Below, one piece after another: positions 1-64,000 of a stretch of DNA of 64,000 bases; position 1 is the first letter of the stretch; each line of letters begins with the position of its first letter. Under the pieces are notes generated by a model. It was not told the origin of the DNA. It did not search any database and saw only the letters and a list, made by a program, of their open reading frames with translations. Source of the DNA: Flaccisagitta enflata (lineage: Eukaryota); contig OZ231126.1 in assembly GCA_965153355.1 (NCBI GenBank), positions 25,792,001 to 25,856,000 on the forward strand, written 5' to 3'. The position numbers and the translations under genes were made by a program.

Positions 1-230
<230 letters not shown>

Positions 231-842
231 TGCTCTTGGAATTGGTTGCTGACGGAGGCAATTGGAAAGGAGAACTCGCGTGGTTTCAAGACCTCACTGA
301 AAGGAGGCCAATGTAGAGGCGAAGGTGGAGGCAAAGTTGAGGGCAAAGTCAAAGTTGAAGGCAAAGGCAGAGGCAGAGGAAAATTTGGGGGCAAGGGTAA
401 ACGTAAAGGCAGAGGATGAAGCGGAGATGGGGGCCAAACCAGACCAAAGAGGGTAAAGCTTTTAAAAAAAGCTGAGGGTGTAGGCAGAGCTGAGGGAAAA
501 GGCAAAATTGAGGACATAGTCAAAGTATAGGATCATGGCGAAATTGTGGAAAAAGACAGGTGGAAAAAGTCGTTCTTGCTGGCAATAAAAGGGGCTAAGT
601 TTTGGGCATTGGCAAATATTGTGGAAAAGGTTAAGGCAAGTTCTACGAAAACAGGGGCAGGAAAAAGTCAAAGGAAAGGGCGAAGTTGATGGCAAACTCA
701 AAGTTGAGGGCACAGCCACAGGCAGACGCAGAGATGAGGGCAAACCTAAGTTGATAGAAAATCCAGAGGGAAAGATGAGGGCAAAAGCAAACTTGAGGGC
801 AAAGACAGTTGTTGCAAAAGATTATGTTTTCCTGAATTCTTT

Positions 843-1044
843 AACGAGGCCGGATACACAGCAGGGGCAGTGATGAAAAAGGCCAATCAAGCATTTGGGC
901 AGAAGCAGTGGTGCAAAGACAAACCATAACCGATAAACCGATAAACGCCGAATAAATCAAAATCAAAATGTTACCAATCAACGGAGAGAGACGAACCGAC
1001 TGACCGAAATAGCGACTTAAAGATTCGCGTAGCACGCGACTAAA
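843..1044 (-). mobile_element. Family B HINE/Helentron-like element, degenerate copy
   Basis: aacgaggccggatacac 3' end and ttcgcgtagcacgcgactaaa 5' palindrome match other family B copies. Confidence 0.65.
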
Positions 1045-1377
1045 GATTTGTACAACGGCTGTGTTGCACTTAATTTTGGCCATGAAGGTATTCTTGTCCC
1101 TAAAAACATTCCCGAATGGATGTTTTTTCTAGAAAGCAACGAAAGAATGTTGTGAAGTACAACGTACATTGTTCGGAGGAAAGAATGAGCTAAAAAGTCA
1201 TACATCAAAGAACAAAATTATGAGGACATGATGCGTTCAACCGAGACTGAGGCAAAAATTAATAACTCGACACAAGTTAAAGTCAATCCCATGATTAAAA
1301 TGGATTTCAGGAGATCAAGATTCGTTAATCGGAAAAATTAATCATCAAAACCGAGTCTGTTGGAGTTATTTAGCTTT

Positions 1378-1582
1378 TTAACCGCGTGCTACGCGACTCT
1401 ACACCCTGCTTTGTCGGTCCGTCGGTCCGCCGGTCCGTCCGTCCGTCGGTCCGTCAGACATTACTTTTTCGGCGTCTATGGGGTTTTTGGCCTTGCAGCT
1501 CCTGCCCAAATGCTTCACTGACTTCAATTATGGCGCCTACCCACCCGCACGCGACTAGGGTAGCCGTGTATCCGGCCTTGTT
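1378..1582 (+). mobile_element. Family B HINE/Helentron-like non-autonomous element
   Basis: T-run, 5' palindrome (cgcgtgctacgcgact), GTCC/GTCG microsatellite, 3' subterminal IR gcacgcgact, hairpin gccg-tgtatc-cggc, then ttgtt. Close copies lie at 33417 and 62993. Confidence 0.85.
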
Positions 1583-2225
1583 TTTTTCTTCTCCCTCTCC
1601 GTTTTATTGATAAATGGTCGTCTCCTTCCGTAAAAGGACCCAGTGTCACTCATTTTGTATCTGCCATCATTTATCAAAACCTAATGACAAATGTTCTTTC
1701 AAATTTTTTCTCTCTCTCTCTAAGTTCTCCCCCTTTTAAAAAAGAATTTCTCCTTTTTTAATGACTCTTTATTACAACCTACAAATCAACTGGAGAAATG
1801 ATGATTTATTGATTCGCTGCGCGACTAGGATAGATTCAGGAAGAAAAAAAGGGGAAAAGTGGGAAAACTCCCTTTGGACGGACTCACACACGTGTACAGA
1901 CGGATTGATATAATCAAACGAGGGCAAGTAATAAGTTGAGGCAACTAACCCGGGGTTACCACATCGTTGTGGACAGAAAGGGGGGGCGGAGGGAAAAGGG
2001 ACGGGAATGCCTGTTCCGATAAAAGAAATAAAAAGTAATGATAATGCACATGAACCAATATATCCTATTCGTTACAGGCGGATTTCTGGTACTGTTTGGG
2101 TTCGTAATTTCAGGCTGTAACTGTACATACAAGGAAATCTATCAGGCATGGGAATTTACGAAAGGAAATGAAACAAAGCAGCGGGAGCTGCTGAGCATGT
2201 TTCGCCTTGAAACTCTCTCTCTCTC

Positions 2226-2306
<81 letters not shown>

Positions 2307-2373
2307 CATCTGGTTTCCTAAACCCACTTACATGCAATGGCACAACTGCGGGAAATTGGGTCGGGGAAGAGAA

Positions 2374-2472
<99 letters not shown>

Positions 2473-3165
2473 CAGACAGAGAGACAGAAAAGGACTCAAC
2501 CATTTCCGAGTGGTCAGATTGTGCTGTATCCGATCGATCATGGGCCGTCAGAGTCCGGAATGTCAATGATTGACGTGTCCATGCTTGTGATACGGCTTCC
2601 AATCCAACTCAACGAATTCTGCAACATGTTCATCCATCAAATATTGAAGATTGATCAGTTTTTGGGACGATTTCTGGATGCAATAGTGGGAGCCAAAGCC
2701 AAAGTTCAATTTTAGCGAACAGTTATCTTTGTACTTTAAATGGGATTTTCTTCATTGAATCACATTCAAAACCACAATGTGAGCACTTATGAAAGCACCT
2801 CGAATAACATCTGTAATAACTATTGATCATTTCAGAAAAACTGACATTCTTTATCAAAACAAACCTGTTTTAAAGTATATGGAGTTATGTGGTTGACATA
2901 AATCAATCGGTTTTATCTCTTACAAAAGAAATGTTTAGCATTGATAAGCAAAAAATGCATTAGTTTCCTTTAACATCAATTTTTTTTTTCTGTAAAAAAA
3001 TTTAATGATGCAAGCCAGATACTGTAAAACATTGTTTCAGGGATCAGAAATTTTCTGCAATGCCTACAGATATCTTGCTATTCTACCAATTTTTTTTTTT
3101 TCAAATCTGCAGTAGTTTGATTTGTCAATCTTATCCCTCAAAATGCCTGTGCAGCTTAGTTAACA

Positions 3166-3259
<94 letters not shown>

Positions 3260-3487
3260 CGAGACTTTCTTTGCATGAAACTAAGAGAATGCGGAAATAT
3301 ATCTCTATCCTTTTTTCGTGTGTTGATATTGAGTTGGTGGTGTTGTCGGTGTGGTCCTCGGGAGTGTGTGTGTGTCTCTGCTCAGCACTTAAGAGTGGAG
3401 CTGAGAGTTTGAATGCAGTTTCTATGTCGAGGCCAACGTAATAACCGGATTAAGAATCCGCCGGAGGAGGGCAACTTGTCACTTTTT

Positions 3488-3556
<69 letters not shown>

Positions 3557-4330
3557 AGCCTCTTTCAAAAAGACAAAAAAGAAAAGTAAATCTAAGACTT
3601 TCTCCCAATTTGACTTTTTTTTTCTTCTAATTTTCTTTTTTTCTATTTTCCAATATCCTGCCTTTGATTGGTCCCCTCCATGGCAATTTCTTCTCTCATT
3701 GGTCAATCTTGTCCTCGACGTCATAAACGAGAGATTTTTGTGTCAACGACGTTTTTGGTGGAAGTCATATTGATTGGGGATGATTGATCGTTTTGCGCCT
3801 CGAAGCTACGATAGGATCGAAGTGAAGCGTAGACGCCTTCTCTGCTTGTCGACATCATCGTCGTCCTCCAGCCACGTTGAAGACCACTTGGAGGTACGGC
3901 AGGAGGTAGAGGAGGGGGAGGAAGAGGAGGAGGAGGAGGATAAGAAGGAGGAGAAGATGGATTGTCGCGGGTAAACCGGAAGATCGGCTGTACCCGTTGT
4001 CCTTGTACAAATATAGGTACCTTAGAGCGAATACATATTTCAGAAGCGTTTCATTAGTCGCTTGCTTTGCAACTCTATAAGAGGGTGTGTCTGTAGGCTG
4101 GTTGGTTGGTTGGTTAGTTGGTCCGTATTGCAAAAATTTAGATGACGCGAAATCGGCTGAAATAACGGTTTTTGAGCATTACGGATCTAGCTCAGCCAAA
4201 ATACAGCCCCCGCCCACCTAAATGCTGCCCCTGCCCTCTCGCAGTGGTGCCCCTGCCCACTCGCAAGTGACCTGCCGATGCCGTGGCAAAACCAAACACA
4301 AGACATGTACTCAAAGACCAAGGCCATGTA

Positions 4331-4942
4331 CAGTGCGGCGCAAAAATAAGTTTCAATCAGTTTAGTAAGCAAATATTTCAAAAGTAGTGAGTTTAGACAA
4401 TTAAAATCCATGATGTATTTAAACATCTTCAAAAATTCTACAAATCTAGTCCAATCCCATTATTGTAACTTAATTTGTAAAAAAGTTATACAAGTTCAAA
4501 GAGGGGATATAATTAACCAGTACTAACTATTGATGAAACACATCTTAGACCTTGTTTTTCTTTAATAGACTAAAAAAGAATCATGATTCATGCATCATAT
4601 CCATGAGCTTTTTAAAGATCTTCAAAAAATCTACAAATCTAGACCAAGCAGAACTTTATAGCTTGTTTCCTTTTCAAATGACATTAGTTTGAAGTGAATC
4701 AGTCATGTTTTCAAACCATGAAAATATCATCATTTTTTGCTGTTTTTCCCAAGGTAATTTTGATATGTACTACTTCAAATCAATATCACGTCTAAACAAA
4801 AAAAGATAGAAATCTGGGATTGGTCCCAAATTAAAGAAAATTAAAAATCCTTTAATAATCTCACTAATAAAAGGTTTTTATCTGCTATGGAACATACAAA
4901 AGACTTGTGACAAGACCTGAAACTTATTTTTGCGCCGCACTG
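4331..4942. mobile_element. Tc1/mariner-type MITE inserted in a degenerate family B element (about 4054-4950)
   Basis: Perfect 25-bp TIR cagtgcggcgcaaaaataagtttca, TA on both sides (4329-30, 4943-44), CAGTG terminus. Confidence 0.9.
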
Positions 4943-5228
4943 TACAAGGTTCCTACTTTTCTACAATGACGACGTCAATGGAAAAGATGCCCGTCAAGAA
5001 GATGACGATGACGACGACGAAGGAGTTGAGTTGAAGCATAACGACGACGATGACGACGACGACGACGATGAAGGAGTTGAGTTGAGGCATAACGACGATG
5101 GGGGGGGGGGTGTTGGATAACGACGATGGAGCACTGGATAACAAAGTCTTCATTGACAACGACCCATGGAACTGCCGAAGACACGTAACCTTGAAATTGG
5201 CCCGTTATAAAATAAAAAAAAAAGAAAC

Positions 5229-5272
<44 letters not shown>

Positions 5273-5500
5273 ACCCCTCGAACTGTATTACGGTTGAGGG
5301 TATTTGGACTGTGACATTTGGAAAGGAGGTCTGAACGAGATGATCCATCATTTTGCTTCAATCCTGTTTGTCTGACAACTCATTGACACTCGGAGAGCAG
5401 AGAAGCTGAGAAGCTGAAAGTAAGAAGGACTTCGATACAAAGCTCAAAAACTTTTTTTTTAACTTGGGGCCAAGAGAAAAAAAAGTTAGGCTGAAAAAGG

Positions 5501-5703
5501 AACAAGGCCAATGCGTTACAAGTCGCGTGCGGTCTTGAAGACTAAAGGACTAAAGACCTACTGACCAAAAGACAACAACTAAAAGCAGGAGCAGTAATGC
5601 AAAAAACACCCAAAAACGCCAAAAAAAGCTAAGCGTGACGGACCGACCGACCGACCGACCGACGGACAGAGTGGGTCATAGAGTCGCGTGCACGCGACTA
5701 AAA
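5501..5703 (-). mobile_element. Family B HINE/Helentron-like element
   Basis: aacaaggcc end, agtcgcgtgc subterminal IR, (GACC)n, agtcgcgtgcacgcgactaaaa palindrome. Confidence 0.85.
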
Positions 5704-6414
5704 AAAAAGGTAATGAGGGAAACATGCAGGACAGAAAAAAAAAAACTTATCAAGGAACACTTGCAGGGCATTTTTGTCTTTGAATTATTTGGATGTAGTG
5801 GATTTTTTTCTTAGTAGTGCGCCAACCACTCCAAATAAGAAAAAAAAATGCTGCGTCCATTTTTCAGTTTGTCAGTCGGTTCGTCGGTTGATCACACGTT
5901 GATTCTACATTGTTTACGGGCCGTCATCACAAAACTGCCCGTTTCATAATCTTTTCGTTTTTCTAGCTTATTTAAAGCGATTGGCGGTATCGTCTTTTCT
6001 GCCATATTACTGTCTGATCAATCATTGCTGTTTGTATTTCATAATGGAGTATGAATGAATCGAATGCTTAACAGCTCCTATTTGATGAGTCTTTAAGAGG
6101 TGGGAGATTTAAAGATTCTCTACTAAAGAGTGTTCCTCGAGCATGTTTGCGTTGAATTTACCAATTATTATCCATCACTGTTTTATGAATACAGCTAAAA
6201 TGAAGATAGACGGATGGGCTGATGGACTGAAGCTCAAACCAAAGGGTTTCGTATTCACTGTAAAATGCATATATACATTTTCCCCCATTTTCTGGCTTTT
6301 CATTAGCGCGCCAAACCTTCAACGGAGCCACGTCCTGTTTGTCTCGTCTACTTGTTCATCCATGAGATGCAAAACTGAATTTGTATGCGAAAGAAACAAG
6401 AAGAACCCAACGAG

Positions 6415-6454
<40 letters not shown>

Positions 6455-7517
6455 CCAGAGAAAAACAGAGAGCTGAGTAGAAAAAAGAGAAAGGAAAAGA
6501 AATATAAGAGAGATTCGAATATGCAAATTTGCTTTTCGCTTCAGGTTTGAGTTTTTCGGTTCGCCTGTTTTGTCTGGGACCGAAATATTCCAACTCCCAA
6601 CTTTGGCAGGAAAAAAGAAGAAAGAAAAAAAAGAAGAAAGGGTGATAGAGAAGAAAGAAGATTGGGGAAAAGGGAGAGAAGGAATAAATGACGAATGGTT
6701 GGATGAAATTAGAGTGACAAGGTTAGGGTGAAGGGCAGTCAGACGGAAAAAGGAAAAAGAACTTGCATATCGTAGTTGGGCAGCAGCAACCTTTTGCTTT
6801 TTGTTAACGAGCCTGATTTCGTTATTTGCCTCTATATACATTTAACCAAAGGGGCTTTATTCATCGCATAAATACCACAATTGGAATTGTATCAGGTTAA
6901 ATAAACTGCTTAAATAAACTGAAAAAAAAACACGATTTTACTGGAATAGTTTTTTTCCACACCTGTAGAAGAAAAAAGCTATACACAAACAGATAACCTA
7001 TCAGCTCTAAGCGACTCTTCACCTTATCTCGTCCATCTGTCTGTCTGTCGGTCTGTTGGCCGGTCGGTCTATCAGTTTGTCCGTCGGTCCGTCACAAAGT
7101 TCTAGATTCATCCTTTTATCCATCTTAAAATTAGGGATTCCCTTATTATTGTCAGCCTTGTTGTTTGAATGTTCTGGCGCACGCGACGTTGTTATAATCA
7201 ACAACGAATTTGGTGCAATAAACGTGGACACAAAATGTATCAAGGAGGGAAGTGAAGGCAGTCGCTGTTTGTGCCGGGTTTTTTTCACATTCGCTTCCAT
7301 TTTAAAGTTCAAATACTAGAACTTATCCAACCCACCAAATTGGAAGTGGTCAACTGCGTCCACATCACTGTCATTGAGACAGGATGCCAGGTCATAAAAA
7401 ATGTGACAAAGATCAGATCATTGGCATTTGCACCGGTCAGATTGAAACTACTTCATAGAAGGGTGGGTAGTGGGGAGGAAGGTTTATAGGGAAAGAAGCA
7501 CGTTAAAATGTATGGTA

Positions 7518-8026
7518 CAGTAGATGTCGTCTAGACTTGGAAATACGGGGGAGCTCATAACCTCAGCATCAGTACAGTGGGGGGACTGATATTTTGTTAG
7601 TGTAATGTATAGACCCTAAGGGGTTGACGATGGGATATGGCATCCCCCTACGGCTTACCTTACAAAAAAAACTTTTAGTATAAAATGTTAGGATCAATCA
7701 CTTTTATGGCAGAATTTCAGCTTCATCTATTTGCTTTAATTGCAAAACCAGCCTAGGATTCGAACCTGGTACTTTTAAAGAAATAAAGTGATCAAGAGGG
7801 TTTAGAAGTCAAATGAGTTAACCATTAGACCAATTCCGGCAGCTGTTGGAGCAGAGCAAATATGTTTTAGTATATTCAAAAGAATTTTTTATCCACAGAG
7901 CTGCCATACCCCATCGTTAACCCTATAGGACATAAGCATTATACGGACACAGTTTCATTTCATTGGGGCAAATGGTAATTAGGATATGAGGGCCCCCGTA
8001 TTTCCAAGTCTAGACGACATCTACTG
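7518..8026. mobile_element. Tc1/mariner/pogo-type MITE
   Basis: Perfect 34-bp TIR cagtagatgtcgtctagacttggaaatacggggg with TA on both sides. An inner imperfect IR pair lies at 7615-7642 and 7902-7929. Confidence 0.9.
7748..7840 (-). pseudogene. tRNA-derived (Pol III A/B box) remnant
   Basis: Minus strand reads GCCGGAATTGGTCTAATGG (A box, 7822-7832) ... GGTTCGAATCC (B box, 7756-7766). No clean anticodon arm. Confidence 0.45.
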
Positions 8027-8085
8027 TAAGTCATGGGCCGACCTAAAATTTGCATATAATAGAAAAAAAGACGAGTCTCTCTCTA

Positions 8086-8126
<41 letters not shown>

Positions 8127-8801
8127 TTTCCTTTTTTTCCAACCTGTGAGGGGGCGGAACACATTCGTCCTTTCTCATCCAGTTGCGCGCAAATTTAAGA
8201 CGCTTTTGTCTTTTCACTTCCAAACTTTCTCTCAACCTTGCTATCCTTAGTCGACTCACTCTCTCACGCACTGTAAACCTTTCTTTCCAAGTGCCGACTC
8301 ACTTTTCAATTCACCATAAACCTTGGTAACCATTTCTATCATTATCATTCTGTCGTTTCTATCGATATCTGCCCTGCTGCCAATTCAAAGCTTGAACTCA
8401 ATCTCAACTTGATGTTCTTTCAGACCTTTCTCTCATTTTTCTCGATCTTTCCGTTAGATTCTCTTGCTACTCTCAACCTTGCCTTTGTAATCTCAAACTA
8501 CATCTTGTAACCCTGCGTGGTGGTCGGTGGGTGGATCCATTTACCATTCCATTTATCTATTGGTCAGTCACAGTGAGCCTTTCATGATTTTACGGGCTAG
8601 TTTTATATTTCTGTCTCATAGAAATGCATCACTGCACCTACTCACCTGAATTTTTCAGCAGTCAAATATTACCACTCATTTTGCTCTTCACTTTTTGAAA
8701 TACTCACTAAACTGCCTGACTTAGCTGTCCAATAGCATCCGACTGTGAGGGATTTTGTAGTCACTTTTCGATTTTATGCGGATCATTACATGCAATCTTT
8801 T

Positions 8802-9597
8802 GGGCAGCGGCCCCGAAGGGGACGAAGTCCTGTAGAGCACAGGGGGAATCTTTCCGTCCGTACGTCCGTACGTCCGTACATCCGTCCGTCCCCCCCTCGC
8901 CCCACCCTCGGCTTCGTCTCCTTTGGGGCCCAAATCCAAACTGAATGGCCCACATCCGAGCAAAATGGTCCAAATCCGCCCAAAATTGGCCAAATCCAGG
9001 CAAAATGGCCTGAGACCAAGTAAAATGGGCTTTATCTGGCTAGAAAACCTGAATTCTGGCCTGAGTTCTATCATCTTGGCCCCTTAAACTTAGATTCTGG
9101 CTCCAAAAACCCACATCCACGCCTTAGAGACCCAGATCCTGACCTTTGAGACCCAGATTCTGACCTCCAAGACCTAAGTTCTGGCCTAAAAGACCTAAAT
9201 CCTAGCCTCAGAGGACCAAATCCTGACCTCAGAAACTGAATTCCTTGCCTCTGAGATCAAGAAATTGGTCTCAGAGACCCAGATCCTGGCCTGCTCCTGC
9301 CTCAACTTAACCTACAAACTATACAAAAATGGCAAGGGTACCATTGTCCATATTCTGCCTTTTGTCAGTTCTCCTTGATATTCAATGAAAATTTGAAAAA
9401 CAGGGCATCCTGGACAGAAGGAAGGCAAACAGGACGGACGGACGGACGAACGGATGGACGGACGGACAGGTTCCCCCTGTGTTCTACAGGACTTCGTCCC
9501 CTTCGGGGCCGCTGCCCTGCTCCCTCTCAACCTTCATCACTTCCTACTCAAGCAGGGCACGGGTACCGCTGACCACTTACTGCCTTTGGGCTGCTAT
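8802..9597 (+). mobile_element. Family A Helentron/Helitron-like non-autonomous element
   Basis: Starts in a T-run with gggcagcggccccgaaggggacgaagtcctgt. Contains a GTCC microsatellite, about 21-bp central tandem repeats, an inverted copy of the 5' ~50 bp at about 9471-9517, and an ~80-bp tail ending in a hairpin plus CTAT. A close copy lies at 32271. Confidence 0.85.
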
Positions 9598-10089
9598 TGA
9601 TATTCATTTACCTAGCTTTTTTTTAAACCCGTGTGATAGATTGAAAAGAATCTGGCCATTTCTGTATATCCCAAGCTCGTACATGGAGAAACTTGGAGGT
9701 GGGAATGTACTAAAACATGTGTTTGTTAGATTAGATTTAAGAAAATGACATCTGATATCTATGACCTTATTGAAGCCCCTTTCCTGCATTGATAAAGGCG
9801 GCCAATTCTTTGGGTTTGACACGATAGAAAAAAGAATAAATGAAAAAAAAAACACAATGTCTGGCGACCTGACATACAAAACCATACGAAAAGGGTTTAA
9901 CCCTTTAGCCTCATTTTTTGTTTCTTTCTTATAGATTGTTTGTTGAAAGGCAAAAAATTCGTTTGAAATCGAAAGAGAACAAAGTTTTCTATTTTGTGTG
10001 GATGGAAATTGGCAACAAGTAGGTGGCAGTTTCATGGGTGACCAAAAAAAAATTCCCTTGAGACTCTAGAGACTCTTTTTGTCTGGGAG

Positions 10090-10300
<211 letters not shown>

Positions 10301-11498
10301 TACAGACAAATAAACACAGGAATATAGACAAACAGACTGACATACTGATGGGCAGATACACAAACAGACTGACAGGATGACAATCAGATGGAAAAACAGA
10401 CCAGAAAAAAAAGAAAGAAACGAACAAACAGAATGATAAACAAAAAGTCGAGAAGACATCAGTCAAACAGAGAGACAGAGAAAAAGTCAAGCAGAGAAAG
10501 GGAGAGGGACAGAATAACAATGACAGAGGGATAAAGACACAAATAGAGACAAAGAGACAGAGAAAGACAGATAAACTGAGATATTCAGACAAAAAGACAG
10601 AGAGAGACAAAGAGCGACAGAAAAGCAGAGACAGCGAGGCAAAGAGAGTGAAAGAGACAAAGAGCGACAGAAAAATAGAGACAGCGAGACAAAGAGACAA
10701 AGAGAGACAGAGACGTCTGGAGGTGGAGTTCTGAAGCGGCTTCCATTTCAGTTCCCCTCGGCCTTTGTGACCCCAATCAAGAAAGGAAGAAACGTTCCTT
10801 TAGGCGAGGGTGGTGAAATATGGATAGCAAATGCGGGGGTGGTGAAACCCAGATTGCAATCGCGGGGGTGGTCATGATATTGATGGAAAATGCAAATGAG
10901 GGGGTGGCGAATTTTTTGAGATTGCGATTGCCGAGTTGGTCATAACATGGTGAGCAAAGGCGGTAATGGCTTCAGTCATTTCAAGAGGTACTAAAGAGTT
11001 GAGTTATATAAGCTGTATAGAATATATTGATCATTGCATATCGACTTTTGAATTTGGACGAAGACTATCATTTAGACTAAGACTAAGGCCTCGGGATTCC
11101 AAAGTGTCTTCGTGTAGTGGTCTCAGTTACAAGATGTTGAGATTTGTGACATGGCGTGGATGTGTCATGTGTGCCATTGCCAAAATCAACCGTTTCCTAT
11201 TACTTGCTTATCCATTTGGCCACAAAAAATTCAATCTGTCATCACCATGAATGGCATGAAGTTCAAAGCTTGTCATGTAAAACTTTATCTGTTGTATAAA
11301 CCCTATTGAATAAAAAACAAAACAAAACAGAACAAATCAAAACAAGGCTGGCTGTCTAGATGGCGCTTCAACATTTATGTTGTTCTGGTTCTTTTTTGCC
11401 TGTGTTTTATCTTAAATTCCTGCTCTCAACTTTATAATTCTGCCATGGTATACCTGTGCGACACTTTATGTGGGAATATAAACCATTCAAAACCATTA

Positions 11499-11517
11499 TA
11501 AAACAAAACAAAACAAA

Positions 11518-11548
<31 letters not shown>

Positions 11549-11618
11549 CAAAACAAAACAAAACAAAACAAAACAAAACAAAACAAAACAAAACAAAACA
11601 AAACAAAACAACACAAAA
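11499..11618. repeat. (AAAAC)n pentanucleotide repeat
   Basis: Directly visible. Confidence 0.95.
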
Positions 11619-11998
11619 CGAAACAGTCAACACTTATTGGTCAGCATCAATGCCAGATTGTCAAGGCGGAAACACATGGAGAAAACTTAAAAGATACACG
11701 GACAGTCCGATTAAAAGAATAGTGGCTACCGTCTAACGAAAACAAAATAAAAAAGAGAGGGGAGGGATGAGGAAGGAAGTATAAAGATTGAATAGGAGGG
11801 TGGGGTTTAGAGTCGAAGAACATATGAAGAACGGAGGGTGAGTTATCCTCGCCTTATCCTTTGAATCCTTCGTCCTGTTCTCACTTTCGTTGACATGAGT
11901 TGACCTTCTTTCGTTTCGAGACTTCTTACCAGCTCTTTTGCCCCCTTTTTTTCACCCGCTTTCTTACCCATGAATTTCCATTTCGAATATCCTTACAC

Positions 11999-12076
<78 letters not shown>

Positions 12077-12330
12077 TCTTTCATTTTCAATTCACTGCAC
12101 GACTGATTTCATTTCAGGGCTGCTAACCCGCTTTCCTACAGGGTGATCAATCTCAAAGTGGGAAAAGTATTAAGCTTACATTTCTAAATGCATCAAATTT
12201 ATGGCCTGAGATCGATTTTCTATTATAGTACAATGTTTGACGTTTTTTGTGTTAAAATTTCATTGGTTTAGCTAGAATAGTTCGTCCACAACATCAATTG
12301 GAAGTAAAACAATCATTTACAGTTTTACTA

Positions 12331-13540
12331 CTCGACTCAAAAAAAAAGCCGCACCCTATTTTGAGTTGATGTGTAAGAAAAAAAAATGATTCGAAATTTT
12401 TTTTGTTAAAGTGATTTGAAAGATTTTTTAATTTTCTTTCATTCTAGACCAATCCCAGATCTGTACCTCAAACGGTTTAGGAGCTAGAGCTCTGCAAAGA
12501 AAAGCACTATTTTAGTAAAATACATTTTTTTCATAAGGATTGCGAAACTGAAAAAGGCAACATTATAACTCAAACTAACGCCATTTCTAAACAAAAAAAG
12601 ATAGCAATACCAGATTGGCGCCAAATGAAAGATCTTTTCAAGAGCTTTCTAATGGTCTAAGATTTTGATTAGTTTTTTAACGATTTAGTATCGGGCAGGG
12701 ATCCAGGATGAAAATATCTCAATTTTAAGGGTTTAGAATAAAAAAAAGACACCACTCCCAATTTTTTGCACAGGGTATCTAAGAAGGGTTTAAAATCAGA
12801 ATATGATATTCATTTTGGTCAATTATTGGCCAATGAAATTAGAAACAGTTTTTTGTACTATGAATTGTGTTTTTTACCATAAAAACATTGAATATCTAAT
12901 ATTTTTTGGTTGATTTTGACTGAAACTGATGTATTTTGATCATAGGTACTATGCTTACTCAATTTTTGGTGTTTTTGACCAATTTTGGCCATTTTTGGAA
13001 ATTTGCACTTTTACCTTATTTGCATATTGCGGTTTCGCATCTTTCGCATTTTTCGCTCATAATCTGAGCGTTTCTTTTAGTAGCACTATGAAACTCATAC
13101 CTGATGCATATTCTTACTTAAGACACAGTCTTCAATGTTTTTTTTTTAGAATTGTAAAAATTTGGCTTATTCCCTCATAATTTGGCTTTTTAAAGCCATT
13201 TTTAAGCTCCTTAGGCATATATCAAAATATAATGAGTGCACTCAAATATCATTCTTAACAAGGGCTACCTATTTCTGCAAAAAAAATCATGGAAACAATA
13301 AAAGAAATACTGTTTTTAAAGCAAAAATAGCAGTTTTTACCACAAAAAAACGTTTCTAATTCTATTGGCCAATATTCAACCAAAATGAATATCATATTCT
13401 GATTCTAGACCCTTTTTAGGACCTCTGTGCAAAAAATTAGGGGTGGTGTCTTTTTTTTTTTTTTTAGAAATTTTCATCCTGGATTCCTGCCCGGTATGAC
13501 AATTTGTCATTTAAAAGTGCGGCTTTTTTATTGAGTCGAG
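12331..13540. mobile_element. TA-flanked MITE; middle layer of the nest
   Basis: TIR ctcgactcaa..aaaaagccgcac / gtgcggcttttttattgagtcgag. An uninterrupted relative lies at 46767-47165. Confidence 0.85.
12691..13494. mobile_element. TA-flanked MITE with ~170-200 bp TIRs; inner layer of the nest
   Basis: TA-tcgggcagggatccaggatgaaaat ... attttcatcctggattcctgcccgg-TA, with long inverted similarity (aatcagaatatgatattcattttgg / ccaaaatgaatatcatattctgatt). Confidence 0.85.
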
Positions 13541-15147
13541 TAGTTGCTAAAAATCTAGTGAGAAATTCAAAGCAGATTTTTTTGAAATTCCTCTCATCTC
13601 TCAATGGCTTGAGCTACAGATGCCTAATTGATCTCAATTCAAAGATATTTGCATTATCTTTCATTTAAAACCACTTTGAAGTCTATAGCTCAAGTTAATT
13701 GGAAATGAAAGCAATTTTAAAAGAATCGGTTGTGAAAATCAAACAAGATTTTAGGCTAAAACTGTAAATGATTGTTTTACATAAAATTGATGTTGCGGAT
13801 AAAGTATTCAAGCTACACCAATAAAAATTTTAATACAAAAAACGTCAAACACAGGACTATAAAAGAAAATTGATCTCAGACCATAGACATGATGCATATA
13901 GGAATGTGAGCTTGATACTTTTCCCACTTTGAGATTGATCACCCGGTACAAATATCTCATAAACCCTTACAACCATTCAAAGCGAAGCGCCTTGTTCCGC
14001 ATCCATCTAACGCTTTTGTAATCTTTAATCTTTACTCATCCTCATTCTCATCTTACTTAAACACCCTCCTACGCATCTAACGCGGATCCGTGTCCTTTTA
14101 TTCCAATCCAATTCTTCCAAAGCGTAGGTAGGATCTCACATCTCAACCTGAGATTCTTTAGTCGGTCTACCCTGACTCCTCGATATCCTGTAAATCAATC
14201 CAGTATTGAACTCTTTCACTGCCTACTATCAACATATTACCCTTTTCATAGCATAATCTTTTTCCGTTGCTATCTGCCCATTGCCTTATCAAATCCACTC
14301 TCAAAATTGTATGTCTTTCTTTAACAGCATTCACCCGGCTTCTGAAACTTTTTAAGTACCATATTTGCTTGCCATCCCTCCTTTTGCCAATTCCACTCTC
14401 CAGTCTATTTATCTTTCTTTCTTCTTTATCTACTTTTCTTTCGAAACTATCTACCTACCCTTCCATTGACAATTTAACCACCTACCCTTGTTCTTCCACC
14501 TCCCACTCATCCTCCCCTTCTGCCGGTTTTCGCTTTCATCCCCAATCTTGTTGGCGGCTGCGAGTTGTTTTGTCTCGACGGGTCCCTCGGCTCGGCTTCG
14601 CGTGAATGGGAGACGATGTCGACTGGGCGGAGGCGGATAAAGGAGACTGAGGAGGAAGAGGGGGAGGAAAGAGGGGAGGAAGAAGAAGTGGAAGAGATGG
14701 AGGAAAGAGAAGAGGGAGAAAAAGAGGAAAGGATGAGATGAAGGCAAGGAAGGAGAATGGAGGAAACAAAGGAGAGAAGTGGGGAGAGGCGATTGAAGAG
14801 GATTTGGGGGAGGAAGGAGAGGAGGGAGAAGAAGAGAAGGGGAAGGGAAGAGAAGAGGAAAAGAAGGGGGAAGGGAAGGAGGACTAAGGAAAGGGGGGGG
14901 GGGCTGATAAAGGAGATTAAAGAGCAACAAATGGAGGAAGGAGAAAAGAATGAAGACGAAGAGGGGGAAGGAGAAAAGGAGAGATAAGGAGAGGAGGAGG
15001 GAAATGCAAGAGGAGATGGCAAGAGAAGGAAGGCGGGTAGAGAATACTGAAGAGGAAAAGTGGGAAGAAGAAGAAGAAGAAGAAGGTGAAGAAGAAGAAG
15101 AAAAAGAAGAAGAAGAAAAAGAAAAAGAAAAAGAAAAAGAAAAAGAA

Positions 15148-16039
15148 CTAGTCATCCAAGGATCGCACATGGTCAGTAGGGTGACTGAAAATATGGTCAT
15201 ATTTTAATCTGGTCTCCCTCGCGGGAGAAATGATACCATTTCCATCACAGATGATAACCCTAAAATCTGGTGGCAATCAAATGAAGTTTACTCATGGCCG
15301 CAACCCCCCCTCATTTCCCATAGAAAATGTACAGGAAGGATTTTGGCCTCTGCAGCTTCCTATCTTTTATAATGGGAATGGGGTGGGGTTGCGGCCATGA
15401 GTAAACTTTGTCTGATCATCTCCAGATTTTAGAGTTACCATCTATGATGGAAATGGTCACATTTCTCCCGCAAGGAAGACGAGATTCGGACTTGACCATA
15501 TTTTAAGTCACCCTAATGGTCAGCGGTACCCGATGCCCTGCTGGAGTGATCAAGTTAAGTAGTGGAGTGAGAGCAGGGCAGCGGCCCCAAAGGGCCGATG
15601 TCCTGTAGGACACAGGGGTGAATTTCGAGACGTCCTGAGGCAGATTTGAAGTTGGGATGGCAGGATTTAGCCCAAAAGAGCAGATTTGAGGTTTGGGGGG
15701 CAGGCTTGAGGCCTAGAGGACAAATTTGAGGCCTGAAGGTTTGATTTGAGGCCTGAAGGGCTGATTTGAGGTCTGGAGGGCTGATTTGCGGTCTTGAGGG
15801 CATATATGAGGTCCGAAGAGCTGATTTGAGCTCTCAAGGGCTAAATTGAGGTCTGAAAGGGCTAATTTGATGGCTCAGGGGGCCAAAATCAGGCCTGAGA
15901 CTGCAGAATTGAGGCTTCGATGGCCAAGGGGGGGGGGATGGAAGGATGGAAGGACGGAAGGATGGAAGGACGGAAGGACGGACTTCTCGAAATTCCCCCC
16001 TGTGTCCTACAGGACATCGGCCCTTTGGGGCCGCTGCCC
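15148..16039 (-). mobile_element. Family A element (subfamily ending atcc-tt-ggat-ga-CTAG), interrupted by a hAT MITE
   Basis: Both inverted gggcagcggcccc units are present, with 21-bp central repeats. Inserted in a GAA/A-rich tract. Confidence 0.85.
15177..15515. mobile_element. hAT-like MITE (fold-back)
   Basis: TAGGGTGACT...AGTCACCCTA termini and 8-bp TSD atggtcag (15169-76, 15516-23). The two halves are long imperfect inverted repeats. Confidence 0.9.
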
Positions 16040-16244
16040 AAAAAGAAAAAGAAGAAGAAGAAGAAGAAGAAGAAGAAGAACAACAACAACAACAACAACA
16101 AGAACAAGAACGAGAAGAAGAAGAAGAAGAAGAAGACTCTGTTACTAGAAACAAAAAGAAAATTGCTCGAGAAAAAGATGCAGAAAATTAATCTGCAGAA
16201 TGATACGTAAAAAAAGGAAGAAGAAGTCAATGAAGAAAGGAGGA

Positions 16245-17045
16245 ATAGTCGCAAAAGCATTAGATGGTCAGCGGTACCCGTTGCCCCTATGTGATTATGT
16301 GTTGATGTGTGATGGTGAAAGGGGCAGCGGCCCCCAAGGGGCCGATGACCTATGCTCAGTATGTTTAGTGGATATAGGCTTAATTTGAGCATCCATTATG
16401 GGATTTGAACCTCAAGGCTGGGGTTTGAGCCTCAAGAATTGGATTTGAGCCTCAAGGCTGGGATTTAAGCCTCAAGTCTGGGATTTGAGCCTTAAGGCTG
16501 GGATTGGAGCCTCAAGGCTAGGATTTGAGCCTTGAGGTTTGGATTTTGAGCCTGGAGGTTGGGATTTGAGCCTGGAGGTTGGGATTTGAGCATAAAGGCT
16601 AGAATTTGGGCTTTGAGGTTAGAATTTTGGCCTCGAGGCTAGAATTTAGGCCTCGAGGTTAGAATTCAGGCCTCAAGGCTGGAATTTGGGCCTCAAGGCT
16701 AGAATTTGGGCCTCGAGGCTAGAATTGGGGCCTTGAGGCTAGGATTGGGGCCTTGAGGCTAGGATTGGGGCCTCGAGGCTAGGTTTTGGGCCTCGAGGCT
16801 AGGATTTGGGCCTCAAGGCAAGGATTTGGGCCTCGAGCCTAGGATTTAGGCCTTAAGGCTAGAATAAGAGCTTCAAAGGGGGTGGGCCGAGGAGAAGGAA
16901 TTGCGGCCAGATGGCCAGATTTTGAGCCTAGAGGCTGGATTCTGGGCTTTGAGGCTTGAGGTTTGAGGGGGTGGACGGAGAAGGAGGAGAAGAATTTTCT
17001 CCTGTGTGAAAGCATAGGTCATCGGCCCCTTTGGGTCCACTGCCC
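16245..17045 (-). mobile_element. Family A element with an expanded 20-bp minisatellite
   Basis: Tail aatagtcgcaaaagc, inverted end units, and more than 20 units of gggcctcgaggctaggattt-like repeat at about 16400-16870. Confidence 0.85.
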
Positions 17046-17197
17046 AAAAGGGAAAAAATTGTAAGAAAGAAAAGTGGAATAAGAGAAAAAAGAGAAAAAA
17101 GAGGAAGGAAGAGAAGAAAAGGGCGTGACTGTGGCGTCATGGCGCAGGGAGAGAAAAAAAGAGATAAACAACTTTTTAAAATTATACAAGAAGAAAC

Positions 17198-17279
<82 letters not shown>

Positions 17280-17620
17280 ACAGACTGACAGAAATAAAAA
17301 AAAAGTTGAAGACGAATAGAGTAGAATACAAGTTGATCAAGCACAAAAACAAAAGAATAAAGGCATTCAAGCAGGCAGACAGCCCAGAGGACCATGTCTC
17401 TTTGTAATTAGTTGAAATGAAATGTATTTGGTTGTATCGAATTTTATTGTGTTGATGAAAGTGGCGCCCATGACTCAGGGCAAAACAAAAGAACAAATTA
17501 AAAGCACGGATTCAACGTTTCTCCCTTTTAAAGCAACAAAGAAATTAAACAAGTAAAAAAAAAGATAAAGGGACAATAGAAAAGGGAGGAAAAAGCAAGA
17601 GAAAATAAAATTAGACAGTG

Positions 17621-17702
<82 letters not shown>

Positions 17703-18080
17703 GCAGGCAGACACACACACACAGATAGACACACAAGGGGGTGACTGAAAGACGGACAGAGACAGAGACGAAGGTGGGTCAGGGGGACTGGGACAACCCT
17801 TTTGCAAAGGCGATGTAGTGAAAGGGGAGCGGAGAAACGAACGGACAGACAGACAGACAGAAACCGGAATGTATAGATAACCATAACAAAAGATCTCGCT
17901 GTGGCGCGGCGCGTCACATTCTCGAGTCTCTGCGCATGCGTGAAAACAAAAACGCAAAGCCTTAGAATTATTCTCCGCGGCTGAGTGACGCCGAGGTTTA
18001 GTATCGCCGCCTCGTGGCCACCGAGGAGAAGCAGAGCAGAAATAAAAGGGAAAATAAAATTGAAAGCGAATGGAGTCGAG

Positions 18081-18178
<98 letters not shown>

Positions 18179-20083
18179 ACGGACAAGCATGGTCAGCGAC
18201 ATACAGATAGGTGGACAAAATGTAAAAACAGAAGGTAGACCCTAGACAACTAGACCAGGGGATCTCGATGTGAGGTGACAAAGGCATGAGAAAATTGGAA
18301 AGGAATAAAGGGATGGCAAAAAATCAAATGAGAAAGTGGAACAGTAAAAGAACAATGAAAATTGAAAAAATGAGATGCAAAAGAAACGGAAAACGAAAAG
18401 TAAAGAAAAAAAGAAAGGAAAAGAAAAGAATAAAAAAGAAAAGAAAAGAAAAGAAAAGAAAAGAAAAGAAAAGAAAAGAAAAGAAAAGAAAAGAAAAGTA
18501 AAGGTTCAAGGGAGAATAATTCATAGTCTTTTCTTCTATCTCCGTCTTCTCTATGAACTCCCGAGAGATGTGCATAAACACGAAACAGTCGCGTTTCTCC
18601 TTCATGTTGGCAATCTCTGTGAATCTACGTCATCGTCACACAATTACTCCGTCATGAATGATATTCATAGATGTGTCGTGTTCGTGTTGGGTATTTTGAA
18701 TGATATTTTAAAGCAAGTATCGCTCAAGGCATGCTAACGCATTTATCTCTCTTATCTGGGGTTTGAATCCAAAACCATCTTAAAACTTGGAGGCATCTTT
18801 ATTTATCTTTATTTGTTGAGAAATGGTTTCGCTCCGATAATCAACTAGTCAAAGTCTATAATTGCGTGTGAGAGGGATGGGGGGTTGGGGTAAAGGCAGT
18901 GATTTATCAGCCACTTTGGTCACTGAGCAAGGGCAGTGATGCAAAAAACTGCTTGCAATGAGACAAAAAGTCCGGCTGACCGACAGATAGACAGATGTAC
19001 GAACACAGCGCTTTTTCTTTTGCTGCTCTTATTTTAGAAGTTGAACACAGCAACGGAGGGCTCAGAAGTTTGTGCTCTGAGGGAAGTTCTTAACCCGATC
19101 CTGACTAACCCATCCTATTCTACGAATGAATAACATGTTGACAACTCATTGAATAGAAAACCTTTCTTTCACGAGAGGATCAATCAATGATATCATAGAA
19201 AAGCGTTTGTTTTCATTCTAATGTTGAAGGAATGATTTTGGAGGTAAATATTCTAGTATGAATCTTAACTTGACAGCACAGATTTCTCTTCGGAATCTAA
19301 AGAGACCTGGCGACCATCTACGGACACTAGGCAACGATTTGTTCTTCTTGATTCCTTGTTATTTATTTTTTCATTTTATGACATCTTCACTTTGATTTCT
19401 TCTTTATCCGTATGAAAGTTGGAAAACATTACTACTCAACCCTACCTTACTTAAGGATGAGAGCAACTATCCTTACTAATGAAAAACAACCAAGTCTATC
19501 ATGAAATCGTTCAAAAAAAAAATAATAATCCAACCAAACAGAAAAAAATCAATGATTTTAACCTGTTTGCTACAAGTAAGTGCCAATGACAAGAAAGAGT
19601 GCCAGATGAGTGTGCTGAACCGGTGGGGCCTAATCCAAAGTCCCTCACATCCGTCTGATCTTCCCATTGTAAAAGGCTCATGCAACCCACAACTTAAAAT
19701 CAAAATTTTTTCCACTGATTGAGACCATTTTCTCAAACATTCCATGTCAACCCAAAATAAGAAGATGCAAAGTATGTACGATATTCCTTCGTTACAATTT
19801 GTTTTCCCCTTTTCAGTCGGTTTGCAATCTGTTCTCCCCCAATCATTCACCATTCCTCACTTCGCGCTCCTTTTCTCCAGATATCAGATTTATACTCGCG
19901 TTTATTTGTCCTTTTGTTTCAATTTGGGTTCCCAGATTCCCCTTCCTCTTTCTTTTCTCATTCTTTCTACTTTTCCCCTTTCTTTTTTTATCGGGTTTCT
20001 TGTCGTGTTTTTCTGATTTCTTCCTTCCTTCTTTCTGTCTTTCTTTCTTTCATTTTTTTTTTCTTTTTTTTTCTTTCTGTCAT

Positions 20084-20855
<772 letters not shown>

Positions 20856-20859
20856 TTTT

Positions 20860-21335
20860 GGGCAGCGGCCCCGAAGGGGACAAAGTCCTGTAGAACACAG
20901 GGGGACTTTCGTTCGTCATTCCGTCCGTCCGTTCGTCCGTTTGTCCGTGCGTCCCCCCCAGGCCCTCTCAGGCCTGAAATCTGCCCTATCAGGCCTTGAA
21001 TCTGCCCTCTCAGGCCTGAAATCTGCCCTCTCAGGCCTGAAATCTGTCCTCTCAGGCCTGAAATCTGTCCTCTCAGGCCTGAAATCTGCCCTCACAGATT
21101 CAATCTGATAGGAATTTCAGGCCTGAGAAAGGAGGCTGAGACAGATTTCAGGCCTGACCTGAAACGGACGGATGGACGGGGACGGACAGATGGAATGACG
21201 AAGAAAGTCCCCCTGTGTTCTACAGGACTTCGTCCCCTTCGGGGCCGCTGCCCTGCTTCCTCTCACTCCATTTCGCAATCACGCAAAGCAGGGCAACGGG
21301 TATCGCTGACCACATATTGCCCTTGGGCGACCTGT
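20860..21335 (+). mobile_element. Family A element inserted in the (TTTC)n tract
   Basis: Inverted end units, 21-bp repeats ctcaggcctgaaatctgccct, tail ending gccc-tt-gggc-ga-cctg. Same subfamily as 60091-60453. Confidence 0.85.
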
Positions 21336-21336
21336 T

Positions 21337-21396
<60 letters not shown>

Positions 21397-21400
21397 TTTT

Positions 21401-21447
<47 letters not shown>

Positions 21448-21526
21448 GTCTTTCTTTCTTTCTTCTTTCTTTCTTTCTTTCTTTTTTGTTTGTTTGTTTG
21501 TTTGTTTGTTTCTCTTTTTTCTTGTT

Positions 21527-21566
<40 letters not shown>

Positions 21567-22045
21567 TCGTTCGTTCTTTCCTTCTGTCTGTCTGTCCGTC
21601 AGTGTGTTTATATTTCTTCCCTCGTTTGCTGTCTTTTTTGTATTTTCATTCCCCAATTTTTCTCTCTTCATCTTGATACCCGCCATCTTCCCCTTCTCTC
21701 CCTACCTACTTACCCCCACTCCCCCCCCTCCTCCTTTCTCCCCCTTTCTCTCTCTTTCCTCCATTGCTTCCTCCTCTTCCTTGTTCTCCGCCCCTCGACC
21801 TCGATGGCGGAATTTCATCCGAAAGAAACCTCATCAGGTTCCTTTCCTCCTCATCCTTCACCTCCTCTTCCCCCTTCCTCCTTCTCCTCTTCCTCCTCCT
21901 CTTCCTCCTCATCAGGTTCTCCTTTTCAAGATTCTTTTGTGTTGTTCGACCTCTGACTTTCCTTTTGGTTTTGTTCGAAGGAAGGATAAAGGAGAGAAGG
22001 AGAGAAGGAGAGAGTGAGAGAAAAGGAGAGAGAGAGAGAGAGAGA

Positions 22046-22093
<48 letters not shown>

Positions 22094-22934
22094 ATGAAAG
22101 AATGAATGAATGAATGAATGAATGAATGAATGAATGAATGAAAGAATGAATGAATGAATGAATGAATGATGGAAAGAAAGAAAGGAAAAAAGAAACAAAC
22201 AGAAAAGAAAACTTAAAGATGAAACGAAGATGAGAAAGACAGACGGACAGTTGAACAGATAGATAGTTGGACTAGGTGACTAATTCCGGACCGGTTGATC
22301 TAATCGTTAGTCACTACATTATCAAAGGTCATGAATATTGAATATTGGTTACTTATCTAGAGTGTTACTTTCAACATTTACCATCGTCCCTTAGCAACTC
22401 AATTGCTAGTGCGCATTGCTTTTGTTTGCATGCTCTTTCTTTGATTGCTTGAATTTCATGTCAATACAGTGATTTCACCCAATTCGTCCCTAAATACAAA
22501 CCAGTACTACCGCTGAAGCGCACTGCGCAGAGGAGAACTCCCCTCCCCCTACCCTCAGCTACTTTTACTCCTCGCCTCTCTTCATCCCACTTTTTCCACC
22601 GTGTATGGTCCAACCTAACTCCTTAGGAATTCCCGGCATAAGATTCGGTCTTTTTTTCTTTATCCTGTTAGGTAAATCTCGTCGGCGACGACATGATTAC
22701 TTCTCGATTCCTCCGCCGAGACCCCAGAGGTTGGATCAAAATCTTTGCCATCGTCGCCACCGCTTCAGTGCGATACAGTCGCCGTTGTTGTTATTGTTTC
22801 AGCGATACAGTCACCGTCGCTCACTTCGCCGCCTAATAGCGCTATTATTGTCGCTGTTGCTTCCTTTTCGAGCCATGTACGTAGTTCACTCGCTTAAATG
22901 TAGTCGCCACCGCCTTGTGTAGCCGATATGGATT

Positions 22935-24003
22935 TTTAGTCGCGTGCACGCATGGGGGCTGCATGGGGGGCTTGTGAGGGGGGGGCGGGGGGGGAAGATT
23001 TGTAAGAGGGGGGCTGCTTGACTTAAGATCAATATTGATAATAGGGACTGCCAGGTGGCTGCTCAGTCTATCCCAGTGTTTTTAAGGGGGTGAGTCTGCT
23101 GGGGGGCTGCTGGTTCTATCCCCAGAGTTGTAAGAGGGGCTGCTTGGCATAAGAACAATATTGATTATGGGGGCTGTCTGGGGGGCTGCTGAGTCTATCC
23201 CAATCTTAGTAGTGGGGGGCTACTGGGAGGCTGTTGCATGTTGGCCCAATCCCAGAGTTGTAAGTGTCTTGTCATTCAAGCCTCATTTGCATAATGCTGT
23301 CAAATCAAAGTTGTGGTTAATACACTATAGCATTTTAAAACAAACAAGTTTGATCATGGCTCATACATTTAAGTACATGCTATCTGAAATAGAACATGAT
23401 GTCAAATTTCTTCGTTTTTTCATCCCAAAACAAAAAAAAACGTCTGAGTTGAATATTCAGTTTCCTAGCCATATCAGCATGAGATAGCAGGTTAAAAATA
23501 TACACTTCGAACTGGCCCAGTTTCAACTCAAGCCTTGAAATTCACCTGATCTGAATACGAGAAAAGTCATTTGGATATTAGATACTAATCTAGATAATCT
23601 AGGAAAAAAATCTAGATATTCCAGCTCAAATCTAGAAACCTAAAGTAGTGGCTTCAAATCATTCATTTTAGTATGCTTAACTACTTTTTAAGCCGATGAA
23701 ATTCAAATCTGGGCTTGGAAAATGAACTTGATATTATCACTAAGCATGTGTATATCATTTATATAAGATTATTTGTTTGTAAATCAGCTAATTAATTTAT
23801 TAGATAATGCAGATTGAGCAAAAGTTTCTTTTTTTCTGGGCCCTATTGCCTCTGTCCAACTGCAACCGTCTGCCTACTAGCCAAACATTCAGTGTTCTTT
23901 AAATTGAATTAACATTTTTATGAAAAATAACATTGGAATGAATGACAGAAAAAAAACCTCACTGCTCTTGTCCAATGCTCTAGTGCTGTATATTTGGCCT
24001 TGT
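22935..24003 (+). mobile_element. Probable family B element with internal GGGGCTGCT repeats or insertions
   Basis: tttagtcgcgtgcacgc start and a degenerate tggccttgtt end. Internal boundaries are uncertain. Confidence 0.45.
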
Positions 24004-25038
24004 TTTAGATGAAAATAGCCAAAAAGAAACATTTGGGACTAATCACAACGTTCTAACCATTCTCACCCTCATTATGCCAAATTAAGTGGTACTTGTAGGG
24101 ACTGGCTCATTTTCAATTTTAAAACATAGGAGATGCTGGAGGCCAAAATACTTTCAGCACATTTACACTGGGATATAAGGAGGGTAGCGGATGTAAGTAA
24201 AACAATCATGAGGCTGTAAAACTTAACAATTCTTCTTCTCTAATGTACAGAGATAATCCCTGCTGTTACAAGCCAATCTGTCTCCATAAGTATTTAATGG
24301 CCAAGTCTTTGCTCAAAACCTCTTAGCATTATTGAGTTATGAGCTCCATAGTTAGGTTATAGACAAAACAACTTTTTGCCTCTTATGCCCAATAACTCAT
24401 TGCAACATCTACTACATTAGTCAATCTTTTGCAGGACATCGCCTTGTTGCGTTTTTTTACCAGACATAACTATACAAATTGATTTCTTTAGTAAAACACT
24501 AATTGGATACTAATCTAGATACTAGCGAAAAAAAATCTAGATACTTTTTGGATACTTTTGGGGGCTCTTTAGGATACTGAGCCTCCGCTACATGTGGCGA
24601 CCAAGCTTGAAACCCACCGGTTCCAATTCAAGCCTTAGAACCCACTAGATTCACCCCTAGCCTTGAAACCCACCAGTTTCAATTCAAGCCTCAGAACCCA
24701 CAATCTTTTGGGCTGTCAATTGCTTACTTTTCTGGCCATAGCTCACTCGCTTAAATGTGGTTGCCACCGCCTTAATACGATACAGCCGCCGTCGCTTACT
24801 TCATTTTCTTTAGTTCACTAATTTAGCCTTAACCGTGGTCGCCTAACTACAAAGCGGATGCCGTCGCTTTACACCTGCGCTTTGGTCGTATTTTCAGGTG
24901 ATCTGTATTTCAATTTTTAGGTGGTGGAAGAGCTGCCCTAAAGATGGACTGACGGCTGATAAAAAAAATGCTCTTTTTTAATCCCCAAAGGTTGTAACAC
25001 CTGGAATAGGCAGGGTGGGTTTGAAAGGTGAGTAATAG

Positions 25039-25102
<64 letters not shown>

Positions 25103-25224
25103 GTCGGACTAAGATTAGCTGGCGGACTTGAAATGGGGGCTGATAGCTCAAAGCATCTCTCCCCCCCCATTTTCATAGGCTTAACAAAACACCAGCTCAC
25201 CCCCTACGCTCAACAACATGCATT

Positions 25225-25465
25225 CCCGACGCATACCTGCCACGCCCTTACAATGCCTGCCGCCCTACTTGTGCACTCAGCCTGCCGCCCTGCACGCGCC
25301 CTTGGCCTGCCATCTTGCTCACAAACTATTCCTGCCGCCCCTTTGCACACTGAGCCTGCCGCCCTGCTTTCGCCCTCAGCCTGCCACCCCACTCTTGCCC
25401 TTAGCCTGCCACCTTGCTCACGAACTCTGCCTGTCGCCCCTTTGCACGCTCAGCCTGCCGCGCAA
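25225..25465. repeat. GC-rich ~20-24 bp minisatellite (gcctgccgccc core)
   Basis: About 9-10 degenerate tandem units. Confidence 0.8.
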
Positions 25466-26085
25466 GGTTTAAAATTCTGGATTTTTTTCCTGAGATTAGA
25501 TTTAAATTGGAGAAAAGACCCGTCTGCGGGTTTGAAGGCTTTCAGGAAGGCGTCCTTTGCTCCCTCAAGGATTTGTCATTGCGCGAGTGCTGCTGTTGTC
25601 GCGGTAGACGCTGCGTCTACAGCAGTTGATGCTGTTGCTGCTGATGCGGCTGTCGTCGTTGTCGTCTTGGGGAAACAGTGAGAAGGAAAGGGAGGCGCGA
25701 GAGGTGACGCGAGAGCGACAAGGACTTTTTTGAATAGGTCAAACTCGAGGTCGCTGAATCAAGAAAGAGAAGAAGGAGAGAGAGAAAGAAGATGGAGAAA
25801 AGAAACACTTCGAGATTTTAGGGGAGTGACGGAGGGGGGGGGGAGTAGAAGAGAAAGGATGAAAAAAAGAGATATCTAGATTCTCTAGACTAGAGAGCAG
25901 TAGAAATAGACAAAGAGAAACTAATAAACAGAGGGTCAGATAGATAGACAGCAGATAGACCTACAAATGGTTGAATAGAATGAAAGGCAGACTTACTAGC
26001 AGACCAACGGATTGACAGAGAGACAAGAATAGACCGAATGTTCGATAAAATAAGTGAACTACAGAATGACGGAATTCCGCTTATA

Positions 26086-26782
26086 CAGTATGTTTTTTTT
26101 CGTTTGTAATATTCTATGACGACGTAACTTTTAAAGTAGTTGAGATAATTGATTTCCTTAAAAAGTTCCTGAGAGGTATAGTAGATGCATTTTATGTTAT
26201 TCAACATATCTGGAACAAGATGTCATCATATCCAAATCATTTCTTTTTTTTGCAAAAACTTGTCAAATGGACTGTTTACCTTTATATCACTCTCATTTTG
26301 AAACGGTTTGAGCTACTGACACCAGATTGGTCAGTTGAAAGGCTCATGTGATGTTTTTGATTGCGTGAACAATGAATCAACTCTTGATCAAAATTTTGAT
26401 TGAGTAACAAATTTTCTTAACGCTTAATGTGGCTTACTATTGAAAAAAAAGATTTTCCTTATTGTATTTCTTAAAACTACTGTTAATTAGCTTTAATTTG
26501 AGACCAATCTGGGATCTGTAGCTGAATTCATCCAGAAATAAGAGCAACTCAAACAAAAATCTTCAGCCAAAAACCTAAAATAATGACATTTTTTTCCTGT
26601 TTTTGATTAATTCTTCTGCTTGTGTCCAGAGGTTCAGATTTTTGGAAAAAAGTCCTGGGAGTTAAACACATCATAAAATGCATCTACCATACCTTTTAGG
26701 AACTTTTTACGGAAATCAATTATCTCAACTACTTTAAGAGCAATGTCGTCATAGAATATTACAAACAAAAAAAAACATACTG
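26086..26782. mobile_element. Tc1/mariner/pogo-type MITE with ~110-bp TIRs
   Basis: TA-cagtatgttttttttcgtttgtaatattctatgacgac ... gtcgtcatagaatattacaaacaaaaaaaaacatactg-TA. Confidence 0.9.
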
Positions 26783-26824
26783 TAATTGATGCAAATTCAT
26801 AGTCCCTTCAACTTGTTGCTTTTT

Positions 26825-27294
26825 GGGCAGCGGCCCCGAAAGGGGTCGATGACCTATGCTTTCACACATATGGGGAATTTTCTCCTCCTACTTCTACTTC
26901 TCCTTCTTCTTCTTCCCCCCCCCCCCCTCAAATCCCAGTCTCGATGCCCAAATTCCAGTCTCGAGGCCCAAATCCAAGTCTTGAGGCCAAAATCCTAGCC
27001 TTGAGGCTAAAATCCTATCCTAGGGGCTAAAATCCTAGCCTGGAGGCCCAGATCCTAGCCTTGAGACCCGAATCTCAGCCTTGAGGTCCAAATCCCAGCC
27101 AAAAGGCCCTATCCCAGGAGGGGGAGGAGGAGGAGGAGGAGGAGGAGGAGGAGGAGGAGAAAATTCCTCAAATGTGTGAAAGCATAGGTCATCGACGCCT
27201 TCGGGGCCGCTGCCCTGCTCCCCCCTCAAGTTCAAGCACAGCCTACTCAGGCAGGGCACGGGCACCACTGACCATCTGACGCTTTTGCGACTAT
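26825..27294 (+). mobile_element. Family A element (subfamily ending cgc-tttt-gcg-a-CTAT)
   Basis: Inverted end units with the cgatgacctatgctttcac variant and 20-bp central repeats. Same subfamily as 16245. Confidence 0.85.
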
Positions 27295-27486
27295 TATTTC
27301 CTGTACTGGCCACAACAGAATTCCTCATATGACTGATGAGATTTTTAAGTCGCTTGAAATCCATTAGCTATAGAGCGAGAATAAACTGTATTTTCATGAG
27401 TTTTTAAGAAAAACTTCATATTGAACGCCAGGTAGGGTACGGTACGGTAGAGACAGAAAGACAGAAAGACAGACAGACAGACAGTC

Positions 27487-27517
<31 letters not shown>

Positions 27518-27518
27518 A

Positions 27519-27549
<31 letters not shown>

Positions 27550-28024
27550 GTAACAAGTAGATAGAAGCCAACCTATCTACCAAGAGGAGCGACTCATAGA
27601 AACCGGTTGGAAAATTCGCTTACGGAGGAAAAGGCGGGAAAGATTGGAATTGATTCTCAAAACATCGCAAAAATTGGAGGAATGGCTTGAAATAAAGTTA
27701 TTGAGAAAAAGAAAAGAAACGTGACAACTAACTGTTGTATCTTGCCAATCTAATCTGATTTGCCGCTAAGACTTTGGGTTGTTATAGTTCATGCGAGAGA
27801 AAAAAAACATTTGTTTCTGGATATTCTGAATGATATATACTGTTCTCTGAAGATCTCTTTCCCAAAATGATTTTTAAATGGTCCATCATAACCAGTGACA
27901 ATAAGCATACGCAGCGACAATAAGCGACAGTAAGCATATGCAGTTAACTCCCGTGATAACGGATCCCAAAGGTTCGATGTATTTCATCATACTTGTCAAT
28001 AAGAAAATTTTGAATATTCCGCAC

Positions 28025-29373
28025 ATGACTAGTTGAACGATGAGAATGATGACAGCAATACCGAGAAGGATGCCGATAGGGATGAGCAGGGTCACAATCA
28101 TTCGATCAGGCGATTTCGTGATTACATCCGCTTCACTCACTGTATTTGTCGTTGTCGTTGGATTAAAATGCGCCTGTATCTCCGTTATTTCATCGTTGGA
28201 AGATAAAGCGACCAAGGCCAATGAAGCTGTTGAAAAACACCTCTCTTCCTCCGATGTTAATGCCTCCTTGGTAGGTAATGATTCGATGTTCATCTTCTTT
28301 GTGACAGTTTTCATTTGCTCGTCGGACGATGATGCGGCCATGACCAAAGAAGTTGTTGAAAAACCTCTTTTTTCTTCCGTTGTTGATGCCTCCGTGGGAA
28401 TGGACGTTTCGGTAATGGCCTTTTTTGTTTCGGTTATCATTTCGTCGATAGTAGTTGTTGATGGTGACTCCGATGTCGCGTCGTTGCAATGGACGTGTTT
28501 TCGAGGGTAGAGGACACTTTGATTGTTGATTGTTTTGACATTGAAAAAATGCCAAGAAAACTTCTGCAACCAGGCCGATTATCGACGCATGAATAGGAAA
28601 CTAAAGACCCCATATCGCACATTATGTTCCATACATCTTGTGTCGCAATTGGAGGATTTTTCATTTCGACCCAATCGTTTTGAGTCGCCCATTTGATTTC
28701 GTATTTAAATGGAGCTCTCAACTAGATACTAGCTCTCAACTGGATACTAGCTCCATACTTAACATCAACGCGACACTTGAACTTTATTGGTTGACCTTCA
28801 ACGGCTTTTTCAAGTACTATTTCTAGTGATTTGTTTTCCACGACCTGAATCTCCCGACTCCAGAGTTGATGAAGATCTTGATGCACATGACGCTTTCTTT
28901 TTTTTTTTGCATTGTGGAGCTGACCAACAGGTGACTCGGCGGGTAAAGACTCGGCGGGGACAACGGCGATTTGGGCCGGGGTCAACAACGATCCATTTCC
29001 GCAGTGATAGCTACCACCACCCTCCTCTTGCGTGGCTTGGATGACAAACTTGACGTAGGACATATTAATCGACGACTCGATCTCTCTCTTCAAGGGAGCT
29101 TCAAATGGGATAATAAAGGAATGGTCGATCAATTCGATTTCGAGGACGCGAGAAAGCAGCCAAACGAAGTTTTCTTTCTGGGACAATTCATTGTCGCATT
29201 TCCACAGCGGTTGAATCTTTCGTTCGAAGAAGGCAAACCATTTTTCAGCGTGTTGTCGATATCTGGAATGTAGATGTGTGTCTGAGTTCCCTTTTCCGGC
29301 GCATTTGCGTGGGATTTGAACCATTGTCCGGGGAAATAACAATAGTCCCGACTATCATGCTCATTTTTGCCAT
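28025..29373 (-). pseudogene. Intronless disrupted gene for an Ig-superfamily-like type-I membrane protein (2 Ig-like domains, S/T-rich stalk, TM helix)
   Basis: Joining minus-strand frames gives MAKMSMIVG.., RRKR, then GNATMNC/NFVW...FVIQATQEEGGGSYHC (Ig B, C, E-F strand pattern). It continues with KRKR, GQPIKFKC..YEIKW..SYSC, a Thr/Ser-rich stalk with an internal duplication, and hydrophobic IVTLLIPIGILLGIAVIILIV. There are at least 3 frameshifts and one in-frame stop (28722-24). Confidence 0.7.
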
Positions 29374-30753
29374 CGGGTTTGAACTTTGAAGTGTTTTTGA
29401 TAGTTGCTTTCGATAATATAATGTGATTTTTTTTGTTTTGTATTTTCAATTTAAAAAGGTTGAGAGTTGAGACAAATTAGTGATTTTTTTGTCGTAAAGC
29501 ACCTTTGCTTAACAGGGTGTCCAAAAAATTTGGCAAAAAAGTAATTGCAAATACGCCATACTTCTAGGCGACAAAGTAAGCTGAAATTTGGTATGTAACA
29601 CATGTGCAAAAATTAGGCGGAAAATGTAAAGATGTAGTTTCCATAGTAAAAATAGCTCCAGTAACATGAAATTTGGACTGAAGATAGCTATTTGGTGGTA
29701 TTTTTGGGTAGTAAGAAAATTTGATTTCAATTCGATTCATATAATGCCTATTTCAACCCTTATGTCATAATTGCGATGTCAAAATGTTGCCGATTTTCCC
29801 CATGTTTATGCTTCCAAAAGTTGCTCGTCATTAGAAGGCATTTATAGCACCCTGCGAGGAAAAAGAATAGCAAATTTGTCAGATATTTGTAGGGTAGAGT
29901 ATCAAAAAGTAAACTGACTCTGGAAGTGCGCAGTTTTTGCCCCATAGGATGGTCAATCCTGAACTACATGCATTTGAATAAAATCAAGAAAAGATTCATT
30001 TCTGTAATTGTTGCCCTTGAGGATTTACTGGCAAATCATGATAAAACAAGGTCTGCAGGACATTAAAGCCGTGCCCAATATTCCAAATTCATGAAATAAG
30101 GCACATTAGTTCATTTTGGGATTTTTATGGGTTTTGACAGCAGTTATTACACTTAATCTGTACTCAAACAATCCTTTTCCGCCTAATTTTTGCACATGTG
30201 TTATTCTCCCAATTAGTATTATTTGATGTTAGAATATGCAGCTCTTTGTATGGGTTCCCCTGGTTTGAAAGTAAAGGAATTATGTCTAGGAGAAACATTC
30301 TAGTTTGTGGGATTTTCATCAGGAAAACATTGCATAGGATAGCAAGATTTTAACTATCTTTTACATCAAATTTGGTACCCAAATTTGGTCAATGAATAGG
30401 TGGGTGTATATCATGGAAGCAGGAAAGTTAATCTTAAGTACTCAACATTGGCTCAAGACATTGAAGAAAATCCACTAGAATAATTCAAAATCAACCATCA
30501 ATTTTCGTTTGTTGATAAAAACTAATTTTTTTTTTTGACCACTTGAGATGAACCTTTTCTTCCTTGTACTGATATCTATTTTGGATTTTAGCTGCTTATC
30601 GGATAATAAGTATTCACAACTAACAAACCTTTAAGGCTATCATTGCTTCAAAATGAAAATACCCTGTAATTTTTTTTCCTTTTATAGAATGTCAAATACT
30701 AGTGTAAGAAACCTCTTTGAAAAATTTCAGAAAATTGAAAAAACCCAAACATA

Positions 30754-31047
30754 GGCAATTTTTCAGACACTCGCTAGCCTGACTGGGGCAACGGAGGAAG
30801 CTGAAATTTTTACTGAAGATAGACAAGACATGTGGCCAGGGTAGACCTGTAAAAAAAATTCAAATTTTATTATTTTACATACAATAAATCCAAGAAGAAA
30901 TCTGTAAAATGTATTTATATAGAGGGTAGTAGCTTTTTTGGGTATTTGTTCCAGGTCTACCCTGGCCACATGTCTTCTCTATCTTCAGTAAAAATTTCAG
31001 CTTCCTACATTGCCCCAGTCAGGCTAGCGAACGTCTAGAAAATTACC
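30754..31047. repeat. Fold-back or MITE-like inverted repeat (~95-bp arms)
   Basis: tcgctagcctgactggggcaa...gacatgtggccagggtagacctg is mirrored at 30952-31047. Confidence 0.85.
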
Positions 31048-32073
31048 ATCATTTTATCATTCATTAAAGAGAAAATTAAAAGAATATACACGGTAAAGAT
31101 ACAATTCATGAACGATTTTTTTCATCAACTCTTTTTAGCCTCCCCAACTATCAGTTTTAAATCACAGATTCATGGAAGCAGTCAGCGTCTGTGGCTAGTG
31201 AGTGGATCGTCTGACATGAGTACTGAGATAATGCGCAAGGTGAGAATAGAAATCAAGCTCTTGAAACATTGACATAGGAAGAAGAATTTGTGATTAAGGA
31301 ATGACAGACGGCCCCCTTTAATCTGTTGTTCATATCATGCACTGATACATTAAAAATTTTCATTTTTTCCCCTTCACTTAACCAAAGCATTCTTGATTTT
31401 GTTTTTGCTTTGTAATTCGGGTCAGGATTGTGCTATACAGTTGAAAATTGAAAGAGAGACCCTCAGTACGCACATTAGTCCAATCATCATGAAAACAGAT
31501 TTTTAATTTGTCGCCTATCTTGAGGAAATGTAAGCCTTAAGGGCTTCCAGTTGTCTCACGTGAAAAAAATCAATAATTAGGTTCATGGTGATTAATGACA
31601 TGTACAGTCCACACATTTTTAGGGACTCAAGTCTGTTTGATCGACTCACTATTGATATAGCATGACATAATAGAGACTGCTATAGAATTACAGTACACTA
31701 GGAAGCAAGCAGCACTGAAATTCAAAGTTGTGTGTTTTCCTAGCAACGAGTTACCAAGATACTGGCCTGAAACAACAAGTTTCAAAGGCCGAATCAATTA
31801 AAATGCATGTTACCCAACTCAAATCAGTACAAATCAATCTGGGGTAGTGAAAATTAGCGGTACATTTTTTTACATGTTCCTGACCTCAAGAAGGCATGAA
31901 ATTTTATATGTGATATCGGACAGAGGTGGTGAAGGGCCACCCGATTTGATTTATGAGAATTGCCCATTCCTTGATACCTTCACATTAGAATCGATTTGAT
32001 TTGCCTACTCAAAATGGCTTCCAGTGAACATTTGAAATCGCACAGTCGTTTGTACGCATCTTCTAAACACATA

Positions 32074-33176
32074 CCGTATTTCCTCTAATTAGCGCCCCTC
32101 CTCTAATTAGCGCCCCCCCTCTTTTGAGAAAATGATTTTTTTCAAATTTGCTTCTTGGTTATTCTTCGTTTCGTAAAAGTCAGGTTTTTGTTGATTTTTT
32201 TACCTTTTTGCTTGTTTTTCTTATTGTATTTGTAAATCTCTCAGTTGAAGGCACATTCTACCTTTTTTTTGGGCAGCGGCCCCGAAGGGGACGAAGTCCT
32301 GTAGAACACAGGGGGAATCTGTCCGTCCGTACGTCCGTCCGTACGTCCCCCCCCACCCCACCCTCAGGGCTTCGTCTCCTTTGGGGCCCAAATCCAAGCA
32401 AAATGGCCCAAATCCTGCCAAAATGGGCCAAATCCAGGCAAAAATGGCCCAAGACCAGGTAAAATGGACCAAATCTGGCTAGGAAACCTGAATTCTGGCC
32501 TAAGTTCTATCATCTTGGCCCCTTAAACTTAGATTCTGGCTCCCAAAACCCACATCCAAGCCTTAGAGACCCAGATTCTGACCTTCAAGACCTAGGCTCT
32601 GGCCTCAAAGACCTAAATCTAAGCCTCAGAGGCCAAATTGATTTAAATCCTGGCCTCAGAGACTGAAATCCTTGCCTCTGAGACCAAGAAATTGGTCTCT
32701 GAGACCCAGATTCTGGCCATAAAGACCCAGATCCTGGCCTGCTCCTCTCTCAACTTAACCTACAAACTATACAATAAGGGCAAGGGGACCATTGTCCATA
32801 TACTGCCTTTTGTCATTTCTCCGTGGTATTCAATGAAAATTTGAATAACAGGGCTTCCTGGACAGAAGGAAGGCAGACAACAGGACGGACGGACGGATGG
32901 ACGGACAGATTCCCCCTGTGTTCTACAGGACTTCGTCCCCTTCGGGGCCGCTGCCCTGCTCCCTCTCAACCTTAATCACTTTCTACTCAAGCAGGGCACG
33001 GGTACCGCTGACCACTTACTGCCTTTGGGCTGCTATTTACCCAATATACACTGGGTTTTTTTTGATATTTTGTTCTTTTCTAGACACTTCAGAGGGGGCG
33101 CTATTTAGAGGGCAGAAAAAGCTATGTCATTTTTCAATTTTGTAAGCGCCCCGGGCGCTAATTAGAGGAAACACGG
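32074..33176. mobile_element. TA-flanked MITE (CCGT terminus) carrying a family A insertion
   Basis: TA-ccgtatttcctctaattagcgccc ... gggcgctaattagaggaaacacgg-TA. Confidence 0.88.
32271..33036 (+). mobile_element. Family A element
   Basis: Close copy of 8802-9597, inserted in a T-run. Confidence 0.88.
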
Positions 33177-33416
33177 TAACTCTAATTCGTTCAGATTTTT
33201 AAAGTCCAGAGTCGTCAGAATATGTACCAATCTGAGGACATGATTTTGCCTATTTGGTCTATGTTGTGAATGGGCGTTGGAGGCTGCTGGCAGTGTCAGT
33301 TACTCGATTTTTGGTGCTCATTGGATATCGTTAGCACCTCCCAGGCCAAATAAAGCTGTCTCAGTAAGTTCAGATTGGTCATCGCTAGTCCCTTAAGTTT
33401 GACCATTATTTTAATG

Positions 33417-33603
33417 AACAAGGCCGGATACACGGCTACCCCAGTCGCGTGCGGGTGGGCAGGGGCCATACTTGAAGTCACTTCATCATTTGGGCAGGAG
33501 CAGTGAGGCCAAAGAAAGCAAAAACCCAAAAAAAGTAAAGTGTGACGGACGGACGGACCGACCGACAAAGCGGGGTGTAGAGTCGCGTAGCACGTGACTA
33601 AAA
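33417..33603 (-). mobile_element. Family B element
   Basis: aacaaggccggatacacggctaccccagtcgcgtgcggg ... gagtcgcgtagcacgtgactaaaa. Confidence 0.88.
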
Positions 33604-34789
33604 AGATGAGTTTAAAATAGTTTTTGAATATCCTTTTTGAAATTTTGCCAAATTCAATGCACACCCTGTTAAATCAGCGATAACTGAGTAGTCATGAGTA
33701 AAATTAAGTAATCCAACATTTGATCGTCGTCAATCCTGATACAGCAAATCTATTTACCCCCCCCCCCCCCCACGGTTTCGTAGATTTATATCTTATATTC
33801 GTATTTAAGTTTTCATTTGCAAAAAAGTAGGTATTTCCACTCTCCCCCCTCGCACTCTCGCACTCTCACACTTTTAATGACACATACCTCTGAAGAATAG
33901 GTTAGCATCAGAAGCTCTTGGTTTATCACTCCATTGATCTATTGGTTCATCGGTCTGTCACTATTTCTCGTCCGTGGTGTAATCCCGCTCCGGTTGGTCA
34001 CAAGTACCGATTACAGTATGTTGGGAGCAATGAGCCCCTTAGAAAGAGGGTCGTTTCGATAGTTTAGTTTGAACTTTTGTTGGTTTTTTTTCTGAAAGCT
34101 GATGGGCCAGAGCTTTAAATGAATAAAGTTACCTCTCGCTGTAACTGACCAATAAAAATACCATCTCACTGGATTTAGATCTGTGACTCTGAAGAGATAA
34201 GAATTCACTATACCACTCTACCAACATCACTCTCGCGCCATTTTCAATCAACAGAGGCGATTTGTCAGTTTTGGTTTGAATCTCTTGTGGAATTTATATT
34301 TAGAGAAACCAAATAGAGAGGTTCTTGATTCAAATAATGACACTGAAGAAAGCTCTCTTTGTACCGCTCTTATTGCTCCCAGCGTACTGTACATTAAGTC
34401 ATCGCCATGGTAGATATTACAGATAAAACGGACATGCAACTTTGATACATACGATCTTCCAATCTATATCTTAGATAATACTGGCGCTTCGTATCGCTAA
34501 ATTGTGCAGAGGAGTTTGATGAGAAAGGCAATTTTCCAAGCAAATCTGTAAGTCAACAGAGAATTTGAATTTGAATTTGACAACAGTCAACAGAAAGAAT
34601 AACGAATATCAAAAGACGGTTTCAGTCATTGACATGGAAAAAACCTTCCGAGTTTTGACAATTGTCAAAACTGGTTTTGTTCATGAACGTCTTAACGAGT
34701 CTTACTTTTTCCTCTTACTGGTTGTTTCCAATCTAGAATTTAAAAAAAATAAAGAATGCAGTTAGAGGAGTTATTATATTAAACTTGTT

Positions 34790-36230
<1,441 letters not shown>

Positions 36231-36240
36231 GGCATCGCAG

Positions 36241-36324
36241 AAAGGTCAAACGATCTCAAGGTCACCCGGGCAAACCGCGGGTCACGTGACCAAAAGCCTC
36301 CAAAGGTCAAAGGTCACATGATCA
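36241..36324 (+). promoter_or_regulatory. Candidate nuclear-receptor response element cluster
   Basis: AGGTCA (36243), TCAAGGTCA (36256), GGGTCAcgTGACC (36279), and a perfect DR1 AGGTCAaAGGTCA (36304-36316). Confidence 0.55.
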
Positions 36325-36353
36325 ACTTCGCGCCACACCTCGACTGACGTCCG

Positions 36354-36448
<95 letters not shown>

Positions 36449-39400
36449 TAGGCGAATCGACCACGCTGCAGAGGTGAAAATTCTTCCCAACAGCGAACTA
36501 AATGACTGCAACGTCGCCCTCAACAACGGAATTCGTTGAATCTTCTCATGTAACAGATGGAAAAGCACGAGGCAACTCCGTCAATAACTATCATTTCCGA
36601 GTATAACGGAAATTTTTCACTCACGTATCAGAAAATTTCTTGCTAAATGTTTAAATGGCGAGATTCAAAATGACATTGTGCATCGCCCTGCAATTTATAC
36701 CAAGGTGGAAAATGTTGGAGAATGAAACGCTAGCCTTTAGTCTTAGTTAGATTTTGCTATGTTGTGCCTGTGGTTTGCTACTGTCATTTCTTTGACGAAT
36801 AAAATATCATTCATGTATAAAGTTTATCTCCATGCATGAAGACATGTAGCGATTACACAGGAAAGAAACAATAGGAAGCAGGTTTGTACAAAATAGGTGA
36901 AGATGATTTACAAAACAAATTCAGTTTTGTCATGAGATGAGGTGAATTGTTTGTATTGGATACCCTGCTCTTTACACTCCTCTTTTTTATACATTCCGTC
37001 CACAAACCTCTTTTCCAAGTAAATGGCTAAGCCTAATATCTATTCGCTAGCCTTGAGTCCCTCATGTTCAAACCCCTACCTTGAGGCTGAAATCCTAACC
37101 GGAGGATTCTTATCAGACTCAAAATTTCAGGAGGACCAGCACGTCATTCAAACTGCAATACAACAATTCAGACCATATTCATATCTCATTTTTTAACGAA
37201 TACCTCTCTTGAAGTAAAATAAAGATTTGCGTCATCAACTCATAGGACACAAAACTTGCGGGGCCGATAACATTCAGCATCATTACAAAAAGTTTCATGA
37301 TCGTCTTCCATATCATCACAAAACGATTGTTTCATTCATCACTCGTGATTGTAATTTACCAGTTCTAGAGTAGAACGTCTCTTTTTTTTTCTGTCTTTTC
37401 TTTTACACATTTTTTCCCCTTTCTAATTTTCTCTCATGTATGTTGACGTACGCTACTGTCACTTTCATGTTGACGAATATGAAATAATCGCAACAATGCC
37501 TTTTAAAGGATTACTCGCTAGAAATATGGTTAAAACAATGCAATGGTTTACTGAATGAAACTGATGGTGAAATTATAATACGCTTGGGTGATCACATAGG
37601 CTATGTGACATAGCAAAAGTTGGGAGTATCCCCTCCCTCTATTTAGGTAATGTGGAGGATAAAAAATCATAAAGATGACCATTTTCCTTTTTTCAAAATT
37701 CTTTCACCTTTTTTTTTTCTTTCATCTTCCATGTTTGTTTTGGCCTTAAAGTTCCCACAGATTTCCCAGAATTCATCAAAATTCTGCGTAGTTTTATTAT
37801 GAAAAGAATAATTATTTGTAAAAATAAACTAAAATATCAGAACATAAGCTATGAAACAGCTGATGAAAAGGCAGAATTACAATTTTACCAGTAATGGCGG
37901 CTATCGCCGTGAGGAAAAAAGTCGTAAGCGTTGTTCACTTTTCACCAAACTTTTGTTTTCAGTCATTGCAACTTTTTATTTGTTAGATCAAATTAAGAGC
38001 AACTGTATATAGTGGTTGCACTGAAAATCAGAGAAAAATAGGACTGAGCCAAATGAGCTAGATGAGCTAAAATATTCAAAATCACTCGACTACGCAACCA
38101 GCTATGCTTACTGAGATGCTTTCTTGTATTTGCATGCTTAAATCAAAACATTTATTTATTTATCGGTTTTGAAATCAGAAAAAAAGAGCAAGCTAAATGA
38201 GCTAAATGAGCTAGAATATTTAAAAACACCCTCACAGATGAGCAGCTCTGCTCACTGACATGCTTTCTTATATTTGCTTATTTATTGCATTTGAAATGAA
38301 AAAAAAAAAACTGAGCTAAGTGAGCTAAATGAGCTAAAATGCTCAAAATCACCCTCACATATGAGCAGCTATGCTCATGAACATGTTTTTTTTGAATTTG
38401 CATGCTTAACCAAACTTAGATACACTCCTTTATTAATCCTACACAAAATCATAAAAAATTGAAAAAAATTAAATTTGAATTTTTCGTAAATAAATCTTTA
38501 AAAATTCATAACGCGAAAAATATTTGTCCCAGAGACTTCTGCTTAGCGCCAAATAAAAGCGAATTATCAAATTTACTTACCCTATCAATTTCATCCAAGG
38601 GTGCAATCGCCCTAAGGAGTTCCGAAACTTTCTCATAAGAAAATGAAAACCCTGTTTCTCTCGAATATGTCAAAAAGTTGAAGACTGACTTCGACTTTTT
38701 TCCCCGATGAAGAGTAGAAATTTAAAAAGGCTAATTCAAATGATGTCAGTATATTGTTTTATCCCACTGCATTATGCAAATTAGGTCCTTAAAGACAATA
38801 AAAAACGGAAGATGAATGATTTTTGATAAAAGAAAAATGGTAAGGGTTCTAAAATTGACCACTCCACATTAGATAAAGAGGGAAAAAAAGAAATAACCCA
38901 CTTTTGTTATATGATGTGTGCAACAATTCATCCTATATTTAACTCGTACAATTATCCAAATAAGAAGCACCCAAATGAGACGCGTGTAAACAACTTTTTG
39001 GCCTGATTGTTCAATCATGGAGTCTTTAGTTGGGGCCAAAATTCAGGAGCTAACATTCAGGCCAAAACGCTAAGACATTGAGGATGATTGTGTGAGCGGG
39101 ATGGTTTGAGAAAATGAAAAACAAGACTGTTAAAGCGAGAACGCATTGGTCATGGGAACGTTTCATTTGTCGCCACTGCCACATTTTCAACCCCTTCCTC
39201 CGGCCTCTACCCCTTTGCTTCAGAGAAAAAAATCTAGTGAATGGAAAAAAAAACGAAAAATAAAAATGAGATGAACTCATGTGAAACCGAGAATGCAAAT
39301 AGGTTTTACGAGCTTCTGACTGTGTTTGACTAAATATGCGTTTAATGGTGTTGTCCATGTCACCACGCCCTATAACTGTCTTCTGTCTGTCTAACTGTCT

Positions 39401-39579
39401 GTACAGAACACAGACAAAAAGAAGAAGAAAAAAAAATTAACACTGGCATGTCGACGACACACGAATAATGTTTCGTCGCAAATCACGCTCACAACCTTTA
39501 CTGCACAAACACACACACGCGCGCGCGCACGCACGTACACTAGGGTGGTCACGAAATATGGTCAAATTGTGTGTTTACG

Positions 39580-39787
<208 letters not shown>

Positions 39788-39917
39788 TTTTTCTCTCATT
39801 CCCTCTGCTTCACTGCGGACATGTCAGAGATATCCTGCTTGTTATATTCCAAAGCCCTTGGGATTACATATGCAAAAGAGATAGAGGGAGGCAAACCGAA
39901 GATGGAAAGGGGTGATA

Positions 39918-39983
<66 letters not shown>

Positions 39984-40159
39984 GAGAAAGGAAGAAACCG
40001 TTTGATTCCATGAAAACCGACTTGCCAACAAGTTACTGCGAGCGCGCACAAGAGCAAGATTAATGCGTTGTTTGTTGGTGTATGTTTGACATGTTTTAAA
40101 GTCGGGAACAAGAAGAGAATAAGAGTCAGAGATAGATACAGAGAGAGTAAAAGAGATAC

Positions 40160-40278
<119 letters not shown>

Positions 40279-40587
40279 TCCTTTCTATATAGCGAGAATT
40301 CGTTTAATTCGGATGTGATGATGGAATCCCAGTGGACGCAAAGCCGCATTTTTTAGCTTCCCTTGGAATATTTCATGTGAGCCTAGTGGACATTGAACTG
40401 TTTTGTGTCTTGGCATGTAGTTATTTCGCTCAAAAAACTTGTAATATTGTATCTTTGTAAAGGAGTTCATTTTTAGTTGCGTGCATGCGACTCTACACCT
40501 TGGTCTGTCGGTCGTTAGGTAGGTCCGACACATTTGTAAAATTTTGACTTTTTACGGTAATTGAAGGTACTATAGGGGGGCATCCTC

Positions 40588-40979
40588 TGAATCACGAAAT
40601 TCGTGCTTAAGTTAAACTTATTTCCACTGAAGCACACCCTAGTGCTTCAGTGGAATGAAAAATAGCTAGTGCCTTTTTCAATTCGAGCTTCAGTGGAATT
40701 GGAAGTAACTTATTTTTGCACAGTAGTCAAAATATTATTTTTTTGATGCTTATCCAAAGAAATCAAGAAATCCCATCCTTTCTTTCCATTTCTCTCAATA
40801 TCTCCTCTACCAATAAAGGCGGCTAATCGCCGACCGGAAAAAAGTCGTAAATGGAAGTCTCTTTTTTCAGTGCTTGTTCTTCTGTGTGTGCATTTCATGA
40901 TGTCTGGTTGATTGTCTGTTTTTGTTATTCAATCTGTGCGTTTTTTCCTTTCGATCTTTTTTGTCTGAGTGTGTGTGTG

Positions 40980-41048
<69 letters not shown>

Positions 41049-42087
41049 TTCTCTCCCTCTTTCCCCCTGTCTCTCTCTCCCCCTGTCTCTCTCTCTCCCT
41101 GTCTCTCCCTCCCTCTCTCTCTCTCTCCCTCTCTTTCTCTCTCTCGCTCTCTCGCTCTCTCGCTCTCTCGCTCTCTCGCTCTCTAGCAGAATAAAATATC
41201 AATGCTAGCGTCATAAAAGTCAGGGTCAATTTGCGTAACATGTTTACTCTTCCCTATTGTTACATAAGACTAAAAAAAGGGATCAATGAAAAATATCGAT
41301 TTTTGCGAAAATGCGAAAAAATAAAAAAAGATTCAAAAATTCATAACTTCTAAACTATTGATCGTAGAGACTTCTGGTTGGCGCCATTTGAAAGAGAAAA
41401 ATATGCTCTTTCTTAGCTGTGAGTATCAAAAAATGTATCATCCCAGCCCAAAAACTGCACAACTTGCAAAAATTGCCGCAAACCGAAAATGGAAAACTTT
41501 ATTTCTCCCCTACGTTTCAAAAAGTCGAATTACGTAATTCGACTTTTTTCCAACTACTTTTAATGTCTCCCTTTTTCTCTTTGAGAAGTTTTATATAAAA
41601 AAGAAAGCATTTCTTTTACATTTGCTTAATTTTCATCATTTTGAAAAAAATAATGGCATGTAAGAAAATTTATTTTCCTTCAAAAAAACAAAAATCTATA
41701 GGAGAAGAACAAGTATAAGAAAGTGTTTCATGATAAAAGAAAGAGAAAAATTGAAATAGAGTATTGAAATATAAAGATTTTCAAAGATGATAATCTAGAA
41801 AAAGAAAAGAAAAAAAACAATTCTGAATAAAAAGAAATCAAATAAGTTCCTTATTCTATTACAATATCTGCAGCCAATCAAAAAAACCTTAGTGACTTCT
41901 TATTTCATTGCAGTGAAAAAGAGGTAAAATGCAGTATGAAAAGATGTCAAGAGTCAATCCACTGAAGCACGAATTCCAATTCCAATTCCAATTCCAATTC
42001 CAATTCCAATTCCACTTAAGCACGAGGTCGTGCTTCAGTGGAATGGGCCTTGACTGGCCTAATTTCCAGCCCAGCGTTCGTGATTCA
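40588..42087. mobile_element. Possible TIR element with CCACTGAAGCAC subterminal repeats, inside a family B-like element (about 40471-42323)
   Basis: 11-bp IR tgaatcacgaa/ttcgtgattca, with gtgcttcagtgg/ccactgaagcac repeats clustered at both ends. No TSD seen. Confidence 0.45.
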
Positions 42088-43180
42088 ATGGATAGGCCCT
42101 TTAGGGTACTTCAGGGTACATTAGGGTACCGAAGTTACTATAGGTACTTGAGGTACTTTAGGGTGCTATTGGGTACTTTTGGGTATTTTTGGGTACTTTT
42201 GGGTACTTTCGGTGTGCCAAGTAAAAAGTATTGGCAAGAAAAAACATGAACATTTCTTTTTCTTCAGTGATACGGCTTGAAATCAAAACAAGCACAACAG
42301 GCCAACAGTCGCATGCACCGTTTTATAATAATACACACAACTCATTCCTTCCTTCCTTCTTTCCTTCCTTCCTTCCATTATTTCCTACATTCCTTCCTTC
42401 CTTCATTTCTTTTCAGGTGTAGATATATTTAATTCCTAGATGATAGCACAGTGAGGGGTGTTCTTATCATATATGTTTTCTATCCAGTCATGCATATTCT
42501 TTTGATTACCATCCATGTTGCACCATAGCATGAGATAGAGCTTAGATCAGACCCAAGCCCAGTCTCTCCATCTTTTTCTTTTTTTTTTTCTGTTCCATAT
42601 CCCTGTCATTCTCCCTCTTTTGCTCCCAGTCCTACTCAGGTTCTTTCTCCTCTTTTCAAGTTGAGTTGGTATTCAGACGAATTGGAATATGTATGGGATG
42701 AAAGCATCTCCGTCTCCTTCTTCTTTTTCTTTCTTTTTTTTCCCTCTTTCTTCTCCTCTTCCTTGTCCTTTTACTATTCTTCTATCCAAAACTGAGTATC
42801 CCACTTTTTTCCTCTTTTTTTTTCTTTTTCTTTTGTTTTTTGTTTTTTTTTATCTCTGCTGTTTTTATGTTTTTGTTTTTTTTTTTGTTTTTTTTTTTTC
42901 ATTCTCTTACAAGGAGAGCAAAGCAATCTGACATCTCTCAAAAAAAAAAAAAAAAAAAGTAGAGAGTAACAAGTTCAACTTTGCATGCATTTCATTATAA
43001 GATGAACAGAAAGGATTCGATCGTTCTCACTTTTTCTATTTTCGGACACTTTGGGTCTCTGTCACTTTTAATCTTTGTCCTACTGCCTGACGTAAAAGAA
43101 ATAGACGGAAAATATATCATGTGACTTTGGCAGTGAACTTACAGCCAGTGAGCGAAATCATCACGTACAACTTTTGAGTA

Positions 43181-43267
43181 TTTAGTTGCGGACACGCAAC
43201 TCTATAAGAGGCTTTGTCCGTCCGTCCGTCAGTGCGGCGGTCCGTTGGTCCGTCCGTCACGCGCTTT

Positions 43268-43364
<97 letters not shown>

Positions 43365-43441
43365 AGAAGGGGGGTTGAGGATGGAGTTGGGGTAAGGCTT
43401 GGGGTTGGATGCCCCTGCCCACCCGTCCACGACGCCACTTG
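43181..43441 (+). mobile_element. Family B element (gttgcg subfamily), 3' degenerate, with internal (GT)n
   Basis: tttagttgcggacacgcaactctataagaggc start, which is the reverse complement of the 49953 end. Confidence 0.75.
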
Positions 43442-43478
43442 AGAAGAATCTCTATGAAATCCCCCTTTACCTTTTTGT

Positions 43479-43552
<74 letters not shown>

Positions 43553-43560
43553 TTTCTTTT

Positions 43561-43643
<83 letters not shown>

Positions 43644-43889
43644 CTTACTTTCTTCCTCCCTCTTTCTATCTCACATTCTTTTTTCTTTTTCATTTTGTTG
43701 TTTCCCTCATTTCAAGGACTTTCTTTTGCCGTCTTTTGCCTGTCGTATGTTGGCTTGAAATGAATAATTCCTTTTCCTTGTTTTATTTTGTCAGCCAAGC
43801 CGCTAAGCAGTGATGGAATATGCCGATAAATCAATTAGTTTGACGCATCGCAGCTCACCACCTCCTCACGTATATGCGTGTGTTTTATC

Positions 43890-44178
<289 letters not shown>

Positions 44179-45420
44179 CGCTGGTTATCTCACCTCTCAG
44201 TTAGATGTCAACGCAAAGTATTAAGTGAATTGAGCTAAGAAATTGAGACGATTGACTTATATGAAAGAGGCTTGGAAGGTATTCCGTTAGATCTCCCACC
44301 GCTAAGCAACCGGCGCTTACCTGTCAATTTTTTGTTGGAAGAACTACACGGCAGAGATGTAACGATACTATCGACTGGAAGATTAATCGGGTCGATTTTC
44401 TATATTTCTAAATAATCTTCCTGATTCACCAAAAGACAAATGTATCGGGTCGATTTTTTTTTTCTTTTTTTTGGCACAAAGGAAGCTAGCAAAAATTTAG
44501 AGATGAGATAGATCTCTGATTTAAAATAAGAAATAAGCTTGTAAAACCGAATTATGTTAATGTTGAATAAATAGAAATGGAATAATGAATGAATTGAAAA
44601 CAATTAAAAAAATCATTTGTTTAAAAATGAAAATATGTCATTTGTTTAAAAACAAAAATATGCAGAAAACTATGGAATCGAGGCAAGAAAATTCGAGGTC
44701 GAGTTAAGCTTCACAGGGCTCGCTTACACCCTCAGATTGTGATGCATAAAGAGCAGCGTCGTAAATCGTAAATGCGCGTTCAATTCAACAAAAAAACAAG
44801 TTAGATAAAGTAACATATACTATCTTCGCCAAAAGATACGCAACACCCTGGGAAAAATATGATTTATTGACCATTTTCTAACAAATTTTTGCAATTGAGA
44901 GAGTTTGTAAGTCAATTACGATTTAAAAATAAAAAAAACCAGGCTGTGAATCAAAAAAACAATCTTTAACGCATTTCCTTATTAACAGATGCGATAACCT
45001 TTTCTCATTTGTCCACAATTTTTTCAAGCCTGTGATTTTTTAAACAGGTTTACTTTTTTGCTTGCCATTTCTAAACGGTTTCAGCTACAGAACCCAGATG
45101 GCACTCATCTTTTAGATTTTTCGATGTAGATTAATTTGCCTTTTTGGAAAAAGTATCTAGCTTTTCAAGAAGCTGAGATAACCAAAGTTAAACTTACATG
45201 AAATTTTTTTGATTCTTTTTTTCGCAATTTTTTATCAATTGTTAAAATGACTATTTCCTTTCTTCTGCTTGCCATTTCTAAATGCTTTAAGATACAGTTA
45301 CCAGATTGGACTCATTTTGTAGATATTTTAAAGTAGATTGATATTTTTTTTAAATCTTAAGCTTTTCTAGAAACCAAGATATTCAAGGTTGAAAGTGTCG
45401 CGTTTCTTTTGGCAAAGATA

Positions 45421-46043
45421 CCATCTTGGCCATAAATATGGAAACAGTTAGTGTATAAGTTGATTTATTGACTAGAATTGAACGACAAACATATCAAAAC
45501 GCATCTAGTATTTGGTGTGACCGCCTTGGGCATCGACCACCGCCTGCATGCGCCGTGGCATCGATTCGTAGAGAGACTGGAGGTACGCCGGAGTGATGTT
45601 GTCCCAAACCTTTTGCGCGATTCTTTTCAGCCCAGCGATCGATGTTGCTCGTTCGTGTCGCTGCAGGTGCTTCATTTGGCTCCACAAGTTCTCAATGGGA
45701 TTGAGATCTGGACTGTTTCCAGGCCAACCCTCGAAGAGCTTAACACCTCGATCCTGGTGCCATTTCTTCGTAAAAACCCGAAGTAAAAGTAAAAAAATAG
45801 AAAGATGATGACGCTGAGGGGTAGAATGACTTTTTTTCCTCCATTTCTTTCCTCCTGCAAAAAGCATATGCTTTCTTCTTTCAGCTCTCATTTCTAAACG
45901 AATAAAGATACAGGAACCAGCTTGGTCTCATTCAATAGATCTTTTGCAGACGCGAATTTTGAAAAAAAAAATCATCTCTCTGCGATGAAAATTGAGCGAG
46001 TTATGACACTTTTTAGCTGTTTCCATATTTATGGCCAAGATGG
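45421..46043 (-). mobile_element. Internally deleted Tc1 transposon
   Basis: Perfect 27-bp TIR ccatcttggccataaatatggaaacag, TA TSD, and a transposase C-terminus inside. Confidence 0.93.
45505..45780 (-). pseudogene. Tc1-family DDE transposase C-terminal fragment
   Basis: WPGNSPDLNPIENLW ... LYESMPRRMQAVVDAQGGHTKY* are hallmark Tc1 motifs. The N-terminus is missing. Confidence 0.93.
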
Positions 46044-46107
46044 TAGTAAAATACCTTGGGCTTTCAGCAGAGTTTTCTACCGCTCCCAATAAGTGCTTAT
46101 TTACTCT

Positions 46108-46400
46108 TTTTAGTTGCAAACACGCAACTCTATACAAGGCTTTCTCTATCTGTTGTTTTGTTGGTCTATTGGTCCATCTGTCCGTCCATCTGTCTGTCCA
46201 TCCGTCCATCTGTCCATCTGTCCGTCCATCCATCCATCCGTCCATCCATCCATCTGTCCGTGCTTACATCATGGTGATAGTTGAAAAGTGGGAAAACGAG
46301 CTTTTTGATACCTTTTGTGGATGTTTGAGTGTTAGGGGTGGGTTGGGGTATGGATGGGGGTCGGATGCCCCTGCCCACCTGTCCGCAACAATATTGTTTT
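46108..46400 (+). mobile_element. Family B element (gttgc subfamily), 3' truncated
   Basis: tttagttgcaaacacgcaactcta start, (GTCC/ATCC)n, cccacctgtccgcaac subterminal IR. Confidence 0.7.
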
Positions 46401-46766
46401 TCTTCTTTCAACTACAAATATCTACAAAGCAAAGGTAAAAATCCCAAACGTTTTATGATACCGAGTGGTTTCTAAAACATGTTGCTGTAAACATCACTTT
46501 TATATGGGAAGAAGGCTAACTGACAAAAAATCGACCTGAGGTTGTTACTGGGTCGATACCTTTTTTGGAATCGACCATGATTCGATCGACCCGGTCGATT
46601 CAGTAAAGAAAAAAATCGTGACATCTCTGCTACACGGCTGTGTTTCTTTGCTGTTAACTTACACCCACGAGAAAATTCCTATCCACCACTTATTCGACAT
46701 CCAACACTAGGGGTTTTCGCATTTGGCACATTATCTAGATATCATCTAGATATTCCCTATGTAATA

Positions 46767-47165
46767 CCACGCGAAAAAAAAAAAGACGCACCCCTTCATT
46801 TATGAATAAAACAGATAAAAAAAATAATTTTAACTATTTTTGGTTAAGTTATTTTTAAAGATTTTCAAAAAATCTTTCATTCTAGACCAACCCCAGGTCT
46901 GTATCTCAAACGGTTTAGGAGCTAGAGCTCTGAAAAGAGAAGCACATTTTACATAGGGATCGCGAAACTGAAACCGGCAACATTTTTTCTCAAACTTATG
47001 CCATTTCTAAACGAAAAAAGGTAGAAGTATCAGATTGGCGCCAAATGAAAGTACTTTCAAAGGGCTTAAAAATGGTTTAAGATTTTGATTAGTTTTTATG
47101 AATCTTCATGGCTAAATGAGCCATTTAAAAGTGCGTCTTTTTTTTTTTTTTTTTTTAAAGCGTGG
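46767..47165. mobile_element. TA-flanked MITE, uninterrupted relative of 12331-13540
   Basis: TA-ccacgc..aaaagacgcac / gtgcgtctttt..gcgtgg-TA. The internal sequence is colinear with 12440-12680. Confidence 0.85.
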
Positions 47166-47741
47166 TATCTTGATAAATTTTCCAATGCGAAAACCCCTCC
47201 AGTCTGTCCTTTTTGATAAAACCGCTTTGTAATTTTTGATAGCTTTCCAGCCCTGGGTTGGATTCAAAGGCGAAAAATGAAGGAAGCACGTCAGAGTCAA
47301 ATCCATACCCACTCATTCCTATGACCTCCCATATGTAAGTACACCCTGAAAAAACGGATCCAAAGGGAACGGTAATTTTTCTGAAAAATTAGCTATTCGT
47401 TGAAACTCTTAAAACTACTATTTATAACAAATTACTGAATTTTCAACCTGACCTTGTTAGTATCCACCGTCACTAGTGGTAGTACCCCAATGCATCAAAC
47501 ACACGTTCCCAAAGCGGGGCTACCACGTAATTACGACACAGCTTGGAATAAAATGTCACTCCGTTAATACTTCCCCAAACCGCATCACACCGCAACTTAC
47601 CATAATTGTCGCAGTTACCGCAGTTTCTAACCTCAATATCTTAAACCAACCCTTTATCTGCTCTCTGTTACTTCGTCGTGTATTTCTATGCCACCAACAT
47701 CCTATCCGTCTGTCAACTGTTGGTGCCGGTGAAACGTTCTT

Positions 47742-47804
<63 letters not shown>

Positions 47805-47958
47805 ACGCGGCGGTTTTCATTCTCGCTTCTCCGTGTTTTTATCTGGAGACGCGTTTTTATGTCGCAATTAATCACAGCCAACAAATGGAATGTCAATCGG
47901 GCGACTTTTTTCCCCCTTCAGAACCTTCTTTTTTTTTTTCTATATGCTCATACTTTTT

Positions 47959-48014
<56 letters not shown>

Positions 48015-49039
48015 TGTCTTCTCTGCCTTTCCCCTTTCCTGTTTTTAGTCCGCCTCTTCTGGCGCGAACGGAGACCAGACTGCTGAGGGAGACAATCTAA
48101 AAGAACAGACAGTGAAAAAGACGAAAAAAGACAACCAGAGTAAGAAAAAAGACAAGCAGAGTAAGAATGAAACGCGACCAGAAAAAGAGTAAGTCGCCGG
48201 GGAATAGACATGGCATCATGCAGTGTTCCTGGGTCTACCATTCAAGACGTTTGATAATAAGTCCATCAATGAGTCAATTATCGGGTCTTTGAACAAGTTA
48301 GTAAGCAAGTTAGCGGATAATTCAGTCAGGTTAGATAAAGTTTGCTCTGCAATTTTAGCCATACATAACGTCAAACAGCCATGTAGAAATCAGAAAGCAA
48401 AATTCTACGCATATTCATGAGGGAATTCATTCTAGATCTTATCATCAAAAATAGAGGCTGGTGGTTGATACAAGCCCTGATTAAGTAGTATTGAATAAGA
48501 ATTTTCATAATATCTCTATCGAGAAAAGGCGTTCGACCTCTTCTCCTCCAATCCTTCCCTTTTGTCAGTCTGAAACCCTACCACAACTCCCACCCCCTTC
48601 CTCCACTTCACTCCCCTCCTCCATATAAATCCTCACCACTATTGATATGCATTTATCTCAATGGTAGTTCTTTTTCTTTGTTCTACTTTTTTTTCTCTTC
48701 TCATTTTCCAGGCTGTGATTATCGTCTCTAGTATCTTTCATCTCTACCTTATGTGTAACCCATTTAAATACTCGTCCCTCATCCTTCGCATTTGTATTCC
48801 ATCATTTTTTAGAACTACTTTTTTTCTCTTGTATTTTTTTCAATTTTCATCTTCTATCTATTTTTGCTATTCTCATTTGTTCCACTTCTTCATCGCATTT
48901 CTGTTTCCTACTTCATTCTCTCATTTATCCTCTCTCATTGTCTCATTGTCTTGTTGTTATGTTTGTCTTTCTTCGTATATGGATATTAGTTTGCCTCTCT
49001 CTGTCTGTGTGTCTGTGTGTTTAAGTCTCTGTATGTCTG

Positions 49040-49268
<229 letters not shown>

Positions 49269-49734
49269 ACTTTCGCTTTTGCTTTTCAAAGGCGCGACAT
49301 CTTTTTTTTTCTTTCTTGCTTTTTTAATTTTCCTTTGACTGCTTTGCCTCTCCTCTCTCTTCTTTTTTTTTCATTCTTTTTTTTTTTTTCGTTTTCTTTT
49401 ACTTATCCATTTTCTTCTTCTTATTTCATTTTTTTTTCTCCCCCTCTTTCAAAAATTCAATTCAAATTTGGCGCCAAAAGCCGTCACAGTTTTGAACAAA
49501 GAGTTTGCCCTTCGACCTCGGAAGATGGCGTCGCCGATGGCGAACAAGCAGAAGTAGAAGGAAAAGAAGAAGAAGAAGAAGAAGAAGAAGAAGAAGAAGA
49601 AGAAGAAGAAGAAGAAGAAGATGAAGATGAAGAAGAAGAAGAAGAAGAAGAAGAAGAAGAAAAGGAAGAAGAAGAAGAAAGAAAAGAAAAGAAAGAAAAG
49701 AAAAGAAAAGAGAAAAGAAAAGAAAAAGAAGAAA

Positions 49735-49953
49735 AACAAGTGACGCGGGGTCACAATATCGTTGCGGACGGGTGGGCAGGGGCATCCAACCCCCATCCAC
49801 ACCCCAAGTCCCCCACTCTCATACACAAAATGCATCTAATACACTTGTTTTCGCACTTTTCGACTCGTGTTCACGGACCGACGGACCGACGGACCGACGG
49901 ACCAACGGACGGACGGACAAAGCCTCTTATAGAGTTGCGTGTCCGCAACTAAA
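49735..49953 (-). mobile_element. Family B element (gttgcg subfamily), complete
   Basis: Minus strand: ttttagttgcggacacgcaact ... gtccgcaac ... hairpin gtgac-cccgc-gtcac, then ttgtt. Confidence 0.85.
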
Positions 49954-50000
49954 AATGTGATTTTGATTGTGATTATTACCAATTGCTAAATATTTGTGTA

Positions 50001-50174
50001 CAGTTGAACTCCGCAAAAACAATGTCAAGGGACCAACAAATTGTTTCTATCAAAAATGGATTCTACTATTGCCAATATACAAAACAATTGTAAGAATATG
50101 GAAGGACCAAAATGTTGTATCCGCTATCGGCGGATTTCCATTACTCTTGGATCCGTTGTAGCGGGGTGTAAATG
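50001..50174. mobile_element. Small degenerate pogo/Tigger-like MITE
   Basis: TA-cagttgaactccgc ... gcggggtgtaaatg-TA imperfect TIR. Related remnants lie at about 2060-2125 and 27941-28020. Confidence 0.55.
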
Positions 50175-50939
50175 TAATCATACATAATTTGACGTTGAAG
50201 AGCATCATTGACGATGATGTTAGATTTTTTTCATTAGATTTTTTGCGAAGTTTCACGAATGAAGCGAAAGCCACAAGACTTGAAGGGACAGTTCCAGTAC
50301 TTAAGATCTGATATGTGTGGCAGGTAAGTAGAAAACTTCGAAGAAAAAAACAAACAAACAGAGACAGTCAGGATCACGGGATTTTTTCAAGTGATTCATG
50401 TTGAATGTTGATATCCAAACTGATGACGAATAGCAATATACCAAAAAGGTCAAAATGAAAAGAAGAAAACAATAAAGATGGAGTAGAGAATTGCAAGAGA
50501 TCAATCTCATTTCTCAGTTTCATAATCCCGGAAAGTCGCTGAATTGTGAAATCGAGCAGTTTGGAGACGAACTATTGGGTATCATAACTCATACGTAGGA
50601 ATGTGGAAGCGGTCGATTTTTATGCCGGTTCCACCGCTTCCGCTTCCATGTTCCTACCAACAAGTTGACAAAATCTTTGAAATCGTAGCAGGACTAGATT
50701 TTCATGCCTGAAAAAAAAATTGCCGAAAAAAATTTGTTGATTAATGATGAGTCATTATCAAAAACGTAGCTTTTTTGTTTAGATATTCTTAGGAAAATGA
50801 CTACGTTTTTAATAATGACCCGTTAACTATAACTATTGTCCGGAAATCGAACAGCAACTGCAGCACATTTTTATCATCATCAATTTTTTACCATCATCGG
50901 TTGAGGCTAAGAATAGATAACAATAACTGTAATCCGCGG

Positions 50940-51502
50940 ATAACATCTGTCTCATAATTATTGTCACAACTTCAAATTGGGAAAAACTACACTAGATATT
51001 GACCCAGTGTCATGAAAATTGAAGATAAAGTAGGAACTATATTTTTGAAAATCAAAAAGGTGTTGAAAGTTTGTGGCCTTTCAAACCACAGTAATTACTT
51101 AAAATCATAAAACAGAAAGAATGGTTTTTACTAGATTTTAACTATAAAATTCAAATTGATCAAAACCCTTTACTATTCATCATTTCTAAAAGCTAGCAAT
51201 CAATTTGTCACAGCCTTAGTGAAGTACTTGATTGAAATGACAGGTATCCTATTTGAAAAAGTAGCACCAGAAAACTCATAGAATTGATGCTTTATATTGC
51301 CCATCACTGTTTTTTCTTCAAAACCCTTTATATAAACATCTTATCCTCTACGCAATAAAGAAATCTAGTCAAAATCTTTTATCTTTAGTAAAAAAATAGT
51401 AATAGTTACTTAATTGAAAATATTTATGAAAAGTAGACCAAAGTTGCTACGATTTCATACAGTTTTCTTATGTTGTGACAACAATTATAAGACAGATGTT
51501 AT
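50940..51502. repeat. Inverted repeat pair (MITE remnant)
   Basis: ataacatctgtctcataattattgtcacaac / gttgtgacaacaattataagacagatgttat. Confidence 0.7.
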
Positions 51503-51527
51503 GAGGATTTCAGGAATAATAGATATA

Positions 51528-52121
51528 CAACCTAGGAAATATGTTTGGCGACACCTTTAACAAGAGATAGCTCAACTTCCCGTTGAGATAAGTAAACAAA
51601 ATTTATGAGCATTTTGATCTACGTCGAAAAATCTACAATCTGAGCGCAAACTCGTCTCTGTGCGTCAAACCGTTTAGAAATGCCATGTGTTTAAAGTTGA
51701 TCATGTACTTTCAAAAATGCCCAAAAAAAGTAGAATTTATTTTTTCTTCTACCCTTCCATCTGTGAAATGCTCTCAAATTTCACTAAGATATGACAATAA
51801 CATGCGGATTGCACCACTGGTAAGCTCTTGAGCTCTATTTTTGTAATCTCATGGATTTTCAGTCAGATTTTGAAAGGGAAGTAGCTCAAATTTGCAGCCA
51901 AAATGACCAAAATCTACTATGATTACTACATCCACCTCTTAGTTGTGATAAACAAACCAATCTCGCGGTCCCTTAATTGGATTGAAGATTATTTTTCTCT
52001 TTTGTTCTAGTTAGTAAGAATACAAAAATAACTAAAAACGATCAGATACACAAGTTTTGAGCACATGAGGAGGTAAACATACTGCTAACCCTAAGTGTCG
52101 CCAAACTTTTTTCCTAGATAG
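51528..52121. mobile_element. TA-flanked MITE
   Basis: TA-caacctaggaaatatgtttggcgacac ... gtgtcgccaaacttttttcctagatag-TA. Confidence 0.75.
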
Positions 52122-52563
52122 TAAAACCCAAATAACCTAAGCATTTTTGATAAAACCTGATCTTTGCTTCAACTGAAAGCAACTCTATGATTACAACATA
52201 ACCCTGCAGTGATGGAGCAAAGGCGTATACAATTGCTCTCTTTATATCGCAACAAAATCCAGTGAATTGATTTTCCTTCTCTTCTTTTTCTTTTTTTTTT
52301 TTTCAAAGACGCGAAAGCTGTGAAACTTTTTTTAGGATTCCATACAAAGAAGAAGGAGAAGAATTTTTTTTTCTCTTGCAAAGAATTTTGATGCAAATTA
52401 GTCGTCATTTAAAGGCCCTAATTTGGCTGAGTCCTTTGGGGCAAAGGGAGAGTTGTTTGGAAGTGGAAAGGAAAGGGAGTCATATGGAATTTGGACCAAA
52501 GAGACTCGGGGAAAACACGTCGAGACAAATTTGGCGACGTGGGTTGAAGATGGGTGCTCTTCT

Positions 52564-52857
52564 TTTTAGATGCTTCCTCGCATCTCTTTAAGAGGGGCTG
52601 TCCGTCTATCCATCGGTTTGTTGGTTCGTCCATCCGTCCATCCGTCTGTCCGTCTGTCATGCAAATCTAGAACACACAGTTTTTGGCACTTTTCTGCCGG
52701 GGCGACATCGTTCTGTAACGATCGCTTGGGCGTTTTGAGAGATTTTTTTGATGGCCCTTTTCAAAAGATGTCTTTCCGTCCATCTGTCTCTCTATATGTC
52801 ACACAGCGCGAAACTTAGTGACACTATCCGGACGCATCGTTGCCCGATCGGGCACGT
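52564..52857 (+). mobile_element. Family B-like element (gatgc subfamily)
   Basis: tttagatgcttcctcgcatct 5' palindrome, GTCC repeats, ggacgcatc subterminal IR, hairpin tgcccg-at-cgggca. Confidence 0.7.
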
Positions 52858-53975
52858 AAAGGCAAAGAAAATCTGGGGCACATTCTCTTTAGCCTTGTTT
52901 TTACAATCTTTTGAAACAAATTGGTAGTAATCACTTACACTTGTTAACTGGCCCAATGGTCATTTACACAAAGGGAGAAAAAAGCAGACTTTTAAACGAG
53001 ATACAGTTGAACACTTTTTAAAAAGACGAGTGAAACTGCTTTTTTCTCAGCATAGACGGCGGGTTATGGCAAGAGCCTTGAATGCTAGTCCGAATCCCAG
53101 CACAAAAAATGGAGCCACAATGAGAAATCATGTTCAACAAAAAAATTCTATTCATGAGACCTAACTTATTTGCCTTGGGGGTGATTCATTTAATCAATGT
53201 CTACAAAAGAAATACATGTTGGTCGGGGGTTAAAAGAGACAAAGAATATATACACAGGGGTAAATCAAGCTTTACAAAAGGAATAGGACTTTTGTATTTT
53301 ATTTGTAGAGGTAGACAAAGATGATGGACAGTTGAATTGGAGCAATCAGACAGATTTGATGCCTTATTCAAAGTTTCGTTCATGAAACCAACAGTGTGCA
53401 AAATGGGCCACCCGGTCAATGGTGACTGGTAGGAATTGCATTGACTAGTATCCTTGACGGGTTCGTTAACTTGTGATAAAATCAGGGCCGGCAGTACTCT
53501 GTCCTTAGTGGGCATGCAGGTTAACAGGTGCAATAGTGTTCTACAGAGGCAGTTAGATAACTTAGCAATAAGTAATGCAAGAACCGCTTTCCCAAATGGC
53601 CTACAGACAGACAAACAAGGAGACTGAGATACTTATGATTTACAGGAAACGGTTTCTTTTCTCTCTTAACTTTTATTTAGGATAGTTATTCCAACTTGGT
53701 GAACACTCACTGAACAGAGTCTCAACGTCGTTGGGGACCGTCTTTCGTTGTTTCCTCTTCTATACGCCCAATAGGGTCTTTTCTTCCAAGAGCTTGTAAA
53801 ACAAGTTTTAGGGCCATTCAACAAAAAATTAACTCGAAGCGAAATTGAGATGGTGATTAAGCCGTCGGCAAGACCAAGACTGAATTATTTATCATTTCAT
53901 TCCCCCTTTTTTTTCTTCCTTGAAAGAAGAGACGCTCTCCTTTTCTTTTCTTTTTCATTTTTTTGCCTTTCTCTC

Positions 53976-54038
<63 letters not shown>

Positions 54039-54114
54039 TTCTTCCCTTGGTTCATTTTCCTTTGTTTCTAATCTCGAATCCTTAACTTTCTCTGATTTCA
54101 TTTTCTTTCCTTTT

Positions 54115-54480
<366 letters not shown>

Positions 54481-54834
54481 CTTTGTTTGTTTCTTTGTTT
54501 CCTTCTTTCTCATTTTACTCATTTTCTTTCTATTTGTACCGGTACGCGCATCCATTGTTCGGACGCTCGGTCAGTCTGACTGAGCTATGATGCATTTATT
54601 GAACATGCTGGAGACTTCTAGCATCACTGTTCCTCACTTCATATAACATTTTAACCATACTTTATTTATTTCGTTGTCTGCCATAAAAGAAAATACATAC
54701 ATTTTAAATGGCTGGACGCATCCATGACTTGATTGACGTTGTTTACTTTTGAAATGCCTCTTTTTCCCAACTCTGTCGATGTGTCTGTACGTCGGTCGCA
54801 TCGTCTCGCATCACCACCCTTGCCCAAAAACTTG

Positions 54835-56046
54835 CGAAGTCCTGTAGAACACACGGGGAATCTGTCCGTCCATCCCTCCGTATGAACGTCCGTCCCCCTA
54901 CCCCATCTTCAGGGGTTCGTCTCCTTTAGAGCCCAAATCCAAGCAAAATGGCCTAAATCCAAGCAAAATGGCCCAAATCTGCCTAGAAGAATTGAACTCT
55001 GGTCTGAGTTCCATCATTTTAGCCCCTAAAACCAAGATTCTGACTTCTGATACCCAGATTCTGGCCTCTAAAACCTAAACCCTAACCTTAGAAACCCAGA
55101 TCTTGATCACTGGGACCCATATTCTGGCCTCTGTGTCCTAGGTTCTGGCCTTAAGAGCCTAAATCCGGGCCTCAGAAACTCGAATCCTGGCCAGAGAGAC
55201 TCTCAGACTCTCAGACTCACAGAAATTCTGGCCTCTGAGACTAAGAAACTGGTCTCTGAGGCCCAGATTCTGGCCTCAGGGACCCAGATCCTAGACTACT
55301 CCCCCCTCAACTTAACCAACAAACTACTCAAGGAGGGCGTGGGTACCATTGTCCATATACTGCTTTTTGGGCAGCGGCCCTGAAATACCAATGTCCTGTA
55401 GGAGACAGGGGTGAATTTCCAGACGTCCGTCTGTACGTCCGTCTGTACGTTTGTCCATACCTCCCCCCGCCAGAGCTTTTGAGCCTCATGTTCTCATTGA
55501 ATAACATGGAAAATTGAAGAAATGCAAAATTCCCATTGAATAACATGGAAAATTGATAAAGAAATGAAAAAAAATATGAAATTCCCATTGAATGATATGG
55601 AAAATTTACTAGAGGTTAAGAATACGGGAAATCCCTATTGAATAACATGGAAAATTGACAAAATTTTGAAAAAGATGCAAAATTTATGTTGAATGACATA
55701 GAAAATTGAAAATGAAATGGAAAAAAAAATCAATATTCTCATTGAATAACAAAGAAAGTAGCCCCAAAGGCCTCAAATGTGCCTTCTCAGGACGTCTGGA
55801 AATTCACCCCTGTGTCCTACAGGACATTGGCCCTTTGTGGCAGCTGCCCTGCTCTCACTCCACCTCTGCAGCAAATCACTCCAAGCAGGGCATCGGGTAC
55901 CGCTGACCATGTGCGATCCTTGGATGACTAGTTGTCATTTCTCCATGTTATTCAATGAGATCTTGGATAACATGGCATCCTGGACAGAGGGATGGCAGAC
56001 ATACTACTCAAGCAGGACACGGGTACCGCTGCCTTTGGGCTGCTAT
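54835..56046 (+). mobile_element. 5'-truncated family A element containing another family A element
   Basis: Colinear with 32290-33036 on both sides of the 55369-55931 insert. Confidence 0.8.
55369..55931 (+). mobile_element. Family A element (CTAG-ending subfamily) nested in family A
   Basis: tttt-gggcagcggccc ... gatccttggatgaCTAG-tt, with internal cattgaataacatggaaaatt tandem repeats. Confidence 0.85.
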
Positions 56047-56987
56047 TAGCCTTTCCATCAGTGTTCAGATCACTAAGACGCAAGTTGAGTTGCCCACCTA
56101 TTCGTGCATACGGTTTTGCTTCAGAGGGGAAACCTTGGGGGAATTTTAGCTTCTACCATTGTTAGTTTCAGCGTCATCTTGGAAGGCTTAGATTCGTTCC
56201 TTGGGCAGGTTAGTTCGTCGATTTGCTGAATAATTCACCCAAGATTTGCATCTCGATGCACTTGCTTCCCCTGGGACAATATTCAAATAAGATTGGAAGG
56301 AAAAGAAGAAGAAGGAGTAGGGAAAGAGTGACTGAAGCTGCCTTTTTTCAAAAAGAAACATACAGCCAAAAAGTTTTTATATGGACTTAAAATTCATCCT
56401 TCATAGGTGGGTATGCCTCAATGTTTATAATCTTTCATTCGCCAATCGAAGCATTCACAAAGCTATTCACGGGTACTAGATTCATGACATAGACAAATGA
56501 AAAAGACAACACGCGCAGTTCGGCTGCACAAGAAAGATACACACAGTAAGAAAGACATCTTGGCTGAAAGATAGGCGTAAGAATATGATCAGGCGGATAG
56601 ACCGACGAAGATGCAAATTGGAAAGCAGACATAAAAGCAAAAAAAAAAAAAACACCCATACACAGAGCCTTTAAATTCTTTCTCTGTCTGCTCTTCCCTC
56701 TTTTCGACTTCACTCGGTTTTCTTTTATGCCTCCCAGTTTTTAATTTCATGGTGTGGTAATTTTTGTATCTCATTTCCATTTAATTTGCTAATTTTCTCG
56801 CTTTGAGGCTCTGAGGCATGCGCCCCCTTTTCAACGCTGGATTTCATTCAGTTTGGGTGGGTTCTATGAAGGGCAAACAGGGTTCATTTGGAAAAGGGAA
56901 AGTTATTGTCACTTATGATGCATTTATGGCTCAAACATACATTGGTTACCACAATGAATTTTGAAGTGTTTTTTTTTCAGTTGCGGT

Positions 56988-57210
<223 letters not shown>

Positions 57211-57317
57211 TGAATATGAATGAAGCTCTCCTTGATCCAAGTTTTCCAGTTCTTCAGGTTCACCTTCATCACGTCGACCCACACGCTTTCAAACCGCAAT
57301 TTAGACCTGCACAAAGA

Positions 57318-57425
<108 letters not shown>

Positions 57426-57909
57426 CAAAGAAAAAAAGAGACAAAGAGACAAAGAGACAAAGAGACAAAATGACAAAGAGACAAAATGACAAAGAGACAA
57501 AATGACAAAGCGATAGAGAGATAGAGAAAGAGACAGAGCTGTTCTAAAGAAATGACGGCAGTTTCTGTGTCAGGAAAACATATGTCATAGTGACATAGTG
57601 ATAAAATGACATAGTGACAATGCGACATAGTTACGCACTTATTCGATGTTACAATGAGTCAATGACAGCTTGAAAGATAGACAGACGACAAGACAAACAA
57701 GCAGGCAGATTTGAGGAGAAGGATGAATGACGAGAGCATAGACAGGCCGAGAGATAGACAATAAACCAGGCCGAAAGATAGACAGGAAGACAGAAGGGTA
57801 AAGATTCAGAGTGAGAAAGAAACCAGTTTTGCATTTTTATGATGATTTTGAACTTTTAGCCTTGACGTGTGCGAAGGCGCGGAGACCTGGAGAGAAGAAA
57901 GAAAATATA

Positions 57910-58130
57910 GAGGATGAAGAAAATGAAGCGGATGATGAAGATGAAGAGGATGAAAAAGATGAAGAAGATGAAAAAAAATGAAGAAAATGAAGAGGATGAA
58001 GGAAATGAAGCGGATGAAGAAGATGAAGCGGATGAAGAAGATGAAGAGGATGAAGAAGATGAAGAGGATGAAGAAAATGAGGAGAATGAAGAGGATGAAG
58101 AAAATGAAGAAACTGAAAAGAATGAATAGG
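57910..58130. repeat. GATGAAGAA-type 9/18-bp low-complexity repeat
   Basis: Directly visible. Confidence 0.85.
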
Positions 58131-58746
58131 ACGGAGAAAATGAGGAGAATAAAAGAGGAATAAGATGAACAATAAGAAGCCAATGCAGAAAAAGATAGAT
58201 GAAGATAATCGTGAAAATCCTTCAGTGAGAGAGTGCAACGGGGGAAGCGCCTGAAAGCTAAATTATTCCAGTGGCCTGATGTCTAAAAATGATTTTGGCC
58301 TGAGTGCTAAAAAAAAATTTAGACTTGAGGCCAATTTGAAACTGAAAGCATCAGCATAGTTTGAAAATCTAAATGCGCCTAACAGCTAAAAAGTAAGCGC
58401 CTGAAGTCTAAAAAAGAAGAAGGCATTGAGAAACAGATATGAAAAACAGATATGAGTAACAGAGATGGATGGATTGATAGACCAAGGGAGCATCAGACAA
58501 ATAAGAGGACAAAATGTCTGATGATTATTAGTCCACAATAAAAACACATAAGAAATCATAAAGTGCAGTAAATGGTAGGGCATGCACAAGTAATAGAAAA
58601 TTTAAAGGAAATCAATTTACAAATGGAATATCAAATAAGTTACTGTTTATTGATATACAGTATGTTTTTTGCAATGCAACGTATCTTTGCTTCTGAGCAT
58701 CATAGCAAGATGCGGATTGTACCATTGGATAGAGCACGATAAATAA

Positions 58747-59093
58747 TTTTTAGTCGCGTGCACGCGACTCAACAACCCTCTTTGTCCGTCAGTTGGTTGG
58801 TTGGTCGGTCAGTTGATCATACTTTTTTATCACTTTTATTTCTTTCAGTCATTTATAGTCCTTCAAAGTAAATTTAGGGTATTCTAAGTCGTTCTAAGTC
58901 ATTTTAAGTCTTAAAGTTATTTAGAGTCATTTTAAGTCATTTTTTGTCATTAGGTTATTTTGTCATTTTAAGTCTTTTTAGGTTGTTTTAAGATATTCTA
59001 TGTCATTCCAAGTCGTTCTCAGGCATTCTAAGACATTCTATGTCATTCTAAGTCAGTAGGTTTTGCACAGGACTTGTAGGTGTTGGCCTTGTT
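58747..59093 (+). mobile_element. Family B element with internal (gtcattttaa)-like repeats
   Basis: tttagtcgcgtgcacgcgact ... ggtgttggccttgttt. Confidence 0.8.
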
Positions 59094-59564
59094 TTTCTTG
59101 AAAATAGTTGTCTGATTCAAACTCTTTAAAAAATAAGAAGGTTCAATTGATCATATGAGCAACATTCAAGCCTTCAAGGGGTTTTCCTGTGATTATCTGC
59201 TATTAATACATGCCCGTCTATAATGTATACTAGTTACTGTCCTTTAAGAGACTTTGTAATCTTTTTTAAATTAAAAAAAGGCAGTAAGGCAGCTTCACTA
59301 AAAGGCATAAAATTGCATAGTCTCTTGAAATTCCCTCTAATGAAGCCCAACTGTACTGTATATTTAAAGAATAGCATCAGCAAATAAAACATGTGTAAAA
59401 AATGAAACTTGATTTGTTTATTGTTTCAAATGGGGCTTTAGACCTTTTCCATTCCTCTTCCTTACTCTTTTTTTAGAACTTAGGCCAATCACTGATACAA
59501 ATTCTAGAAGTTTGGCCACTTTTTCTCACAAAATAAAATGCTTCAAAATTAGCTGCAAAGCTAA

Positions 59565-59732
59565 AACAAGGCCGGATACACAGCAGGACAGTTACGGACG
59601 GTTGGGCAGGAGCAGTAGAGCAAAAACCGCCCGGAATTCAAAAATGTGACGGACGGACCGACAGACGGACCTACCGACCTACCGACCTACCAACCGACAT
59701 GGCAAGGTGTAAAGTTGCGTGTCCGCGACTAA
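59565..59732 (-). mobile_element. Family B element
   Basis: aacaaggccggatacac ... agttgcgtgtccgcgactaa. Confidence 0.8.
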
Positions 59733-59852
59733 GAATATTTTAGCTCTCAGGCCAATCTGTCATAAAGAATTTTTAGCTGTTGGGCGCTTTAGCTGTGGGG
59801 AGATACACCCGAGTGCAACACTTTTAGATTAAGATGTGAATTTTACGTATCA

Positions 59853-59989
59853 AACAAGGCCGTATACTTTACACAGACTCTCATTGCGAACTGGTGGCCA
59901 GGGGCAGTTTAACAGTGAACTGGTCTCTCTCTCTAATAGTTACCGACCGACTAACACAGCAACGTAAAGAGACACGTGTCCGCGACTAA
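59853..59989 (-). mobile_element. Family B element, degenerate
   Basis: aacaaggccgtatac ... cacgtgtccgcgactaa. Confidence 0.6.
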
Positions 59990-60090
59990 TGACTAATGCA
60001 AGACGAAGAAAGGTACAATCACATGATGTTGCTCGGCTGCGGTGACCAACAGTATCTGATGGTGGACACCTTGGTCCAATATAGACCGAA

Positions 60091-60453
60091 CAGGTCGCCC
60101 AAGGGCAATATGTGGTCAGCGATACCCGTTGCCCTGCTTTACGTGGTTGTAAATCAGAATGAGAGGAAGCAGGGCAGCGGCCCCGAAGGGGGGTCAGTTC
60201 GTTAGTCCCCCAGGCCCTCTCAGGCCTGAAATCTGCCCTCTCAGGCCTGAAATCTGCCCTCTCAGGCCTTGAATCTGTCCTCTCAGGCCTTAAATCCGCC
60301 CACGCAGATTCAAGGCCTGAGAGGGCAGATTTCTGGCCTGAGAGGGCAGATTTCAGGCCTGAGAGGGCCTGGGGGGACTAACAAACTGACGAACGGACGA
60401 ACAGAAGTCCCCCTGTATTCTACAGGACTTTGTCCCCTTCGGGGCCGCTGCCC
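60091..60453 (-). mobile_element. Family A element
   Basis: Reverse-complement relative of 20860-21335. The 21-bp repeats switch orientation in the middle. Confidence 0.85.
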
Positions 60454-60893
60454 AAAAACGGGACCAATTCGCCACAGCTACAACAAGCGGTATGCTTCGA
60501 TTTCTTCACACTTCTCGAGTAATTAACCGCTAGGAAGCGTACGGGACTCGACCGTACCCTACGGCGTAGGCCCGGGGCCCAAATGCCGCTTCAATGGTAG
60601 ACACTGTCTAACGTGCACCGCGAATAGCTGCGCTCCATTTGCTCGTACCATTTCACTAGAATGGAATTTGTTTTGCAATATTTTGAACTCTGAATCCTTT
60701 ACAAAACACTTTCTAAATTCTGTAGCAAACATTTGCTCCGTGAATGATGTTCAACTATGTTCCTAATATGATGAATATCGACAATATCATCCTTGAAACA
60801 AGCTTTCGTAACAATAAAATCCTTTACGTTGATTCATCGCTTATTGACAGGTCAAAACGAAATTGATGACAATATGCAAATCAGTGTGTGTGT

Positions 60894-60993
<100 letters not shown>

Positions 60994-61344
60994 AGAGAAC
61001 TGGCAAATCTACTTACACATTGATAGATTGAATCACCAACAACAGACAAAGTTTCGACACAGTAAACATGACTAACTATTAACGAATACAAAAACATGTT
61101 TCAAAGCTGTGTAAGATAACATGAATTTTTAGTTTTTTCTTCTTTTCCTTTTCATCTTCTGTCTCCGGCTTTTAAGCCTCGTATGCTCATACTACCGTCA
61201 CTGTTTTTTCTTCTGAAATTCTCGTCCTCCCTTCCTCCACCTCCGTCACCCACTCCACCCTTTGAGCCGACATGTTAAATGGAGCAAAAAGCGGCAAACA
61301 AAAACAAGGGATTTTTGTGGCAAAAACAAGTCTCGTAAAGGGTG

Positions 61345-61458
<114 letters not shown>

Positions 61459-62053
61459 GAGAGAGAGAGAGAGAGACAGAGAGAGAGAGACAGAGAGATT
61501 CCCAGGTTTGACGTTGGTTACGGTTTGGATATTGCATATATATGTGAGATGCTAAGGGGACAAGGGGCGGAGGGGGGGATATGGGGATAGGGCGATGCGC
61601 GAGGGTTGGGGGGGGGGTGAGTTGGACTAAGTCTAAACCATGGCAAAGAGATTTGAGATAGCGCTCGTGAGAGATCAACCAAAACACCAGCGGTTGTTTT
61701 TGTTGCGGATTGCGACATGTTTTTTAGCAAATTCACTCCAGTTGTAGGAATGTGTTAGTTCCTTTTGCAGGGCAATTTCAAAGCACTCATGCTTTTTGCG
61801 TACCATGATGATGCTTTTCGGTCTTCGTTGACAGAAATTGGCGAGTGGCAGTGAATCAAGAAAAGATTCATTTCTAGTCGCCATCACCGGACTCTATGCG
61901 TTGCTGTGTCGGTCAGTCGTTCAGTCGTTCTATCAGTCTCTCAGTTTTTCCGTCAGTAAGTCTGTCGGTTGATAATACTTTTGCCCTGCTTTGTATTTGG
62001 TTTGTTTATTTCCAAGCAACTGAACAATTTTTAGTCGCGTGATCGCGACTCTA

Positions 62054-62669
62054 CTACCTTGCTCATATGTTTATCACCTCACTTATTGAACAATATCTCC
62101 ATTTCAAATGATAATTTTTAAGAAAAATCTGTGATATTCTGAAAGTAAAACAAATTTTTCGATTGAATGCCGCAAACCGCGCTAAATTATCTCTAAGCGT
62201 TTAGAAATGACATGCAAAACAAAATTGCTTCTTCAATTCAAAATGGCGAAATTGGATTCAACCAATTTTCCAACGTTCTCTCTTTAAAACTGGAAGCATT
62301 ATGCAGAATTTTTTTCATTATAGTTGGTATTCCTTTTTAATTTTTTTGTACTTTGAACAATGGGACGTGCAAGTAAAGAGATTTTGGTCAATATAGGGCT
62401 CAATTGTCACTCTTAGAGACAAGAGCCTGATTCACAATTACTCAACCATCTGGTGCGGTACTGAAAAGGATCGCCCTTATGGCCTGTAGGAAGATCATGC
62501 CATCCTACTTCAAATCTCTTTACGCAAGTATGCCGAGGCTAATGAAGGCAGTGGTTGATGCTCAAGGTTGTCACAATAAGTATTGAATATGTTCCTTACA
62601 TGTATTTGTCCTATTTATCGAATAAATCAACTCATTCTCAAAAAGGTGATAAACTTTTGAGCTAGATAG
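62054..62669 (+). mobile_element. Internally deleted, degenerate Tc1 transposon
   Basis: TA-ctaccttgctcatatgtttatcacct ... aggtgataaacttttgagctagatag-TA, carrying a transposase tail. Confidence 0.85.
62461..62586 (+). pseudogene. Tc1 transposase extreme C-terminal remnant
   Basis: Manual translation LKRIALMACRKIMPSYFKSLYASMPRLMKAVVDAQGCHNKY* aligns with the 45505 fragment. Confidence 0.85.
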
Positions 62670-62992
62670 TATGACCCAATTTGTCCATCTGTCGGTCCGT
62701 CCGTCGGTCCGTTTGTCAGTCCGTCACGCTTAACTTTTTTTCGCCGTTTTACGTCGTTTTAAGTCATTTTAGATTTTATCTTTTAGTCTTGACGACCGCA
62801 CGCGACTTAGAGGTGTTGGCCTTGTTTATCCGTTAAATGCAGGACGACTTGGCCTCCTAGTCTAGCTTGTCTACTGATTGGGCAGACATATCACAATCAA
62901 AGTGTCCATTGCATATACATGGGAGCACCGCTAGACCGCACCCGCTAATAGGACATGTGAACCTGTAATAAAATACATTCATTTTTCATTCC

Positions 62993-63212
62993 AACAAGGC
63001 CAGATACACGGCTATCCCAGTCGCGTGCGGGTGGGCAGGGGCTGTATTTGAGGTTACTGGATCAATTGGGCAGGAGCAGTGAGGCTATAGACCGCTAAAA
63101 CACAAAAAAAAGTAAAGTGTGACGGACGGACCAACTGACGTACTGATGGACCGACAGACCGACGGACGGACCAACAAAGCGGGGTGTAGAGTCGCGTAGC
63201 ACGCGACTAAAA
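62993..63212 (-). mobile_element. Family B element
   Basis: Close copy of 33417-33603 and 1378-1582. Confidence 0.88.
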
Positions 63213-63445
63213 AAATGATTATCTAGTGATTTCTATGTTGGCAATAAGGCAGCTTCACTATAAGGCAGAATTTTGCTCAGTCCTTAATCCCTTGACAAGC
63301 GCTTTAGTGAAGCCTAACTGTATTTCCATCGTGATTCTTGATCGTAATCATTGATAAAGTATTTCCTTCATTGACAGTCTATCTGATGTTGTTTGTCTGT
63401 CTGCCTGTCTATCTGTCTGTCTGTCTATCTGTCTGACTTTCCCAT

Positions 63446-63578
<133 letters not shown>

Positions 63579-63902
63579 TTTCTTTTCTTCCGCTCTCACG
63601 TTGTTCTGCACTTTCCAAATCTCTTGAGAATAAATGAAAGATGTCTCTCTTTGTTTGCCGTACAACATGGAGAAAGAGGTAGAGGAGGAGGAGGAGAAGG
63701 AGGAGGTGACGGAGGCTAAGAAGGAGGAAGGTGAAAAGCAATAGATCAAACTGACAGACAGCTGGAAGATGAGAAAAACCTTTTCTCTCACCTTCATATC
63801 AGACGAGTCTTACTTGAGCGTACAATGTGTGTGAGCTTGTGTGCATGTGTGTGCGTGTTTGTATATGTGTGGGTCTCTCTCTCTCTCTTACTCTCTCTCT
63901 TT

Positions 63903-63964
<62 letters not shown>

Positions 63965-64000
63965 ATGCGTCTTTTGAATCATTATTACAAGATGCATCCT

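Follow-up and report, generated by a model that had tools for sequence, protein, structure and literature searches.

A broken single-copy gene, probably drifting to loss, from a very small family of type I surface glycoproteins

Colinear remains of a surface-protein gene

Inspection of the window (the whole 64,000-nt stretch of DNA analysed, to which all coordinates refer) showed a gene relic on the minus strand, at approximately 27886-29356. A profile built only from three relatives of the encoded protein (P0003, P0004 and P0005; see below) matched four colinear pieces of it, lying in three frames. In a six-frame translation of the window, the matches were at 29132-29476 (E 8.9e-9), 28725-29351 (E 4.1e-55), 28440-28721 (E 5.2e-11) and 27889-28578 (E 0.069); no further piece of the window reached E < 1. 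Tblastn searches with the relatives recovered the same frames, and the colinear profile matches are far beyond chance. The minus-strand open reading frames (ORFs) include three of 209 aa (28722-29351), 94 aa (28437-28721) and 230 aa (27886-28578). The coding homology covers about 1.4 kb and, as the original prediction had proposed, is intronless and continuous throughout the homologous part. The locus has no second copy in the 64-kb window, and word depth was 84-148 at the locus and 10^3-10^5 in the flanking repeats; it is single-copy. It lies isolated in repeat-rich, gene-poor surroundings. The features found, listed from the 5′ to the 3′ side of the gene, were the following:

29357..29512, minus strand: A-rich unique 5′ flank (Smith-Waterman scores within the range of shuffles; no TATA-like box, no in-frame Met)
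29290..29373, minus strand: ATG (29373-29371), 'signal peptide' and RRKR of the original prediction; a 42-codon frame, non-homologous to the family and no part of the gene
29210..29356, minus strand: N-terminal module, remnant of its second half (DSRDYCYFPGQWFKS...NGLPSSNERFN), in the frame of ORF 29129-29476 (tblastn with P0004 and P0005; profile positions 50-102, E 8.9e-9)
29205..29209, minus strand: frameshift 1, caused in this allele by deletion of 4 bp, next to a substitution at 29209 (tblastn alignments end at 29210 and restart at 29204)
28962..29204, minus strand: middle module, where conservation within the family is highest (alignment to P0003, invariant columns)
28890..28908, minus strand: A11 run plus GAAAGCG, encoding KKKRKR in the homologous frame; the relatives are not basic here
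28527..28871, minus strand: third module (HQLWSREI...VEGQPIKFKC...YEIKW...NPPIATQD...NIMC...SKQ), in the frame of the middle module and aligned to P0003 residues 140-245
28713..28753, minus strand: 18-bp tandem duplication inside the third module (2.3 copies, 95% matches; TRF and repeat search)
28470..28490, minus strand: frameshift 3, ahead of the Ser/Thr-rich stalk (homology leaves frame 28437-29351 at 28479 and resumes in frame 27886-28578 at 28476)
28102..28476, minus strand: Ser/Thr/Glu-rich stalk (S+T 33%, D+E 16%, P 3.7%; translation and composition)
28036..28101, minus strand: transmembrane helix MIVTLLIPIGILLGIAVIILIV (Kyte-Doolittle)
27886..28035, minus strand: hydrophobic, unconserved tail up to the TGA at 27888-27886 (translation and repeats)

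The middle module holds the invariant motif GGG.[FY]HC.NGSLL.PA (29024-28983) and also carries an NGS sequon common to the window copy and the three relatives. The part of the third module downstream of the in-frame TAG described below corresponded to profile positions 272-345 (E 5.2e-11). Comparison of the three modules with one another using hhalign, with only 2-4 sequences each, detected no internal similarity (probabilities 0.07-0.24). The stalk, whose S+T content was measured over 135 aa, contains a tandem pair (28187-28312 and 28313-28438) of 126 nt, or 42 aa, each; the two units are 71% identical, in agreement with the two Thr/Ser repeats of about 40 aa predicted originally. The predicted membrane helix was also recovered, the best 19-residue Kyte-Doolittle window having a mean of 3.03 (28092-28036; P0001 residues 163-181). 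With its Ser/Thr-rich repeats and one transmembrane helix, the locus has the architecture of a type I mucin-stalk membrane glycoprotein; a stalk this poor in proline is atypical among PTS mucin domains, and the N-terminal signal peptide of that class is missing from the window copy (no Met, and none of residues 1-50 of P0005). Tandem repeats of 19-29 nt occur in the tail (27887-27943), which in DNA run X2 is also polymorphic for a 10-nt deletion at 27921; the tail is unlikely to be coding sequence under constraint.

Three relatives define a very small family

The search of 1.84 billion representatives returned only three relatives, P0003, P0004 and P0005. The first showed 50% identity over 242 aa (pairwise E 2e-74), and the N-terminus of P0005 is hydrophobic. 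All three ORFs are continuous and run on unbroken past the point at which homology to the window ends. They lie on ENA contigs of about 1 kb and are fragments; P0003 and P0004 may carry damage of their own, and intactness over the full length is not a given. A second profile search (2 of 3107 candidates) and a search with P0005 (1 of 87, P0005 itself) added no members; none of 118 candidates from JGI metagenomes and none of 72 from prokaryote genomes were relatives. The literature searched described no invertebrate family with such an architecture specific to this locus. The family is a very small, unannotated and lineage-restricted one of type I surface glycoproteins, recognised by no profile library and documented solely from the present locus and three database fragments of about 1 kb. 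Several weak matches were judged to be due to chance: HSNSD-CE (14.3 bits), phrog_22349 (a family with no assigned function, matched by P0003 only, E 7.5e-4, and not by the window copy), and M11L (E 0.22) and bCoV_NS6 (E 0.046), both on antisense ORFs.

The original prediction had assigned an Ig fold to the modules. In Pfam, no family matched the two ectodomain ORFs of the window at E<=1, no Ig family matched P0003, P0004 or P0005 at E<=10, and none of the Ig-clan profiles (V-set, I-set, ig, C2-set, Ig_2/3) gave a significant match. Sequence searches of the PDB gave chance-level matches only; one between P0005 and a TCR V-alpha (E 0.17) was rejected because the Ig landmarks did not line up. 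A C...W...D-x(5)-C pattern, its landmarks assigned by reading the alignments, is present in the N-terminal module (P0005, P0004) and in the third module (window, P0003), while the middle module keeps G-x-[FY]-x-C without a conserved Trp. The Trp of NFVW and the Cys of SYSC, put forward as Ig landmarks, occur in the window only and are not conserved in the relatives. The Atlas model of P0005 was poor (pLDDT 0.38, pTM 0.36). The feature neighbours of P0005 in the Atlas included V-set clusters (0.88-0.90; 152-162 features in common, where true members typically share 170) and clusters of poxvirus Ig-like receptors at 0.87-0.88, below the lead threshold; the middle module alone gave nothing above 0.85. 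A crude hydrophobic-moment test for beta or alpha periodicity did not exceed shuffles, except for the third module of the window (6/300). With no Pfam or PDB sequence match and weak language-model leads, an Ig fold is unproven.

The lesions differ between DNA runs

The window was compared with unphased contigs of X1 and X2, both DNA runs of the same organism. The X1 contig had four extra letters at 29205, which bring the upstream and downstream frames into register across the conserved FNCS.W.C; the X2 contig carried the 4-bp deletion as in the window (29205/29206), with 0 differences over 28989-29536. The in-frame TAG (28724-28722) sits in the second copy of the 18-bp duplication. It was retained in X1, whose contig showed 0 differences over 28102-28868, and was CAG in X2 (28724 A>G on the plus strand). 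The length of the A run was likewise polymorphic, being A11 in the window and A15 in X2; the four additional letters shift the frame in the X2 allele. Frameshift 3, supported by an alignment of P0001 35-72 to P0003 262-299 (39% identity, E 1e-4), was common to the X1 and X2 contigs, neither of which had an indel at 28470-28490. Past this point, the frame of the ectodomain would end at the TGA at 28439-28437. The window copy has also lost a conserved Cys at two sites (GL.CS to GLPSS, and ENC to ENF).

In total, the window copy has two frameshifts and one stop and lacks the 5′ part, each of these lesions being reproduced in at least one DNA run. Three lesions varied between X1 and X2 (the 4-bp deletion, the TAG and the A-run change), while frameshift 3 and the absence of the 5′ part were common to all contigs. 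No lesion-free contig set was found among the sampled DNA contigs of the two runs. Reading with the ciliate code (table 6), in which TAG specifies Gln, would remove the stop; it was rejected, as it leaves the frameshifts in place and lengthens non-coding frames just as much. Over 330 codons, the X2 allele differed from the window by 8 synonymous and 14 non-synonymous changes (pN/pS 0.52, which does not differ significantly from neutrality, p 0.13), and 12 of the 26 allele differences were at third positions; these values could equally well reflect residual constraint.

The homologous frames also bear on the two furin sites of the original prediction. All the letter strings that it quoted are present, and its stitching of minus-strand frames did lead to a real relic, namely that of a broken surface-protein gene with Cys-containing ectodomain modules, as borne out by the profile and tblastn frames. 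The frame upstream of 29210, however, is not the one that opens with the ATG. The RRKR (29301-29290) lies in the ATG frame, not in the homologous one, and the motif GNATMNC, taken as part of a first domain, arises by reading the upstream frame through the 4-bp deletion. The KKKRKR is in frame but unconserved (P0003 and P0004 have KTTSRH / TTLGF at this position), and is encoded by the run whose length varies from A11 to A15. No R-x-[KR]-R was found in the coding frame, conserved and between modules. The viral and furin reading arose because frames were stitched without a homologue; with this false lead removed, the basic 'cleavage site' is seen to be a mutable homopolymer run.

The 5′ end, transcription and CpG content

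Relative to P0003, P0004 and P0005, the window copy has no counterpart to the first ∼50 residues, the signal peptide among them. Residues 1-50 of the relatives were not found by tblastn, by Smith-Waterman comparison with 200 shuffles or by hmmsearch --max, and the first 45 residues of ORF 29129-29476 contain no Met. The ATG at 29373 (MAKMSMIVG), proposed as the gene start and the beginning of a signal peptide, falls outside the homologous frame as defined by tblastn and the profile. High-copy repeats begin at about 29512, and a candidate splice acceptor is present near 29388. A metatranscriptome (RNA library X6) yielded a 155-nt contig identical to 29218-29372 (depth 3.8), which could represent transcription of the locus. 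The poly-A RNA run X9 of the organism, of which about 6% was sampled, gave 0 reads even at high-copy repeats and says nothing on expression. Runs X3, X4, X5, X7 and X8, labelled marine or seawater metagenomes, gave 5-14% of sampled words; no conclusion was drawn from them.

The CpG observed/expected (o/e) ratio at the locus, 1.21, is the maximum of the window (median 0.68) and exceeds that of the flanks (0.45-0.54), in line with the CpG richness noted originally. CpG accounts for 10.8% of bases, and CpG transitions for 4 of the 26 allele differences. A CpG o/e above 1 is unusual in long-dead DNA. In oyster, hypomethylated gene categories, cell adhesion among them, are marked by a high CpG o/e, according to PMC2996979. 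The CpG richness most likely marks a germline-unmethylated region, typical of invertebrate adhesion or inducible genes, rather than a foreign origin.

DISCUSSION

The findings are best explained by a single-copy host gene copy that is non-functional or nearly so, and that belongs to a tiny, lineage-restricted family of type I surface glycoproteins; we assign this reading a probability of roughly 0.68. Judging from the relatives and the window together, the ancestral protein would have had a signal peptide and three extracellular modules that contain Cys and carry conserved N-glycosylation sequons. An acidic, Ser/Thr-rich and probably O-glycosylated stalk, through its 42-aa repeats, would have held the modules off the membrane, and the C-terminal end would have consisted of one transmembrane helix and a short tail in which no signalling motif can be recognised. 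This architecture suggests an adhesion or recognition molecule, not an enzyme or a signalling receptor. The premature TAG arose inside the 18-bp duplication, and frameshift 3 disconnects the ectodomain from the stalk and membrane helix. Two of the lesions, plus the further A-run frameshift, segregate among individuals of the species. The gene would thus be drifting to loss as an unprocessed pseudogene, individual lesions of which are still polymorphic. A haplotype without the three polymorphic lesions may exist; with frameshift 3 alone, it would encode a stalk-less, secreted three-module protein.

It is unlikely that the locus is instead a live gene with segregating null alleles, in which an upstream exon as yet unseen provides both Met and signal peptide, some haplotypes are free of the deletion, the TAG and the A-run change, and frameshift 3 yields a secreted three-module protein ending at TGA 28439-28437. 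An upstream signal-peptide exon may indeed exist, the DNA runs differ in two of the three internal lesions, each being unbroken in one run, and the identical contig in X6, the high CpG o/e with little CpG decay and the pN/pS of 0.52 all fit a live gene. There is also precedent, as PMC11576641 describes polymorphic pseudogenes with active coding alleles among immunity and olfaction genes. Every contig set has lesions, however; no 5′ exon was detected within the 64 kb, the ORF of the relatives is continuous where homology to the window stops, and two conserved cysteines are lost. The 0 reads of run X9 would count against it too, were they not matched by 0 at high-copy repeats, which makes them no test. 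The chance is smaller that the locus represents a new, Pfam-less class of three-module receptor from one marine eukaryote lineage, whose coding and null haplotypes are both kept by loss that is balanced or adaptive, as with genes of immunity, allorecognition or gamete recognition, with the frameshift producing a secreted decoy.

The original prediction had offered a retrocopy as one origin. That the locus arose as a processed retrocopy of a fast-evolving receptor gene, or belongs to a family of such retrogenes, and decayed after insertion, is a very slim prospect. The intronless ∼1.4 kb of coding homology, the lack of a recognisable promoter element or 5′ part and the isolated position in a repeat-rich, gene-poor region would suit it. 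However, there is no poly-A tail, nor an AATAAA or ATTAAA within 600 nt downstream; A-runs of at least 8 occur solely inside the coding part and upstream of it, flanking direct repeats were not found, and no intron-bearing parent is known. The three relatives are also continuous ORFs, and the lack of introns may therefore be the normal structure of the family.

An architecture of Ig modules, stalk and membrane helix is found in viral glycoproteins too. Slightest of all is the chance of an endogenous viral element, the integrated and decayed glycoprotein gene of a large DNA virus or another virus: the orphan family without cellular annotation, the CpG content unlike that of the flanks, this shared architecture and the sub-threshold poxvirus neighbours of P0005 point towards it, but pattern scans of IMG/VR, which covers part of the invertebrate viruses, confirmed no relative (0/24 and 0/1), the 87 long and 112 short neighbouring ORFs of the window yielded no viral Pfam family, the sole PHROG match is the weak one of P0003, both 'furin sites' behind the idea are artefacts, and depth is that of a single copy with ordinary allelic diversity.

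Read as a decaying host gene, the locus can be set beside known systems. Podoplanin (PF05808) resembles the stalk and membrane helix, both being small regions of mucin-type membrane glycoproteins, in a weak compositional match (E 0.0044, 17.8 bits), although the curated threshold is 30 bits; Cys-containing modules are absent from Podoplanin, and identity with it was rejected as chance. Proteins of the TIM family, such as TIM-4, share with the inferred ancestor a signal peptide, a Cys-containing N-terminal ectodomain, a Ser/Thr-rich mucin-like region, a transmembrane segment and a short tail, as outlined in PMC7142236. The locus is not similar to them in sequence and does not match Pfam V-set; it differs further in having three modules rather than one IgV, in its acidic, proline-poor stalk (3.7%) and in being broken. 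The proteins in Table I of PMC7372927 likewise have several ectodomain modules, then a Ser/Thr-rich stretch open to O-glycosylation, and a membrane anchor; with no detectable homology and an Ig fold unproven here, the likeness is one of architecture only.

The closest parallel for the state of the gene is with polymorphic, unprocessed pseudogenes, a class defined in PMC11576641, in which broken and unbroken states of single lesions coexist among individuals, as they do here; the literature searched on segregating pseudogenes in marine invertebrates held nothing specific to this locus. Unlike the members of that class, the locus showed no fully coding allele, and frameshift 3 and the absence of the 5′ part were present in all contigs. 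It therefore stands nearer to a dead gene gaining further polymorphic lesions: one gene copy apparently caught mid-death, with several independent disabling alleles segregating.

The locus belongs to a small protein family

The locus (about 27886-29356, minus strand) is made up of overlapping stop-free frames:

28722-29351, minus strand: 209 aa
28437-28721, minus strand: 94 aa, in register with the former and separated from it only by a TAG (28724-28722)
27886-28578, minus strand: 230 aa, overlapping the locus
29129-29476: 115 aa, a fourth frame overlapping the 5' end of the locus

A search with P0002, the read-through of the long frame with the stop written as X, returned a single protein among 574 word-sharing candidates from 5.8 billion clusters: P0003 (315 aa), with 50% identity to P0002 across 242 residues (E 1.2e-60). 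Run exhaustively on 1,835,955,588 representatives, phmmer (E<=0.001) matched three proteins, P0003 (E 3.9e-61), P0004 (265 aa, E 7.7e-14) and P0005 (194 aa, E 1.1e-8). Each is an ENA singleton cluster, from contigs no longer than 1224, 1029 and 1097 bases, respectively. A profile search confirmed two of 3107 candidates, neither of them new, and P0005 as query matched only itself among 87 candidates. No Pfam family was found for the window's two ectodomain ORFs at E<=1, or for P0003 and P0004 at E<=10; a 14-bit match of P0005 was rejected as chance. With three relatives and no Pfam assignment, the family is thus tiny and unannotated. Judged by these database relatives, the locus is a real gene, or its relic. 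No second copy was present within the window.

A 157-aa stop-free frame runs antisense to the stalk region (28037-28510, plus strand). It matched no family (top match M11L, E 0.22); the skewed Thr/Ser/Glu codons of the coding strand explain it most simply.

Mapping of the family onto the locus

The three relatives alone, without the window row, were made into a profile that was compared, with all filters off, to every six-frame stop-to-stop piece. Four window pieces were matched in colinear order, and no other piece fell below E 1:

29132-29476: profile positions 50-102 (E 8.9e-9)
28725-29351: profile positions 105-261 (E 4.1e-55)
28440-28721: profile positions 272-345 (E 5.2e-11)
27889-28578: profile positions 330-381 (E 0.069)

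The tblastn results agreed with this mapping. The weak last piece was supported pairwise: residues 35-72 of its product, P0001, matched residues 262-299 of P0003 (39% identity, E 1e-4), starting three bases past the end of the preceding alignment. The mapping exposed the following lesions:

Profile positions 1-49: unmatched (signal peptide and first half of the N-terminal module)
Between 29210 and 29204: frame change
28724-28722: in-frame TAG, within an 18-bp tandem duplication (28713-28753)
About 28470-28490: frame change ahead of the stalk

The missing 5' part was found neither by tblastn on the whole window nor by the relatives-only profile in six frames, and Smith-Waterman scores over 29357-32300 all lay within the range of 200 shuffles. 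No Met occurs upstream in the homologous frame. Two cysteines conserved in the relatives are gone (GL.CS became GLPSS, and ENC became ENF). The window copy is incapable of making the ancestral protein.

The letter strings quoted in the original prediction are all present in the window sequence. Its start codon, signal peptide and RRKR (29301-29290) belong to a 42-codon frame opened by ATG 29373 that is not the homologous one; the latter, over the same bases, reads SHANAPEKGTQ, which aligns with the relatives. GNATMNC, given as the start of domain 1, resulted from continuing the upstream frame past a 4-bp deletion; the true frame reads WKCDNELSQKEN. The proposed cleavage site KKKRKR does lie in the correct frame. 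Since the relatives have KTTSRH and TTLGF instead, and the A11 run encoding it varies in length between individuals, it is a mutable homopolymer and no conserved cleavage site. The two stalk repeats of ~40 aa were confirmed (126-nt units, 71% identity), as was the TM helix after the stalk.

The tail past the TM helix contains short tandem repeats (27887-27943) with 19-29 nt units. Contigs of X2, a DNA run from the same organism, differ from the window in this tail by a 10-nt deletion polymorphism at 27921. These features suggest that the 230-aa frame is not under coding constraint over its final ~50 codons.

Some lesions vary among independent DNA contigs

Contigs of X2 and of a second DNA run, X1, were placed on 27600-32000. 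Record 11 of X2 equals the window across 28989-29536 with zero differences, which rules out an assembly error behind the frame change at 29205. Record 3 of X1 has a substitution at 29209 and, behind 29205, four letters that the window lacks; in our reading, these changes would bring both frames into register, at a junction matching the family consensus FNCS.W.C. Record 2 of X1 equals the window across 28102-28868 with zero differences, indicating that the TAG is real; X2 has G instead of A at 28724 (plus strand), giving CAG. Four additional letters in the A-run at 28898-28908 frameshift the X2 allele. No indel at 28470-28490 was found in either set of contigs. The lesions were distributed as follows:

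Window: deletion, TAG and frame change at 28470-28490
X1 contigs: TAG and frame change at 28470-28490
X2 contigs: deletion, A-run insertion and frame change at 28470-28490

The contigs being unphased, a haplotype free of the three variable lesions could exist. That the gene is still live with null alleles, its product possibly now secreted, is unlikely, and is the strongest of the alternatives to a dying host gene.

Word depth across the locus was 84-148 in X1 and 72-95 in X2, and reached 10^3-10^5 from ~29364 upward, at the start of high-copy repeats. From these depths, the locus is present in a single copy and is no multi-copy mobile element.

Constraint, CpG content and expression

Across 27905-28838, X2 differed from the window at 26 positions (10 synonymous, 15 non-synonymous and one stop-to-Gln). 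The 330 codons of 28025-29018 held 8 synonymous differences in 227 sites and 14 non-synonymous in 763, a pN/pS of 0.52 that did not differ significantly from 1 (p 0.13). This ratio and the cysteine loss are compatible with relaxed constraint, short of proof.

The CpG richness reported originally was verified, the CpG o/e of 1.21 being the window maximum (median 0.68, 95th percentile 1.02). CpG transitions made up only 4 of the 26 allele differences, against 10.8% of bases in CpG, which indicates that these CpGs are not hypermutable. This is expected of germline-unmethylated DNA, the plainer account of the CpG contrast. In oyster, PMC2996979 associates high CpG o/e with predicted hypomethylated categories, including cell adhesion and cell-cell signalling. 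PMC4378018 and PMC10883760 describe the same high-CpG o/e, hypomethylated pattern for inducible genes.

No reads were placed from the ~6% sampled of a poly-A RNA run labelled as the same organism, a sample that is no test of expression. A 155-nt contig of a marine metatranscriptome (X6) was identical to 29218-29372 (depth 3.8); it may be a transcript or carried-over DNA.

A possible Ig fold

Ig-clan profiles of Pfam matched neither the window ectodomain ORFs nor the three relatives, and PDB sequence searches gave chance-level matches only; one to a TCR V-alpha was out of register and was discarded. The N-terminal module (P0005, P0004) and the third module (window, P0003) have the same C...W...D-x(5)-C spacing. 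In the middle module G-x-[FY]-x-C is invariant and the conserved Trp is absent. The W of NFVW and the C of SYSC, used earlier as landmarks, occur in the window and not in the relatives. The Cys and Trp landmarks can be assigned to Ig strands tentatively, from sequence. An Atlas feature search placed whole P0005 near V-set clusters (0.88-0.90; 152-162 features in common), by calibration a lead only; its middle module alone gave nothing above 0.85, and the Atlas model of P0005 had a pLDDT of 0.38. The odds of an Ig-like beta-sandwich are roughly even for the N-terminal and third modules, and lower than even for the middle one.

Surroundings and origin of the locus

The window is eukaryotic in style, with tandem repeats covering 19.5% of the 64 kb (153 TRF arrays), MITE-like elements and a Tc1/mariner remnant:

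20017-20857, 35031-36113, 43890-44175, 54102-54510: examples of the tandem arrays, which include a 1.08-kb (CAGA)n and a 0.84-kb (TTTC)n
29585-30214: MITE-like element, ~620 bp long; its terminal inverted repeats span 40 nt and are 88% complementary, with a near-perfect core of 29-30 nt
30760-31042: palindrome of ~290 nt, arms 79% matched (blastn), very high depth
8798-9561 and 32267-33000: long copies (84% identical) of a dispersed composite repeat of ~780 bp
15.5-16.0, 20.85-21.27, 27.19-27.26, 54.8-56.0 and 60.2-60.5 kb: fragments of the composite repeat
16401-16862, 26929-27100, 32385-32475: 20-nt satellite accompanying the composite repeat
45508-45927, minus strand: C-terminal transposase remnant of Tc1/mariner type (DDE_3, E 2.2e-6, 28.0 bits vs a cut-off of 28.6)
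48990-49949, plus strand: ORF of low complexity, in which VC/GT repeats precede a Glu run (PFF1_TM, 34.2 bits vs a cut-off of 32.3)

The MITE-like element had a DNA-run word depth of 10^4-10^5, compared with ~100 at the adjoining gene relic, and many contigs omit ~550 nt between its arms. The palindrome folds as one DNA hairpin (-100 kcal/mol, z -21.5) and is probably a further foldback or MITE-type repeat. The composite repeat flanks the locus on both sides, as expected by chance at such density. No other transposase domain was detectable up- or downstream of the transposase remnant in three frames, and the PFF1_TM match is almost certainly a compositional artefact. The remaining window ORFs above 150 aa all cross tandem arrays.

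A retrocopy, one of the two origins first proposed for this intronless sequence, is improbable: there is no poly-A tail downstream of the stop, no AATAAA/ATTAAA within 600 nt, and no flanking direct repeats were found. The relatives are uninterrupted ORFs on ~1-kb contigs; if these contigs are genomic, intron absence is the family norm and no sign of retroposition. The other origin, a viral relic, is the least probable, as none of the IMG/VR pattern matches (24 in one scan, 1 in another) was confirmed as a relative and none of the five window ORFs with any Pfam family at E<=0.01 (87 ORFs of at least 75 aa) had a viral one. The sole credible family among the 87 was DDE_3. None of 112 ORFs of 45-74 aa at 14-44 kb had a family at E<=0.001, and no relative was found in JGI metagenomes (0 of 118) or prokaryote genomes (0 of 72).

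We therefore favor, with a probability of roughly two thirds, a lineage-restricted host gene that is dying, with individual lesions still polymorphic. In kind it is an ordinary find, its interest lying mainly in the unannotated family and the decay in progress. From the window and its relatives, the ancestral product would have been a type I membrane glycoprotein. It would have had a signal peptide, as P0005 does, an ectodomain of three Cys-containing modules that carry conserved sequons (NCS is conserved, and NGS is common to all four sequences), an acidic, Ser/Thr-rich stalk of ~125 aa with two 42-aa repeats, and a TM helix followed by a short unconserved tail. Such a layout would resemble, in architecture only, those of TIM-4 (PMC7142236) and MAdCAM-1 (PMC7372927), both adhesion/recognition molecules.
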